The notes: generated by a model from the sequence alone, not told the origin. Positions 1-64,000 are shown, counted from the first letter of the stretch. The stretch: 64,000 nucleotides of DNA from a virus (IMGVR_UViG_3300050821_005690:1-64000); one strand, 5' to 3'. A program made the numbers and translations.

Positions 1-384
1 AAGAAGCCGTTTGCCTCGCAGCACCCTCGCATCGACGGCACGCACACCGTTCTCTCGGGGGCTAACTCCGCGCTCGATGGGGATGTGTTTGTCGACCACC
101 GCATCCCGCAGCGCTATTGGAAATATCTCGCGATCCATGAGACGGATGAGGCAGAGTGCATGGCGAAGGGGATGAGTTACCCCCAAGCCCACAAGGTGGC
201 CACGGCGGCGGAGCGCAAGGCAGTCGAGGCGGATGGCATATCCTGGCGGCATTACACGGCCGAGATCGACGGCTATCTGGCCAAGATTGAGCACGAGGCG
301 AACACGAACCCGCCGAAGGTCAAGCTCCATGTTGATCCCGCGAAGGCGATCGACCACCATCATTCGAGGAACAAGTCGAGATAG
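1..384 (+). CDS. 5'-truncated protein with HExxE...H metal-binding-like motif
   Basis: Frame 1 is open from base 1 (KKPFASQHPRIDG...) and contains YLAIHETDEAECMAKGMSYPQAH. Confidence 0.6.
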   Translation, partial: KKPFASQHPRIDGTHTVLSGANSALDGDVFVDHRIPQRYWKYLAIHETDEAECMAKGMSYPQAHKVATAAERKAVEADGISWRHYTAEIDGYLAKIEHEANTNPPKVKLHVDPAKAIDHHHSRNKSR

Positions 385-518
385 GCGCGGCGGCCTGGGA
401 GGCGAAAGCCGTTAGGACCAGCAGCCAAGGTTCCGCAACGACACAGGGCCTTGGTCCGTGGGGTGTATCCGTTCCCCCTGAGAGAGAGTAGCGCGCCGCC
501 AATAGCCGGGGAATAGCC

Positions 519-683
519 GTGATCGAAACGAAAGCCGATCTGCTTCGCAAGCTTCGTCACACACCGCCAGACTGGCTAGATTGGCCGGAGTGGAAAAGGC
601 GGCTATGGGAAAAGCTGATGAAGCCAGCCATCGCTGCTGTTGAAGAATTGCCGGACGATTATCAGCAGGAAGTCCCTAATTAA
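519..683 (+). CDS. small hypothetical protein (54 aa, not in ORF track)
   Basis: GTG start after GGGGA; reads (M)IETKADLLRKLRHTPPDWLDWPEWKRRLWEKLMKP...; ends TAA at 681-683. Confidence 0.5.
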   Translation: MIETKADLLRKLRHTPPDWLDWPEWKRRLWEKLMKPAIAAVEELPDDYQQEVPN

Positions 684-750
684 AAGAGGCGCCGCGTCTG
701 CAGCCGCAGCGCCCCTCCAATATACATTTACATATGTTTACGTATGTACC

Positions 751-1167
751 TTAGCCTATGGTCTCAACTCGTCGCTGGTCCTCACGCTCGGCGTCTGTCT
801 TCGGCGTGGCCGGGAGCTGGAGCACGGTCGCTTCCTGCCCCACGGGCAACAAGGTCAAAAGCGTGACCTCGCCGTCCGGTGTTTCGAGCGCATCGTGGTG
901 GGTGTGCGGGATGTGCTTCTTGACCTGCCGGAAGATAGCGACGCTGTATTTGCTCTCTTCCGCGAACGGACTGAAAAAGAAACGAGGTAACCTGCGTTGC
1001 ATTTTTTTGGCGAACGCAATCTCAGTGCCCGGGAGCACGCACACCGCGACGTCAAGGTCGTTGACGTCGGCGAACCCGCTAGTGCCTAACCCGAAGTTCT
1101 TCGTGATGAGCTTGTCTCCGACGGCGGCGGCACGGGACTTCACGGCGCTCAGCGAAAAGTCGCACAT
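751..1167 (-). CDS. conserved alphaproteobacterial-type hypothetical protein, moron-like
   Basis: MCDFSL..VKSR.A.VGDKL...AVCVLPGTEIAF...HHDALE.PDG resembles a rhizobial hypothetical family; GGAGAGG RBS; antisense to flanking late genes. Confidence 0.75.
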   Translation of the reverse strand: MCDFSLSAVKSRAAAVGDKLITKNFGLGTSGFADVNDLDVAVCVLPGTEIAFAKKMQRRLPRFFFSPFAEESKYSVAIFRQVKKHIPHTHHDALETPDGEVTLLTLLPVGQEATVLQLPATPKTDAEREDQRRVETIG

Positions 1168-1191
1168 TTTGACCTCTCCATATTGAGTTTG

Positions 1192-1264
1192 CGTCTCGAT
1201 CGACGACCTCGATACACGTCTCGATCGAGTCGCTGACTTGACAAATAGATTGCGACTCTACTAT
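1192..1264 (+). promoter_or_regulatory. candidate head-operon promoter with operator-like repeats
   Basis: TTGACA 1238-1243 and TACTAT 1259-1264 (short 15-nt spacer); inverted repeat GAGTCGC 1227-1233 / GCGACTC 1252-1258; direct repeat CGTCTCGATCGA at 1192 and 1217. Confidence 0.5.
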
Positions 1265-1488
1265 GACCTTTCCCCCAGAACTGCCGGCCCCCCATGCGCG
1301 GGTGCCGAAGGGCGAGCTTCCCGAGCCGGGACTTGATCGCCAGGGGGACGTGCCGAGCCCGGGCCGGGTGACGGCAAGATCCAAAAAGCAATGATCGGTG
1401 CCGTCGCGGGCCGCGATGGCGGGGACCTCTAGGCTAAAGCTGTGCCGGGCTGGCTCAGTTTACGCCAAAGACTGGGGCAGCTATTCCC

Positions 1489-2136
1489 ATGGCTAACACC
1501 GCCGCACCCTATGGCTTCAAGCGCTGGGGGGGCCAGTCTTCCACGCCGCAGAACTTCGGGTTTGCGAGTGGACAGCCGGTCCCTGGTAGTGCCACCGCCT
1601 ACGGCTACCGCATCCTGGCTGGCTTCGCGACCGCGATCTTCTTCGGCGATGCGGTCCGCATGGATGTGACCGGCCCAAACGGCTCCATCGTGCCATGGGC
1701 CAACGGCGATGGCGCGGCTGCCGCCACCAGAATCCTGGTCGGCATCTTCCTCGGCTGCGAATACTACTCAACCAGCCAGAGAAAGACTGTCTACAACAAT
1801 TACTGGCCAGGATCAGACGCGACCGGCGACGTGCGCGCCTACGTCGAGGACGACTCGAACTCGCTCTGGCAAGTGCAGGGCGGCGTCGGGACCGCCATCG
1901 GCGACGCCACGATCGGCCAAACCGCCGACATTGTCGCCACCCCTGTCGGCAATACGAACACCGGCATTTCCGGCATGTCGCTGTCCACCCCGACCACCAC
2001 GGTCACGCTTCCGTTCAAGGTTGTCGGGCTTGTCACTTCACCGCCTGGACCGAATGGGAATGACCCGACGACCCCCTTCAACAACGTGGTCGTCGCGTTC
2101 AATAACCAGATGTTCAAGGCACTCTTGGGGGTCTGA
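1489..2136 (+). CDS. capsid-associated (head decoration-like) protein
   Basis: MANTAAPYGF N-terminus and G/T-rich beta composition typical of the gene directly upstream of gpT-like capsid genes. Confidence 0.7.
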   Translation: MANTAAPYGFKRWGGQSSTPQNFGFASGQPVPGSATAYGYRILAGFATAIFFGDAVRMDVTGPNGSIVPWANGDGAAAATRILVGIFLGCEYYSTSQRKTVYNNYWPGSDATGDVRAYVEDDSNSLWQVQGGVGTAIGDATIGQTADIVATPVGNTNTGISGMSLSTPTTTVTLPFKVVGLVTSPPGPNGNDPTTPFNNVVVAFNNQMFKALLGV

Positions 2137-2139
2137 GCC

Positions 2140-3066
2140 GTGGCAATCAACGTCGCAGCAGTCCGCGATCTTCTCGTCCCCGGACTTCGGGGGGTGGTGG
2201 GCGAGTACAAGCAATGGCCTGCGATCTGGCCTCGGCTCTACGATCAGGGCAAGTCAGATATGGCCCAGGAACGCACCGCTTCGATGCGCTTCCTGCCACT
2301 GGCGCAGCTAAAGACCGACGGCGGCCAGACCACGTTCGACAACAGCAGCGGCGAGGCCTGGGTCTACAACCAGCTTCACGTCGGCATCGGCCTTGGCTAC
2401 GCGATCACCCGGAACACGATCGCGGACAATCTTTACAAGGCCCAGTTCCGGCCGTCGAACCTCGGCCTGCAGCGCTCGTTCGCTCAGACCAAGGAAATCT
2501 ACGGCGCCGCCGTGTTCAACAACGCTACCACCTTCGACCAGACGGTCGGCGGCGATGGCGTCTCGCTTCTGAACGCTGCCCATCCGCTGCCAGCGGGCGG
2601 CTCCGGTCCGGCGACATGGGCGAACCGTCCGACCGTCGATGTGGACTTGAACGAGTCCACTCTTCTGAGCGGCATGATCTCGATCCAGACCGGCTTCTAC
2701 GACAACGCCGGACTGCGCATGATGGCCACTGGCAAGTTGCTGGTGATCCACCCGAACAACGAGCCGGTCGCGCAGCGCCTGCTTCGCGCCGAGCTTCGTC
2801 CGGGCACCTCGCAGAACGACCCGAATGTCATCCCGACCACGGCAGGTGGGGTCACCGACTACGTGAAGAACGTGTTCTTCACCTCGGCGTTTCCCTGGTA
2901 CATCAAGACGGATCAGCCCGGGCTTCTGTACCTTGAGCGCGAGCCCTTCGAGATCGACATGCAAGTCGATTTCACGACCGACAACCTGCTCGTAAAGGGT
3001 TGGGAGCGCTACAGTTTCAACTACAATGACCCGCGTGCACTTTGGGGGACCGCTCCCACCAGCTAA
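2140..3066 (+). CDS. major capsid protein, Mu gpT-like (HK97 fold)
   Basis: 308 aa; LL.PGL...GEY N-terminus, GGDGVSLLNAAHP, DFTTDNLLVKGWERYSF...DPRALWG C-terminus; strong codon bias. Confidence 0.88.
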   Translation: MAINVAAVRDLLVPGLRGVVGEYKQWPAIWPRLYDQGKSDMAQERTASMRFLPLAQLKTDGGQTTFDNSSGEAWVYNQLHVGIGLGYAITRNTIADNLYKAQFRPSNLGLQRSFAQTKEIYGAAVFNNATTFDQTVGGDGVSLLNAAHPLPAGGSGPATWANRPTVDVDLNESTLLSGMISIQTGFYDNAGLRMMATGKLLVIHPNNEPVAQRLLRAELRPGTSQNDPNVIPTTAGGVTDYVKNVFFTSAFPWYIKTDQPGLLYLEREPFEIDMQVDFTTDNLLVKGWERYSFNYNDPRALWGTAPTS

Positions 3067-3104
3067 GCGGTAGGTTGATCTCCGACGCAAAAGGGTAAGC
3101 AGCG

Positions 3105-4388
3105 ATGGCAATCGACCTGGAAATTGGCCCCCTGATCTCGACGGGCCTCGCCATCTATCCGACGGATAGCAAGGGCAACCCCCTTCCTGGGACGCAGGAA
3201 TCCGATCTCGAAGCGGGCCCGAACCTCAGCTATCAGGGTGACGGCTTTCTTGACCCGCGCTTTTACGTCCAGAAGGACTATTGCGCGGGCCGCCAGGGCA
3301 CGGTCACCTCGCACCTGAACAGCCCGTATGTCCTGTCGTGTGATCAGGCGCCTGCCGCCTCGGCGGCGACGCCGGTCAATATCGCTGCTGCCGCTGCTAT
3401 CGTCAGCGGCACGCCGATGGTGCTCGCCGGCGCATCGGCCGGCATTTCGACCAACGTCCCGTTCTTCCCTTTCAAGTCATCGACGCTGGTGACGGCACCT
3501 ATCGCGCTCGACTTCGGTTTCCTGGCGGCTGCTGCATCGGCCGGTGTCGAAACTTGCACGGTCACGACGACCAACGGCAACCAGCTCACCGCATCGAGCT
3601 TGCTGGCGGCCTCGAATTTCTATGTCGGCCAGTGGGTGGTCATACCCAACGGTGCCTCGGCGACCACGCCCTTCATCGGCTATGTCACGGCGATCTCGGG
3701 CGTCACCATCACGCTTTCCGCCAATCTTGGCATCGCATCGACCACCGTCGTGATGGTCGGCTCGGCCAATATCCCGAACGTGACGTGGCCGGCCGGGTCG
3801 GCCGCCTCGGGGGCTTGGCCGTATCTCGCGGGCGGCATCGGCGCCTTTCTCAATCCGAAGGAATCCATCTGCCGTGGGGTGGGCATTGTCTCCACCGCGG
3901 GCGGCACGGGTACGCTGCAGATCCAGGGCTATGACCTTTACGGCCAGCCGCAGACCGAGAACATCGTCGCCAACGCCACCACGGTCGTCTACGGCAACAA
4001 GACCTGGAAGTACATCAGCGCGGTCGTTCCGCAGACCACGGATGCTGGCCATACCTACTCGGTCGGCACCTCCGACCTGTTTGGTTTTGCGGTGCGGTCG
4101 GACCGCTGGGAGTACACCAACATCTTCTGGAACGGATCATTCACAACGGCGGCGGTTTCGGCGTCGGGCGCTTGGCTTGGTGGTGATCTGACCAATCCAG
4201 CAACAAGCACGACCAAAGATGTTCGCGGCGTTTTCCAGCCCAGTGCTCGCGGTCCGCTTGCGACTGCCGCTGCGACCGCCGCAAACGGCTCGATTCGCTT
4301 GGCCATGTTCTTGTCGTTGCCGCTCTACAACGTGATTTCGGCGACGCCTGCCAATCCGACGCCACTGTATGGTGTGATCCCGGCGTAA
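3105..4388 (+). CDS. virion structural protein
   Basis: Ala/Thr/Gly-rich 427 aa directly after the capsid gene; GYDLYGQPQTENI, YSVGTSDLFG and PATSTTKDVRG motifs. Confidence 0.7.
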   Translation: MAIDLEIGPLISTGLAIYPTDSKGNPLPGTQESDLEAGPNLSYQGDGFLDPRFYVQKDYCAGRQGTVTSHLNSPYVLSCDQAPAASAATPVNIAAAAAIVSGTPMVLAGASAGISTNVPFFPFKSSTLVTAPIALDFGFLAAAASAGVETCTVTTTNGNQLTASSLLAASNFYVGQWVVIPNGASATTPFIGYVTAISGVTITLSANLGIASTTVVMVGSANIPNVTWPAGSAASGAWPYLAGGIGAFLNPKESICRGVGIVSTAGGTGTLQIQGYDLYGQPQTENIVANATTVVYGNKTWKYISAVVPQTTDAGHTYSVGTSDLFGFAVRSDRWEYTNIFWNGSFTTAAVSASGAWLGGDLTNPATSTTKDVRGVFQPSARGPLATAAATAANGSIRLAMFLSLPLYNVISATPANPTPLYGVIPA

Positions 4389-4459
4389 AGCCTGACCTGA
4401 TCGCGAGCGGGTTTTCTCGCGGCCGAGCCCACGGACCCGGGCCTTTGAGGACGAAGACC

Positions 4460-4813
4460 ATGAGCAGGGCGCGACACAAAGCCAAGAAGGCAAAGGGCGG
4501 CGTTGTCCATTGGGAAGCGGGCGAGCACACGCCGGAAGCCAAGGAAGCCGAAGAGAAGAAGCACGGTGGTCACGTCCACGGCGAGGGCGAGAAGGCCAAG
4601 CATCGCGCTGACAAGCGGGCGCGAGGCGGCGCAGTGTCTTCTGAGCTTCACGCGATCAAGCCGATGAGCATGCACCACAAGCACGGGATGAAGATCCCGG
4701 GCCGCAAGCGCGGGGGCGGGGTTGGCGCCGACAAGCATCCGCTGACTGAGGCCGCCAAGGTCAAGCACATCATCCCTGGCGAGATCGCGGAAGAGGGCGT
4801 CCCCTCCGATTGA
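4460..4813 (+). CDS. small basic His/Lys-rich head-module protein with [KR]xxGGxV repeats
   Basis: KAKGGVV, KKHGGHV, RARGGAV, RKRGGGV; GAGG RBS upstream of ATG 4460. Confidence 0.7.
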   Translation: MSRARHKAKKAKGGVVHWEAGEHTPEAKEAEEKKHGGHVHGEGEKAKHRADKRARGGAVSSELHAIKPMSMHHKHGMKIPGRKRGGGVGADKHPLTEAAKVKHIIPGEIAEEGVPSD

Positions 4814-4840
4814 TGGGAGCGAGTCGAGGGGCGGCGAGCA

Positions 4841-5089
4841 ATGGCCAGGATTACTGCTGCGCGCCGCCACGCTCTTCCAAAGTCGGATTTCGTTTTCCCT
4901 GACGAGGAAGCCTATCCGGTTGACACACCGGGGCGTGCGCGCAATGCCTTGTCCCGGGGCGCGCAGCACGCTTCGCCGGAGAAGCTCGCGAAGATCAAGC
5001 GGAAGGTTCACGCCAAGTATCCGTCGATCCACGTCAGCGGCGAGGGCGAGACGCCGAAGCATCGGGCAGACCGCCCAAGGCGGGGGTAG
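4841..5089 (+). CDS. DUF6582-like small protein
   Basis: R.ALPKSDFVFP...YPVDT..RARNALSR...IKRKV..KYP pattern. Confidence 0.7.
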   Translation: MARITAARRHALPKSDFVFPDEEAYPVDTPGRARNALSRGAQHASPEKLAKIKRKVHAKYPSIHVSGEGETPKHRADRPRRG

Positions 5090-5092
5090 AAG

Positions 5093-5980
5093 ATGTCCAC
5101 CGAGACTGTCTTCACCAAGCAGATGGCGGCGGCCGTAGCGAACGGCATCTGCGTATCGCAATCTGGATCGGCGCTCACACCGCTCGTACTGAACGGCTCT
5201 CTCACTAATGCTCTTTCCACCACGACCACCGCCGCGGTCGCCGCCGGTGGCGTCGTTCTGCCGCTCTCCTCGGTTGCCGGTCTCGTCGTCGGTCAAGTCG
5301 TCACCGATACGTCCGCTGTCGCCATTGCTGGTGGCACAACTATTGCGGCCGTCGGCGCCAGCAGCGTTACGCTCTCGCGTCCGGTTGGGGGCGTCGGCGT
5401 CGGCAACGGGGATACGATCGTCTTTCCCGGCACGGCGACGATCGACGTCGCGACTGCGACGAACTCGGCGATCGGGCGGCGGGTTGCTATTGCCTACACC
5501 GGCACCGACACCTCTTTCACGATCGTCGGCACCAATTCGACCGGCAACGTCATCACAGACATAGCTGTCGGCGCGACCGGAGCGGCCCAGTCGAACCTCG
5601 ACTTTGTGACGGTGACGAGCATCACGCCGGTCGGCGGCGGTCTGACGGCCCTTACCGCCGGGACAAATGGTGTCGGCTCGTCCCCCTGGTGGACGGTCAA
5701 CTGGCGCGGGAAGCCACCTCAGACCGTCAGTGCTGGCGTTGAATTGGTGACCGGGACGGCGACCTATACCGTCGAGTACACTTTCGACGATCCCAATGCC
5801 CTGCAGGGGACGGTTCTGTTCCCGCTCGCGTTCAGCACTCAGACGCCGACGCTTCTCAAGGCGGTGTCGGCTACCGGCGACGGCGTCTTCAACTTCGCGT
5901 TCAAGGCCTTGAGGCTGAGCATCACCGTCAACGGACCCGGCGAACTGCGCGCGAGATTTGTCCAGGCTGGGATCGGATAA
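5093..5980 (+). CDS. virion structural protein
   Basis: Thr/Val/Gly-rich 295 aa; FTIVGTNSTGNVITD, YTVEYTFDDP; ends in VQAG. Confidence 0.7.
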   Translation: MSTETVFTKQMAAAVANGICVSQSGSALTPLVLNGSLTNALSTTTTAAVAAGGVVLPLSSVAGLVVGQVVTDTSAVAIAGGTTIAAVGASSVTLSRPVGGVGVGNGDTIVFPGTATIDVATATNSAIGRRVAIAYTGTDTSFTIVGTNSTGNVITDIAVGATGAAQSNLDFVTVTSITPVGGGLTALTAGTNGVGSSPWWTVNWRGKPPQTVSAGVELVTGTATYTVEYTFDDPNALQGTVLFPLAFSTQTPTLLKAVSATGDGVFNFAFKALRLSITVNGPGELRARFVQAGIG

Positions 5981-6043
5981 GGGACACCAATCTGGGGTCT
6001 GACGTGATAGAAAGCCCCGGGCACTCGTCGAGGGGCGATTCCT

Positions 6044-6733
6044 TTGGCTACCAGCGGCACCTTCACTTTCAATCCGGCGCTAGGCACGCTGTCGCTGCTG
6101 GCGTTCTCGCGCTGCGGGATCAAGCGCACTGAGGTGCTCTCCGAGCACATGCAGAACGCCTTCCTCGAAACCAACCTGATGCAGTCAGGCTGGGCGGCGG
6201 ACGGGATCACGTTCTTTACGGTGCAGCTTAAGACCACGCTGCTCTCGCAAGGCCAGCAACAGGTAACGGTTCCGGCAGAAGCGATCGCGGTGCTCGATGT
6301 CTACATCAACAACGGAACGACAAACCGGCTTCTGTTCCCGTTCTCGCGCACTGATTTCGCGAGCTTGGCGGTGCCACAGCAACAGGCGCCGCCTACAAGT
6401 TTTTGGCTCAATCGCGGTCTGACCCAGGTCATCAATCTGTGGCCGGTGCCGGACAACGCCGCCGTCTACACCCTGAATTATTACATCTATACCCAGGTGC
6501 AGGACGCCATCTTTCGCCAGGGCGGCCAAGCGGCAGTCCCGGAGTATTGGCTTGACGCCTACGTGGCGGACCTCGCGCACCGGCTATCCCGCCACCATGC
6601 TCCGGCGCTTGAGGCAATACGGAAGGTCGACGCCAAGGAAGCGTACGATCGGGCCTGCAAACAGGTCGAGAACGCGCCTCTCTACATCACGCCCGGGCTG
6701 TCCGGGTACTACCGGCCGGAGGGCGGCTACTGA
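6044..6733 (+). CDS. head-tail adaptor / tail tubular A-like protein
   Basis: MATSGTFTFNP..G...AF.RCG, NL...W...G, LWPVPD, P.YWLDA...LA.RL motifs. Confidence 0.7.
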   Translation: MATSGTFTFNPALGTLSLLAFSRCGIKRTEVLSEHMQNAFLETNLMQSGWAADGITFFTVQLKTTLLSQGQQQVTVPAEAIAVLDVYINNGTTNRLLFPFSRTDFASLAVPQQQAPPTSFWLNRGLTQVINLWPVPDNAAVYTLNYYIYTQVQDAIFRQGGQAAVPEYWLDAYVADLAHRLSRHHAPALEAIRKVDAKEAYDRACKQVENAPLYITPGLSGYYRPEGGY

Positions 6734-7131
6734 TGCGTTCGCAAATGACCAGGGCGCGTGTCGACCCCCAGAACCCATCGGCCTGGGCGGAATGCGACCA
6801 TTGCGGCTTTTGGTTCAATCTGCGGAATCTTGCCTTCCAATACGAATGGGCGGGGACGCACCTCTACAACACCGGCTCGTTCCGATGCCCGAAGTGCATC
6901 GATGTCCCGCAAGAGCAATTGCGCACGATCATCCTGCCGCCGGACCCGCCGCCGATCTACAACGCGCGCGTTCCGAACTTCGCCTATGAAGAACAAACGC
7001 CGATGATTGCCGAAACCCCCGGGACCAGCTCGCGTGCTCCGGGGCAGCCATGGGGATACGGGCCGGAGTTGATTTTGTGCATGCAGGACGGCGAGACGCC
7101 GTTCCTGATGCAGTATCGATCGTCGTCGTGA
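6733..7131 (+). CDS. CxxC...CxxC zinc-finger protein of the structural module
   Basis: ECDHCGF and RCPKCID.PQEQL...LPPDP.P..NARV; stop/start overlap with the adaptor gene. Confidence 0.75.
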   Translation: MRSQMTRARVDPQNPSAWAECDHCGFWFNLRNLAFQYEWAGTHLYNTGSFRCPKCIDVPQEQLRTIILPPDPPPIYNARVPNFAYEEQTPMIAETPGTSSRAPGQPWGYGPELILCMQDGETPFLMQYRSSS

Positions 7132-7138
7132 GGGGGCT

Positions 7139-7738
7139 ATGGCGATCCCGGTTGATGGCCGATTGACCAGCCAGAACATCTTCGCGGGTCCGTTCAACGG
7201 CACCGAGGTGATGTATGTCGTCTCGCCCGGCAATGCCGCGCAGGGCCAGAGTTTCCAGGCTACGACCGGCACCCTGGCGTCGTTCTTTTCGACCTTCCCG
7301 GCGCGTGCCCACGCTTCGGTCTTTGCCGCCGCGCCCGCGGCGCTCACTCCGGGAATCACTACGGCGCAGATGCTGGGGCTTTCCTCGGGCGCCACGATCA
7401 TCACGCCGAACGCAACCGGCCAAGTTGCGATCAGCATTGACGGCACGGTGCTGGTCGGCAGCACCACCAACGGTGCGATCATCCAATGCCGCTTTGCCAC
7501 CGGCAACGGGCCTGCCAACGGCACCAACGTGACCGGCAACGTATGCGGAGCGCCCAACTCCGGGCAGGTCTCCTATCTGGCTGGCTTGGCTACAGCGAAA
7601 ACGCCGTTCCATGTCAGCGGCCTCCTTACGGGGCTGACCCTCGGCGTGGCGATCTGGATCGACCTTTCGGTGCTCAACACCACGGGTGCGCAGGCGGTAA
7701 CGATCAGCAGCGTCACGATTGCGGCGCATGAATTTTAA
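7139..7738 (+). CDS. putative virion protein
   Basis: A/T/G-rich beta-type sequence at the end of the structural operon. Confidence 0.6.
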   Translation: MAIPVDGRLTSQNIFAGPFNGTEVMYVVSPGNAAQGQSFQATTGTLASFFSTFPARAHASVFAAAPAALTPGITTAQMLGLSSGATIITPNATGQVAISIDGTVLVGSTTNGAIIQCRFATGNGPANGTNVTGNVCGAPNSGQVSYLAGLATAKTPFHVSGLLTGLTLGVAIWIDLSVLNTTGAQAVTISSVTIAAHEF

Positions 7739-7754
7739 TTTTAGGAGGCGACCA

Positions 7755-8408
7755 ATGTTCTGCATCAAGACTGGCATGAAGAACGAGTCCGATGTGGCGA
7801 TGAAGTACGCCGCGCCTAGCGCGCTTGTCCTCACCGGCATCCAGATGGTCGAGGATCTGGAAAAGAGCGTCCCGAAGGACTGCGAAGCGATCATGTCTTT
7901 CGGCATGTGCGGCGGGTTGCGGCCGGCTGCCCCGATCGTCGGCCAGACGATTATCGCCTCTAGGCTGATCGGGCCGGACGGCGAGACTTATGAAGTCGAT
8001 CACGCCTGGAAACAGCGCCTCTTCGAGACCACGAGGTTCTTCGTCCAGCCGTACTATTCCTCCGGCAGGTACAACGAGGCGAACACCCCGGCACAGCGAG
8101 CGACGCTCTATGGCCGCACCGGCGCGTGGTGTGTGGATGATGAGAGTCTGTGGGTTGCGCGATTCGCCAAAGCGCGCAACATTCCCTTCGTGATCGCGCG
8201 CAACTGCTCGGACCAATGGGACCAGGACGTCTCGGTCACGTCCGCGATGCTGACCTCGAAGGGCGGCGTTGATTTGGTGGCGATTTTCAAGGGTGTTGTC
8301 ACGTCGCCAATCACGATGGGGCGGATCGCCCTCAGCTATGCGAAGTCACAGAGCGAACTGGAGAAGTTCGCGGAGAAAATAGCCCCGGGCTTTGGCTGGG
8401 AAAAATGA
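7755..8408 (+). CDS. PNP/MTAN-family nucleosidase, hopanoid-associated HpnG-like
   Basis: TGMKNE, IMSFGMCGGLRP, TPAQRATLY.RTGAWCVDDES, IPF..AR.CSD; AGGAGG RBS. Confidence 0.72.
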   Translation: MFCIKTGMKNESDVAMKYAAPSALVLTGIQMVEDLEKSVPKDCEAIMSFGMCGGLRPAAPIVGQTIIASRLIGPDGETYEVDHAWKQRLFETTRFFVQPYYSSGRYNEANTPAQRATLYGRTGAWCVDDESLWVARFAKARNIPFVIARNCSDQWDQDVSVTSAMLTSKGGVDLVAIFKGVVTSPITMGRIALSYAKSQSELEKFAEKIAPGFGWEK

Positions 8409-8815
8409 AAATAGGCCGTACCCTGAAATGGCTTGCTGTCCTGCTGTTGGTCTGCGGCTTGGCCATCTGTCTCGCGCTCCTGATCAGGCCAGCGTGGGCG
8501 CACGACAAGCAGCACCCAAGTCTCACCGACTGGTTCAAGTCACTGAACAATTCGCAGGGTACGCCATGCTGCGACGGCAGTGATGCCACGCGCATTGAAG
8601 ATGTAGACTGGCAGACGGTATGCGAAGCTGGCACTGGCCAGTGTCACTATCAGGTTCGTTTAGAACAGGCGTGGTGGAACGTCCCGGACGAATCCGTCAT
8701 AAAGACCCCGAACCGGGTCGGCCCCGCTCTGGTGTGGCCGATTTTCTACGGCACCAAAGGCAAAGCCGACTTCAATGTTCTCATCCGTTGTTTCATACCA
8801 GGATCAGGGGCTTAA
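8405..8815 (+). CDS. exported Cys-rich hypothetical protein
   Basis: N-terminal hydrophobic signal ending AWA-HD; PCCDGSD, W.VPD..VI..PN..G.ALVW, IRCF.PG. Confidence 0.75.
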   Translation: MKIGRTLKWLAVLLLVCGLAICLALLIRPAWAHDKQHPSLTDWFKSLNNSQGTPCCDGSDATRIEDVDWQTVCEAGTGQCHYQVRLEQAWWNVPDESVIKTPNRVGPALVWPIFYGTKGKADFNVLIRCFIPGSGA

Positions 8816-8912
8816 CAGCCCGCGTCCTTAATAAGGACACGCTTTCTTCAACTATCCGCCCTGATACTGATATGAGTGTCGAGCGCTTCAACCACCGAAA
8901 AGGTTAAGATTC

Positions 8913-9755
8913 ATGGGCGAGCTTCTCCCCCTGTCGGTTCTCAAGACCCTCTGGTCCCATGGGGATCAGCATGTGCCAGGGTTGATCGAGGGCATTGCGG
9001 CCTCAGCGCCTGCGGTGTTCGAAAAGTATGGCGTTACGACCACCTTGGAGGTTGCCCATATCATGGCGCAATTCTCCGAGGAATGTGGCGCCGGGTTGGA
9101 GATGGTCGAGAACTTGAACTATTCCGCCGAAGGATTGCGGCGAACCTTCCCGACCCATTTCACCGAGTCCATGGCCGAGCACTATGCCCACAACCCGCGC
9201 ATGATTGCCGACGTGGCCTATGGCGGGCGCATGGGCAACGCCCCGCCGCCCTCTGACGACGGCTGGAACTATCGCGGCAAGGGCCTGTCGCAATTGACCG
9301 GCAAGGCCAATTACACGCGCCTTGCGGTCGTTACCGGACTCGACGTGATCCACGACCCCGATATTCTTATTCGACCCGCCACGGCGCTCGAATGTGCCGT
9401 GGCTGATTTCGTCCGCATCTGCGGCTGCTTGCCGCTCGCCCGGCGCGACGACGTGCACGGGGTGACCCTCCATCTCAACGGGGGCTACAACGGCCTTGCG
9501 GAGCGCATACGCTGGCTTCGCGAATGGAAGGTGGCCCTGAAGCCGTTCTGGCAAACCGCACCAGCGGCCAAGCCACAGGCCTATACGCAGTCGTCAACGG
9601 GTACTCCCGTTCCCCTGAGTGGTGCGACCGATCCCCCGCCAGAAACGGCCGGCCAGGGGGTTTCCTGGGTCGGGCCGCCACCGCCGCCACCCAACCCGAG
9701 CCCGATCATGACGGCGCTGGCTAATCTCAAGGCCGAAGTCGAAAAGATCGTTTGA
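8913..9755 (+). CDS. endolysin, glycoside hydrolase family 19
   Basis: HIMAQ..EE, ENLNYSAEGL, YGGRMGN, DGWNYRGKGLSQLTGKANY, NGG.NGL.ER; Pro-rich C-terminal tail. Confidence 0.9.
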   Translation: MGELLPLSVLKTLWSHGDQHVPGLIEGIAASAPAVFEKYGVTTTLEVAHIMAQFSEECGAGLEMVENLNYSAEGLRRTFPTHFTESMAEHYAHNPRMIADVAYGGRMGNAPPPSDDGWNYRGKGLSQLTGKANYTRLAVVTGLDVIHDPDILIRPATALECAVADFVRICGCLPLARRDDVHGVTLHLNGGYNGLAERIRWLREWKVALKPFWQTAPAAKPQAYTQSSTGTPVPLSGATDPPPETAGQGVSWVGPPPPPPNPSPIMTALANLKAEVEKIV

Positions 9756-9768
9756 AAGGGAACCGTTT

Positions 9769-10341
9769 ATGACGATCAAAGGAGTGGTGCTGCTTTCCTA
9801 CGGGATGGGCGGAGCGGCGATCGAGACATGGTCGACCGGCCTTCGCCTGCTGACGCAGCGGTGCAAGGCGGCCGGCCTTGAGACCTTCGCCTCGCCGTAC
9901 AACTGGAGTCAGGTCAACGAGCTTGACGCGATCATCGCGCGGGTCCCAGCGGGCATCCCGATCGCGGTTGGCGGCTCAAGCCTGGGTGACGACAATGCGC
10001 CGGTCGTTGCGTCCCGCACCAAGCGGATCATCCGCTATCTGTTCGGGTTCCAGGACTCGATGTATGGCGTCAACGTCAAGGTGCCCGACAACGTCCAGTT
10101 CGCGGACAACATCTACAATCCATCCTGGATCCAGACCCTCGGCCTTGGTTATCGCCAGTGGAAGCGCACCACGCCCCGCTCGGACGACACCAAGACGGGA
10201 CGGCTTCGCAATATCCCGATCTATGCGCCACACCCGGACGACTGGGGGGTCGCGCAGGATATCGTGTTCTCGCGCATTCATGCGCTGATTGCGACGGCGC
10301 CGCCGCCGGTTGCGCCGATCACGGCAAGCTCGGGAGCGTAA
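9769..10341 (+). CDS. small alpha/beta-hydrolase-like protein (GxSxG)
   Basis: VLLSYGMGG, IAVGGSSLG nucleophile elbow, LFGFQDS, C-terminal His (APHPDD). Confidence 0.55.
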   Translation: MTIKGVVLLSYGMGGAAIETWSTGLRLLTQRCKAAGLETFASPYNWSQVNELDAIIARVPAGIPIAVGGSSLGDDNAPVVASRTKRIIRYLFGFQDSMYGVNVKVPDNVQFADNIYNPSWIQTLGLGYRQWKRTTPRSDDTKTGRLRNIPIYAPHPDDWGVAQDIVFSRIHALIATAPPPVAPITASSGA

Positions 10342-10343
10342 AA

Positions 10344-10604
10344 ATGGTAAACTCCGTGATATTAGCCCCGCTCGAACGGTGGGGCCTTCGCTTCGAGGGG
10401 TTCTCCGACGCGCAGATCACTCAACTCGAAGGGATCATGCCCGACATCGAGCACCTCGCGAACCTCGCCACCAAGGAGTTGCCGGCCGCCGAGAACTTGC
10501 TTAACCTCGTTGAGGCCGAGCTTCCGCGCATCAACCGCATCGTGCCGGTGATCGCGATGGCTATCCGCACCTTCAACGCCAAACAAAGGGGTTTAACGTC
10601 ATGA
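10344..10604 (+). CDS. hypothetical protein
   Basis: ATG 10344 just after the previous stop; ATGA overlap with the next gene. Confidence 0.6.
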   Translation: MVNSVILAPLERWGLRFEGFSDAQITQLEGIMPDIEHLANLATKELPAAENLLNLVEAELPRINRIVPVIAMAIRTFNAKQRGLTS

Positions 10605-11119
10605 CCACGACGCCTGCGAAGCCCGCTATCCCGGTTACTCCGCCGGCCGCGACCGGCTTGACCGCTTTCGTCCATAAGCTGGAAGTTGGGTTTGCGAAGG
10701 ACGAGCAATGGGTCGTCGCCGAGTTCACCAAGGGCTGGCAGTTATTGCAGAGCGCCGAGAAGACGGCCCAGGTGGACATAGAGAACATTTTCCATTGGAT
10801 TGCAGCGCACCAATCCACCCTCCTGGCCGCCCTCCAGGAAGCTCTCAGCGCGGCCTCGATTCTTGGGAACTTCATCCCTGGCGCCGGCCCGACCGTGGCA
10901 GCGGCCACGCTTGCGATCAACGCCGCCACCGAGGCCGTGAACGTGCTTTCAAAGTCGGTGCTCGCTGGGTCTACGCCGCTCTCAACGGCGGTCAGCGCCT
11001 ATCACGCCGTGAAAGATGCACAAACGGCGGTCAACGCGGTCCTCAAAGCAAGCACGACCAAGCCGCCGACAGTCTCTGCGGCGGCGGCCGCGGCGCCAGT
11101 GACGCCCGTGAAGTCGTAG
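10601..11119 (+). CDS. hypothetical Ala-rich protein
   Basis: Long ORF in an operon with overlapping start/stop codons. Confidence 0.7.
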   Translation: MTTTPAKPAIPVTPPAATGLTAFVHKLEVGFAKDEQWVVAEFTKGWQLLQSAEKTAQVDIENIFHWIAAHQSTLLAALQEALSAASILGNFIPGAGPTVAAATLAINAATEAVNVLSKSVLAGSTPLSTAVSAYHAVKDAQTAVNAVLKASTTKPPTVSAAAAAAPVTPVKS

Positions 11120-11151
11120 GGTAGACGCTACGCAGCTAGATTAGGTACTGT

Positions 11152-11185
11152 GAAGCCGCCCCGAATCGGGGGCGGCTTTTTCTTT
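11152..11185 (+). terminator. rho-independent terminator
   Basis: AAGCCGCCCC-GAATC-GGGGGCGGCTT followed by TTTCTTT. Confidence 0.8.
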
Positions 11186-11201
11186 GGTTCTGGGGGCGCA
11201 T

Positions 11202-11696
11202 ATGGCTGACGACGAGGTGAGGCCACAGACCTGGACTAATTCACAGCAGATCATTGCCTTTGCTGTGGTCGGCACGTTCATCGGGGTTATTTTAATCTGG
11301 CTGTTTCATCCCCCTCAGTCTTTGGACCAAGCGGCCCTCGGCATCATCAATATGCTGATCGGGGTCCTGGTCGCTAAATTTACGACTGTGGTGGACTACA
11401 CCTTTGGCTCCAGCGCAGAATCGAAGAACAAGGGCGACTCTCAAAGCCGCACTATCGACCGCCTCACGTCATCGCTCACTGGCACCGGCCCCGGCGTCGT
11501 AGCCGCTGCTAAGGCAGCGGCAGCGGAGGTTGCCCCTGCCGCTGCCGCCGTGGCCGCCCCTGCCGCTGCCGCCATGGCCGCCCCACCCGCCGCCGATGTA
11601 GCGGCACCGCCTGCAGCGGAGGTTGCCGTAGCGGAAGCGTTCGCCAAACGTGACGAAGATCACCCTGGAGGGAACAAAGATGGGTTTTCTCGCTGA
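11202..11696 (+). CDS. holin-like two-TM membrane protein with Ala/Pro repeat tail
   Basis: Two hydrophobic helices, then VVDYTFGSS..SK.K (holin-like); close to the endolysin. Confidence 0.6.
   Translation: MADDEVRPQTWTNSQQIIAFAVVGTFIGVILIWLFHPPQSLDQAALGIINMLIGVLVAKFTTVVDYTFGSSAESKNKGDSQSRTIDRLTSSLTGTGPGVVAAAKAAAAEVAPAAAAVAAPAAAAMAAPPAADVAAPPAAEVAVAEAFAKRDEDHPGGNKDGFSR
11532..11627 (+). repeat. imperfect 24-bp coding tandem repeat (about 4 copies)
   Basis: GCCCCTGCCGCTGCCGCCRTGGCC twice plus two degenerate copies, encoding AP(A/P)AAxVA units. Confidence 0.7.
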
Positions 11697-11955
11697 TCTA
11701 AAGGCGCTGTTCACAACTGCGCCGACCTACGCCCAGAAAGTGCAATATCTCGATAACAAGGCGTCGACTGTCGGCGGCAATCTCAACTGGCGCAACTCCG
11801 TCGTTGATTTCCTCAAGCTGATGGGGATGGACAGCAGCATGAGTTCGCGAGCGACGCTTGCTAAAGAGTTGGGCTATGCAGGCGAGTACACCGGCACATC
11901 CGAGCAAAACGAATGGCTCAAGCAAAACCTCATGGATCATTTGGTGCGGAATTGA
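11680..11955 (+). CDS. DUF3597-domain protein
   Basis: LNWRNSVVDFLKL.GMDSS.S.R..LAKELGY.G.....N.WL. Confidence 0.8.
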   Translation: MGFLADLKALFTTAPTYAQKVQYLDNKASTVGGNLNWRNSVVDFLKLMGMDSSMSSRATLAKELGYAGEYTGTSEQNEWLKQNLMDHLVRN

Positions 11956-12176
11956 CGGCCGAGTTCGATCCGAGGCAAGAGGCTTTGGCAGCGGTGCGCG
12001 CGGCGTTCCATGAAAACATCAAGACTGTCTCGTCCGCTACCCTGGCCAGGGCGGCGGGGGGCGAACCTGTCGATAGCGTTATGGCCCACTTTCGCCTATC
12101 TCTTCATCTCGTCTTTTCGCTCTACGAGATGCACGTTAAAGAGATCGAAAGGCTTGGTGAGGCGAGAGCGGTATGA
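11952..12176 (+). CDS. hypothetical protein
   Basis: TTG start overlapping the previous stop. Confidence 0.45.
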   Translation: MTAEFDPRQEALAAVRAAFHENIKTVSSATLARAAGGEPVDSVMAHFRLSLHLVFSLYEMHVKEIERLGEARAV

Positions 12177-12204
12177 AGGTTGAGAGGAGAAGGGGGGGCA
12201 AGCA

Positions 12205-12960
12205 ATGGTCAGGCGAGTACCAAGCGCCGACGAATCCAACGGCGGTGCTCTGCGCTATAACACTGGTGTCATGGCAGACCCGACACCGCTGACTACGCAG
12301 CAATTGCTGCGCGAGAACTTCTGGCTTCGCGAGCTTCTTGAAGCGCAACTCGGTGCGATCGAAGCTCGTATAGACGCGAGCGACAAAGCCGTCAAACTGT
12401 TGCAGGCATTTGCCGACCGGACCCCGACAACCATGGACGTGCAGCATGAGGTATTCGCGCTTCGCGAGGTTCTGTCGGAGAAGCTGGCCGGGGTAAAGAC
12501 GCAAATCTCCGAGCGCGACAACCAGGGCGACAAGGCTACCAAGGTCGTCGAGGCTGCGGTCGCCAACGCTTTTGCGGCGGCAAAGGAGGTTGTCAACAAG
12601 AGCGAGGGGCAATTCAAAGAGCAGATCAATGGGATCACTTCTCAGATCAACACCATAACGAAAAACTATGACGACAAGATCGGCGGCATCGCAAAGTCCT
12701 ATGAGGGACAGGTCGGCGACATCAAAGAGCGGCTGACCATAATCGAGAGCAAGACATCGATCAGCGATCCTTCTACGGCGATCACGCTGGCGAAGCTCGA
12801 CGCAACGGTGGCGCGGTTGACATCGACCGGGGACGTCTCCAGCGGCCGCTCGGCTGGCGCGATTGCTTTGTGGGGGATCATTTTGGGATGCCTTGGTGCT
12901 GCTGTTTCGATAGGCACTCTCATCGTCGTCGCCATGAGCGTCATGAAGGCCCATGGCTAG
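12205..12960 (+). CDS. coiled-coil protein with C-terminal TM helix (lysis-region membrane protein)
   Basis: Heptad-like helical body and a hydrophobic C-terminal segment. Confidence 0.7.
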   Translation: MVRRVPSADESNGGALRYNTGVMADPTPLTTQQLLRENFWLRELLEAQLGAIEARIDASDKAVKLLQAFADRTPTTMDVQHEVFALREVLSEKLAGVKTQISERDNQGDKATKVVEAAVANAFAAAKEVVNKSEGQFKEQINGITSQINTITKNYDDKIGGIAKSYEGQVGDIKERLTIIESKTSISDPSTAITLAKLDATVARLTSTGDVSSGRSAGAIALWGIILGCLGAAVSIGTLIVVAMSVMKAHG

Positions 12961-13226
12961 GTGACGGCGTCGCCGGGCGGCTTAGTCCGCATCTCCTGGA
13001 GAATTTCGGCCAAGGCCTGACAGGTCAAGCTCCACGTCAACTCATCCCCCCGCATCAACGCGGCCACCAGACTTCGCCGGGCATTATCTATTAGTCTGCG
13101 TTCTTCCGGCGTTGCGGGACGGTAAGGGGTCGGGTTGCGGCCCTTAAAGCACTCGTAACACAGCCCCGTCGTGTTCTTACGCTGCCGAAGCATCCTTCCG
13201 CAGCGCACGCATGCCCGTCTTCTCAT
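12957..13226 (-). CDS. small zinc-finger protein
   Basis: CVRC...CYEC; GAGGGA RBS. Confidence 0.55.
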   Translation of the reverse strand: MRRRACVRCGRMLRQRKNTTGLCYECFKGRNPTPYRPATPEERRLIDNARRSLVAALMRGDELTWSLTCQALAEILQEMRTKPPGDAVT

Positions 13227-13370
13227 CCTGCCGTCCCTCTTGCCCTCGCTTGCCGGGCCGGCTATAAATCAACGGTGGCGCCCGGACATTCGGAGCGCTG
13301 CATGAGCGTCCTCCTTGGACGTTTCCTCCCAGTAGTCTCAGACTGGGCCGCGCGCGCAGCGGCCCATTTT

Positions 13371-13604
13371 TTATTCGCCGAGCAGGGCGTTAAGGTCGCG
13401 CACGACCTCGGTGCCAAGCATCGTGAGTACGAAGTCTCGGGCAAGCGCCCCACGAGTTATATTCCGATCGCGAGCTATGCGATCGAGCGCCGCGAACTGC
13501 TCGTGGGTCAGGTGGATCGAGACGTGACGTATCTTCCCTGTGGTCACCCTGGCGTAATCACCGCGATAGGTGCTTGCCGCCCGAGAGTGTGGGGCGCTCG
13601 TCAT
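13371..13604 (-). CDS. ribbon-helix-helix (CopG-like) regulator
   Basis: VSIHLTHEQFAALDRIARDRNITRGALAR. Confidence 0.65.
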   Translation of the reverse strand: MTSAPHSRAASTYRGDYARVTTGKIRHVSIHLTHEQFAALDRIARDRNITRGALARDFVLTMLGTEVVRDLNALLGE

Positions 13605-14140
13605 AGCGGCATCGGACCAGAATAGCTGATCGGGTGCGACGCTGGTGCGCGCACGAACACCAAGCCAGTCGTTCTCACGCGATGCGTTGCCCAACTGTCG
13701 GCGACAAGCACGCTGCGACCGTCATAAGAACCGGGAACGACCGGGGCGACATGCCGCCCTGGCCTCACGGCTGCATTTGCTGCTGCAGGCTCAACGTGGG
13801 GGAACTTCCTCCAATCATCCGCCCACCAGAGATTGACGCCCCTCCAGAACTGATCGACGACGCCGAGCACCTTCCACCCCGCCCAGCATCCGCAGGGACC
13901 GCCCATCGAGGCGGCCCGCCAGAAGCAAGCCGGCTTGCCGCCGCTCCCGACGTGAACAGGGTCTCGGTGCCTAACGTAGTGGCGCTGATGGTGATACCGG
14001 AAATGCCGCATCGCCAGATAGCGGCCGAAGTGAACGTGTCGGTGATAATGGTGTCGCAGGTGTCGGTAGCTCGCGTCTGCCTGGGAACTCAACATCGTGA
14101 TGGCGGACGCAATAGTGCCAATGAGTAGTAAGACTCTCAT
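13601..14140 (-). CDS. exported His/Arg-rich protein with CHAP-like Cys/His domain
   Basis: Signal peptide, HR-rich linker, PCGCWA...W.KFP...AVRPGRHVA...LVADS. Confidence 0.55.
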   Translation of the reverse strand: MRVLLLIGTIASAITMLSSQADASYRHLRHHYHRHVHFGRYLAMRHFRYHHQRHYVRHRDPVHVGSGGKPACFWRAASMGGPCGCWAGWKVLGVVDQFWRGVNLWWADDWRKFPHVEPAAANAAVRPGRHVAPVVPGSYDGRSVLVADSWATHRVRTTGLVFVRAPASHPISYSGPMPL

Positions 14141-14244
14141 TTCACCCTCTCTGTTCCGGCCCTTCAACGGGGCCGCCCCAAACCTATAGGGAAAAGTTTC
14201 CCTTGCGCAACCCGCAATTTTCCGTGTAGTTTTCCACAGGCTTT

Positions 14245-14526
14245 GTGGAGGGGGATCGAGTGTTTGCCATCCCGGTTTTCCTGATCGCCATTGCTGCATT
14301 TTTGGCACCAATAGCTCCGGTCCTTAGCGCCGTGGGCGCGAGCGCCGGGCTCTACGGCGACTACCAGCGGACCCACTCGGTCAGCGTCAACCGCAAACAG
14401 TTCAACGCCATGCGGCGCGACATCGCTAGCCTCAAGCGCGAGGTGGCGCAGTTGCGCTTGCTTGTTCGCAAGCAGCATGCTGGCGGCACAAAGATCGCCC
14501 ATCGGAGACACCGAGTCAGATCGTAA
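14245..14526 (+). CDS. hypothetical membrane/coiled-coil protein
   Basis: Hydrophobic N-terminus and a short coiled coil. Confidence 0.5.
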   Translation: MEGDRVFAIPVFLIAIAAFLAPIAPVLSAVGASAGLYGDYQRTHSVSVNRKQFNAMRRDIASLKREVAQLRLLVRKQHAGGTKIAHRRHRVRS

Positions 14527-14550
14527 TCCCCGTAGTGTAGGAGTAGCGCA

Positions 14551-14949
14551 ATGAGTGAGTATCTTTCTCGTCGGAAGCGTGACGTACTGATTGATCACCT
14601 CGACGGGCGTCTGGTCGTCATCCGCAACAAGCACGCCGCCGTTCTCAAGGGGGTAGAAGCCACCGAGTGGGAAAGGAATCGGGTATCCACGAAGAGCCTT
14701 GTTGGCGATGGATACCTGGAAGAAGTTGGCGACATTCACACCCAAATCACCCAGAAGGGGCGAGAAGCCCTGGCCGAGCTTCTGGCGGATCACGCCGAAG
14801 CGCTGATCCAAGCTGGCTGGGATGCAGAGGCCGTTCCGCGCACGCCTGCGATATGGCTCCATCTGATCGAGCGGAAGATCAAATCATCCTTCAGGCCAGG
14901 ACCAGATACGGCGATGTCGACCTTGTCCTCGGCGGCCGGATCGACGTGA
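14551..14949 (+). CDS. hypothetical protein with winged-helix-like segment
   Basis: SLVGDGYLEE...ITQKGREAL; AGGAG RBS. Confidence 0.55.
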   Translation: MSEYLSRRKRDVLIDHLDGRLVVIRNKHAAVLKGVEATEWERNRVSTKSLVGDGYLEEVGDIHTQITQKGREALAELLADHAEALIQAGWDAEAVPRTPAIWLHLIERKIKSSFRPGPDTAMSTLSSAAGST

Positions 14950-15820
14950 ATCACGACGGCGTCCCATGTGTCGCCCGCGATCGAACAGTAGACGCATCGC
15001 TCGTTAATCGCGCGCAAATCAAGCCGCCTTTATCCTTGTATGGCTGCCACGGCTAAGATGCCTATGGCACCGACAAAAACAGCAATGGCAATACGGCGCA
15101 TGACTTCCGGCCCTCGGTTAATCACAAGCTGGGTCAACGGGGCTTACTCAATTCGCGAGCGCGGAGCCACAGCTTACCTTCTGGTAGCGCCGTTCCAATT
15201 CCGCGATCTAGATTTGTGTAGTCATACAGGGCAACGATCTGGGCCAAAACCTGATAAGCTTCGCGAAGCTTCTTGGCTTCTACACCGTCCAAGACCGGCC
15301 TGTCGTCGCGAAGTTTTAGTACGGGGCCGGGGCTACTTTCCAAGTTTTCACGGCCGTGGCAGTGCGCCCCGGTCCCCTACGGCTGTCGCGACAGCCGATT
15401 TCTTCACCGGCAACCCTGAAGGCGCGGCCTCACACCGTGCTTCAGGGCGCCAGTTGAGGTCGGACGCACAGAGGAAGCGCCTCTAATCGTCCGGCGCGAG
15501 ATATTCCCTTTGACACAGCGATCCATTGGAGGCAAGAGAGGCACCGAGGCTACCGGCGCGGCACAGCCGCACTCAATCGCACTCACCGAACCGTCATGCT
15601 TCTCCGATGTGGGCGGATGTTCTATGCGAGGTAACAGCTCTCATGCTCGTGTCAAATGCTGCTAGGCCCATGAGAGTGATCCGTCGGTGACGGCGGATTG
15701 CCGGCATAGAGATCGGTGGCGCTAAGATCGGTGTAGGGGAAGTGGCTCCCTGGTGCGAGGTGATGGCCGCTGCCGGTTACAGATTGCGTCGCCCAAATGA
15801 AGAATTGGTGGCTGCCTTTC

Positions 15821-16684
15821 TTAATCGTCGGCGTATTTATTTGCTGGCTGTGTGCCGACATTGTGTTTCTTTCCGTGAATTAGCGCCGGGCGCGCCCAGC
15901 GTCTTTGAAACGCACGCCAGTTAGATCCCGGCGCATGCTTCTCTTGGCTCTTAGTGTCCGGCCGCCACAGCATAGCGAACGGCGTGAACCCGATCGACAT
16001 CAAGTCGGTAAGCCGCTTTGTAGCGGCGTCGAACGTGTCCTTGGGATAACCGATCAGACAGTACGATCGCAGACGATGGGATCGAGCGGTGAAGCCTGCT
16101 GCCAGGAGCTTGCTGGCGGCAACAGCCAGAGTCTCAAACTCGTCCTGGGGATCGTAGGCAAAGAACATATTCGGCCGGGGCGTCAGGCTCGCTAGCAGAT
16201 CCACTTGGTAGTCCTGCAGCGATAGAGCTTCCAGGCCGCCGGTGAACTCGACCCTGCGCTTTTGCCGCCGTAACATTTGGAAAACCGCCTCGACGTGCGG
16301 GCGCGGGCAGGCGAGCAAGTTATCGTCGAGGATGTTCCAGGCGTCATGGATTGGCAGCAAGTTGACGGTCGGCCACATCTTGGGGACCTTGCAGAACCAG
16401 CATCGGCGCGGACAGCCCCGCGAGGTGATCGTGTAGCCGGGCTTGATGTAGCGGCCGGGGATAAATTCGAGGCTCGTGTCATTAAAGGCCACGCCGCCGA
16501 TCTTCACGGGTGCCACCGACTTCCATTGTTCGGCAAGTCCCTCGGCCCGCGCCTTGTCATAGGTGAACGTGACCGAGACGTGCACCTCGTCGGCTTCATC
16601 GAAAAATCCAGGTGGTCCGAAGCGGACAAGATCGTCGTCCGGTGTGGCCTTTGTCTTTCGCGGGAAGACGCGGATCAGTCTCAT
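15821..16684 (-). CDS. radical SAM protein
   Basis: TSRGCPRRCWFC (CxxxCxxC), LDDNLLA, F.GGLEA, YCLIGY. Confidence 0.85.
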   Translation of the reverse strand: MRLIRVFPRKTKATPDDDLVRFGPPGFFDEADEVHVSVTFTYDKARAEGLAEQWKSVAPVKIGGVAFNDTSLEFIPGRYIKPGYTITSRGCPRRCWFCKVPKMWPTVNLLPIHDAWNILDDNLLACPRPHVEAVFQMLRRQKRRVEFTGGLEALSLQDYQVDLLASLTPRPNMFFAYDPQDEFETLAVAASKLLAAGFTARSHRLRSYCLIGYPKDTFDAATKRLTDLMSIGFTPFAMLWRPDTKSQEKHAPGSNWRAFQRRWARPALIHGKKHNVGTQPANKYADD

Positions 16685-17910
16685 TTTAGTTCTGGTTTAA
16701 CTATTGTCTCGATCATTTGCCGGAGGCCCGGCGCTGGTGTTATCTCCATACAATCCAGGTTGACGTTTGTCTGCGCGGTATAAAAAGCCATGGCCTTCGC
16801 CGCCCTATGGATTGTTGATTCGGGGGTGGTGCCGCCGTGGTGCTTGCGCAAAATTTGAAGCGTGGTCCTCCCTTCACGCAAGCAATCATTGATGATCTTC
16901 AAGCAGACCTTCTCGTAGAATTTTTCGTCACCTGGGTCTATGTCGTCAAACTCGCGGGCGGCTTCCGAGAGGTCTTGTTGGGTGAACCTCATTTGTCCTC
17001 CCTCCCTTTGCGGCACATCTCGCGTATGAACATCGCCTCTTCGTTGTCACCATAGTCTGAGTCGCCACAGATCGCGCAGGTAAAGACTGGCACGGAGCAA
17101 CCGCAGTCGTCGCCCTGGCCGCATCCGGCGTTGCAGCGGCCGACGTGGCGCATGTCGTGCTCGCGCTCGCATCCCATGATCTAGCGCCTATCGCAACGGG
17201 TGGCAGGAATCGTGGAGCAACGCAGCCCGCGTGGGTAGTCGGTGCCATATACGACAAAAGCGGTGCTGATGGTCCCGGTTAGTGCCGCGATGATGATGAC
17301 AGCAATAGCAAGGCGTGTCTTGGCGTATTTCATTGGCGCTTCAATATCGCCACGGCGTGCTAACCCACTTGCAGATCCGCCCGACCGCAAAGCCGAAGAG
17401 CAAGCTTAACAGGCACCCAAGAGCGAACGCCAACGCAAATTCAAGTGGTGTCATGTGCATCTGTGTCTCCATTTTGATTTCAAAAGCGCCTGCGGGTTGG
17501 GGCACCATGCCCCCTTCCTCACGCAACCTTTGCAGATTTCGTCGGGCGAGGACGCGAAACCACCTCCCTCGTTGCCAACATCCCGTAGGCGCTTAAGTCG
17601 AAGGGGCGCCGTGTTGGGCGATATGCCCGTTCGACTCAATCGCGCCCGAACTCCCTGCTAGGGGTTTCACGGCGCCCCAAATGTTAAACTTCCTCATGCC
17701 GACGATCACCAAGCGGATCGATGCTTCGAAGCCGCGCCGCCCACGCACACTCTGGACACTGCGCACGTCTGGGCACACCTGCACTCGCCTTGCGGACCAC
17801 CTTGTGTCCGCACTCAAGCTTGAGCCTGATCGATTTAGGCTGGTAGCCGGTGTAGCGGCAGGCGCCGACGTACTCGTGGTCGATGACCCAGCGGGATGGC
17901 ATATTCGGAT

Positions 17911-18357
17911 TCATAGCGAGGGCTCCCGATCCTTCGGGCGCTGAACGCGAGCGGCCTTCTTCGCAAGCCACTCGCGCTGCCGCTCGATGATTTCAACGAG
18001 GCTCAAAAACTCCTGCCGGTGCGCACCGATCAGTTTCTCGATAGCGACAAGCTCGCTCCTAAGACGGTCGCCACGATCATTGTGTCGCCGAAAATAATAT
18101 GTTCCGCGCTCCCACTCGATCTCGCGCGCGAGAGCAAGGCGGGGATCGTCGTTCCAGTCACGCCACCGCGTCGCGGCATCGGAGCACGTCATGCAGGTCA
18201 GCATGGCTGTCCTTTGTCGGCCAAGGTCCTTCAGGCGCCGGTCGTACGTTTCCCGTGTAATCACGCGGTTCGCCTCTGTGAGACCGCATTCGGTGATGTC
18301 GGCCGAGTCCCGCCATGGCAGCCTCGGCCGCAGGATGTGGTCGACCGGGTCCTTCAT
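17911..18357 (-). CDS. hypothetical protein
   Basis: ATGA overlap with the helicase gene; H..R, ECG and CMTC motifs. Confidence 0.65.
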   Translation of the reverse strand: MKDPVDHILRPRLPWRDSADITECGLTEANRVITRETYDRRLKDLGRQRTAMLTCMTCSDAATRWRDWNDDPRLALAREIEWERGTYYFRRHNDRGDRLRSELVAIEKLIGAHRQEFLSLVEIIERQREWLAKKAARVQRPKDREPSL

Positions 18358-20447
18358 GCCTCCACCCCGAAGATCGTCTGGTAGAGGTGACTGTCGTACT
18401 GCCGCCGGTACTTGCGGATCATCTTCATGGCGGCGGCAGCCTGCCGGGGCCGCAAGCTGGCCTGGGCGGCAAGCTCGCCCCCGAAGATTGTGTCCAGCTT
18501 CGAGAAGCCCACCCCGTTCTCGTAGCGAGCGTGATCCTCGTCGTAGGCCGCTACGGTCCGCAGGGCGGCGTGGATCGCGGCAATCCGCTCGGGGGTGAGG
18601 GTAGCCGCCACCTCATCCAACCGCGCTCTGCGATCGTCCTTGGCCTGCTGCTCGGCCATCTGCTCGGGAGCCAGCGGGACTACCGAGACCTCGATCTCGG
18701 GCCGCTCCTTCTCGGTGCCCTCGGTCTTCTGGTTCAGGGCCCGATCGATCACCTCCTGCTTCTGGACGACCATCTTCGCCATCCTGGCGTCCAGGCTGTC
18801 GTCGAGCACGAGGTGCTGCACCAGGACACACTCGGTCTGGCCGATCCGGTGCGCACGGTCCTCGGCTTGGCTGATCCGCGCCGGGGTCCAGTCGAGTTCC
18901 GCGAAGACCACATGGGAGCTTGCCGTCAGGGTCAGCCCCTCGCCGGCCGCCCGGATGTTGCCGACGAAGAACCGGATGTTCGGGTTGGTCTGGAAGGCGT
19001 CCTTGATACCGTCCCGCTTCTCCTGGGGCGTCTTGCCGGTGATCGAGACCACACCCTGGTCCCGGACCGCATCGCAGATCGCGTCGACGACGTCCTGGTG
19101 CCAAGCGAAGCAGAGAATTTTTCCGGTTGTCTCCTTGAGGTGCTCGATCACGTAGGGCACCTTCGCGATGGCGGTCTCGTGGCGGGCCTTGGCCATCTCC
19201 GAGAAGGCAATCCCACTTACCTCGTTCAGCGCCTTGACCGCGATCTTGTAGGCTTCCTCGTCGCCCTCGGCCTCGGCCCGCTGCTTCGCGGCGTTTGCTT
19301 GGGCGATCGCGTTCTCGGTCTTCTCGTAGACGTCCTTCTCCCGCTTGATCGCCGCCGTAATGGTCGCGTCGTCCTCGTCGTAGGTCAGCGGAACCACCTG
19401 CCGCCGCTTCGCGGGCAACTCGGTCAGCACCTCGTTCTTGAGACGCCGCACCATCACCGTCTCCCGCAGCCGCGCGTTCAGTTCGTCGAGCCGCGAGTCG
19501 CCGCTGGTGTCATAACCGAAGCCGTTGTACTGGGCTGCGCAGTAGCGCCGGGTGAAGCTCGACCAGGAACCCCACCGCTTCGGATCGAGGTTGTGCAGCA
19601 AGGGGTAGAGTTCGGCGGGCCGGTTCAGGATCGGCGTGCCGGTCAGCATCAGGCGCTTCCGCGCCGTCACCCCCGCTACGGTCACCCGCTTCTTGGTCTC
19701 CTTGTCCAGCTTGGTGCCGCCGAGCAAAGTCAAGGTCCGCTGCGCCGTGCGGGTCTTCATGTTGTGGCACTCGTCGTAGACCGCCAAGTCCCAGTCGGTG
19801 CTGGTCAGTACGGCCGCGTACCGGGTCACGATGTCGTAGTTGATCACATACCAGCCGTCCGGCTTGCCGGTGAACACCAAGCCCGGCCGGATGATGTGGA
19901 CCGGCATGTCGGCCAAGGTCTGCCACTTGTTGATTTCGTTCCGCCAGTTCGCCAGCAAGCTCGCTGGCGCAACCACCAGGATTTTCTTCGGCGCCGGCAC
20001 CATCGCATTGGCCACCGCGATGGCCTGGATGGTCTTGCCGAGTCCCATTTCATCACCGATCAGGGTGCCCGCGCGCGGCATCGCGTAGGCCACGCCGGCC
20101 TTCTGGAAGGGCATCAGGGCGAGGCCCTCGGGGATGGGGATTTCGATCGCCGCGTCGGTCGCCCGGCTGGCAGCCGCAGCCTGCTCACGATCGACCGCGC
20201 TCATGGTCGACACCCAGTGGGTCACCTCCCATCTGCCCTCGCCGTCGAAGTTGTTCTTGCCACAACCGAAGCCCGCAGCCTTCAGGAGGGGTTTGCGAGA
20301 GTTCCAAACCTCCCACCATTTATCTTTGATTTTCTCGGTAATCGGGGCGGTGCATAACTGGCGCTCGCCGAACTTGGTCATGACAATTTTGGGCTTGGAG
20401 AAGGCCAGCCCGACCTCGGTCTCCAGGCGCTCGATGGTCTCTGTCAT
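18354..20447 (-). CDS. SNF2-family (HARP/SMARCAL1-like) helicase
   Basis: DEMGLGKT, DECH, LTGTP, RRLK.EVL.ELP.K, GEGLTLT, QAEDRAHRIGQ. Confidence 0.93.
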   Translation of the reverse strand: MTETIERLETEVGLAFSKPKIVMTKFGERQLCTAPITEKIKDKWWEVWNSRKPLLKAAGFGCGKNNFDGEGRWEVTHWVSTMSAVDREQAAAASRATDAAIEIPIPEGLALMPFQKAGVAYAMPRAGTLIGDEMGLGKTIQAIAVANAMVPAPKKILVVAPASLLANWRNEINKWQTLADMPVHIIRPGLVFTGKPDGWYVINYDIVTRYAAVLTSTDWDLAVYDECHNMKTRTAQRTLTLLGGTKLDKETKKRVTVAGVTARKRLMLTGTPILNRPAELYPLLHNLDPKRWGSWSSFTRRYCAAQYNGFGYDTSGDSRLDELNARLRETVMVRRLKNEVLTELPAKRRQVVPLTYDEDDATITAAIKREKDVYEKTENAIAQANAAKQRAEAEGDEEAYKIAVKALNEVSGIAFSEMAKARHETAIAKVPYVIEHLKETTGKILCFAWHQDVVDAICDAVRDQGVVSITGKTPQEKRDGIKDAFQTNPNIRFFVGNIRAAGEGLTLTASSHVVFAELDWTPARISQAEDRAHRIGQTECVLVQHLVLDDSLDARMAKMVVQKQEVIDRALNQKTEGTEKERPEIEVSVVPLAPEQMAEQQAKDDRRARLDEVAATLTPERIAAIHAALRTVAAYDEDHARYENGVGFSKLDTIFGGELAAQASLRPRQAAAAMKMIRKYRRQYDSHLYQTIFGVEA

Positions 20448-20475
20448 TTTTCAACCCCTATGTCTTCCGGGGCTA

Positions 20476-20529
20476 AAAATATCAATCGGGAAAAACAGTG
20501 TCAAGGGGTAGAAGGGGAAAATCCGCCCC
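20476..20529 (-). promoter_or_regulatory. sigma70-like promoter for the helicase with both repeated boxes
   Basis: Minus-strand TTGACA-17 nt-TATTTT; AAAACAGTGTCA 20492-20503; GGGGAAAATCCGCCCC 20514-20529. Confidence 0.6.
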
Positions 20530-20778
20530 TTTTTTAACTGGCTTCGGCGTGGGGCACGGCTGGGCAGGGATTGGTGAGCACCTTGAACTCTTCCGGCATG
20601 ACCAGCGTCGTTTTGCAATCGCGGTGTGTGCAATAATACCAGCGCGAGTAGTAGAACGGCTGCCGCAAGTGCCTCTCACGGATTTGGTCGTGCTCGCGGA
20701 TTTGCGTCGGACGATGGCAGCGCGGGCAAGGCGGACCATATTCGCCGACGACGATGTGGTGCTTGTGTTTTTTGCTCA

Positions 20779-21120
20779 TTACAATGCAGCGGCCTTCCGC
20801 AGCATGGCCACGACCTCGGCCTTGGTTCGTCCTGGCACGTCGTTCCACAAATGGACATAGCGCGTGCTAACAAGCCCCGACAGTTTATTGCAGAGGGCGC
20901 TTCTGAGAACGTAAGAATGCGGGCACGCTAAAAACAAAGCTCGCGAGACGCAAACGGGGCCGGGCTTGTCGGGGGTGCCGGGTTCTTCTGCCGTGCCCTG
21001 GCACCAGCCCCTTTGCTCGATAAGGTCAATGGCGTCGAGGCACACTTGCGCCTGCGTCCTGACCGAGACCCAGGCAGCGGCTTGCGCGTTTGCTGGCTTG
21101 CATTGCGGGTCAAAAAACAT
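20779..21120 (-). CDS. DUF6197-like phage protein
   Basis: IEQRGWCQG...C..RAL...WND.PGRTKAEVVA.LR.AA. Confidence 0.65.
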   Translation of the reverse strand: MFFDPQCKPANAQAAAWVSVRTQAQVCLDAIDLIEQRGWCQGTAEEPGTPDKPGPVCVSRALFLACPHSYVLRSALCNKLSGLVSTRYVHLWNDVPGRTKAEVVAMLRKAAAL

Positions 21121-21877
21121 TGATCACCTCGCGCTCAACCTGATCGGACATCGGGGGCTTACTCAAAACCCCGGCACGCCAAGCGCGGCAACTCTGACTA
21201 CTTCGGCTTGCAGGCGCTCGTTCTCGTGCAACAGGTCCGAGGCCGCCTTTGATATTTCGGCCTTGTCAGCCTCAAGCCGATCGATCTCATCGGCGGCTTC
21301 CACCATCAGCTGGCTGCCGCGCAACCGCAGCCGCTCCACGAGGCTGTTCATGATACGTAGACTCCTTGGGTTATGAAGGTGTGGTACGACACCCACAGGT
21401 GCCCATGGTTATCCCAGCGCCATGCTCGCTTGTCGAGCTTCCCGCTCTCGCAGATCGCGCGGATGTCGGCGTACTGCGGAGCTTCGGGCAGGATCTTCAC
21501 CCGAGCCCATTGGCCGGGGTAATCGTCGGCTAGACTGTACTCGCTGAAGCCATCACCCATCTTTTCCTCAGTCTGGAGAAGTTGCGCATGGGGGGTCTCG
21601 CACGATAGGAATGATCCGCCAGTCAGACCCAAAATCCCCATGCCTGGAATTGATATACTCCCGAGCCTTATCCTCTGACGAGAACACAGCACGTATCCAA
21701 GGCTCATCGTTATCAGTATGAACCACCAAATACTCATATTCCATGATCACTACCTCTCGATAGGTGAGGGCTGCGCCTACCGCGCGAATTACGGTCATGG
21801 GCACAGCCCTCTAGCGGGCTTCTGATCGCTCCCACTATCGCCACCGCTTCATGAGACGGTGTGGTGGGCAGCGCCCG

Positions 21878-22042
21878 CTAACTTGTTGGCTTGGCGGGCC
21901 ATGGTCCAGTTCTAAGCACCTGCATGGCGTGCGCCGCGTTAAGGGCGGCCTGGGTGAACCGCATGGCGTCCGTTGAATCGCTTGCGGTCAAGGCCCTGTC
22001 TACGAGCTTGTGGACTTTTTCGTTATCGTTCACTTCGGTCAT
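21878..22042 (-). CDS. small protein (54 aa, DAMRFTQAALNAAHA), not in ORF track
   Basis: GGAG RBS then ATG 22042; TAG stop at 21878-21880; flanked by stem-loops. Confidence 0.65.
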   Translation of the reverse strand: MTEVNDNEKVHKLVDRALTASDSTDAMRFTQAALNAAHAMQVLRTGPWPAKPTS

Positions 22043-22491
22043 CGGGTTCTATCTCCGATAGGTGGTGGCGCTTGTTTGGTGTTTCAGCGGTGCGCCAACC
22101 TAGCCCGCCGTTACCTCACTGAACGCGACTAATTTTGATTTGGCAAACGCGCTCGCCCTCCGCGGTTGGGCGGTAATGTACGAGATGATCGTTTTCGCGC
22201 TCAGCCAAACCCTGCGCGCAAAGCTTGTCGCATTGTTCGAGCAATTGATCTGGCGGCGAGGACCACCCTTCAAAACCCGCCTCGCGCTCCGCTCGCGCGG
22301 CCATGATCAATCCCGCCAAGACCTCGTCGTCAGTCATTGAGATACCGAAGCGAAGAGGCAGCGCACACCAAGCTTGAACATCTCCCACTGGCTCATGCGC
22401 CACTGCATCCTCGTCTCCGGGTTCAGATCCTCGATGAACAATACGCCGCCCAAAAAGCGTATGCGAGGGCCGGTCGGGTGCCAAAACAGGG

Positions 22492-23058
22492 TCATGAGAC
22501 TTTCGCCTCCAGAAGCCTGCGCGCGCGATCGTGAGCGGCGCGGTAGGGCTGTACGAGCGCGCGGACGACGGTGGCTAGCTCGGCATCGTTCGGCGGCCAG
22601 TGCGGGTTGATAACGCCAGCGGCAGCCTTCCCGCAGGTCGCCTGGATGGCCCAGGCCGGGAACTTCCGCAGCACCCCGAGCGTGATCATGACCGTGGTCG
22701 CTACCGTATCGCCCTGCTGGCGCATCGACCGGAATCCGGCAAACATCGTACCCAAGCACGCCTCTAAATCTGTTCGGTCGTCCGGGCCGTAGGGTTCAAT
22801 CACGGGGTCGAGCGCCGCCTTGCGCGCCTCAATCGCATCTCGTTCCTCCGCCGACAACGGCCGGCGTATCTCGATGTCACCGTTATTTTCCCGGAAACAA
22901 ACCAGCGTCTGGAACTTCCGGTCCACTGTTGGGTCGAAGATCGGCGGCAGTTCGTCTGGATCGGGCCTCGTGTGCTTCACGAGTTTTTTCGAGGGCGTAG
23001 TCTGCGAAGGTTTTACGTGCTGCAGAACCTGCTGTACCGGATTGCCGATGGTGTCCAT
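22492..23058 (-). CDS. replication-module protein (position of lambda P / helicase loader)
   Basis: GGAGG 8 nt before ATG; L..FPAWAI..C...W.P..AEL motif; follows the initiator gene. Confidence 0.6.
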   Translation of the reverse strand: MDTIGNPVQQVLQHVKPSQTTPSKKLVKHTRPDPDELPPIFDPTVDRKFQTLVCFRENNGDIEIRRPLSAEERDAIEARKAALDPVIEPYGPDDRTDLEACLGTMFAGFRSMRQQGDTVATTVMITLGVLRKFPAWAIQATCGKAAAGVINPHWPPNDAELATVVRALVQPYRAAHDRARRLLEAKVS

Positions 23059-23809
23059 TCACCAATCCTCCCTTTTTGTCCGCCCGTCTCCGCAGGAAGC
23101 CATCGAACGTCGCGTTCCAGTCGGCCTTGCGAGCTATCTGCCGGTTCGAGTTCGCCGTCGCCCACTCACGCATCCGGTCCGCGTCGTCTTGGATTTCAAA
23201 GTCGGCCAAACCAAGGCGGTGCCCGAGTGCGATCGAACCGATGCTCGGTTGCCAGTCGGCTGGTAGCGTGGCCCCCCGGTTCCGAGGTTCCTTTTTCGAT
23301 GGCGACTCCTGGCGCGCGCTCGCCCCCCCGGAGGGGGGTAGGGGGGTTCTTTCTTTCTTTCCTTCTTTATCTAAATCTGAGTCTAGAATCTGCATTGCAA
23401 CCGCATGCGTCTGCAATGCGGATGGTATGCGGCCCGCATGCCCGTTTTGTTGAATCTGTTGAGCTTTTTCCCATCTTGCGCGAGCTGCCTTTTCAGCCGC
23501 CAATTTTTTGGCCACAATTTGGTTTTCGCGCTCCTCTAAAAGAGCGTTTGCGATCGGGTTGAAATAACCCTTATCTATCAACAAAAGGCGGTTGCAGGCG
23601 CATAGCGTATGCAATGCGTTCGCAGTCACGCGCTTTGCAAGCCCTGTGCGCACCGCAATGGCGTCGACGCTGTCCGGACAGCAGGTGCCATTCTCATAGA
23701 TGCGTAGGAGGACGATCAGGTAGACGAGCTTCTCGGGCGCTGGCATGCCGGCGAGGGCCCCAAGGAGTTTTGTGGGAAAGCATTTGAACCACGGGAGCTT
23801 GTCTGCCAT
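22883..23809 (-). CDS. replication initiator, DUF1376/YdaU-like with DnaT-like C-terminus
   Basis: LPWFK.FP...L...M...E..VY..LL..YE N-terminus; LPADWQPS...K.DW.ATF C-terminus. Confidence 0.75.
   Translation of the reverse strand: MADKLPWFKCFPTKLLGALAGMPAPEKLVYLIVLLRIYENGTCCPDSVDAIAVRTGLAKRVTANALHTLCACNRLLLIDKGYFNPIANALLEERENQIVAKKLAAEKAARARWEKAQQIQQNGHAGRIPSALQTHAVAMQILDSDLDKEGKKERTPLPPSGGASARQESPSKKEPRNRGATLPADWQPSIGSIALGHRLGLADFEIQDDADRMREWATANSNRQIARKADWNATFDGFLRRRADKKGGLVNGHHRQSGTAGSAARKTFADYALEKTREAHEARSRRTAADLRPNSGPEVPDAGLFPGK
23345..23640. other. probable replication origin inside the initiator gene
   Basis: Pyrimidine/AT-rich tract 23347-23390 next to repeated GCAATGCG/GCATGC/TATGC units. 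Confidence 0.5.
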
Positions 23810-24041
23810 GGGCGTTCCTCCGCCTTGTGTGCGTCACGCTTTGTCCCCGCTATCCTTGTTCCCCCACAGGATTTCTGAAGCGGGTCGCGACTCAAACGTC
23901 GCCAGTAGATCCCTCCATGATCGGGCGGTTGCCCGCAAGCCGCGTGCTTCGGCTATTGCGATTCGTTGTTTAATGTCACGGATGGCTGCGGTCTTCTGGG
24001 GTTCCGTCATGATGCCATCTTAGAGGCGAGCGGACTGACTC

Positions 24042-24761
24042 TTAGCCTCCTCGCACTCGTTCCATGAAAGCAGATTCGCAACCAGGGTGCAGCCAGCGCA
24101 GGAAACTCCCGACGAGAATCTCGCGCTCAGTGCCGTCGTGCGGCTTGTTGCATTGGTGGCAAGTGCGGACGGCTGGCGAAAGTGTGTCGATTGTGCTGAC
24201 TTCGGGAGGATAGATCGTAAATCTTTTGGCGTTGGCGACGTTCGCCATGATTTCGGTAATCGGCACTTTCCGTGAGATGGATCGGTTTGGTTGGTGATTG
24301 TCATTGCGCTCCCATCGTTCCTCGCCTTGCTTCCAAAACCAGATTCGTAAAGGTTGGAATGGAATCCACACACAGTCGAGACAAGTAACCTTTCTCCAGC
24401 TTTCAGCGGAAAGATCAGAAACGTCTGCGTGGCAGACAAATAAGACTGTCGCCTTGCTTGGTTCATCTAGATCAATCCATCCGCGCTTTTCCTTTCCAGG
24501 GACAGAGCACGACCATGTTTCAAGATTGATTTTTTCGGCAGGCCCTCCTTTTCGCAGGCCCCGGATGATCTTCTCGTCAATGCTGTGCTCCGGCTTGCCG
24601 TCTTTAGTGCGCCTCAAGGACACGTCGACATGAAGGCGCTGCATCGAATGATCGCCTGGGAATCTTTCGACTATCCACCCCCGAAGCCGGTAAAATGGAT
24701 CAAGGAACTTTCCCGCGATCTGCTTTTGCCACTCGTCGTCTCGCACAAACTCGCGTATCAT
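24042..24761 (-). CDS. PD-(D/E)xK nuclease-like protein
   Basis: MQRLHVD...SIDEK...NLETWS...GW; ATGA overlap with the MT-A70 gene. Confidence 0.55.
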   Translation of the reverse strand: MIREFVRDDEWQKQIAGKFLDPFYRLRGWIVERFPGDHSMQRLHVDVSLRRTKDGKPEHSIDEKIIRGLRKGGPAEKINLETWSCSVPGKEKRGWIDLDEPSKATVLFVCHADVSDLSAESWRKVTCLDCVWIPFQPLRIWFWKQGEERWERNDNHQPNRSISRKVPITEIMANVANAKRFTIYPPEVSTIDTLSPAVRTCHQCNKPHDGTEREILVGSFLRWLHPGCESAFMERVRGG

Positions 24762-25768
24762 TCGGCGGCCTTCGCTTGCGTCTCTGCCCCCCAAGCTGCC
24801 CACCCATCGCGGGAAGTGCCCCGACGAAATAGCTCTATCTTTCTGGCGTCAGGATACATGCGTTCAACAATTTGGTGGAAGACTTCCGGCTTTGCCGAGT
24901 GCTCACCGCGAGGAGCCTCAACCACACTGTCCGGTAGACTTTCCGGTGCGGGGGCTGGATGATCTCCGCGTCGACATATCAGCAAAATCTCGTGCCGCTG
25001 CCGCACATACTTGCCGAGCCCTATCGAGGGCTTCACCCAAACCATCTGCGTGCGGTAGGCAAAGCCCCACGCCTCTGAGGTCTTCAGCGCCATTTCGATC
25101 ATCGACGGTGTCGCCCACAAAAACAGCATCGCCTGATCGTGCGCGATTTCGCTTACCGGCAATGCGAGAATGTCGGCAAACTTCATTGTCGGGTAGTGAT
25201 TTTCAATCGAACGATCACTCTTGCCAAACTCGTCGTCCCACGGGGGGTCGGCGAGGATCAAAGAGAACTTGCCAAGGTTTTTGGCGTTCAACGCGACCTT
25301 CTCAACGCGCTCGTTAACACCTTGCTGCTGTACCGATACCCGCTCCGCCCGAGCAGCAATCTTCGCAGCCTCTTCGCCGCTGAGTCTTGGGGAATTTTCC
25401 CCAGAGCCGCCTTTGTTTTTATTAGCTTTTTTGGAGTCTCCTGGGGAATTTTCCCCAAGGTCCTGCGAAACCGTCTTGTGATCAGCACCAAGGGTTTTGC
25501 CTATCGCCCTGGTACTGGCCGCTGGCTGTAATTGTTTGATGCGTTTGGCAATGCGCTTGCGATCCTCGGCGATGGCGCGGAATCGCTCTAAGTTGATGCT
25601 GCTGAGAAACTCATTGATGTCCTTGAAGCCAGCACCGCACTTCTTCCAATCATTTCCAGCTATCAAACTCTCTAGCCGCTGAAAAGCGCGCTCCAGCGTG
25701 TAGCCGGCAACGTGCAAACCCTCTTGCAGCTCGCCATAGAGTTGGTCGGGGAAAATTTTTGCAGGCAT
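24758..25768 (-). CDS. MT-A70 family N6-adenine methyltransferase with N-terminal HTH
   Basis: ILADPPW, HYPTM, LFLWAT, WGF.Y....WVK, R..HE.LLI, HSAKP, KIELF.R; HTH STRAIGKTLGADHKTVSQDL. Confidence 0.9.
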   Translation of the reverse strand: MPAKIFPDQLYGELQEGLHVAGYTLERAFQRLESLIAGNDWKKCGAGFKDINEFLSSINLERFRAIAEDRKRIAKRIKQLQPAASTRAIGKTLGADHKTVSQDLGENSPGDSKKANKNKGGSGENSPRLSGEEAAKIAARAERVSVQQQGVNERVEKVALNAKNLGKFSLILADPPWDDEFGKSDRSIENHYPTMKFADILALPVSEIAHDQAMLFLWATPSMIEMALKTSEAWGFAYRTQMVWVKPSIGLGKYVRQRHEILLICRRGDHPAPAPESLPDSVVEAPRGEHSAKPEVFHQIVERMYPDARKIELFRRGTSRDGWAAWGAETQAKAAE

Positions 25769-25815
25769 AAGTCCTCCCATTGAGTCGGGGTCGGGGAACA
25801 TTTTCCCTGCCAGGA

Positions 25816-26301
25816 CTAGCGCGAGTCCGTTATGCTGTCCACAGTCGCCTTGTCAAAAAGAGGTCCGTAGTCGATCAGGGCCGGATTCGCCGTCAAGGGG
25901 ATGATCTCAATCCGTAGCCGGGGCCGCGTGGAATAGAGTTTGAAGGCCTCAGCCCAGACGATTTGCGCATCGTCGTGCCAGACGATTTTGTTCAGTGCAT
26001 CGCAGCCTATCTTCAAAATGTTGTCGTAATCCGGCTTGCTCGTCGGTCGAATGGTGCCAACCAGGGCGGCTTGGCGTTCCTTTATCGACCAGGACTTGGG
26101 TACGCGCAGGTAGGCGGTCACCCTAACCCGCAGAGGGCCGTCCAGCGGCTTTTTCCCGCGCATGGCTTGTAAGGCCATGTAGCCCAAAGCCTGCTCGTAG
26201 GCCGCTGTTTTGGCTGGCGTGTAGGTGTGCGGGCCGCCCTTGGAGGTAAACCGAGGACGGCCCTTTGCGACTGGATCGCCGTCGAGTTCGACGACAATCA
26301 T
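25816..26301 (-). CDS. rusA: RusA-family Holliday junction resolvase
   Basis: P.AKGRPRF, YTP.KT..YE, KPD.DNI.K..DALN..VW.DD.QIV. Confidence 0.9.
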   Translation of the reverse strand: MIVVELDGDPVAKGRPRFTSKGGPHTYTPAKTAAYEQALGYMALQAMRGKKPLDGPLRVRVTAYLRVPKSWSIKERQAALVGTIRPTSKPDYDNILKIGCDALNKIVWHDDAQIVWAEAFKLYSTRPRLRIEIIPLTANPALIDYGPLFDKATVDSITDSR

Positions 26302-26805
26302 TTACGCTTCGGCGGCGAAGGGCAGTTGGTGGACGTTGTCGTCGTCCTGCTGCTCGACGTCGCGGGACTCGGCTTCGCCGGGTCCGGTGATGACGTTCTC
26401 GTTTTCGTCGCCCTCGTCACCCACCTCGTCGCCCATGGGGAGCCTCGGGGCCGACTCGGCCCGGGCGGTTACGCCCAGGACGTCCTCGTAGTAGGCGCGG
26501 TGGGCGAGGCGGTCGTGGAGGCGACCGGGGTCCTTCTTCAGTAATTTCATAGCATCGCGGAAGGCTTCTGGGTGAAGTCCGTCGTTGTCCGCCGAGGTGC
26601 GGATGGCGGAGCCCATACGCCCGCCAAGCTCGGCGGTTGTCTCCTTGGAGTGCTGGTACTGCCGGGCGAGGTCCTTGAGCTTGCGTTCCGAGGGCATTTT
26701 CATGACTTCGGACGGCTTGACGGCGGCGCTTCTCTTCGGGGCGGCAGCGGTCTTCTTCGCCTTCGTCTTCGGGGCGGCTTTCTTCGCCCCCTTTTTCGGT
26801 GCCAT
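26302..26805 (-). CDS. GapR/DUF2312-like DNA-binding protein with Lys-rich N-terminus
   Basis: KKGAKKAAPK tail; GL.PEAF..AMKL.K.D....YYEDVLG resembles the GapR C-terminal helix. Confidence 0.5.
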   Translation of the reverse strand: MAPKKGAKKAAPKTKAKKTAAAPKRSAAVKPSEVMKMPSERKLKDLARQYQHSKETTAELGGRMGSAIRTSADNDGLHPEAFRDAMKLLKKDPGRLHDRLAHRAYYEDVLGVTARAESAPRLPMGDEVGDEGDENENVITGPGEAESRDVEQQDDDNVHQLPFAAEA

Positions 26806-27537
26806 ATCTCAATCCCTTTCAGTGTTTGCAGGTTAGGCCTTCAGCCTCGGCATCATCTCTCATGATGTCGTGCAGCATCGATGCGATCATCACCTCTGGC
26901 GGGTCGCCGGTAAAGCGCTGTAGATGGCGGAGCCATACATAGACGCGATTATCCACTTGCACGTGGAGGTCCACCTTCGGCAGGTGCTCTTCGAAATGGA
27001 CGATCTTGGCCATGGCGCGGCGCGCATAGATGATTCTCGTGGCAATTACTAGGCGAGGGGCGGCTTTTCCCTTTGAGGGGGGGTGGGTGGAGGCCGGAGC
27101 TGCGCACTATCGGCCAGCCGCCTTGCTCCGGTCTCCTGTCGGCGGGGGATGAGTCCGCCGATTTACGCAAGGGAAGCATCCGCCGCCCAACAGGTGAATG
27201 TTGTTATGCCGGGATGCCTCCCCGCCTCGTCGACATGCCTTCGGCAAAAGCTAAGCATGCCGACTAGACAAAAAGGCGGGGCTCCTTTCACCCCTTGATC
27301 TTGGCCGATGGCGCGTCCCAAACATCCGTCGCTGGAGGAGTTGTCCACGCCATTTGAACGTCACCACGCGGATGACACCGTCCATATCGCACAGGCGCTT
27401 ATGACGCTGGTGCGATCGAAGTTCAGCCATGAAGCGGTCGATATTGTCGACCGCTAGGCGCCTACACTGGCAACAGCCGAGCCGACATCCGCCGCCCGTG
27501 AGCATTTGCTGAGGATGGTTCTCGCAAAATTCGATCA

Positions 27538-27801
27538 CTAGCCCTTGTCCATGAACACGGGTTCGAGCACAGGGAAGTTCTTTGGCTTGCCGTTCTGGCC
27601 GCGTGGCCAGCGGGTGCGAAACTTCCGCATGACCCGGTCGAGCTTGTCGATCGAGATCGACTGGTCGGAGTTGGCGATATCGGTCAGGAAGACGCCCCGT
27701 CCGTAGAACTCGCGGCTGACGTCGGACAAGCTCTTGCCTGTTAACTCGGCGTAGGCGTGAGCTACGATGCCGATGTTTTTGCGGATTGTTTGTGCGATCA
27801 T
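27538..27801 (-). CDS. Cro-like HTH regulator
   Basis: AYAELTGKSLSDVSREFYGRG.FL; first gene of the leftward arm at a divergent promoter. Confidence 0.6.
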   Translation of the reverse strand: MIAQTIRKNIGIVAHAYAELTGKSLSDVSREFYGRGVFLTDIANSDQSISIDKLDRVMRKFRTRWPRGQNGKPKNFPVLEPVFMDKG

Positions 27802-27907
27802 AGTGGGTTGCCCATAGCACACCCAAATATAGTTGCCAAGCGGCCTTGACAAGGGGGCGCATTTTCCCCCATTTCTGGAAAATAGTGTCACGGAAAGGAC
27901 CGAACCA
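27802..27907. promoter_or_regulatory. divergent early promoter region
   Basis: TTGACA 27846-27851, GGGGGCGCATTTTCCCC and AAAATAGTGTCA 27879-27890 between divergent genes. Confidence 0.65.
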
Positions 27908-28807
27908 ATGTCAGACACGACTGATAATCCCCGCGCTGTAATCGGAGACAACCGCGCCCAAAGCGCGGCAGAGAACGTCAAGGCTTACTTAGAGCGGGAT
28001 TATGCGCACCTCTTCAGGGAAGTTGATACGCTCCTTGGCGAAGCGCGGGAGGCACCCAAAGAGGTGCTGGACGATAATGGGGCGACAGCGCTGGGCAGCT
28101 TAATCAAGCGCCTTCGTGAGCTTGATGGGCGAATTGAGGCGGTGCGAGAAACGGAGAAGGCCCCCCATCGACTGTCAGCCGATGCTGTTGATTCCGTTTG
28201 CTTCCCCCTTCGGGAGAAGCTCGCGCGCCGCAACCCTCGCGATCTCAAGCAGAAGGCCGGGGCGGCCGATATCCTGCAGGCGAGGATTAACGACTACCTC
28301 GAACGCAAGCGGCTGGAGGAAGAGGCGCGGCGGCAGGCTGAGGCCGAGCGCCTAGCGGCGGAAGCCCGCGCGCGCCAGGAAGAGGAAGCTCGGGCCCGGC
28401 GTGCCGCCGAAGAGGCCGCAGCCTCGGCAGAGCGCGCCCGGAATGCCGAGCGGATCGCCGAGAAATCGGCACTTGCCAAGGTCGAGGCCGAGCGCGCCGC
28501 GGCGGCTGCGGTCGAGGCGGAGGTTGCCCGGCAGGCGGCGCAGGAGGCGCATATCGCCACCTTGGCTAAGCCCGCCGAGATGAGCCGGACGCGCGGCGAC
28601 GGCGTGCTGCTGACCCAGGCGCGGGAGGGGTACGCGATCCTGGCCGATCGCAGCCAGATCACGGCCGAGGTGGCAATGATGCTGCTGCCTCATTTCACTG
28701 ATGCCGAGATCGAGAAGGCGGCTCGGGGTTTCGCCAAGGCAACGAACCACGGGAAGCCGCTCGCTGGGTTCGAGATCGGGTTCCGCCGCAAGGGGGTGAC
28801 CCGGTAA
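27908..28807 (+). CDS. coiled-coil protein of the recombination module
   Basis: RAVIGDN N-terminus and a long E/A/R-rich helix; GAAAGGA RBS. Confidence 0.75.
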   Translation: MSDTTDNPRAVIGDNRAQSAAENVKAYLERDYAHLFREVDTLLGEAREAPKEVLDDNGATALGSLIKRLRELDGRIEAVRETEKAPHRLSADAVDSVCFPLREKLARRNPRDLKQKAGAADILQARINDYLERKRLEEEARRQAEAERLAAEARARQEEEARARRAAEEAAASAERARNAERIAEKSALAKVEAERAAAAAVEAEVARQAAQEAHIATLAKPAEMSRTRGDGVLLTQAREGYAILADRSQITAEVAMMLLPHFTDAEIEKAARGFAKATNHGKPLAGFEIGFRRKGVTR

Positions 28808-29256
28808 TGGCGGGCGTTAATAAGGCGATCCTTGTTGGCAATGTCGGCAAGGACCCAGACGTCCGTAGCATGCAAAGCGGCGGTTCGGTCGCGAGCTTCT
28901 CGGTGGCCACGTCTAAGTCCTGGAAGGACAAGGCGACCGGCGAGAGGAAGGAGCAGACCGACTGGCACAATGTGGTCGTGTTCAACGAGCATTTGGTACG
29001 GGTGGTCGAGCAGTACGTACATAAAGGTACAAAATTGTATGTTGAAGGCGAAATGCGGACCCGCAAGTACACCGATCGGGATGGCGTCGAGCGCTATCGG
29101 ACCGAGGTGGTGCTTGGTGCCTTCAAGGCGCAGTTGATCGTGCTGGATCGGCGCGAGGGTGGCGGCGGGGCTCCGGCCGACGAGTCAGCGTATGGGACGC
29201 CCAAGAGCACTCCAACCGGGAGGAAGGCGGACTTTGACGACGAGATTCCGTTTTAG
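28807..29256 (+). CDS. ssb: single-stranded DNA-binding protein
   Basis: VNKAILVGNVGKDP, FSVATS.SWKDK, WHNVV, KG..LYVEG, DDEIPF tail. Confidence 0.96.
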   Translation: MAGVNKAILVGNVGKDPDVRSMQSGGSVASFSVATSKSWKDKATGERKEQTDWHNVVVFNEHLVRVVEQYVHKGTKLYVEGEMRTRKYTDRDGVERYRTEVVLGAFKAQLIVLDRREGGGGAPADESAYGTPKSTPTGRKADFDDEIPF

Positions 29257-29268
29257 GGAAGGAAGCTG

Positions 29269-29487
29269 ATGGCTCGTACCAAGAAAGAGCGCGAAAAGCA
29301 GGGCGGCAGATTCTGTGAGATCTGCGAGTGGTTCAATTGGCGCAATGATGAACCGGACGCGGGCATGGGATACTGCCGACGCTACCCACCAGTAATCGAG
29401 GTCGATAAGAGTGCGGCTGACGGCTGGCCTAATGTGCGGCTCACCGACTGGTGCGGAGAATGGCAACGACGGGGAGGGATCACATGA
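29269..29487 (+). CDS. small Cys-rich protein
   Basis: CEIC...G.CRRYPP...WP.V..TDWCGEW. Confidence 0.7.
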   Translation: MARTKKEREKQGGRFCEICEWFNWRNDEPDAGMGYCRRYPPVIEVDKSAADGWPNVRLTDWCGEWQRRGGIT

Positions 29488-30440
29488 AGCGTCGCACGAA
29501 GGTCCGTAAGCCTGCCCGCAAGGCGCCCTCTCGTGCCGTTGCGATGGTCAAGGAGCCTCCTGCGCCCGTACTGCGAACCGGCAATCAGGCCTTGGACGAA
29601 TTGCTTGTCCTGGCGCGCGCTGCGTCCGACCCGAGGTGTGATCCGACGAAGATGGTGGTGCTGCGGGACATGATAACGGACATTCGCCGTGAGCGCCGTG
29701 AGGAAGCATTCACTCGCGACTTCCTCGAAATGCAGGGGAAGTTGCCGGAGATCAATCAGGACGGCAAGATCGAGATCACCCCCAAGGAAACCGCGCGCAG
29801 CCAGAAGAAGCAGGTGACCCGCTTCGCGACGTTCGCAAACATCCATCACGCTGTCATGCCGGTGCTCACACGGCACAACTTCATTCTTTGGCATCAGACC
29901 AATATCGGGGCTGGTGGCGTCGGCATTGTCGTTGAGACGTTCCTCAAGCACACTCAGGGACACCATACAAGCAGCGTCATCGCCCTGGTGCTCGACACCA
30001 CGGGGAGCAAGAACAACAACCAGGGCGCGGGCTCATCGTCCTCGTATGGTAAGCGGTACAACACGATTGCGCTGCTCAACATCGTGAGCCGGGCGATGGA
30101 CGATGCGGATCTGGACGGGCACACGGCCGAGCGCGTCGTGCGCAAGGTGCCGCTTGAAGCTACCCAAAATCCCGGCCTTACGTCCACCCAGAATCCAGCC
30201 CCGACCGAAGCCACGGTTGAGGTGGTCGAGGAAGCTGCGTCGGTCGTTACGATTGATATGGAGCAAGCCCAGAAGTTATCGACAGCGATCGTGGATTGCG
30301 GCGTGCCCGCGCACCTCTTTAAGGCCAAGTACGGCGAGCCAGCCGAGTTACCGGCCGCTCGATTCTCTGAGGCCATGCAGGCTTGTACGGATTACAAGCG
30401 CCGGATGAGCGACTCCCAGAAGATGGCAAGTGCGGGGTAG
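29484..30440 (+). CDS. erf: ERF-family ssDNA-annealing protein
   Basis: FA.FA.I...V.PVL..H, LKH..GH, NNQG.GSS.SYGKRY, D.DG. Confidence 0.85.
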   Translation: MKRRTKVRKPARKAPSRAVAMVKEPPAPVLRTGNQALDELLVLARAASDPRCDPTKMVVLRDMITDIRRERREEAFTRDFLEMQGKLPEINQDGKIEITPKETARSQKKQVTRFATFANIHHAVMPVLTRHNFILWHQTNIGAGGVGIVVETFLKHTQGHHTSSVIALVLDTTGSKNNNQGAGSSSSYGKRYNTIALLNIVSRAMDDADLDGHTAERVVRKVPLEATQNPGLTSTQNPAPTEATVEVVEEAASVVTIDMEQAQKLSTAIVDCGVPAHLFKAKYGEPAELPAARFSEAMQACTDYKRRMSDSQKMASAG

Positions 30441-30471
30441 CAAATGACGCTTGAAATTGAGATAGGAGGAG

Positions 30472-30756
30472 GTGATGAAGCAGAAAGATGCAGCAGCAGT
30501 TGCCGAAATGGTGGAAGCTCTAAGGAGATTGCCCAAGGTGCGTCGCGCACTCGCCGATAAGGCGCCGCGCGATGCGTACTACGAAAGTGTCCATCTCGAA
30601 ATGTCAGCCGCCGAAATGGAAGGAAGAGAGAGCGGCGGAGCCACTCACTATTTCTATTTGCCGCCATCGATCGGCCGCGAGGTGCTCGACGCCGTCAAGA
30701 ACATCGTTCGAGACGAGTTGAGAAAGCTGGGCGTGACATTGAGGAAGAAAGCATGA
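30472..30756 (+). CDS. hypothetical protein
   Basis: AGGAGGAGG RBS; ATGA overlap with the YqaJ-like gene. Confidence 0.65.
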   Translation: MMKQKDAAAVAEMVEALRRLPKVRRALADKAPRDAYYESVHLEMSAAEMEGRESGGATHYFYLPPSIGREVLDAVKNIVRDELRKLGVTLRKKA

Positions 30757-31430
30757 CGCGCGCCAGCGTGGACATCTTCGACGTCGAGCAAGTCTCGGAA
30801 GACTGGTTTGCGCTGCGGCGCGGCATTCCTACCGCCTCGAAATTCAATGCCATCATGGCCGACGGTCGAGGTGTCGAGCCCAGTGAGACGCGCAAAAAAT
30901 ATATGCTCAATCTTGCTGGTGAAATCCTGACCGGGATCACCGCCGAGGACTTCCAAAACGAATACATGAAGCGCGGCAAGCGCATGGAGCCCTTGGCGCT
31001 AGACTGGTACGAGCGCACGCACTTTGCGGACCTGCAGCGGGTTGGGTTCGTGCGGCGAACGATTGTCCAGGCTTTCGCCGATGAGTTCTTTGTCGGCGGC
31101 TCGCCCGATGCTTACTGGTCCGAGCAAAAGAGGGTCATCGAAGTCAAAACCATGATGCCACGGCTTATCATCCCGATCGCGAAGAAGGGGACCGCAGCTT
31201 TCCCGGCGGAGCATTGGGCGCAATGCCAGGGGTATATGTGGATCATGGGCGCTGATACTTGCGACTTGGTCATATTCTATGAAGGATGGCGGGCCCCGCC
31301 GAAGTTCACGATCGAGCGCGACGAGAACTACATCGACAGGCTCTCGTCGCAGGTTCAGGTGTTTGTGCACGAGCTACGCGCCTTGGTAAACGAAATCCGA
31401 TCGAGGGATAAGGCGTGGGGGGCGCTGTGA
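30753..31430 (+). CDS. YqaJ/lambda-exonuclease-like recombination nuclease
   Basis: Q.SE.W..LRRG.PTAS, M.RG..MEP.A, G.SPDA, IEVK, Q.Q..MW. Confidence 0.9.
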   Translation: MTRASVDIFDVEQVSEDWFALRRGIPTASKFNAIMADGRGVEPSETRKKYMLNLAGEILTGITAEDFQNEYMKRGKRMEPLALDWYERTHFADLQRVGFVRRTIVQAFADEFFVGGSPDAYWSEQKRVIEVKTMMPRLIIPIAKKGTAAFPAEHWAQCQGYMWIMGADTCDLVIFYEGWRAPPKFTIERDENYIDRLSSQVQVFVHELRALVNEIRSRDKAWGAL

Positions 31431-32005
31431 GCCGGAAGCAGCCGATCGTCTATCATTGGAAGCAGGTCGAGATTACGGACGAGCATGGGGAAATCCAGCG
31501 CGTTAATGCCATGGTGCCCCTGCTGCGCTATCACAACGTCGCCGCCCGCCAATTCGTCGAGGGGGCCGAATATATCTTGGCAGAAGTCGAGGAGCGCTCG
31601 CGGGCTTCGCACAATCAATACTTCGCTGCCCTGCACCAGGGTTTTGAGAACCTGCCGGAGAGAATCCAGGCGCATTTTCCCACGGTCGAGCACCTGCGCG
31701 CATGGCTGCTGATCGATACAGGCTGCTGCGAAAAAAAGGAATTCAGGCTCGCTAACGAGATGGAAAAGAAGCGGCTCGGGACGTTCATTCGTACACAGAG
31801 TCGCTATGCGCGCATTACTCCTACTCAAATTGATGGATTTCCTGTTTTGATTGTCGAAACCCCGCTATCGCAATCGATGCGGGAGATGGGGAAACAGGAG
31901 TTCGAGGATAGTAAGAGGAAGGTGCTCAGCCGCTTGGAGGACCTCCTGGATGTACCGCGCGGCACGCTGAAGAAGAACGCGCGGTCGGTGCATGCGGCTC
32001 TATAG
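31427..32005 (+). CDS. DUF1367/NinB-like recombination accessory protein
   Basis: ERS..SH.QYFA.L, EHLR.W.LI.TG.C, SQS...M....FE.SK..VL. Confidence 0.6.
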   Translation: MSRKQPIVYHWKQVEITDEHGEIQRVNAMVPLLRYHNVAARQFVEGAEYILAEVEERSRASHNQYFAALHQGFENLPERIQAHFPTVEHLRAWLLIDTGCCEKKEFRLANEMEKKRLGTFIRTQSRYARITPTQIDGFPVLIVETPLSQSMREMGKQEFEDSKRKVLSRLEDLLDVPRGTLKKNARSVHAAL

Positions 32006-32016
32006 GAGACAAAAAG

Positions 32017-33129
32017 GTGAATTATTTTCTGCGACTTAAACGGTTCTTGTGGTCGAGGTTCGTGCGCAAGGCCAGCGTGGAGACTGTCCCGCCGCCGGTC
32101 CTCTCTCCAGCGATCCCCGCCGCTCCGCGCCGGGAGCCCTCCCCGGCACGAAAGGAAGCGGCGCGAATAGCAAAACTGCGGCGCGAGATAGCGGATAAAT
32201 CGAATTTCCTGCTCGATCTCTTCATGTCCCCGAAGCTCCGTAGGTTCGACGACAAGCGTGGCGGTAACGATGCGCGAGAGGCCGTCAACGAAACAATCGG
32301 AGATTTTTTCTGCATCGAATTCGCAGATGAAATGCCCGGGGGAAGCAAATGGTTGGCGCTCAGGCCCGAAGAAGAGGACACCCGGGAGTTTGCTGAAACA
32401 ATGTGGCCGCTGAATATCGGCACGGTCATGCGGCATGACGACGGCCGGAACAGCCAGCACGGCGGCGAATGGGAGTTCTTGCGCATTCGGACTGCCAGCG
32501 CTCAAGAATTGAGGGGCCGCATCCGCATTGTCCCGCCCAAGATCGTTCTCATGTCCAATGTGAAATTCTTCGATGACGGTGCTTGGTACGGGGAAACACT
32601 CCCACTTGGCCTTATCGGCAACAAGTGGGTTCCTCTCGACACGAACATGGAGCGTAGCCGCAAAATCGGATCGATAGATGGCACTGAAGCGGTCTGTTCT
32701 CGGCTAGTCTCCGATCAGGTCAGGGACCAGTGCACCCTAACCGTAAGCATGTCGTGCTCGGTAGCGTTGACCGAACGATATAATTGGCACGCCGCCTTGG
32801 GGCCGCCCGATGGCGCGCGCCTGCTTCTCCCGACGAATCCATCGGGGTGCCTTGATCTCTTCAAGAACAGGCAGAAAGGAAGCACAGAGCGCCGCCGTTC
32901 GGCGCTGCGCCATTGGGTTGGGAATCACTTCCGAGAAGCTGGCCAGATCGGTTTGTCCTATGTCCGCGATCACTTGCGCGGAGCTACTCATTTCAATTGG
33001 TACGACCTCTCTTGTGACCTAATGGTCAGTGATTTTGATCTGGAAAAAAACGAAGTCTTCCAGCTTGAGGCCGAGAAGTGGCGGCGTAATCGGCAGAACA
33101 ACAGAGTGCGTGTGCGCATCAAGCGATGA
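32017..33129 (+). CDS. hypothetical protein
   Basis: 370-aa ORF with AGGAG RBS; ALRHWV..H.R...VR.HLRG C-terminal motif. Confidence 0.7.
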   Translation: MNYFLRLKRFLWSRFVRKASVETVPPPVLSPAIPAAPRREPSPARKEAARIAKLRREIADKSNFLLDLFMSPKLRRFDDKRGGNDAREAVNETIGDFFCIEFADEMPGGSKWLALRPEEEDTREFAETMWPLNIGTVMRHDDGRNSQHGGEWEFLRIRTASAQELRGRIRIVPPKIVLMSNVKFFDDGAWYGETLPLGLIGNKWVPLDTNMERSRKIGSIDGTEAVCSRLVSDQVRDQCTLTVSMSCSVALTERYNWHAALGPPDGARLLLPTNPSGCLDLFKNRQKGSTERRRSALRHWVGNHFREAGQIGLSYVRDHLRGATHFNWYDLSCDLMVSDFDLEKNEVFQLEAEKWRRNRQNNRVRVRIKR

Positions 33130-33686
33130 GATTGTTCAGGCCTTACATCCCCGTCGAGGTGCGCTGTCGGGTGGCGATGCGCCAGCTTGGCGAGATGTGG
33201 CCGGACGACGTCATTAGGAGTTGGAGTGTAAGGCCCGGAGACGCCTATCTGAGAGGGATAGGGGTGCCAACGTATCGGCCCGGGCTTGCCGCGCTTCTCG
33301 ATGACAAGCTTCGGAAACTGGCCGATCTTCTCGACAGCAAGGTCGAGGAACTGCGCCTCGACCACGATCCGGCCTTGGCGACGCGCGCGCGGACCGGCGA
33401 GGGCAAGAAGACGACCTATACCCCGGCCGCGAACGATCCCGAGTTCATGATCTACCGGACCGTGCACGGCCATCACCTCAAGACCAATGTACGAGGGGAT
33501 GGCGCGCAGTATCCAGACCGTGTCCTGATCAAGCGCGAGCGGAAGCGGCGTCAAGCCAAGGAACGAAAGATTTGCAGGCGGTGTCAGCGTAACTATGCGC
33601 TTGCAGGTAAGCGATTGTGCGATCGTTGCATGAAGGTGGCCCGAAAACTCAAATGGGGGAGCTGGAATCTTGGAGGGAGGCGATGA
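33126..33686 (+). CDS. HNH-like nuclease with C-terminal zinc finger
   Basis: LDHDPAL...NDP...H..KT; CRRC...CDRC. Confidence 0.6.
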   Translation: MRLFRPYIPVEVRCRVAMRQLGEMWPDDVIRSWSVRPGDAYLRGIGVPTYRPGLAALLDDKLRKLADLLDSKVEELRLDHDPALATRARTGEGKKTTYTPAANDPEFMIYRTVHGHHLKTNVRGDGAQYPDRVLIKRERKRRQAKERKICRRCQRNYALAGKRLCDRCMKVARKLKWGSWNLGGRR

Positions 33687-34062
33687 GACGTCGAGTCCGC
33701 ATACGGAAGCAAGAGGCCGATTTCATCCAGGAGGTGCTCTTTACAATCAGTCGTCGGCAGTGCGAACTATTTTTAGAGTGGCTGGCAGACGAAAACGCTG
33801 ACGACCTATGGGACTGGATGAAGCCGAAGCGGAAAGTTAAACGGCCCGATGATGACAACGGAGAATCAAAGTCGTAGGCGCCTCGCCCAGCAATGGCTGG
33901 CGGCCTGGAAACTGCTGCCGCCGGATCTGCGGGCGGCGATAGCCTGGGTGATCGAGCGCGATCCCTTGCTTTTGGAGGTGTTTGGGTTTGGAGGCTTAGA
34001 CAAGTCTTCCTCCGATTCGAATCGTGCTATATGATGGCCACCTTTCAAGGGGAGCGAGATCG

Positions 34063-35025
34063 ATGACAGAGATTCAGACTCCGGCAGTTCCCGAGGACGC
34101 CGGTGTGACCCAGGCTAAGGCGGCCCTGGCGAGGGCCACCGATGACGAAGCGAAGGCCGAAGTGGCGCTGACGAAGGCCAAGGAAGCTCTCGCAAAGGCG
34201 ACCGACGACGCAGCGAAGGCCACCGATGACGCGACGAAAGCTCAAGCACAGGCGTCCGTGGCCAAGGCGACCGATGATGCGGCCAAGGCTCAGACGGCCC
34301 TGGATGCGGCGGCTGCCGCGAAGATCCAGGCAGCGAGCGCTGTCAAGCCGGATAGCGGCGCCGTAGCAAGGGCCACCGAGGGCGTGGAGGAAGCCAAGCT
34401 GGAGTTGGCTCGGGCCCAACTGGCCTTGACGAACGCCGTCGACGAGGCGGCTGCAGCGAAGGCTACCGACAGTCTGGCGAGGGCCCAGGCGGCCTTGGCT
34501 CTGGCCCAGGCGGCTTTGGCGAAAGCCACTGACGATGCGGCGAAGGCCCAAGCTCAGACGGCCGTCGAGAAGGCTACCAGCGATGTGGCCCAGGCCCAGG
34601 CGGCTTTGGCGGTGGCCCAGGCGGCCGTCGAGAAGGACAAGGCCTCGGCGAAGGCCATGAGCGAGGCGAAGGCTGTGGCCGCGACTGTGCCGAAGGTGGC
34701 GAAGATTGTCCCGGCTACTGACGAAGAGGCGATGGCCGTAGCTCAGGCCATGGACGTGGACGACAAGCTGGATTGGACTAGCCTCGACCACGACAAGGTC
34801 AACGAGCGTACCAGCGCCATGGAATGGGCGCGGAGGCACATCGCGGCTTTCCGGGCTTGCACCAACCTTGGAAGCGCTACGGCGAAAACGCCAGCCAAGA
34901 AAGTTCTGATCACCTCGCCTGCTGGTAAGCCGGAGGCGATTGTCGTGGCACCGGATGTCGTCCGACCGCCACCGCTCGGATCCTTCACCCAATCGGCCGG
35001 GGCGCCAATGGGGTCTCGTCCGTAA
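34063..35025 (+). CDS. Ala-rich repeat protein (AKATDDAAKA units)
   Basis: Multiple ATDDAAKA / AQAALA repeats; strong codon bias. Confidence 0.75.
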   Translation: MTEIQTPAVPEDAGVTQAKAALARATDDEAKAEVALTKAKEALAKATDDAAKATDDATKAQAQASVAKATDDAAKAQTALDAAAAAKIQAASAVKPDSGAVARATEGVEEAKLELARAQLALTNAVDEAAAAKATDSLARAQAALALAQAALAKATDDAAKAQAQTAVEKATSDVAQAQAALAVAQAAVEKDKASAKAMSEAKAVAATVPKVAKIVPATDEEAMAVAQAMDVDDKLDWTSLDHDKVNERTSAMEWARRHIAAFRACTNLGSATAKTPAKKVLITSPAGKPEAIVVAPDVVRPPPLGSFTQSAGAPMGSRP

Positions 35026-35127
35026 GGGTCGCCCGGCTAACTTGCGCAGAAACGCAAGTTGGCCTCCTTTTAGGACGGGTCTTGAGCTTTGGAAGTGCGG
35101 CGCGCTTGCGAGCGCAGGAGGGGCGCC

Positions 35128-35637
35128 ATGATCAATCTTGGCGGCGTGTTCAACTTCATCATTGTCTTTGTGGAGTTGCTTGTCATCGGGGGCATGATTT
35201 TTGCCGCGATCGAGTTCATCTCGACTGATGTGCGGTTCAAATATATCGCCAAGATTGCGGTTGGCGGCGTGCTGCTCGTTTTGTTTCTGTTTGCGGCTAA
35301 GGCCGTCTTTCTCGGTGGCGATGGCGGCGCGAATCTGACGCCCATCGGGTTTCTGTGGTTCGCCATCGGCGTGATTCTGACGCTGCTCGTCTGGTACATC
35401 ATCGATGTCGCGCTCGGCTATATCGCCCGGGAGTGGTGGCCGCCTCTAGCTGGCGCGCTCGACATTGTGAGGTTCGTTCTGGCAGGCCTTATGCTTGTGG
35501 TGATCCTGCTGATTGCTGCGAACGTGCTGTTCGGAGCCAATGTCATGGGAGGCGTCACCTTTCGAAACGATCGCCACTCCCAACTTGAGCGGCCCGCGCC
35601 ACGATTGGCTGCCGCCCGAGCTGCCGTCAATCTGTAG
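35128..35637 (+). CDS. multi-pass membrane protein with internal duplication
   Basis: Four hydrophobic helices; AGGAGG RBS. Confidence 0.75.
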   Translation: MINLGGVFNFIIVFVELLVIGGMIFAAIEFISTDVRFKYIAKIAVGGVLLVLFLFAAKAVFLGGDGGANLTPIGFLWFAIGVILTLLVWYIIDVALGYIAREWWPPLAGALDIVRFVLAGLMLVVILLIAANVLFGANVMGGVTFRNDRHSQLERPAPRLAAARAAVNL

Positions 35638-35814
35638 CAAGTGCTAGATGCGCCCGCTCGTCAGGAGATGGCGCAGGGGTCGTGCGGTGGCTACGGGTAC
35701 GGCGTGGGTGAGAGAGGTGGTTATCGTCACCTTCCTCGCCAGCCTGTTTCTCGCAGCGTTCCTGGTTTGGGCGACCGATAGGATCTGGCAATAGCTCTGC
35801 CCGCGGAGGGCCTG

Positions 35815-35970
35815 ATGCTTTCCACCGTCCTGATCATCATCCTCATCCTGTTGCTCCTGGGAGTTATCCCAGCTTGGCCGTACTCGGCTAGTTGGGGAGC
35901 CGGTCCGTCGGGCCTTCTCGGCCTCGTGCTCGTCGTCGTAATAATTTTGTGGTTAGCCGGGCGCCTGTGA
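35815..35970 (+). CDS. DUF3309-family small membrane protein (not in ORF track)
   Basis: MLSTVLIIILILLLLGVIPAWPYSASWGAGPSGLLGLVLVVVIILWLAGRL; GGAGG RBS. Confidence 0.85.
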   Translation: MLSTVLIIILILLLLGVIPAWPYSASWGAGPSGLLGLVLVVVIILWLAGRL

Positions 35971-36287
35971 AGTACACGCGCCACAAGCTTACGTATGCCT
36001 CGCCCGACCAGCCCGCCCTGGTCCGTCTCAAATTCGATGGCAGTAATCGTGCGCTGTATGACGTGCTCGATCGCGCGGCCCGGCGACGCGACTGCTCACG
36101 GCAATACCTAATCTTTGAAATTCTGAACCGCGAGTTTGAAATAAAAACCCCGACCGAGGGGGTTGATGCCTCGGTCGGGGCGCGGCTGGGGGACCACTTC
36201 GCGCGAGACGATCGGGGGGACGAGGGGGCTGTCTCAGCGCGCAGGACGTACATAGCACAGGTGAATAATAGTGCCAAGGGGGTCTAG
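35967..36287 (+). CDS. RHH-like DNA-binding protein
   Basis: LYDVLDRAARRRDCSRQYLIFEIL; GTGA overlap with the previous gene. Confidence 0.5.
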   Translation: MKYTRHKLTYASPDQPALVRLKFDGSNRALYDVLDRAARRRDCSRQYLIFEILNREFEIKTPTEGVDASVGARLGDHFARDDRGDEGAVSARRTYIAQVNNSAKGV

Positions 36288-36320
36288 GGAAGTTTTTCCC
36301 TTTTTTGTGGAGAACGGGCA

Positions 36321-37208
36321 ATGACGGTATTTTCCATCGCTGACCAGGGGGCCAAGGGAAACGGTCGCGCCGATGATACGGCGGCTATCCAGGCCACGGT
36401 CAATCTGGCTCAGCCTGGAGATGTTGTTCGGGTCCCGACAGGCGGCAAGTTCCTGGTCAACGGGCTCGTCGGCCTGGATAACTTCATGAGCGGCGGCATT
36501 TTCCTGAAGTCCGACGTAACGCTGTCGATCGAGGCGGGCGCCTCGCTGCAGGCGATACCCAACGCCTCTGATCACTACACCGTAGTGACCGTGAGGGACT
36601 GCGAGCGCACCAAAATCATCGGTCCCGGTTCGATCATTGGAGATCGAGATCAGCACGCTGCTAATAAGGACGCCACAAGTCAGTGGGGCTTCGGTATTTC
36701 CATCCGCGACAGTCGTAGCGTTGCAGTGCAAAACTTGACGGTTGCTAGATTGTGGGGTGACGCTGTAACGATGACTGGAGTAAGTGGCGTGCTTATTGAT
36801 CGGTCGACGATTGATGGTAATCGTCGGCAAGGCATCTCGGTGCAGGGAGAGAAGATTAAGATCACCAATTGCGTGTTCAAAAATGCAACGATGTCTGATT
36901 TGGACCTAGAAATTGACTTAGCCTCGCAAACACTACGCGATGTTCTTGTTCAGTATTGTAATTTTACCAGCACAAAAGGTGGTCCGGCACACATTGGAGT
37001 GGGTTCGCCAGTCGGCACTTACCGGGGTATTGTCATCAAGGATTGCCAGTTCAATTTGCGGATGCAGCCGATCTTCGTGCACGACAATGCGGGGAATCTT
37101 GGCACGCCTCCTTGGGCGTTCTTGTTGAACCGGGTGTTTTACGAGGGCATGAAGCTGCCAATCTATCGATTCGTCGGCTATCCGCAGTCCTGGTCGAGCG
37201 CTTCATGA
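36321..37208 (+). CDS. right-handed parallel beta-helix (pectin-lyase-like) protein
   Basis: GAKGNG.ADDTAAIQA, V.VP.G, I.GDR..H, WG.GI.I, WGDA, NRRQGISV. Confidence 0.85.
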   Translation: MTVFSIADQGAKGNGRADDTAAIQATVNLAQPGDVVRVPTGGKFLVNGLVGLDNFMSGGIFLKSDVTLSIEAGASLQAIPNASDHYTVVTVRDCERTKIIGPGSIIGDRDQHAANKDATSQWGFGISIRDSRSVAVQNLTVARLWGDAVTMTGVSGVLIDRSTIDGNRRQGISVQGEKIKITNCVFKNATMSDLDLEIDLASQTLRDVLVQYCNFTSTKGGPAHIGVGSPVGTYRGIVIKDCQFNLRMQPIFVHDNAGNLGTPPWAFLLNRVFYEGMKLPIYRFVGYPQSWSSAS

Positions 37209-37293
37209 GGGGAAGCGGACGTACTCCTTGATGACACTTCTCATCATAGCAATCGTCCTGCTTCTTACGCTTTATGGAGCTACCTACCTCAAA

Positions 37294-37330
37294 ACAAAAT
37301 AGCCCCCCCAGGGCGACCTGGGGGGGCCGT
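37294..37330. terminator. terminator between convergent genes
   Basis: GCCCCCCCAGG-GCGA-CCTGGGGGGGC with an A-rich flank. Confidence 0.7.
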
Positions 37331-37340
37331 TCGGGGGCGG

Positions 37341-37802
37341 TCACATAGAGCCTTTTGCGATGGCGTCCAGGGCAGCTTTGCCTTCGAGAGGAAACCGTTT
37401 TGTGACACCGGCTTGTTTGGCCTTGTTTTCCTCGCGACTGATGGTGGCCCTGGTCTTCTTCCGCTCCGCCTGCTCCTGGCGGATGGCCTCGGCTGCGATC
37501 CGGTCTCGCTCTCGCCCGGCGGCTTCCTCGGTCGCCCGGTCCCGGATCAAGAAGGTCGGGATGGTCAAGTCCTCGGCCGTCTTGGGCGCCTCGACCGGGG
37601 GCTCGTACTCGGCTGCAAGCTGGTCGAGGCGAGCTTCCTCTGGCGTCGGCTTTGGCGCTGCCGGCTTCGTGGTCAGGCGCTTGCGCTTGCGCTCGGCCTT
37701 GATGAGGGCGTTGATCGTTCGCTTCAGCCTTCGGCGTAGGCGCTCGATCAGGCGGTCGGTCTTAACGAGTTCGAGATCAGGCGTGATAGTCCGCTTTGGC
37801 AT
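37341..37802 (-). CDS. basic hypothetical protein (DLTIPTFL motif)
   Basis: GGAGG RBS; D..IP.FL.R resembles an FtsZ-tail-like peptide seen in alphaproteobacterial phage proteins. Confidence 0.65.
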   Translation of the reverse strand: MPKRTITPDLELVKTDRLIERLRRRLKRTINALIKAERKRKRLTTKPAAPKPTPEEARLDQLAAEYEPPVEAPKTAEDLTIPTFLIRDRATEEAAGRERDRIAAEAIRQEQAERKKTRATISREENKAKQAGVTKRFPLEGKAALDAIAKGSM

Positions 37803-39044
37803 GATCGTCCTCCACTGTTTCAAACAACCCGGTTGTCCGGGCGCGTGATCCCCACGCGCAGGAATATGGTAGCACACAAATAAGGCAGGTCTTTTGTTGG
37901 TGACCAAACAAACAGACGTGATCAATGACTTAGCTGGAGTCGGCTTGCGCGTTCTTAGCAGTGGCGTGCAACAATTCGTGATAGTGGGCCGCCTTAATTC
38001 ACCAGAAGCGTGATGATGACCTGAACAGCGTGATGATGCTCTTGTGCCATTCCTCATCGATTGCATCGAGCGCGCGTTCTTGGGCGTCCCATAGCCACGA
38101 CAGCGCGGCGAGAACCTCATTCTCGCAATACTCCATTTCATCTCTGCGAGCGCCGAGCCGTCGCATCGCCGCAAGATGTCGCTGCTTGATCCGCAGAAAG
38201 GTCAATGCTTTCTTCCGCTCGTTCATCCGTGTCCTCCGTAATCTTTGGCGATCTGTTGCATGATAGCGATGCGCCTCGCGGCCTCATGCTCTTTCATGCG
38301 ACCGTCCGCAACCCACTTCTTATAGACGCTGCGCCGCAGCGCGATCTCGCGGACGATCTCGCTTAGCTTCTCTTCGCGGGTGAACTGATCCTCGCTCATG
38401 TGGTTCTCCGGGCTTATTTTCCCTCTTGACACTATTTTGGCCCGGCGATACCTGTCAAGGACTATGGCAGAGCTTGGCGACGGCGGCGCTCCCGATTTGC
38501 AAAAGCTGGTGCAAAAATACGGAAGCTATGCAGCTATCCCGGAATCTGAGTGGAAGGCGTACGACGAAGCTCTTGTGGCGTGCAACAAGCGTCTTGCCGG
38601 GTATCATAAGGTGGCAAAGGCGAAGCCAAATGCGAGTTCGCTCTGATAATCTGTGCGAGGTTCCCAAGGACGTGGCCGAGTTGGCGCTGTTAAGCTTCCT
38701 CGCCGCCTCCAGATATTGGATGCTTTTTCATGTATATAGAAAATAGGACTATTGAGGCGTGGTGTCGTGCCGTGTTCTGGCTATTCGTTGTCGTGGGTGC
38801 CCTGGGTGGGTTCATCTGTTTAATTAGGATGGTGGTTTGATGACTCTTTCGAAGATCGTCGAGAAGGCGGAGCACCAAACCGGGATGGACGCCCTGGTTG
38901 GCATCCCGATCTACGAATCGTCCACGAACCAGATCGCGCCAGCTTTGGCTGAAATCATCCTCAATCACCTGTTCGAGCGCGGGTACAGGATCGTCCGGCA
39001 TGTCTCCGTTCCCAGGAAACCGTTCGCGTTCCGAGAGGACGACA

Positions 39045-39503
39045 ATGTCGCTTGACGTCTACCTTTACCTCGATGCGCCGCCGACCGCGCCCGCCGAAGG
39101 CAGCGGCATCTATGTTCGCCGCAATGCCGAGGTCGTGGAGATCACGCGCGCGGAGTGGGATAGTAGGTTCCCGGGCCAAGAGCCCTTCGTGCTGGCTGCG
39201 GAGTATGGTGTGGATTGCACGGTCTACACTGCGAACATCACGCACAATCTCGCGCCCATGGCGGTGGCTGCCAATTGCTACGAGGCCATATGGCGGCCGG
39301 AGGAAATTAGGGCGACGCGAGCGAAGGACATTATCCGCTACCTCAAGCAGGGCCTGGAGCTTCTGCGCTCCGACCCGGAGCGATTCAAGGTCTACAATCC
39401 CAAGAACAAATGGGGCGACTATGACGGTCTGGTGAGATTCATTGCAGCCTACCTGGACGCCTGCGAAAGGTATCCGGAGGCCACGATCAGGGCGTCGGCC
39501 TAA
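39045..39503 (+). CDS. conserved phage hypothetical protein
   Basis: MSLDVYL, ANITHNL..MA, DPERFK.YNP.N.WGDYDGL. Confidence 0.75.
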   Translation: MSLDVYLYLDAPPTAPAEGSGIYVRRNAEVVEITRAEWDSRFPGQEPFVLAAEYGVDCTVYTANITHNLAPMAVAANCYEAIWRPEEIRATRAKDIIRYLKQGLELLRSDPERFKVYNPKNKWGDYDGLVRFIAAYLDACERYPEATIRASA

Positions 39504-40329
39504 AATGGGCATGAAGGTGGTCTGCCTTGACGAATTTGCGGTATTTCCTCGACCTTGTGCGCTTGAACTTTCTTGCGACAGCAAGGAGTCGTTATTCTGC
39601 GACGCCGAGTGGCGGTCTGTTCACCGGGATGGCTTTGTCGCGCAACACCGAGAGGCAATGGCCGCAGGTTGGCTGGAGCGAAATGGCGGAGCTAGAGGCC
39701 GCATTTGGGTATGCCCCGAGTGCTCGGGCAAGAAGGCAACGTGACATGGGCAAGCAGGCGATCGGCGAGCGTGAGCTTCAGCTGCGGAAGCAACGCGAGG
39801 CAACGGCGAGGCGGGCGGAGGAAAAACATGCCAAAGCGAAGAAGGAAGCTCGCGCCGCTCAAAAAGCCAAGGCGGTCAAAGCCCGCTGAAGTTCTCGTCG
39901 GCGCCCCTGGCGGCCGGATGCTGTGCCTCGTCCCCTTTTGCCGACGAACGCGCAAGGATGACGGTCGTTTCGATGAGTGGATTTGCGGTAAACATTGGAC
40001 CTTGACGCCCCGTTCCTGGCGCCGCGGCCTATTTTTGTTCAGGCGGCGCGGGGTCCATCACGAGCTTGTTGCCCGCATGTGGGATCGACTAAAGCGCGTT
40101 GCTATCGAGCGGGCGGCCGGGCTGTGATGGCGTTGCCTGAGTTCGTCGCCCAGACTTTCCTGGCCGCCCTCGCTTTCATTCCAGATGTCATGCAACAGTT
40201 CGTCGTCCTGGTCGAGCCATTGCGGGAACTTCTGCAAGCATCCTCCGCAAATCTGCCATCGGTCAACGCCCAGCCACGGGGTTCCCGGGTTGATCGGCTT
40301 CTTGCACTTGTCGCAAGCCACGGTGAAGG

Positions 40330-40833
40330 TCATGGGGCGGTCGGGTTCCTATTGGGGTTAGTGATTGTGCCGCCCTGCGGCATCGGTCGCGTTGTCATTT
40401 TATCGATTTCCTTGAGCCCCTTCTTCAAAAACTCGCGCGCTCGATCGTAGTGAAGCGGCGGCTGGTAGCCGTACAGGGGTGAGCGCAGTCGGCTGGCAAC
40501 GTGGTGGAAGATCCGTCGGCGCGCTTCCCTGGTCTTGCCGTGGTGGTCGACCAGCACCTTGTATTCGATGACGTGGGCGGCGAGTTCTTCGATCAGGCGG
40601 AAGTTGTCGTCGGCTAGGTATTGGTCCCACCATCCGGCCGGGTTCGACCCTTGGCGTGCGCTGTGCACCTTCTCGTGCTCGAACAGCTCCAGCGGGATCT
40701 TCGTCCTGTGCGGGTTGAATATGAACAAACCATAAGCGAAAATCGGCTTGAACTTCTTCTTGTCGAATTGGTCGAGGCGAAAGCGGCGGTTGATCGCCTC
40801 GTAATTTGGCGGGAAATCCAGTCTGACGATCAT
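40330..40833 (-). CDS. HExxH zincin-like protein
   Basis: EHEKVHSARQ...WW.QYL....FR..EE..AH. Confidence 0.6.
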   Translation of the reverse strand: MIVRLDFPPNYEAINRRFRLDQFDKKKFKPIFAYGLFIFNPHRTKIPLELFEHEKVHSARQGSNPAGWWDQYLADDNFRLIEELAAHVIEYKVLVDHHGKTREARRRIFHHVASRLRSPLYGYQPPLHYDRAREFLKKGLKEIDKMTTRPMPQGGTITNPNRNPTAP

Positions 40834-41297
40834 CGGACGGGCGTCTGCTTGTAGGGGAGGGGGCGGAGCCTCGTCCTCTCCTCGGCCTCCAACAGCTTGA
40901 CCTCGGGCGGGACGGTCAGGTCATAGGTGTCGTCATCGACCCGAACGATAGCGCATTTCACTCCGTCGAAGATATCATCGCCGAAGCGCGGGACATGTCC
41001 GAAGTGCAGTCTGATGAAGGCCTTGAAGTTCACCCCCGTGACGCCGCCCGGCACGCCCGGCTTTAGGCCGGTGATGCGGAGCTTGTTGCGGTCTGCCCCG
41101 GTCCCGACCGCAATCGCAAACTTCTTGCACTTGGAGATGCAGATGACGGTTGGCAGCGTCACCAGTAGTTTTGGCTTTGGCGGCGGTGTTCCGGCCTTCC
41201 TTGGCTTGGCCGTATTGCGGGCGTGCGTCAGGTAGGACAGCGATGCCATCGGCGGCGTATTGGCCTTGGTGTGCGTTTCAAGGTCCTCGAACGGCAT
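40830..41297 (-). CDS. hypothetical protein
   Basis: GGAGG RBS; ATGA overlap with the next gene. Confidence 0.6.
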   Translation of the reverse strand: MPFEDLETHTKANTPPMASLSYLTHARNTAKPRKAGTPPPKPKLLVTLPTVICISKCKKFAIAVGTGADRNKLRITGLKPGVPGGVTGVNFKAFIRLHFGHVPRFGDDIFDGVKCAIVRVDDDTYDLTVPPEVKLLEAEERTRLRPLPYKQTPVR

Positions 41298-41530
41298 CCC
41301 CCGCCTCCTTGTCCTTTTTATCCACGAGGAGGTAGATCATCTGGCCCTCGACGCTGACGATATCGCACTGATGTTCGAATAAATTGAGGCAGCGGTTGAC
41401 GAAGGGGAAGAGAGCCCGGTCGCAGGCCAGGACTCGGCTTCGGACTTGGCAGTCGTGCTCAAGCTCGGCGACGATCTGCTCGATCGGGATCATGTCCGAC
41501 GCTTCTCGGATTGCTTCAACGCTCATGGGG

Positions 41531-42187
41531 TCATTCTTCCTCTGAGGCCGCAGTATTGGAGACGGCCTTGCGAAGCTGATCGCGCAGTTCGGCCTTGCTG
41601 GGGGAAGATTGGGGCTTTTCCCAGCCTCCGGCGGCGCCGGCCCTGGTCTTATCGAAAATTGGCTTATCGTCCTCGTCCTCGTCCTCGACCACCTTGGCGA
41701 TGGTTCCGGGCGGCGGCCGGTAGCCTTCGCCCTCAAGCGCCCCCGCCAGCGCCCGGGCGCGCACGTCCTTGGGCCTAGCTCGCCCGCCCTGTGGCCGCTG
41801 GGGCGTTTTTTCCCGTGGGGGGGCCTGTCCTACCGGGGCAGGCAATGGCGCATCCAGGGCCTTCTGAGGGGGCAGGGGCGGAACCGGCATCCTCGCCTTA
41901 GCCTCCGCCGGCTTCGCCCTGCTGGGGTAGGGCTCCGTCGACCAGTCGATCTTCTTCCGCCCAGTGGCGAATTCGGGCCGCTCGACGGGCTCGGGCGGTG
42001 TGACTGGAATCTCGACGGCCGTCGCCCCGACGACAACGATCTCCGCCTCAGCGAAAGCGTCCCGCTGCAGCACGCCCTGCGGGTCAAACCACGCGGCGGT
42101 GTAGAAGCCATCCGTGCGCCCCATCTCGATGATGGTCATGGCGGGGCCGCCACTCTTGAGGATGACAATCGTTCCGATCGGGATCAT
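41531..42187 (-). CDS. YodC/DUF2158 domain fused to a low-complexity tail
   Basis: IGTIVILKSGGPAMTI...AWFD....F.E.E. Confidence 0.7.
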   Translation of the reverse strand: MIPIGTIVILKSGGPAMTIIEMGRTDGFYTAAWFDPQGVLQRDAFAEAEIVVVGATAVEIPVTPPEPVERPEFATGRKKIDWSTEPYPSRAKPAEAKARMPVPPLPPQKALDAPLPAPVGQAPPREKTPQRPQGGRARPKDVRARALAGALEGEGYRPPPGTIAKVVEDEDEDDKPIFDKTRAGAAGGWEKPQSSPSKAELRDQLRKAVSNTAASEEE

Positions 42188-42398
42188 CGCTTGTTCCAGG
42201 GCTTGAATTTAAGCAGTTCAGATCTTCAAACTCCGCAGTTCGGGCACGAGTGCACCCAGTCTTCGTCCCCCATCTTCCGGGTTCTCCAGCCGTCACGCTT
42301 TGCCGCCGCCCAGACCTCGGAGAACTCGCCGCTTTCTCCATCGAATACCTCGCCGCAGGAGTCGCATTCGAACAGGAGCTTGCCGTGCTGCCGGTCAA

Positions 42399-42800
42399 TC
42401 ATGAGGTCCTCTGTGGCACTATTTTCAAAATGGTGTCAAGGCTCCCGGTCCCGATCTGTATCCCGTGGGCAATTGCGCGATTCTTCAGCCGTCCCGTCAG
42501 GAATGCGATATACTTGGGGTGAAGCTCCCCGGCCGCAAGAAAATGCCTGTACTCGTCGCTCGTCATGTCGCCCTTGATGTGATTGCACGCCAAACATGAG
42601 AGCACGGCGTTGGGCCCGAATCGCGCTCCTCCCCTGGTCTTCGGGGTCGCATGGTCGAGCGTCGGCTTTCGCCATTCCGCAAGATGGTCAAAGCGGTCAA
42701 AGAGCCGGCCGTCGTGGTCGATACAGGGCCGCCGGCAATAAGCGCAAATCCCATCGAACGCCAGCTTGAGCTTCCGTATCTGTGATCGCGATTTGCCCAT
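42399..42800 (-). CDS. HNH endonuclease
   Basis: CAYC...TLDH.TPK.RGG...N.V.SC..CN..KG. Confidence 0.85.
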   Translation of the reverse strand: MGKSRSQIRKLKLAFDGICAYCRRPCIDHDGRLFDRFDHLAEWRKPTLDHATPKTRGGARFGPNAVLSCLACNHIKGDMTSDEYRHFLAAGELHPKYIAFLTGRLKNRAIAHGIQIGTGSLDTILKIVPQRTS

Positions 42801-42873
42801 GTTTTGCCTTTAATAGAGGTGTATCTAATCCCGGTCCTAAGCCTAACCGTATGGAACACCAAGGTTACCTAGC

Positions 42874-43353
42874 ATGAAGCGACCACGAGGGAAGCGACTA
42901 CGGGGAAAAGGCCGCAAGACGCTGGCACGCGAGCGGGCGGCCCGGATCAAGAAGGTGCTAGGCGAGTACGCCAAGAACGCCCCGCCGATCGATTTCAAGG
43001 CCTCGCTCGACAGCCTCGATCTCATGGAAGGGGTAATGCGGCATTTTTATTTCCGCGCCCTGGTCGAGCGCAGCGTTGGGGACGAGGCAAATTGGGACAA
43101 GGTCGACGCGCTCATGCTCAAGACCTTGACGGCGGCCGAGAAGGTTGCGCGTTACAAGCACGCGCAGTTGTCGGCGGTCCGCCTTGCCGGGGACATCAGT
43201 GGCAACATGGACAACGTCAGCCTGGACGAACTCTTGGTGACCATCCGGCAGGAGTGGGCCAAGCTCGGCCCGCTGATCAATCTCGAAACCGAGGACGAGG
43301 AAATCGAGGCTTTGGGGATTGAGAACCAACCTCCGCCAGGACGGGAGCATTGA
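42874..43353 (+). CDS. possible terminase small subunit-like protein
   Basis: Basic N-terminus (RGKGRKT) and AAEKVARYKHAQLSAV..G. Confidence 0.4.
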   Translation: MKRPRGKRLRGKGRKTLARERAARIKKVLGEYAKNAPPIDFKASLDSLDLMEGVMRHFYFRALVERSVGDEANWDKVDALMLKTLTAAEKVARYKHAQLSAVRLAGDISGNMDNVSLDELLVTIRQEWAKLGPLINLETEDEEIEALGIENQPPPGREH

Positions 43354-43871
43354 GCATTGAAACTGTTTTATATCCCGATGGTGGACGACAATGGCGAGCA
43401 GATGCACGAGTTCGTGTGGGCCGAAGGCCCCGTGAGTGCCGCCATCATCTTTTGGAAACCTTACATCGAGCAGGGATTGAGGCCTCTCGACGTCTGGGTC
43501 TACTGCCTGTCAGACTGCTGGCCTGCCAATTCGCCGCGCAGGATCGACGCTGGGGACATGCCGGCCTCAAAAGTCAGAGGCGATATCGACGGTCATTTCA
43601 CTACCATCATCGACTTGAACGTGGTGCCGGAAGCCCCGCCGAAAGCTGGCGGTCGTGGTTGACATGGGGATTTGAAAGATGCCGAGCATCCATGTGATCT
43701 ACGTTCCCGCCGGAGAGCTTGTGGTGCCAAGTGAAACGCTAAAGCACATGAAGGCCTCCTACGCCGTTCTGCGCCTGGAGGACGAGATGTCGGACGAGCA
43801 CATCGCCGAGGTGGTTCAAGCTCTGGCAAAAATGGTGATTGAGCCGAACACGGCACAGAGAGGTGACGGGG

Positions 43872-44174
43872 ATGCTTGAGCGTCGTGGGTTCCTGTTAGG
43901 CTTGGCAACGAGCGCGCTGGCGGCGCCAGCTATTGTGCGGGCCGCCAGCATCATGCCGGTCAAGGCGCTCGTGGGCGATACGTGGACGCTGACAGGCTTC
44001 GATATGTACGGCGAGCCGATAACTGAAACAATTCGTTGGGTAGTGGATCATTGGATGGTGGAGATGCCGGTTAAGACAATGCGCGAACTTGAGTTGCCGG
44101 GACTGACGGGCGTGCGATGGTCGTATTCTGGTTATGAGCCCCACTGGTCCAGACAAGCATTCTGTTCAGTTTAA
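43872..44174 (+). CDS. twin-arginine-signal small protein
   Basis: ERRGFLLG...AAPAIVRAASIMPVK. Confidence 0.65.
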   Translation: MLERRGFLLGLATSALAAPAIVRAASIMPVKALVGDTWTLTGFDMYGEPITETIRWVVDHWMVEMPVKTMRELELPGLTGVRWSYSGYEPHWSRQAFCSV

Positions 44175-44194
44175 CGGATTTGCAAATCCGTTAA
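44171..44194. terminator. perfect 24-bp palindrome between convergent genes
   Basis: TTAACGGATTTGCAAATCCGTTAA. Confidence 0.6.
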
Positions 44195-44436
44195 TTCATC
44201 AGGCCTCCAAGAGGAGCAGGCGGACGCTCTCAAGAAAGATGCCAGAAGGCCCGAAGCTCGGCGTTGGTCATAGTCCGAGCCAGTGGAACAGCGTGGCGAC
44301 AAACCAGAATAAATCCATCGCGAACCACAGAAGCGCAAAGAGTGCGGCTGCCCGTACCTCGCGCGGTGTGATGGGCGCTCCCGAGAACACTCGGTAGAAA
44401 GCGTTCATCAGGCCTCCAAGATGAGCAAGCGGACGC
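44195..44436. repeat. 33-bp direct repeat pair (44195-44227 and 44404-44436)
   Basis: TTCATCAGGCCTCCAAGAKGAGCARGCGGACGC, two mismatches between copies. Confidence 0.85.
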
Positions 44437-44832
44437 GCGCGATCGTGTCGACGCTTGAACGCCCTACGAGTTCCTTGTGGACAATCTGGGCGAGACGCTC
44501 GCGCTCGGCGCGGGTGTCGGGCACGAAGACCATGCCTTCCTCGTAGTAGCGATAGAGCCAGCCGCCGGGGACGGCGAGGCGGTATGTGTTGTTGAGGCCG
44601 TCGACGCACTCCCATTTCGGCGGATTATTTTGCGGCATTGTAAGCCTCCTTGAAACGCCTCTGCCATGCGGCGTACTCGATGCGCACGCGCATCCAGTCC
44701 TCGTACTCGGCTGCGGTTAGCTCGATGGTCTCGTCATATTGCCCTTCGTCGCGGGCGACGTTGAAGTCTGGCCAGCGCTCGTCGAGTTCAAAGAAGTATT
44801 TCATCGTTTTCGCTCCTTTGGATAACACACAC

Positions 44833-45321
44833 TCACATGAGACCCGCACCCAGTCTTTGTGCTCGGCTGAGCATCAAGCTGTCGGCGTCGTGGCGGGGGA
44901 TCGAATCTAGATACTTGTCGGCTCGCTCATGGGCCGCCTTGGCCTCGGCGCGCAGTATGACCCAGCGTTGAAGCTCGGCAATGTTTTCGACTGGTACGAG
45001 GGCATCGAGACGGACCTTGCTGCGGCCTTCCTTGCTCTTGATCCAGCAATGAACGATCGAAGGTGGGTGGCCGTGTCCATACGTCTCGGGCTCGCACAGG
45101 ACGGTGACCGTAACCTCTTCGACCTGAGGTGTTCCGCAATAGTTGAGCAATAGGGCACGCACGTCGATGCGTCGCTCTCCCTTGCTGAGTTCATCGATCT
45201 TGCGCTTAACGGCCGAGAGGCTTTGCTGGCCCTCGATGCTCAGATCGGGGCAGGCCCAGGTCTCGTCGTCATCTCGGAACTTAATGATTCGCCCGCGATA
45301 GTTGATTTCTAGTAGGTTCAT
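44833..45321 (-). CDS. hypothetical protein
   Basis: AGGAGA RBS; ATGA overlap with the upstream gene. Confidence 0.6.
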   Translation of the reverse strand: MNLLEINYRGRIIKFRDDDETWACPDLSIEGQQSLSAVKRKIDELSKGERRIDVRALLLNYCGTPQVEEVTVTVLCEPETYGHGHPPSIVHCWIKSKEGRSKVRLDALVPVENIAELQRWVILRAEAKAAHERADKYLDSIPRHDADSLMLSRAQRLGAGLM

Positions 45322-45556
45322 GCGTTCTCTCCTATTCGATCTGGGGTGGCAGCCGGGCTGTCGTCGTTCAAAACCTGAATGGCGCTCCTGATTCCGCGGT
45401 TGGCCGCTTCGATCTCGGCGACCTTCCGCTCGATGGCGATTGAAAAGCCACGTAACATCCCCAACTGCCGCTCGATGCGGCGCAGCCGGTATTGATGCGA
45501 TGCGATTATTGTGACCCAGGCGAGAACGCAGGCGATCATTAGTGTTTCGATCATGG

Positions 45557-46171
45557 TTACTCCTTCCCGAGGGGATGCCAGGATTGGCTGGCGATGTTCC
45601 AGGCATGGGTCTGCTTCCAGCCGTCGTACCGTTTTTGAAACTCGATGATGTCGTCGGCGAGGCGCTGGATGGCTTGTTCGCGGTTGAACAGGTCTGTCGT
45701 CTTGACCTTGTTGAAGTCATGCCAGGAATGCGTGAGGAACAAGCCCTCACGTTCGGCCTTGACCGCCTGGAAGGTCGCTCGTGTGACCTGTATCGTTCGA
45801 GGGTCGCGCCGTCCGGTATTCCGATTGCGCTCCCCGTAGGTGAGGACGATCGGGATTGTCTCAGCCTCGGCCTTGCCTCGGTCCTCGATCTCCCTAGCAA
45901 GCCAAGCTTGCAGCGAGACGATGAGGGTGCCGATCGCATCGCGGCTCACCTCGAAGGGCGGTTTCTTCGCGCCGTGGCAACTCGACGTCTGCCAGCCTTG
46001 GCCCGGCCGGGTGTAGCCGTGGAGGGCGATGTGGCCGGTGTTGGCCAGGATCGCCCGCCCGCAGATTTGGCAGTGCATAGCCGCCGCCAAGCGCGCGGCC
46101 TTGCGAGCGGCGTTGGCGGCAGTCTGCTCCGGCGTCAGTTTCTCGCGCGGTCCCCTCCAGACTCTCCTCAT
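45557..46171 (-). CDS. hypothetical protein with zinc-binding motif
   Basis: CQICGR...HGY.RPG.G...SC.G. Confidence 0.7.
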   Translation of the reverse strand: MRRVWRGPREKLTPEQTAANAARKAARLAAAMHCQICGRAILANTGHIALHGYTRPGQGWQTSSCHGAKKPPFEVSRDAIGTLIVSLQAWLAREIEDRGKAEAETIPIVLTYGERNRNTGRRDPRTIQVTRATFQAVKAEREGLFLTHSWHDFNKVKTTDLFNREQAIQRLADDIIEFQKRYDGWKQTHAWNIASQSWHPLGKE

Positions 46172-47574
46172 GTCAGGGCTCCTTCCTCGTTCTCGCCGTC
46201 GACGAACGCGCTGATTCGCGCCGTGACGCTGCGGCCTCGCGCGGATCTGACGATCTCCTTCCAGGGGTTCGGCCGCTTGAACTCGCCAATCCGGTTTAGG
46301 TGGACCCAGACGCCTGCCCAGTAGCCGAACATCTGGAACTTGTAGCGGCCCAGGCTGTCCCAGGCCTTCGCCTCGGCCTCTTCGAGTTCAATCAAGAGGC
46401 GCGCGTTGAGCAGTGATGCTGTCATCCGGTACTCCCTTCCCCTGATTGCCGTGGGAGCCCTCCGAAGAGGGCTCGGGCTGCAATCAGCCGTCTCGCGGCA
46501 TCGGTGCGACTTGTTCCATTTCCGAGGGTGTGATCGCCGTGCCAGCCTTGAGGGCGGCGCGGCGCTCTGCGAGCACCTCTTCGCACTTGAGCACGAAGGG
46601 CATGCGCTTCTCGATCTGCTCGTCGGTCAAGCTATCGAGGGGCACGCTGCAGGTCCCGACGCCAGGGACGAACTCCAGCACTACCTTGGTTCGATCCTCA
46701 TCGTTGCGGATGCCTCGATAGTCGCGGTGGGTGTAGCGCCAGATCAGCTTGAGCTTCTGTTCCCGTGTCATCATGTCCTCCATCCGTCGGCGGGGCAGCA
46801 GAAAAAGCAGCGGTCGTCCTCCACTCGGTCGACCTCGATGTGATGGTCGCTACGGCTGTCCCAGACCATGTAGGACCCGGGCTTGCCGCGTATCGGCCGG
46901 ACGACGTAGTCGCGATCCCACTTCGCGACGATCTCGGCTTGGAACCTGGTGAACTCTGCTGCCATGTCAGTCCTCCTTCCCCTCAGTAGTTGGTTTCAAA
47001 GTCACAGTGATATAGATCGGCGATTTTCTTGGCCCTGGTCTCAGCTTCAGTCCTGAAGGCGAAGCAACTGTCTGTCTCCCGCTCGTCATCCTGCATGATG
47101 CACTCGACGTGGTAGGTATCGCCATCGAAGTCCACCTGCACCGTCCTGACTGTCTTTCCCATTGATTAGCCCTCCTTTGCGAAGATCAGGTCGTTGTCGT
47201 ACCGGACCGCCGACCCCGAGCGGCCAAAGCGCACGTCGTACCAGACGCTGCCCTTCCAGTTGGTGACCTTGGTGACCGTTCCGACATGGCCGTCACGGTC
47301 GCGGACCCGGTCGCCGACCTGGAAGGTTGCTGCCATTCGCCAGCGCCAGCCTATTCCCATCATCGTGAGCCCTCCTTCTGCGCTACCTCGCGGTTCAGTC
47401 GGTCGCGAGTTAGATTGGCGCGGCCATGTGCTTCGCCGCGCGCCAATTCGCCTTTCTTGTAGGGGAAAGCCTTGAAGGTCGAGGCGTCCGCCACGCAATA
47501 GACTTCGTACCGGGTGGTGGGGGTCTCAGTCCAGCGAACTCCGTACTTCGTCGCCATGTTCGTCCTCCGCCCTA

Positions 47575-47660
47575 AAAGATATTCGCGAGCAATCTTTTTC
47601 GCAATAGGGAAAATCCGCCCCTTGCGAAAATAGTGCCACGGGGATATGTTTATGGGGCAA
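47575..47660. promoter_or_regulatory. divergent promoter region with both repeated boxes
   Basis: GGGAAAATCCGCCCCTTG 47607-47624 and AAAATAGTGCCA 47627-47638 at the strand switch. Confidence 0.65.
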
Positions 47661-48776
47661 CGGGGAAAGGAGGCTTTCGGATGAAGGGATGGCGGAAGGA
47701 AAGCCAAGCCCGCTACCACGAGATGCTGGAGGTTCTGCCTCCGGCCATGTGGATCGGGGACGGCTTCTTGGTTGGCGAGCCTTGGGATCACGACGCGGAG
47801 GGCAACCCCCGCTTCGAGGCGCACTTCAAAACCACGGACGGGTACGTGGTCTCGACCAAGCCCATGACCGGCGCTCGGTTCGCGGCGGTCGCGAGGGCGG
47901 GCGGGCCTTGTGTGTGCCCGGTCTGCGACCCGGAATGAGGAGGACTGAATGAAGAGATACATCACGCTTGGCTGCGGCCGTCACATCGGCCTCGGCCGCT
48001 ACGTCGCCGCTTGGAAGGCCTGCCTAGTCCTCGGGCCCGACACTCCGATCGGGCGCGGGGTTGACGGCTGGGGCCAGAACGCCGGCGAGGCGCTGCGCGA
48101 CCTGCGCGCGGGCCTGGATGACCGGATCAACCGGCACCTGCCCTGGTACGGCAAGGGCCGGAAATGGGATGGCGACTGGCAACGCTCGATGAGCTACGCC
48201 GCGCGCGAACTGAACACCCCGCGCCTCGTGGTCCACTGGTTGCCTTCGGACCTGCGCAAGATTGAGCGGTTCCGTGAACGGGAAGGGGCGATAGGCCCTC
48301 TGTGACCCGCTGTTTGACTATGACCCACTGGATGGTCTGTGACTGCGGGCACTACGTCTCGGCGCCCTTGAAGAAGCCTTGCCTGTTCGATGAGGGCGCC
48401 GGCTTGCGGCGGGGCGATCCACCCCGCTGCATTCGTCACGGTGCCTTATTGTTCAGCGATAGCACACTCAGCGGGATGACTCGCGAAGAAGCCCGCCGCG
48501 TGGTGCGCGAGCGTCACGAGGCAGAGGAAAGGTGGGGCACCAAATGAGAATCGTTCTTGATCCGCACGGCAAGTATGTCGAATTGAAAGCTAATGAGTGG
48601 GTGCGCTTTTACTTCGACGATGAGACTGCGCTTCCGGGCGAGGTCAATCGTTTCGTTGACGCCCATCCTGATCCCGATACCGGGCGCCTTGTGTTGCGCT
48701 CGGATGGGTGGCACGGCGGCATAATTGTTCGCCCGCGCGCCGCGAACGAGATTGAGATCGAATCGGAGAAGGGCAA

Positions 48777-49295
48777 ATGACCGAGCGCACCGTCGAGCTT
48801 ATCCGGCCGGGTCCGCAGAACGAGCGCTTTGACGTCGGCGAGCGCATTATTGTGGTCGATGGTGTTCGCTGGGGCCGCACCATTGTTCAGTCCAAGGGGC
48901 CACTCGGGCAGATCCACAGATTTCACCAGGACGGCGGCGAGGGATTTATTATGGACGTTTACCCCCCTAGCCGCTTCAATCGTTTCACCGAGGTGCGCAG
49001 CCTCAAAATGCGCATGCGTAATAGGGATTTTCGAACGACCGAGGAAGCCGTCCTTGCCAAAGCGCGCGAGCTAGTCGCCGACGGCCTGTTGCGTGATCCG
49101 GCGATTGTCCGCCGTGAGCACGCCGTTGCCGCAGAGGGTGCCCGGCTGGAAGCCTACCGGAAGGCCGAGCTTAAGCTTCGCGCCTTCTACTGCATCCCCG
49201 AGGATTTGCCGATTACGCAAGAGGCGCGCAATGCGCTTGCTGCCAGCATCGTCCAGGCGATGGAATGGGCAATGGAATGGGAGCGGACCAAGTGA
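48777..49295 (+). CDS. hypothetical protein
   Basis: ATGA-coupled ORF in a small-gene array. Confidence 0.6.
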   Translation: MTERTVELIRPGPQNERFDVGERIIVVDGVRWGRTIVQSKGPLGQIHRFHQDGGEGFIMDVYPPSRFNRFTEVRSLKMRMRNRDFRTTEEAVLAKARELVADGLLRDPAIVRREHAVAAEGARLEAYRKAELKLRAFYCIPEDLPITQEARNALAASIVQAMEWAMEWERTK

Positions 49296-49696
49296 GAGCA
49301 GATGCAATGAGGGCCCTAGTGTTGATCACCGTAGGCATTGCTGTGCTTGTGTACGGCTCTGCTTCGTTCGAGCTTGGCTTTCGGTACGGCCGCGCGATGG
49401 CATCTCCGCCGCTGACGTTCGAGGATCGGTTCGGCAATTGGCACAGTCGTCCCTTTCACCGTTGGCATCCTACCTTGCCACCGGAGCCTGGGCGAAGTTT
49501 TTACGCATGAAGGATCGTGGTCACGAGTTCGTCGAGGTCGGCGCCCGGCGCTGGTGCATGGGCTGCGATCTATTCCAGCGCCGGACATGGATAGCCGGTC
49601 CGTTCCCGGAGCCGCGCCAGGACTGCCCGCGCGACACACCCTATGCGGCGAGGTGTGACGGCCGACTTGAATTGCCGCTAACGAAGGAGGACTAAG

Positions 49697-50101
49697 ATGC
49701 CATACGCCCGAGTGGGGCCGCTATGCCGCTACTGCGCCGAGCCGATTGCCAAGCGCACCATCAAGGTCCACGTTGTGGCCGCACGGACCGGCTTCAACAA
49801 GGACAGCGCGTTCTGGCGCTACGTCGAGGTGGGCGGCAACTTCCCGCTGAACTGGGCTGAATGCGAGAAGCTCACGAACCAGCAGGTAATCGCGGTCCGG
49901 TATGCTGACAGCGGCGGTGCCACAGCTCGCCCGCACGTCATTGACTGGTTCACCGAATGGGACGGGCAGAGCTACGTCGACCCGTATTTTTGCAATGGGG
50001 ATCACGCCCAACTGTTCGGGCGCGCTCTTGCGAGAGTCGGCCTCGGTTCGACGAAGTATTTCGCGGCAGTCCGCGAGCAGCAAGGGAAAACGGCGGCATG
50101 A
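49697..50101 (+). CDS. hypothetical protein with Cys motifs
   Basis: CRYC.EPIAKRT...WDG.SY...YFC; AGGAGG RBS. Confidence 0.65.
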   Translation: MPYARVGPLCRYCAEPIAKRTIKVHVVAARTGFNKDSAFWRYVEVGGNFPLNWAECEKLTNQQVIAVRYADSGGATARPHVIDWFTEWDGQSYVDPYFCNGDHAQLFGRALARVGLGSTKYFAAVREQQGKTAA

Positions 50102-51758
50102 CCCGGCCCGAGCCGACGATCGCCGAAGAATACTTCGCGCGCCTCATTGCCTTCTGGCACGGGCAAAGGCTCGTTTGCTTTACGCGCGACGGCGCCAAGA
50201 CCGTCGCGGCCCTGCGCGGGTATGATTCCGGCTGGGCCTGGGAGACCGATCGTTACGTGGACGCTCATTGGCGGGAGTACGTGCCAGCCGCCCAGGCGGT
50301 GATTCGAGATCGAGGCGAGGTTGATCAATGGTCGTGATTGACCAGTACGGTGAAGATTGGACCATTATCGAGCGCAGCGGCAGCTTGTGGGCCACGCGCC
50401 CTGGTATGATCCGATTCATCTTAAACGATGAAATCCACACCGATTTGTCTGAACCACGGGGCATCCGCAACCTAAAAGGAGGGCGCAAATGGACACCACT
50501 TACGCCGACGCGATGAACGAGCTTAACGATGCGATCTCTCGCGCCTGCGCCTTGGTTGACGGCATACTGAGCCGCGAGGAAATCGCGAAGGAACTGCGTG
50601 CCATAGCCGAGCAGATCGAGAAGGGTGAATTTTAGGGCAGATATGCCCCCTTGACTTGGCACTATTTTCCATTAGCTTGGGTGGACTATGAACGAACTGG
50701 ACCTGCGAAATAAAATTGCCGACGGCCATGTCGCGCTGAGGATCGAGCGCGACAAGCGCCGGTTCGCCGATAGCCGCGTGCTCGGGCCGTTCATTAGCGC
50801 AGCACGCAAGGAGTTGATAAGTTTCACGAATGCTCAACCCGCAGCATGGCCGGAGATGTCGCGCGATGTCGATGAGGGCTAAAGCGGGACTTGCAGGGGC
50901 CCCGGAAGGTTGCAAGGCCTTCTGGGATCACCCCTGGCCAATATCGCGGACGTCGCTTGGCGTGCTGGAGGAAAGACGGCATCCCTCGCGGCCCGTGGTT
51001 AGTCCTGCCGGGTAGGCACCACGGCAGGCGGTCATCGGGTTCTTGGCGGACCCGCTGGTGACAGGCTCCCTCCGCGCCGAGCAACGACGGTGCGGAGGGG
51101 GCCTAAAGATCGGAGTGGATTTTGATATGGCTCGTCGCTTGCCTCGCCTTCCGATGATCTTTGACTCCGAGGGAAAGCCTAAAATCGTGAGTAATGGCGG
51201 TTGGGGTCCGTACATGGACCCGGACTTTATCGACTCGGTCGACGACCATCTCCTGGCACACATCAGCCACTTCCCGATCGCCGGGTACTCTCTCGGAGAG
51301 GTGGCGGGCACTTTAACCGAGGAACTTTCTGTCCACTTCGGCGGCTCCCGTCTGGGAGAGCTGGATTCCATCGCCTACTGCTGGGATGCAGATCGCAGCG
51401 GGTCGCCTTGGTTCAATGACGAGGCCTTGGCGATACGTGGTATCACCAAAGCGGAAGTCGAGGATCGGGTGGCACTCAAAAAGTTTTATCGAGAGGAACT
51501 TCGCAAGGAACGTGAGGCCGAGGAACGTGAGGCACAGTTGGAATGGGAGTTGAGCGTCGAGCGGGCGCGCCAGATTGCGGAAATCGAGGAAGAGCGGGGA
51601 CGCTAGATGGCGATCACAGAGGAAGAAATTATGCGGTTAAAGCTCCGGGCAGCGCTGAATGCCGCGCCGCGCCCTACCGCCAAGCCCGACGCCGAGTGGA
51701 TGGTTGCGTACATGGATTGGTTTTTCCAGATGCGTATCAATGCTTTGGAGAACAAACA

Positions 51759-52184
51759 ATGAGTCGGTCCGGGTACAACGACGATTACGACATCTCCGCG
51801 GTTGCCATGTGGCGCGGCCAAGTCGCCAGCGCGATCAGGGGTCGGCGCGGGCAGGCATTTCTCCGGGATCTGCTGGCGGCCCTTGAGGCGCTCCCTGATA
51901 AGCGCCTGATTGCCGACCACATGGAGCGCGATGGCTGCGTCTGCGCGACCGGCGCCCTCGGCAAGGCCCGTGGCGTTGATATGACGCAGATAGACAAGTT
52001 CATCGATGCGGAGGACGACGATGAGGATGTGGTCGCCTATTGGGTGGCTGAGGCCTTCGACATCGCGTCTCCGTTGGCGCGCGAGGTACTCTACATGAAT
52101 GATGAAGGGTTCTTCGGCGTCGAGACCGACGAGCAGCGCTACGAGCGCATGGTGGGGTGGGTGAAGAGCAAGATCAGAGCGTAA
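51759..52184 (+). CDS. conserved phage hypothetical protein
   Basis: MSRSGY.DD...WRG.VASAIRGRRGQAFLRDL...P.KRLI...C..G...NDE. Confidence 0.75.
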   Translation: MSRSGYNDDYDISAVAMWRGQVASAIRGRRGQAFLRDLLAALEALPDKRLIADHMERDGCVCATGALGKARGVDMTQIDKFIDAEDDDEDVVAYWVAEAFDIASPLAREVLYMNDEGFFGVETDEQRYERMVGWVKSKIRA

Positions 52185-54425
52185 TAGTTGCATCGCTATC
52201 CGCACGAAAAGGTCCGACATATGGCTGGCAAGATCAACGAGGCCGGTCAGGTCTCGGCGCTATGCTCTGATCCGCCCAAGCCTATTCGACTGGCGGTCGC
52301 GGGCTGGGTACTCCAAGCAAAATATGTGACCTGCAAGAAATGCCTCAAAAGGTTGAAGGGAGGAACCGATGTGCGATGAATGCGGGGCGGAATTTGTGGT
52401 GTATCCGAGCGGGCCGCCGTTCACGGTGGTCAAGCTGCAGGCCGGATCGATCGTGATCCTGGACAGCTTCGACACCGAGATCAGGGCGGAGGCCTTCGCC
52501 GCCGAGCTACACTCCGACCGTCTGGAGGAACACGCCAAGTTCGGCCAATTCAAGGAGTGCGCCAATCTGGTGGCTGAGGAATTTGAGCGGGGGATGGTGG
52601 ATGCGCTTCTCAAGCCCCATCCAAAGGTCGAGAGAATTCTAGCCAAAAGACGCGCAGAGGCCCGAAAATAATGAAGGACCAGCTCGAGATTTTCCGCAAG
52701 ATGCTCGACGAACGGAACTGGCCGAGGTTTGACATTATTCACCAGGGCCGTCTTTACAGGTGGATCAGCGACGACCCGGACGAAGAGTGCTTTGTCGAGG
52801 TTTTCTTGTCCGAGGGCAGGTTCCAGTGACCAAGGCTCGAAGGCGGAGCGCCAGCCCGGCGCGGCTTTGGTGGTACATACAGCACCGGCTAGGGCGCATT
52901 TTCCGGCGCGAGATGAACAAGGTGGCCGTCGACGCCATGATGCGCGGTTCGGGGGCCTACCGTATTGGGCCCGAGGTGCCAGACCTGATCGAGCACATTA
53001 GTTCGGAGCAGTTCCGTGACCTTTGAGCAGGCGACGAAGACCGACATTGTGGCGTGGCTGCGGGGCTTTCGTAATACGGATTTCAGCGTTTATGACCTGT
53101 GGGCCGCTATTCGCAAAGCCGCCGACGAGATTGATCGGCTGCAGGCCGACCTGAATCGGCAAGGCGAATACTCGGCGGCGGCTTATGCCGAGCGCGATCA
53201 ATACATGGAAAGCAATGTTAAGCTAGTCGCCGAGATCGAGCGGCTACAGGCTCTCGGCGGGCCAAACAAGTGCTTGAATTGCGACGACGTGCTCGAAGGC
53301 TTCTGCCCCGAGTGCTCACAGAAGATGTGAAATGACCTGGGAGCGCATGCTTGAGCGAATGAAGTGGCGCAGCCCGTTCGGCGATCTGCCTGATGCCTGG
53401 AAGGGCGGCCGGATGCGCCGCTCGTGCTGGCCTAAACGCGACGGCCTCGTTTGGCACATCTGGCACCACGACGACGTGGGTGACCAGAGTACATACGAGG
53501 GCGGCTTGTGTCAGGGGTGGGGTGGGCAGATCGGATGGGAGCATGCCGAGATCGTTTTGGTTAACGGCGACCAGCTACGCGATGGCACCATGTACTCCTC
53601 AACCGAAGGCGATAGGTTGGCGCAGGATTGGGAGATCGCCTGATGACGCCGCTATGGTTCTGGCAAGAACTGTGGCAACCTGTGCTGGTGAACAACCGCA
53701 TTGTAGATGACAACGTAGGGGCATGGATAGCTCACTTCAAACGCCATGGTTATCCTAGCTGGAAGGAATGGCAACTCAACAGGAGAGAGCAATGACACAG
53801 CAGCACCAGCGAGGTGTCTGATGATGTCCACCGTGGCTTTGTGGGTGATCGCAATCTCGGTCGCGTGGTTGGCGTTCCGGGCAACGCTTTGGTTCAATGA
53901 CCATCCGGTGTGAAATTGTGAGCGACATGATTCAGAGAATTGTAGTTTTTGTCCTGATATGCGCCGCCTTAGCCCCGGTTGCTCTCTTGTTTTGGCTGGC
54001 CGCTGCCGGTCTTTATGCGAGATGCGGCACTTGGCTGGCTCTAGTGGTAGGCGTGTGTGCGAAATAGTGCAATTCTGCCCTTGACACCGTTTCCCTGTGG
54101 TAATTAGTGTCACCGCTCACCCAAAAGGCTGGCCAATGAAGCAGCGCCGTCGAACCCGCCTCTCTCGCGCTCTGAAGCTCGGGCTGGTGGCCCGCCAAGC
54201 GGAGACCCAGTTGGTGCCGCTAACGGCCGACGACCGTGATGAACGCTTGAGCCGGTCCGAGACCGATCGCCTCTTGATCGAAACCACAGCCAAGCTCAAG
54301 GACATGGTTGCCCTGTGCGATCGGCAGCGGGTCGAGCTGCGCTATCTGCGGGCGGTTTACACCGCCACCAGGGCCATACACGCGTCCGATCTCGATGCTT
54401 CGCTTTTGGAAAGGCAGGCCCCCTA

Positions 54426-54608
54426 GTGGCAAAAAAAGCTAAGGCGAAGAAGCGGAAGTCCAAGCCGAAAGCCGAGAGGCGCAAATATGGCGGACGGCCG
54501 CAGAGCGGCATGGAAGCCTGGACGATCGAGGCCGACGCCCCATGGAAGCGCCTCGGGATCTCGCGGCGGACCTACTATCGGTGGAAGAAGCGAGGGAAGA
54601 AGGTGTGA
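54426..54608 (+). CDS. small HTH DNA-binding protein
   Basis: PWKRLGISRRTYYRWKK. Confidence 0.6.
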   Translation: MAKKAKAKKRKSKPKAERRKYGGRPQSGMEAWTIEADAPWKRLGISRRTYYRWKKRGKKV

Positions 54609-54844
54609 TGATGCATGGCTTCCATGTTGGCTGACGATATTGCGAAGGTGATGGCCGATGCGATGTTTGAGCGCATCCGCGATAACCTCCGCGCTCAAAT
54701 CCTAGAGAAGATCGAGCCGGATATTCAGGCCTCGATCGACGCGGTGATGGAGACCTTCAAGGCGCGTGTCGCTGTCTGGAAGGATTACGCGCAGGACGAG
54801 CTAGTGGTCAAATTCCTTATCGAGGACCGTCGCGAGAACAAGAA

Positions 54845-55468
54845 GTGACCGACGACGCCCCCGTGGACCCACAGCCGTCTCGGCGTCATCTGTACGTCGC
54901 CTTCTCGGCCCGTAAGCAGGGCCAGTTTGTCTTTGGATGGTCGGTAACCACCACCGACGACTGGGTCATACGTAGCGGCAAGGAAATCGAGGAGCTGTCA
55001 TCCACGATCGAGAAAATCTTTGGCTATGATGAGAACTCGGTCGTCATCATCAATTTCATGCGGATGGAGGAACCATTGACGGACGAACAGAAGCCGATGA
55101 TCGTGACTCATGTGCCCCCGCCACCCATCAAGCCCCCGCCGTCTGCGGTCCCTGCGTTTGCTGGACCGCAGTTTGTGACACAGCCGCCCGCGCCGGACGC
55201 GACCGCCACCTCTTATGAGCCGCCGCCTGCCTACCCTTGGGACGGCCCCCCTGTGGTGCAGGATGATGTATCAGGGCCGATGGTTACATCGATCGAGCCG
55301 AAGCCGAAGGTCGACCTGCTCCGCCTGTGCGCTACCATTGTCGAGCTTCTCCACGACCTGTGTGCTGAGATGAGGTATTCGACGCCGTCGCACTCCTGGA
55401 GGGACATGCCTAAGATTCGGGACAAGATCGAACAGTTGCGCGACGAGTTGAGGGAGCTGACGAAATGA
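54845..55468 (+). CDS. hypothetical protein with Pro-rich linker
   Basis: Overlapping start/stop with neighbours. Confidence 0.6.
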   Translation: MTDDAPVDPQPSRRHLYVAFSARKQGQFVFGWSVTTTDDWVIRSGKEIEELSSTIEKIFGYDENSVVIINFMRMEEPLTDEQKPMIVTHVPPPPIKPPPSAVPAFAGPQFVTQPPAPDATATSYEPPPAYPWDGPPVVQDDVSGPMVTSIEPKPKVDLLRLCATIVELLHDLCAEMRYSTPSHSWRDMPKIRDKIEQLRDELRELTK

Positions 55469-55914
55469 AGCTCTTTGAGGACAGCCAGGGCTTCATCTTT
55501 GCGTTCGGCTTCGACATGAACGCGCGCAAGCCGCACCACAGTATGATCTGCTGGTGCGATCCCGAAACGAAGGAGTGGGAGGCTACCTCCGCCAATCAAG
55601 CCGGGTGGCTCACGGTGCCGACCACGATCTTGGCGCCGGAGTTCGTGTTCGAGAGCCGGGACCGCGCGATCGTGGCTTATCAACCGGGGCTGTGCATCGA
55701 GCTGCGGCGCCAGGGGAAGCCGTTCGTGTTTACCCTGTTCACTATGCACGCGAGGTGAGAGTGAACGGATGTCCTGGCCGCACGACAACGACGCGACCGA
55801 GCGCTACTTTGAAGCGGTGCACCGCCGGCATCGGCGGGAGTTATGGCTGTGGCGCGTCAAGATGTGTACCCTGGTCGTCGTTCTTGCCGCAGGCATTAAA
55901 TACTTGGTGTGGGG

Positions 55915-56286
55915 ATGGCTGATATGAACAGACGCGCTTTCCTATGGCTCGGCTCGATCGGTGCGGCAGTTGTCACCATGGGGCGCATCGGGCGTGACGC
56001 GCCGCTAGTCCACCCGGAGCAAGAGGTCTTTTTCGACGTTGGCTGGAATACGTATCCCAAGGTCTTCGCCTCCGCTGGCGAGGTCGTGACCTGCGAGAGT
56101 GGGCATTCGATCTGCACCTTCGCCGAGACGGTGAACATTGGCCAGTACCAGTTGCCGCACCACCTCGGCGAATGGAGGCAGGAAGAGCCGAAGATCGGGA
56201 CCTTTCCCATGCCGGTCTGCGCGAAGTGCGGTTCGAAGTTCGTGCTCGATAACGGCCATTTCCATTTCCATGGAGGCTGGCGATGA
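55915..56286 (+). CDS. twin-arginine-like signal protein with zinc-ribbon motif
   Basis: MNRRAFL; CESGH.IC...CAKCG. Confidence 0.6.
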   Translation: MADMNRRAFLWLGSIGAAVVTMGRIGRDAPLVHPEQEVFFDVGWNTYPKVFASAGEVVTCESGHSICTFAETVNIGQYQLPHHLGEWRQEEPKIGTFPMPVCAKCGSKFVLDNGHFHFHGGWR

Positions 56287-56660
56287 GACTGGTGGCTTGC
56301 GATTGCTCGGTTGGCGACTCGTGCCCGCAGGGAAAGACTGGGTTTGAAGTCCGGTGCAAAATCTTAGTTAAGGAGTCGGGGCGGAGAACGAAGCTTGATG
56401 CGAAGTTCACCGGCATCATCACCAAGGTAAAAGACGGCTCGGACGTCCCGGACGATGAGTGGATGGTGTTCCTGGCGAAGGACAACGCCTTCCCGGCGGC
56501 GCTAGCTTACTATCGCGCTCGCTGCGTTGGACTAGGTTGCGACACCGAACAGATCGAGGCAATCGACCGTGCGATCGATCGCGTGAACGTCTGGCGAGCG
56601 TCTAATCCGGGCCGTTGCAAGACGCCGGATGCCAAGGGCGAGAAGCTTCTGGATGTCTGA
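56283..56660 (+). CDS. conserved phage hypothetical protein
   Basis: VFLAKD.A.P.AL.YY...K.PD. Confidence 0.65.
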   Translation: MRLVACDCSVGDSCPQGKTGFEVRCKILVKESGRRTKLDAKFTGIITKVKDGSDVPDDEWMVFLAKDNAFPAALAYYRARCVGLGCDTEQIEAIDRAIDRVNVWRASNPGRCKTPDAKGEKLLDV

Positions 56661-56863
56661 CCGTCCATACAAAGAACAGCCATCTTACGGCAAGGACGGG
56701 ATTACCTCGCCGTGGAACCCGATGTCGAAGGGAATGCAGAAGGGCTTGGAACTGGCGGCCTACATCTGCCGCATGTACGGCGATGGCGATCAGTGGGCCG
56801 ATATGATCTTGAATTACGGCGAGCAGGTCCGCGCCCGCTGGTGGATGGAAAAGGAGAAGAAAT

Positions 56864-57361
56864 TTGACCGTAACCGTAACCGTTGATCTTGCCGATCTGG
56901 AGCGCATCATCTTTGCCGCCTCGGCGGTAAAGCAGATCGAGGCCTCACTGGCGGCGTTCAAGCGCGATCCGTTCGTGCAGCCGCATCTTGAGTTCACTGA
57001 CGCGGCGAAGCGCCTGGAGGGTGCCATGAACCATGCCAAGCGTGCCGCGCGCGCAAGAGAGGACACCCTGATCGACTACAACGAGCCGCCGAACAAGGTG
57101 GAGATGGCGGCACTAAAAAGAGTTTTCGACGAGAAACTGCCGTTCATGTTCATCAAGGCAAACGAGAAAGCCCCGGACCCGAAATTGAACGAGGTCATGT
57201 CGGTCTTCGACCGCTTGGAGGCCAAGGGCCTAGTTCGCATGGGGCAGGTTGTGACGGGGATTGTTTGGGCCGGTCATAATCATCCAGACCTGCGGAAGGA
57301 GGCTAAGTTCGCCGTCGCCTTGACCGATCGCGGGATGGACATAGCCAGGGAGATCGCATGA
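56864..57361 (+). CDS. hypothetical protein
   Basis: Operon-coupled ORF; LTDRG wing-like C-terminus. Confidence 0.6.
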   Translation: MTVTVTVDLADLERIIFAASAVKQIEASLAAFKRDPFVQPHLEFTDAAKRLEGAMNHAKRAARAREDTLIDYNEPPNKVEMAALKRVFDEKLPFMFIKANEKAPDPKLNEVMSVFDRLEAKGLVRMGQVVTGIVWAGHNHPDLRKEAKFAVALTDRGMDIAREIA

Positions 57362-57903
57362 CCGACGCAAGGTTCCCCGACTGGCCCAAGATTAGTGAGG
57401 CCCTTCGCGAGAAGGCGAAGGAATTGTGCCGCGATCTAGCGGTCGATCTTAACCCGAGCATCGAGGGGCTTGTGCTTACCGCGCTGCGGGCGGCGCACTT
57501 CGATGCTTACCGGGATGAATTTAAGGCGAAGGTCGAGGCCAAAGGGGCATGGGCGGAGTTGGAGGTCGCAAAGCAAGTCATGCGGGGTGAAGGCTTCACG
57601 GATGAGATGCTTGACTTGGTTTGCGGCATCCCGGGCTTCAAGGCGCCTGTCGCCACTATGGCGGACGGCAAAGAAGCTGTCTGCGTGGAGTATATGGCTG
57701 GGCTTAACCCAAGGCCGCTTTCGGCCTATTTTCTAGAGCGGGTCCGGGAGGCTATTGAAATTTCGGCCAGGGTCGGAGCATTAGAGATGCTTAAGGCCGA
57801 GGGGAAGGGCGATGTCGCTGCCGTACAGGGTGTCGAGAAAGAAGCTGCCGCCGAGTCCGCTGACGCGCAAACGGGCTTCGCCTTCGGTGACGCCGCCGGG
57901 TGA
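57358..57903 (+). CDS. hypothetical protein upstream of TerL
   Basis: Operon-coupled ORF without recognisable TerS motifs. Confidence 0.6.
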   Translation: MTDARFPDWPKISEALREKAKELCRDLAVDLNPSIEGLVLTALRAAHFDAYRDEFKAKVEAKGAWAELEVAKQVMRGEGFTDEMLDLVCGIPGFKAPVATMADGKEAVCVEYMAGLNPRPLSAYFLERVREAIEISARVGALEMLKAEGKGDVAAVQGVEKEAAAESADAQTGFAFGDAAG

Positions 57904-57909
57904 GGCGCC

Positions 57910-59655
57910 GTGAAGTACCAGGAACTGCTCAAGCTCGGGAACCTGAACGAACTGTTCTTGGCCGCGACCCACGCGAAGCGGGCGAACTCCATGATCGATC
58001 GCGAGGACCTTGAGAACGATTTTTTGATGTTTCTGGAGGCTGCATGGCCGTCGATCGACTCGGCGCCGTTTCAATCGTGCTGGGCGATTGATGCGATGGC
58101 CCAGCACCTTGAGGCGGTCACGCTCGGTCATATCAAGCGGCTGCTGATCAACATTCCGCCCCGCTGCGCGAAGACGAACACGGCCTCGATCTGCTGGAAC
58201 GCCTGGATATGGGCGCGCTCGCAGCAGAGCTTCGTCAGCGGCCCGCAGGTCAAGTTCCTAAGCGCCAGCTATAATTCAGCCTTGTCGTTGATGGCCTCCA
58301 ACAAGACCCGACGTCTGATCATGAGCCCGTTCTATCAGGCGCTTTGGGGCGATCGATTCACGCTGCGGCTCGATCAGAACAGCAAGTCCCAGTTCGATAA
58401 CACGGTCGGCGGCTCGCGCATCGCCACCTCGGTCCGTGGCTCGCTGCTCGGTCTGGGCGGCGATGTGATCTGCGTCGACGACCCACACAACACCGAGACC
58501 GAGAAGAAGATCGAGACCGATGCCGATCGGCGCGTTGTGGCTTCTTGGTATCAAGAGCTTCATGGCACGCGCCTCAATAATCCGAAGCTCACGCCGCTCG
58601 TGGTGGTAATGCAGCGCCTGCACAAAGGCGATCTTTCTGGCATCATCCTCGACGGTTCCGAGCCATTTGTGCACGTCATGGTCCCGATGGAGTTCGACAG
58701 TCGGCGGCGGAGCGTCACTGTGATCCTCCCGCAACTCGATTACGAGGGGAAGGAACCCACCCCGTGGGCGGACCCCAGGACCGATGACGACGAGCTTATG
58801 TGGCCGGAGCGGTTCGGGCACCGTGAGTTGGAGCGCATGAAGCATCTGCTGGGGCCGTACATGGCGGCGGGGCGTTTACAGCAGAGTCCCATCGCCAAAG
58901 GCGGAGCAATCCTCAAGCGCGGCTGGTGGAAGCTGTGGGACATGGATGTAGCTCGCACCTATGGCCTGGAATGGGCCGAGGGTGGCCGGAAGGAGTTCCC
59001 GGAGTGCAGCTTCATCTGCGGGAGCCTCGACACCTCGTACGGGGAAAAGGACGAAAATAACTTCAACGCTCTGACGGTCTGGGGGGTGTGGGTCGATCAC
59101 AATAAGAATCGCCGGGCGATGCTCATGTTCGCCTGGGCGAAGCGCCTGCCGCTGCACGGTCAAGTGCTCACGCCTCGGCCCAACGAGGCCGGGGTGAATT
59201 TCCGGGCCCGGCAGCAAAGGGAATGGGGACTGGTCGAGTGGGTCGCCGACACCTGCCGCCGGTACAAGGTCCATCGCCTGCTGATCGAGGATAAGACCAG
59301 GGGGCACGACGTGGCGAACGAATTACGGCGCCTGTACGCCCGCGAGAACTTCGGCATCGAGATGATCTCGGTAAACAAGATAGACAAGGTCTCCCGCACC
59401 CATTCGGTGGTTTCGCTTTTCGTCGATGACGTGGTATGGGCGCCGGAAACGAAGTGGTCGGAAGAGGTGCTCGACCAATGCGAATACTTCCCGCGGCACG
59501 ATCATGACGATCTGCACGACACGGTGACACAGTTCTTGAATTGGGCTAGAGAGCGCGGCATCTTATTGCGTGGCGACGAGATGAGCGCGGCTCTTGAGGA
59601 TGAGGCGGCTTACAAGCCGAAGGATCATGGCGTCGCCGAGCATTACGGGGTTTGA
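57910..59655 (+). CDS. terL: terminase large subunit
   Basis: LLINIPPRCAKT (Walker A), ICVDDPH (Walker B), VMQRLH..D, QQ.P, SLDT, IEDK, FP...HDD..DT.TQ. Confidence 0.95.
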   Translation: MKYQELLKLGNLNELFLAATHAKRANSMIDREDLENDFLMFLEAAWPSIDSAPFQSCWAIDAMAQHLEAVTLGHIKRLLINIPPRCAKTNTASICWNAWIWARSQQSFVSGPQVKFLSASYNSALSLMASNKTRRLIMSPFYQALWGDRFTLRLDQNSKSQFDNTVGGSRIATSVRGSLLGLGGDVICVDDPHNTETEKKIETDADRRVVASWYQELHGTRLNNPKLTPLVVVMQRLHKGDLSGIILDGSEPFVHVMVPMEFDSRRRSVTVILPQLDYEGKEPTPWADPRTDDDELMWPERFGHRELERMKHLLGPYMAAGRLQQSPIAKGGAILKRGWWKLWDMDVARTYGLEWAEGGRKEFPECSFICGSLDTSYGEKDENNFNALTVWGVWVDHNKNRRAMLMFAWAKRLPLHGQVLTPRPNEAGVNFRARQQREWGLVEWVADTCRRYKVHRLLIEDKTRGHDVANELRRLYARENFGIEMISVNKIDKVSRTHSVVSLFVDDVVWAPETKWSEEVLDQCEYFPRHDHDDLHDTVTQFLNWARERGILLRGDEMSAALEDEAAYKPKDHGVAEHYGV

Positions 59656-60267
59656 CCACGACATCCTGCGCATGATCGTCGTCCTGATTGTGCTCGGGAT
59701 TATTATCTGGCCGGCCTCCCGATGGCCCTAAGCCCTCGGCCGAAGCCGTGGCGGGTCCGGGTCCGGCGCGTCATAGAGACCTGGATCGAGGTGAGTGCGC
59801 ACAGTGCGACCGAGGCCGAGGGGCTAGCGGCCAACTATCCGCAAGTGGTGTCCGTCTTCGTTGGGTCCACCATCCGGGCCGATCTAAAGGACGCTGAACC
59901 GAGGGACATAGGAGTCGAGGATGAGTGACGTTGGAGCCATGAACGGGTTGCCGCCCGCGGCGGCGGTTTCAGTGAATGCCGTAGCGATCGAATTAGTCGA
60001 GAGGCATCTTGCGGCGCTCAAGCGTGGCGAAACCAATACGGTTGCTATCATCTCGGTTGACCATCAGGGCCAGACGGTCACCAATTGGGCGGGACCGCGA
60101 CTCGGCGACGTCTATATCGGTTGTGCGACGATCCACCGAAAGCTCATGGATGGGTTCATCGCCCCGCCGCTGCAATCGCGGATTTTGCGTCCGCGCTGAA
60201 GGCTACGCTTCCTTCGACTTTCCCCGCGATTCGGGGTAAGACTTGCCCTTCGAGGGGGCGCGGTCCG

Positions 60268-60657
60268 ATGGCTGACACGTTCTACATCCTGCGGAAGCTG
60301 GTGAGCGAAGTTAAGTACAAGCCCGGCTGGACTTTCCGCATTGTTAACGAAGACGACGCGCTTCGCCTCGTGATCACCGACACGAAGTGTGTGGATGCGT
60401 ACAATTCTGCGCAGCAGATGCCGCTGTCCCACTTTCATCCTGTCCCGATCGCGACCTACAACGAGAAGACATGGAAGCGGTGGATTTATGAGCAATGCCG
60501 CCGCGTCGAGAACCATGAGATAGGTGAATGGCTGCGGTGGGGCGAGGATCGGCCGTTTGCCCCGCTTCACGGCCCCGGCGAGGATCCCTATACGGTTCAC
60601 GAGTACCGCGACGAGGGCGATGCCAGAATCACTCAAGATGGATCAATGCGGCAATGA
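60268..60657 (+). CDS. hypothetical protein
   Basis: V.YKPGW.F...VENHE..EW...PF.P.HG. Confidence 0.65.
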   Translation: MADTFYILRKLVSEVKYKPGWTFRIVNEDDALRLVITDTKCVDAYNSAQQMPLSHFHPVPIATYNEKTWKRWIYEQCRRVENHEIGEWLRWGEDRPFAPLHGPGEDPYTVHEYRDEGDARITQDGSMRQ

Positions 60658-60935
60658 CCGACATTTCTCCAGCAATGCGCAAGGCCCTAAACGAGGTCGA
60701 GGCGGCGCTGTCGCCTCTGCCCGAGGGATACACGGTCGAGCCGACGGCGAACGGCAATGCGATCATTGTCGCCTGCAAGTACCCGGAGCCTGAAGGCTTA
60801 GGCTTTGCTATCACTGAGCTTGAAATCAAGGACGGCAAGCACGTCGAGCGGGCGGTCGAAAACTTTGGCCCCTTGATGCGCGCCGTGGAAACGGGGAATC
60901 GGTCGGATGGATCGAAAACCAGTTACCTCCAGTAA
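60654..60935 (+). CDS. hypothetical protein
   Basis: ATGA overlap with the previous gene. Confidence 0.55.
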   Translation: MTDISPAMRKALNEVEAALSPLPEGYTVEPTANGNAIIVACKYPEPEGLGFAITELEIKDGKHVERAVENFGPLMRAVETGNRSDGSKTSYLQ

Positions 60936-61137
60936 TATCGCCAGCGTCGGCTACGATCCCGCCACGCGCGAGCTAGAGGTTGAGTTCAAGGGTGGCAAGG
61001 GGAAGCTCGGCACGGGGCCGGTCTACCGATATGCGGATGTGCCGCAAGAGACCTATGATGCGTTCATGGGGCATGATTCGAAGGGGGCGTTCCACCATGC
61101 GTCGATCAAGGGCAAGTTCAGCTACACGAAGCTCTGA
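60907..61137 (+). CDS. KTSC-domain protein
   Basis: V.SSNI.SVGYD.....LEVEF.G...Y.Y.DVP...Y..F....SKG.F....IK. Confidence 0.9.
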   Translation: MDRKPVTSSNIASVGYDPATRELEVEFKGGKGKLGTGPVYRYADVPQETYDAFMGHDSKGAFHHASIKGKFSYTKL

Positions 61138-61146
61138 GCGGCTTTA

Positions 61147-63921
61147 ATGGCTGGAGGCCTAACCCCGTTCAACGGCGCGGATGCGGTCGAGGTCGTCGTC
61201 TCGTTCGCGGACGCTAACGGATTCGACCCCGAGAGCGATACCAGGATCGTCGCCAACGAGGACGGCTCGGTCGAAGTCGGCTGGGGCCCAGACGCGCGTC
61301 CGAAGCGCAAGCCGAGCGAATCCGAGAAGTTCGACGACAATATCGCCGAGTACCTGACCGACGCCGACCTGTCCATGGTCGCCGAAAGGCTGATTCTCGG
61401 CATCGAGCAGGATCTTCAAAGCCGATCGGAGTGGCTGGAGAACATGAGCCAGGGCATCTCCCTGCTCGGGCTCCAGATCAAGAACCCGCGCGGTGCGGCG
61501 GCAAGCGGGGCGACGCCGGCGGAGGGCGTCTCGACCGTCGACAGTCCGATCCTGTTGGAAGCAGTCCTACGGTTCCAGGCGAATGCCGTTGGCGAGCTTT
61601 TGCCTGCGGACGGCCCGGTGAAGGTGCGCAACGACGGCTTGGGCAACGCCCTCACCGATCAGCTTGCCGACGCTCTCGAAAAGGACATGAATCATTACCT
61701 TACGAAGGTAGCGACAGAATACGTTCCCGACACCGACCGCATGCTGTTGATGTGCGGCTTCTGCGGCATCGCCTTCAAGAAGGGGTTTCACGATCCGATC
61801 AAGCGGCGGCCGGTGATTGCCTCGATCAATGCCGAGGATCTGATCGTCTCGAACGCGGCGACCGACATCAACGGCGCCGGGCGCATTACCCATCGGATTC
61901 TGATGCGGCCCTCGTTGCTCCGCCGCATGCAATTGGTCGGGGCCTATCGCGATATCGTTCTGCCCGACACCGGCATGCCGCTGCAAGAGGACGCAGTCAA
62001 AAGCAAAATCCGGCAGACTCAAGGCATCGCGCCGCCAGCTTACGTCGAGCCGGGCGACCAGGATCGCGAGCTTTACGAGTGCTATTGCGAGGTCGACCTT
62101 CCCGGGTTTGAGCACACCCTGAAGGATGAAACGCCTACCGGCCTGCCGCTCCCGTACAAGGTCGTGCTCGATAAAGAATCGCGGCAAATCCTCGAAATCC
62201 GCCGCAACTGGGACGAGGATGATCTGTTCTGCCTCGCGCTGAACAGGATCGTCGCCTACACCTTCATCCCGGGACTGGGTTTCTACGGCATCGGCCTGCT
62301 CAATGTGCTCGGCAACGCCACCAAGGCGGTGACGGCAGCGTGGCGCCTGCTGATCGACGCGGGCATGTACGCCAATTTCCCCGGATTCCTCTATCTCAAG
62401 TCTCTTGCCAAGCAATTGACTAACCAGTTCCGTGTGCCTCCGGGCGGCGGCATGCCGATCGATACCAGCGGCCAGGACATCCGCACGGCTATCATGCCGC
62501 TGCCGTACAAGGACCCGAGCGCGGTCTTTATCCAACTGATCGAGAAGATCGCCGAGGGCGCGCAGCGGGTCGGCGGGACGGCCGAGCTACAGGTCGGCGA
62601 GGGGACGCAGAACGCCCCGGTCGGCACCACGCTCGCTTTGATCGAGCAGGCGACGCGGCTCATGGCGGCGGTGCACAAGCGCCTCCACCAAGCCCAAGGG
62701 CAGGAACTCGACATGCTCAAGAGCCTGCTGATGGAGGACCCCGAGGCGCTGTGGCGGCACAACAAGAAGAGCAAGGTGCTCAAGCTTTTGACCCAGATGG
62801 CCGGGCAACAGACTGTCGCTGACCAGATCGAGGAAGCCCAGAATCGGCATCGGGCGTTGTTCCTGACGGCCTTGAGCGATGCGGAGCTTGTGCCGGCGTC
62901 CGATCCGAACACCTCGTCGCAGACCGAGCGCTACATGAAGGTGGTGGCGGCGCGGCAGATGGCTCAGACCAACCAGTCGATCGACATGAACGCCGTCGAT
63001 TCCAAGGCCTTCAAGGTCATGGGCTGGGACAACCCCGATCAGTATTTCAAGCCGGCGCCACCTCCTGGTGCGCAGCCGCAGCCGTCGCCGGAAGAGCTTA
63101 CCGCCCAGGCCACGATCATGGCCGCCCAGGCGCGCATCGCCGATTCCAGAACCAGGGCGCAGGAAGCTCAGATCAAGGCGACGACCGGGCAAGCCGAGCT
63201 TGCCTCAAAGGAGAAGATCGCCTCGCTGCAGGTCGCGCGCGAACTCGTTATCCACGGTTCCGAACGCGAGCAGGCGGCACAAGAATCCGGCATTGCCAAT
63301 CGCGAGAGTGCGGCCAACCGGCTTCACAAGCTTGCTCTGGCAAATATGGCCGGCCGCACCGCCAGTGCGCAGGGCGTGGCGGACAATGCCCACGAGGCAA
63401 ACCAAGCGGCGATCGATCGCGCGCATGAAGCTGGTCTGGCCGACCAGCAACGCCGGCACCAATTCTTCTCGAACATACTCGCCCAGCACCATGAGGCGAC
63501 AGAGGGGGTGCTGGACCGCCAGCACGAGAAAGCGATGCAGCCTGCGGCGGAGGGGGTGGCGCGGCGGGCCTCTGGCGGCCGAGTCGAATCACCTTATCAA
63601 GAGCCTCCGCCTTCAAGGGTTATGACGGACTTGGTCGAGGCACTTCGCGCCATCTCGCGGGAGAATGAAGCGCGGACTTCGGCCTTGCGATCGATGGTGC
63701 AAAGCGGAACGCCGGCCGGGAACGATACGTCGATCGAAGTCTTGACCGCCTCAGTTAACCGTCTGATCGACTTGCAGTCGGCGCCCCGGGTGATCGTTCG
63801 TGATAGCAGCGGGAGGCCGATCGGGGCGCGTATCGATTTGCCCGCCGTGAGGAGTGAGTTGCCGACAATTACTAAAACCTCTGGCGGCGAGGTTGATATT
63901 CAGGTAGAAATCGAGGAATAG
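61147..63921 (+). CDS. portal protein with long C-terminal extension
   Basis: FD.N.AE, SR.EW, P.L.EAVLRFQA, LP.DGPVK, FIPGLGFYG.GL, L.DAG..AN.PG, PVGTT.AL.EQ; close to TerL. Confidence 0.9.
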   Translation: MAGGLTPFNGADAVEVVVSFADANGFDPESDTRIVANEDGSVEVGWGPDARPKRKPSESEKFDDNIAEYLTDADLSMVAERLILGIEQDLQSRSEWLENMSQGISLLGLQIKNPRGAAASGATPAEGVSTVDSPILLEAVLRFQANAVGELLPADGPVKVRNDGLGNALTDQLADALEKDMNHYLTKVATEYVPDTDRMLLMCGFCGIAFKKGFHDPIKRRPVIASINAEDLIVSNAATDINGAGRITHRILMRPSLLRRMQLVGAYRDIVLPDTGMPLQEDAVKSKIRQTQGIAPPAYVEPGDQDRELYECYCEVDLPGFEHTLKDETPTGLPLPYKVVLDKESRQILEIRRNWDEDDLFCLALNRIVAYTFIPGLGFYGIGLLNVLGNATKAVTAAWRLLIDAGMYANFPGFLYLKSLAKQLTNQFRVPPGGGMPIDTSGQDIRTAIMPLPYKDPSAVFIQLIEKIAEGAQRVGGTAELQVGEGTQNAPVGTTLALIEQATRLMAAVHKRLHQAQGQELDMLKSLLMEDPEALWRHNKKSKVLKLLTQMAGQQTVADQIEEAQNRHRALFLTALSDAELVPASDPNTSSQTERYMKVVAARQMAQTNQSIDMNAVDSKAFKVMGWDNPDQYFKPAPPPGAQPQPSPEELTAQATIMAAQARIADSRTRAQEAQIKATTGQAELASKEKIASLQVARELVIHGSEREQAAQESGIANRESAANRLHKLALANMAGRTASAQGVADNAHEANQAAIDRAHEAGLADQQRRHQFFSNILAQHHEATEGVLDRQHEKAMQPAAEGVARRASGGRVESPYQEPPPSRVMTDLVEALRAISRENEARTSALRSMVQSGTPAGNDTSIEVLTASVNRLIDLQSAPRVIVRDSSGRPIGARIDLPAVRSELPTITKTSGGEVDIQVEIEE

Positions 63922-64000
63922 GGCGGGGTCGAGGCGTTTACGGGGCACAATGATGGGGGTTTCGGGGGCATCAGCATGAGTCGTCCGAAGTATTTTGGTT

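Follow-up and report, generated by a model that had tools for sequence, protein, structure and literature searches.

A late endolysin block of an uncultivated soil phage with two candidate accessory enzymes, a GSSLG-type hydrolase and an HpnG-related nucleosidase

Does a nucleosidase gene resembling hpnG, located close to an endolysin gene, point to a phage that alters the hopanoids of its host at lysis? The question is raised by an uncultivated phage of 102 kb from a soil metagenome, of which a stretch of 64,000 nucleotides (the window) was analyzed. A preliminary description had listed six genes in the region 7755-11955, encoding a nucleosidase, an exported Cys-rich protein, an endolysin, a hydrolase, a holin-like protein and a DUF3597 protein. 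Our analysis confirmed this list, as all six genes are present and co-oriented on the + strand among tightly packed open reading frames, and the motifs SFGMCGGL, VDDES and RNCSD of the nucleosidase as well as the GSSLG motif of the hydrolase were all found. The region is an endolysin-proximal late block. We see about an even chance that it combines the endolysin with two accessory enzymes, a GSSLG hydrolase acting as a partner of wall enzymes and an adenine-type nucleosidase other than HpnG.

The endolysin (8913-9755), which carries a Pro-rich C-terminal tail, matched phrog_181 (endolysin, 7.5e-50) and phrog_14712 (chitinase, 2.3e-10), and at the DNA level its gene matched that for the 'chitinase' of the Sinorhizobium phage phi2LM21. 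By PHROG profile it is a GH19-type lysin, as had been proposed before, although the match to the Pfam GH19 model (PF00182) reached 15.5 bits and thereby stayed below the gathering score of 25.5.

The nucleosidase gene (7755-8408) starts with an ATG at 7755, 5 nt behind the ribosome-binding site AGGAGG. The protein exceeds the cut-off of PNP_UDP_1 (PF01048; 34.5 versus 25.1 bits), and its AF2 model (pLDDT 93.7) retrieved MTAN structures with Foldseek (E 8.6e-12, TM 0.6-0.67) as well as PNP structures. It is a member of the NP-I superfamily and has the NP-I fold. The best-scoring curated family was HpnG (TIGR03468), with 93 bits against an equivalog cut-off of 187.1, whereas the MTAN model NF004079 reached 15.9 bits, its cut-off being 169. 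By these profiles HpnG is by far the nearer of the two families, in line with the HpnG-like label of the preliminary description, yet the protein stays below the HpnG cut-off. Chromosomal HpnGs obtain 150-240 bits with the same model and a prophage relative (L017) 124.9 bits.

The phage protein resembles HpnG in its NP-I/MTAN fold and in its length, and both have a glycine loop of the form SFG-x-GG-L, a catalytic Glu in the N-terminal part and an acid motif R-x-x-S-D. Among solved structures, MTA/SAH nucleosidases (MtnN/Pfs; e.g. PDB 1jys, 4qez) match best, with an identity of 12-16%. The equivalents of MTAN Glu12, Glu174, Arg193, Ser196 and Asp197 are kept, and in the profile alignment to MTAN structures E130 corresponds to Glu174 and D153 to Asp197, whereas D129 takes the position of Met173. 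This Met of the binding pocket is present in HpnG and in all NP-I enzymes aligned here. Throughout the viral clade IDDE(S/T) replaces the VDMES of the canonical sequences, with VDDES in the query, and a further polar motif, SSGxFNxANTPxQR, is specific to the clade, while the catalytic Glu, Glu and Asp are kept.

In a careful IQ-TREE run these 'IDDES' sequences (34 rows including the query) formed a clade of their own with a support of 100/99, leaving all 26 canonical rows outside, and a viral core of 21 rows was supported with 100/97. As the root of the tree is uncertain, the clade may be either a sister group of HpnG or derived from it. The query did not group with the chromosomal HpnGs of hopanoid loci. 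Canonical copies have hpnH within 1 kb in three genomes (G002, G004 and G005), whereas the phage gene showed no linkage to hpnH or shc. HpnG proper was rejected as an identification on the grounds of the missed cut-off, the position outside the chromosomal hpnH-linked clade and the Met to Asp exchange in the pocket.

No relatives of either the nucleosidase or the GSSLG protein were found in 50,697 GenBank phages, and both are members of undescribed, mostly viral families. One of 301 genomes searched (in the family of G001) contained a phage-type copy of the nucleosidase; this nearest cellular copy sits in a prophage of a Xanthobacteraceae MAG which itself encodes hpnG and hpnH, and the lineage of this MAG does make extended hopanoids. 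The Bradyrhizobium host named previously proved to be an assumption. Phages carrying the nucleosidase range from 40 to 61% GC, and the gene occurs in varying surroundings. It lies beside wall hydrolases in two loci (recurring in L005), and in three to four other phages it has a different location, amid DNA-metabolism, structural or terminase genes; one relative is found among DNA-metabolism genes of a T4-like contig of 40% GC and another between homing endonucleases inside a structural module. The genes for the nucleosidase and the GSSLG protein are also adjacent in a second, divergent lineage (L054/L055), and this adjacency recurs in both main, deep subclades of the viral core.

We favor the view that the nucleosidase is an adenine-type N-ribosyl hydrolase whose substrate would be an adenosine bearing a polar or charged substituent at the 5' position, e.g. 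SAH, SAM or another soluble nucleoside related to them, and that the lipid adenosylhopane would not be its substrate. We infer the role of the Met to Asp exchange from the alignment to MTAN and from general knowledge of NP-I active sites. Because the nearest characterized relative is HpnG and the lineage of the prophage makes extended hopanoids, a hopanoid-related substrate keeps its place among the candidates. The gene is probably co-transcribed with the endolysin in this phage, and would be a mobile accessory gene with a partial tie to lysis.

The differing position among phages would also suit a housekeeping-type auxiliary, which clears SAH, MTA or 5'-deoxyadenosine for SAM-dependent enzymes or depletes SAM against restriction, and which has no tie to lysis but occupies a moron insertion hot-spot beside the endolysin. 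The conserved catalytic set of hydrolytic adenine nucleosidases fits this explanation, as does the MT-A70 methyltransferase encoded by the phage (24758-25801, - strand). Relatives are labeled 'adenosylhomocysteine nucleosidase' by JGI, although such automatic labels carry no evidential weight. The low score with the MTAN model and the recurrent adjacency to GSSLG genes and, in L005, to wall hydrolases argue against it, and the only radical-SAM-like match in the phage is weak (19.6 bits) and 8 kb away from the nucleosidase. We consider this explanation unlikely, but a serious contender.

The GSSLG protein (9769-10341) found no family match in Pfam and PHROG searches and chance-level matches only in a PDB-sequence profile search. 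Its AF2 model (pLDDT 87.7), in contrast, matched 2qjw in a VIA comparison with a Z of 14.0 and an rmsd of 3.0 over 151 residues, and all of the top 50 structural matches were alpha/beta hydrolases. The model confidently predicts a canonical, minimal alpha/beta-hydrolase fold in which the GSSLG elbow sits between a strand (65-70) and a helix (76-82). Ser71, His155, Asp158 and a GFQxS motif are invariant across nine sequences including fusion proteins, and an alignment of 21 family members shows a conservation of at least 90% for Ser71 and His155 and no variation at Asp158. The earlier assignment as a GxSxG alpha/beta-hydrolase-like protein is borne out by fold and conserved residues; with regard to a putative catalytic triad, His155 follows the last strand of the predicted fold as expected, but the acid lies outside the canonical post-beta7 loop.

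In two other sequences (L044:4476-5489 and P0213) the GSSLG domain is fused C-terminally to a GH108 muramidase with Ser71, His155 and Asp158 retained, and structural neighbours from the Atlas are fused to LysM. Other GSSLG genes adjoin GH19, GH25-like or RlpA-like wall enzymes, such as a GH25-like+DPBB protein upstream in L052 and DPBB proteins nearby in L047. By these gene contexts the link to muralytic enzymes, including gene fusions, is real. What counts against a tie to lysins is that the GSSLG genes of L046 and L054 are found near the terminase, away from any recognized lysin.

The fusions to GH108 and the proximity to GH19, GH25-like and RlpA-like wall enzymes make a role of the GSSLG protein as an accessory lysis esterase plausible. 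The protein would be a small serine hydrolase, putatively an esterase, which aids glycan-cleaving wall enzymes in the breakdown of the envelope. As its substrate we favor O-acetyl groups on MurNAc, with an outer-membrane lipid ester as second choice. To our knowledge, the known O-acetyl-peptidoglycan esterases are SGNH enzymes and not alpha/beta hydrolases, which counts against the favored substrate. Peptidoglycan de-O-acetylation is nevertheless a better fit to the partner enzymes than lipid cleavage. Lysozymes and lytic transglycosylases are blocked by O-acetylation (PMC6174289, PMC1199599), and the proposed task resembles that of Ape1 from Neisseria and Campylobacter, which takes off the 6-O-acetyl groups of MurNAc and thereby opens the wall to muramidases and lytic transglycosylases (PMC1199599, PMC6174289). 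As Ape1 has an SGNH/GDSL fold, the likeness concerns the proposed function only.

A parallel to mycobacteriophage LysB had also been drawn, and since the GSSLG domain is linked to muralytic enzymes up to gene fusions, a LysB-like logic in the sense of a second esterase-type lysis enzyme is reasonable. LysB of D29 and Ms6, likewise a second enzyme of the lysis region beside the endolysin, also combines an alpha/beta-hydrolase fold with a nucleophile in a GxSxG motif, and in some LysB proteins the N-terminus binds peptidoglycan (PMC8309991). However, neither a sequence relationship nor a common Pfam or PHROG family was detected between the GSSLG protein and LysB/cutinase-like esterases. The GSSLG protein is far smaller (about 170 aa), its partners are glycan-cleaving enzymes in phages with apparently Gram-negative, alphaproteobacterial-type relatives, and such a setting has no mycolyl-arabinogalactan.

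The C-terminal place of the domain in the GH108 fusions is the usual one of binding domains. Together with the missing Pfam and PHROG matches and with those loci that have no recognizable lysin nearby, this would agree with a GSSLG domain that is non-catalytic in lysis, being either a module that binds the wall or a membrane, or else an unrelated enzyme (e.g. a thioesterase or lactonase) captured beside endolysins. We regard this as doubtful, given the conservation of Ser71, His155, Asp158 and GFQxS even in the fusions and the endolysin PHROG match of L044, which covers residues 1-164 and precedes the GSSLG domain.

The model of the preliminary description went further. There, the nucleosidase has the activity of HpnG, with adenosylhopane as substrate, and alters the host hopanoids, the esterase frees lipid A of ester-linked hopanoid or acyl chains, and both weaken a hopanoid-rich outer membrane at lysis, replacing spanins. 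HpnG as the closest family, the rooting of the clade next to or within the HpnGs, the hpnG and hpnH genes of the prophage-bearing MAG and the adjacency of nucleosidase and esterase genes in a second lineage speak for this model, as does a simple pattern scan of 7600-13400 (weak as evidence for absence), which gave no credible spanin or lipobox candidate. Against it stand the score below the HpnG cut-off, the separate clade, the gene neighborhoods of the relatives and the clade-wide exchange of the pocket Met for Asp, a poor match to a C5' that bears a hopane. Furthermore, the nucleosidase has no export signal, biosynthetic turnover is slow compared to lysis, and Bradyrhizobium is an assumed host for a phage from a soil metagenome. 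The esterase is accompanied by wall enzymes that cleave glycans rather than by lipid enzymes, and nothing links it to hopanoid-lipid A. An alteration of host hopanoids by this phage is hence a claim we do not uphold, and we judge the model as a whole to be very improbable. Least credible of all is a conserved phage module in which a nucleosidase descended from HpnG, the GSSLG esterase and the secreted protein rich in Cys work with the endolysin, in place of spanins, to dismantle enzymatically an envelope component of alphaproteobacterial-type hosts, for instance hopanoid-lipid A or another ester linked to a hopanoid or a nucleoside.

The start of the Cys-rich gene (8405-8815) overlaps the preceding stop by 4 nt. 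Its product had been described as exported, and a signal peptide or single N-terminal hydrophobic helix followed by a Cys-rich domain is indeed predicted, suggesting a secreted or signal-anchored protein; no Pfam, PHROG or NCBIfam match was obtained. In L005, L045, L049 and L056, homologs are neighbors of GSSLG genes or of wall hydrolases. Downstream of the GSSLG gene follow a small ORF of 86 aa with a weak HHH_2 match only (10344-10604) and an Ala-rich helical protein of 172 aa (10601-11119), which appears to travel with GSSLG, as in L043 and L052 the GSSLG gene is followed at a distance of 0.6-1.1 kb by a homolog (54-61% identity).

A strong terminator-like hairpin (11152-11179; a stem of 11 bp, of which 8 are GC pairs, and a T-run behind it) separates the endolysin block from the genes for a membrane protein and the DUF3597 protein. 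The membrane protein (11184-11696) has two predicted TM helices, its only match is phrog_9990, a family without annotated function, and a homolog is located downstream of GSSLG in L045. The earlier label 'holin-like' holds with respect to topology only, and the gene lies beyond the hairpin. The DUF3597 protein (11650-11955) was verified with 75.7 bits to PF12200 (gathering score 29.8) and additionally resembles, though weakly, parts of some endolysin and peptidase families in PHROG. Further downstream, a coiled-coil-like protein (12205-12960, + strand) is predicted to be anchored by one C-terminal TM helix and weakly matches phrog_937, 'hemolysin' (E 0.001).

The record totals 102,449 bp and is rated complete by CheckV, the window being its initial 64 kb; a search of sequencing runs found its DNA in two soil-metagenome runs and found no RNA runs with it. 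Between 7755 and 12960 ten plus-strand ORFs lie closely spaced in the same orientation, and every gene named for this lysis region in the preliminary description was found to be present. The nucleosidase gene (7755-8408) is immediately preceded by an AGGAGG site and its product exceeds the Pfam cut-off for PNP_UDP_1. The start of the following gene (8405-8815), encoding a Cys-rich protein, overlaps the nucleosidase stop codon by 4 nt. The endolysin (8913-9755) matches phrog_181 at 7.5e-50, its Pfam GH19 score being under threshold, and is separated by 13 nt from the start of the gene for a small protein with a GSSLG motif (9769-10341). Pfam, PHROGs and NCBIfam gave no match for either the Cys-rich or the GSSLG protein. 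A strong terminator-like hairpin at 11152-11179 (11-bp stem with 8 GC pairs, followed by a T-run) lies 3' of gene 10601-11119 and forms the boundary between this endolysin block and the genes for a two-TM protein and a DUF3597 protein. Because of the close spacing, the 4-nt overlap and the hairpin, the nucleosidase, Cys-rich, endolysin and GSSLG genes together with two small genes look like a single transcription unit. An SU10-type adaptor gene is found upstream, and the block is therefore located at the end of a structural module.

Beyond the hairpin follow the two-TM protein (11184-11696), for which the label "holin-like" denotes two predicted TM helices and nothing else, the DUF3597 protein (11650-11955, well over the Pfam cut-off) and a tail-anchored coiled-coil-like protein (12205-12960). 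The last of these, 251 aa long with one C-terminal TM helix and a weak phrog_937 'hemolysin' match, may be a lysis-associated membrane protein. A simple pattern scan of 7600-13400 found no spanin-type lipoprotein, and the Cys-rich protein was rejected as an o-spanin because it lacks a proper lipobox.

The earlier suggestion that the phage may alter host hopanoids through an HpnG-like nucleosidase was not borne out: the protein is related to HpnG, yet all four membership tests that could be run placed it outside. Among NCBIfam families HpnG is the nearest, its score of 93 bits falling short of the 187.1-bit cut-off; MTAN gives 15.9 bits. Chromosomal HpnG homologues from alphaproteobacterial genomes reach 150-240 bits on TIGR03468 and in three genomes lie within 1 kb of hpnH, so that these can be regarded as genuine hopanoid genes. 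The nucleosidase family is small: a profile search of 5.8 billion proteins gave 27 clusters at 90% identity. In a second library, of 1.84 billion representatives, the relatives form a continuum, with 59 passing E<=1e-30 and 2208 passing E<=1e-10.

For the phylogenetic analysis a careful IQ-TREE tree with a mixture model was calculated from 62 rows; L038 and L039 were left out, the latter being a fragment which was meant as an outgroup and had grouped with the HpnGs in a quick tree. The query falls into a clade of 34 rows (support 100/99, branch length 0.58) which includes none of the 26 canonical HpnG rows, and nested within it is a 'viral core' of 21 rows (100/97). As the outgroup branches are very long, the 34-row clade may be either the sister of HpnG or derived within it.

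According to the motif table, the clade has kept its N-terminal Glu and glycine loop as well as two residues, a Glu and an Asp, aligned with Glu174 and Asp197 of MTAN. The VDMES motif is replaced by IDDES, an Asp thus taking the place of the Met found in canonical HpnG rows and in three other NP-I-type outgroup rows; the corresponding Met173 of MTAN lines the ribose/5'-alkylthio site. A further feature of the clade, absent from HpnG, is the conserved polar stretch SSGxFNxANTPxQR. Met173 has been described as a residue of the MTAN ligand pocket (PMC9788832). The AF2 model has high confidence (pLDDT 93.7) and its top matches among solved structures are MTANs; at the sequence level, phmmer against PDB sequences gave chance matches only and a profile search gave an alignment with MTAN structures. 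In our reading the protein is probably an active N-ribosyl hydrolase of adenine type with a 5' pocket that would have turned polar, and such a pocket argues against a hopane-linked substrate, short of proof. A link to ATP-nucleosidase defence effectors was dropped, as PADLOC gave no match for the nucleosidase, nor for the GSSLG or Cys-rich proteins.

The position of the nucleosidase gene differs widely between genomes. A scan of viral contigs gave nothing with a single-protein query and three loci with a profile query. On a T4-like contig of 40% GC (L002) a late sigma factor lies on one side of the gene, and on the other come a GNAT acetyltransferase, whose gene (L002:7730-8161) follows directly, and SbcCD. 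In a 120-kb phage (L004:6243-9271) it lies in the neck/head module between two homing endonucleases, suggesting that it arrived there as mobile cargo, and on the viral contig L003 it is found immediately 3' of a terminase homologue. On the metagenome contig L054 it also lies downstream of a terminase, with three small ORFs between. In a prophage of a Xanthobacteraceae MAG (L005) it follows an RlpA-like protein, a Cys-rich homologue and an M15 peptidase; this MAG encodes its own hpnG and hpnH. Among 301 genomes searched in the family that includes the cellular genome G001, the phage-type copy was present in G001 alone, and tblastn against 50,697 GenBank phages found no relative. From the varied contexts, the single carrier and the lack of GenBank relatives we conclude that the gene is a mobile phage accessory whose tie to lysis genes is partial only.

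The GSSLG family comprises 35 clusters; tblastn of the window protein against the 50,697 GenBank phages gave no relatives, and searching PDB sequences with the family profile gave chance-level matches only. Invariant over nine sequences, fusion proteins included, are G69-x-S71-L-G, GFQxS, H155-P-x-D158 and Q163-D164, and in a 21-member alignment of the family Asp158 never varies, while conservation is 90% or more at Ser71, His155 and Asp164. The AF2 model (pLDDT 87.7) is an alpha/beta hydrolase: VIA-align superimposes it on 2qjw with Z 14.0 and rmsd 3.0 over 151 residues, and all of its best 50 matches are esterases, lipases or thioesterases, the Foldseek matches being weaker (about E 1e-3). 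The model places Ser71 in a strand-turn-helix elbow and His155 after the last strand, the acid being a candidate only. In two further proteins, P0214 and P0215 (377-382 aa; P0215 represents 55 member sequences), the GSSLG domain precedes a long C-terminal extension that contains hydrophobic segments of membrane-like character.

That this hydrolase is a second lysis enzyme is supported by gene fusions. On a viral contig of 42.6% GC, one 337-aa ORF (L044:4476-5489) joins an N-terminal GH108 muramidase (Pfam 102.5 bits; phrog_315 endolysin, 3e-42) to a C-terminal GSSLG domain, and P0213 (385 aa), 59% identical to the window protein, has the same architecture. Elsewhere the gene is preceded by a GH25-like+DPBB protein (L052), lies 1.7 kb from DPBB proteins (L047), neighbours a Cys-rich homologue, a phrog_9990 membrane protein and a PG_binding_1 protein (L045) or is located near a terminase (L046 and L054); structural neighbours in the Atlas include bacterial LysM fusions, which we take as a lead only. 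Glycan-strand cutting is common to all identified catalytic partners, and O-acetylation of MurNAc blocks enzymes that cut glycan strands (PMC6174289, PMC1199599); for these reasons de-O-acetylation is ranked, as the candidate activity, over the originally proposed LysB-like cleavage of an outer-membrane lipid ester.

The linkage of the two enzymes is upheld in part: the context of the nucleosidase gene varies in L002, L003 and L004, and in L054/L055 it directly adjoins the GSSLG gene. As the window and L054 nucleosidases span the deepest split in the viral core of the IQ-TREE tree, the pairing is, judged from this tree, old or recurrent, which is notable since both families are rare. Homologues of the 10601-11119 product travel with GSSLG genes in L043 and L052. 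The secreted Cys-rich family (window 8405-8815; L005:5367-5921; L045:3720-4112; L049:5282-5590, minus strand; L056:2909-3286) conserves the motifs WF...G.G..CC...DVDW...VPD...PN..G.A.VWP...IRCF.PG.G and recurs next to GSSLG genes, which it accompanies in L045, L049 and L056, or next to wall hydrolases.

The families of both enzymes are undescribed and mainly viral. Should the GSSLG family prove to be an active esterase that assists muramidases, phages of Gram-negative-type hosts would have an accessory lysis enzyme of a new class, which could either expose peptidoglycan that is O-acetylated or act on a lipid ester; it would also be a useful add-on to engineered lysins. The IDDES nucleosidases, carried repeatedly by phages, would be an offshoot of an enzyme of lipid biosynthesis whose substrate pocket has been re-tooled, and their substrate could point to a new phage strategy, be it one of counter-defence or one that involves SAM or nucleoside metabolism.

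Outside the block, a 287-aa ORF on the minus strand (15821-16684) gave the only radical-SAM match of the phage, sub-threshold at 19.6 bits and confined to the N-terminal part, and no Pfam family at E<=0.001. A profile search of the phage did not find the N6_N4 methyltransferase family. The minus-strand region 18354-26301 is an early or replication block with genes for an SNF2-type helicase (18354-20447), an MT-A70 methyltransferase (24758-25801) and a RusA resolvase (25816-26301).
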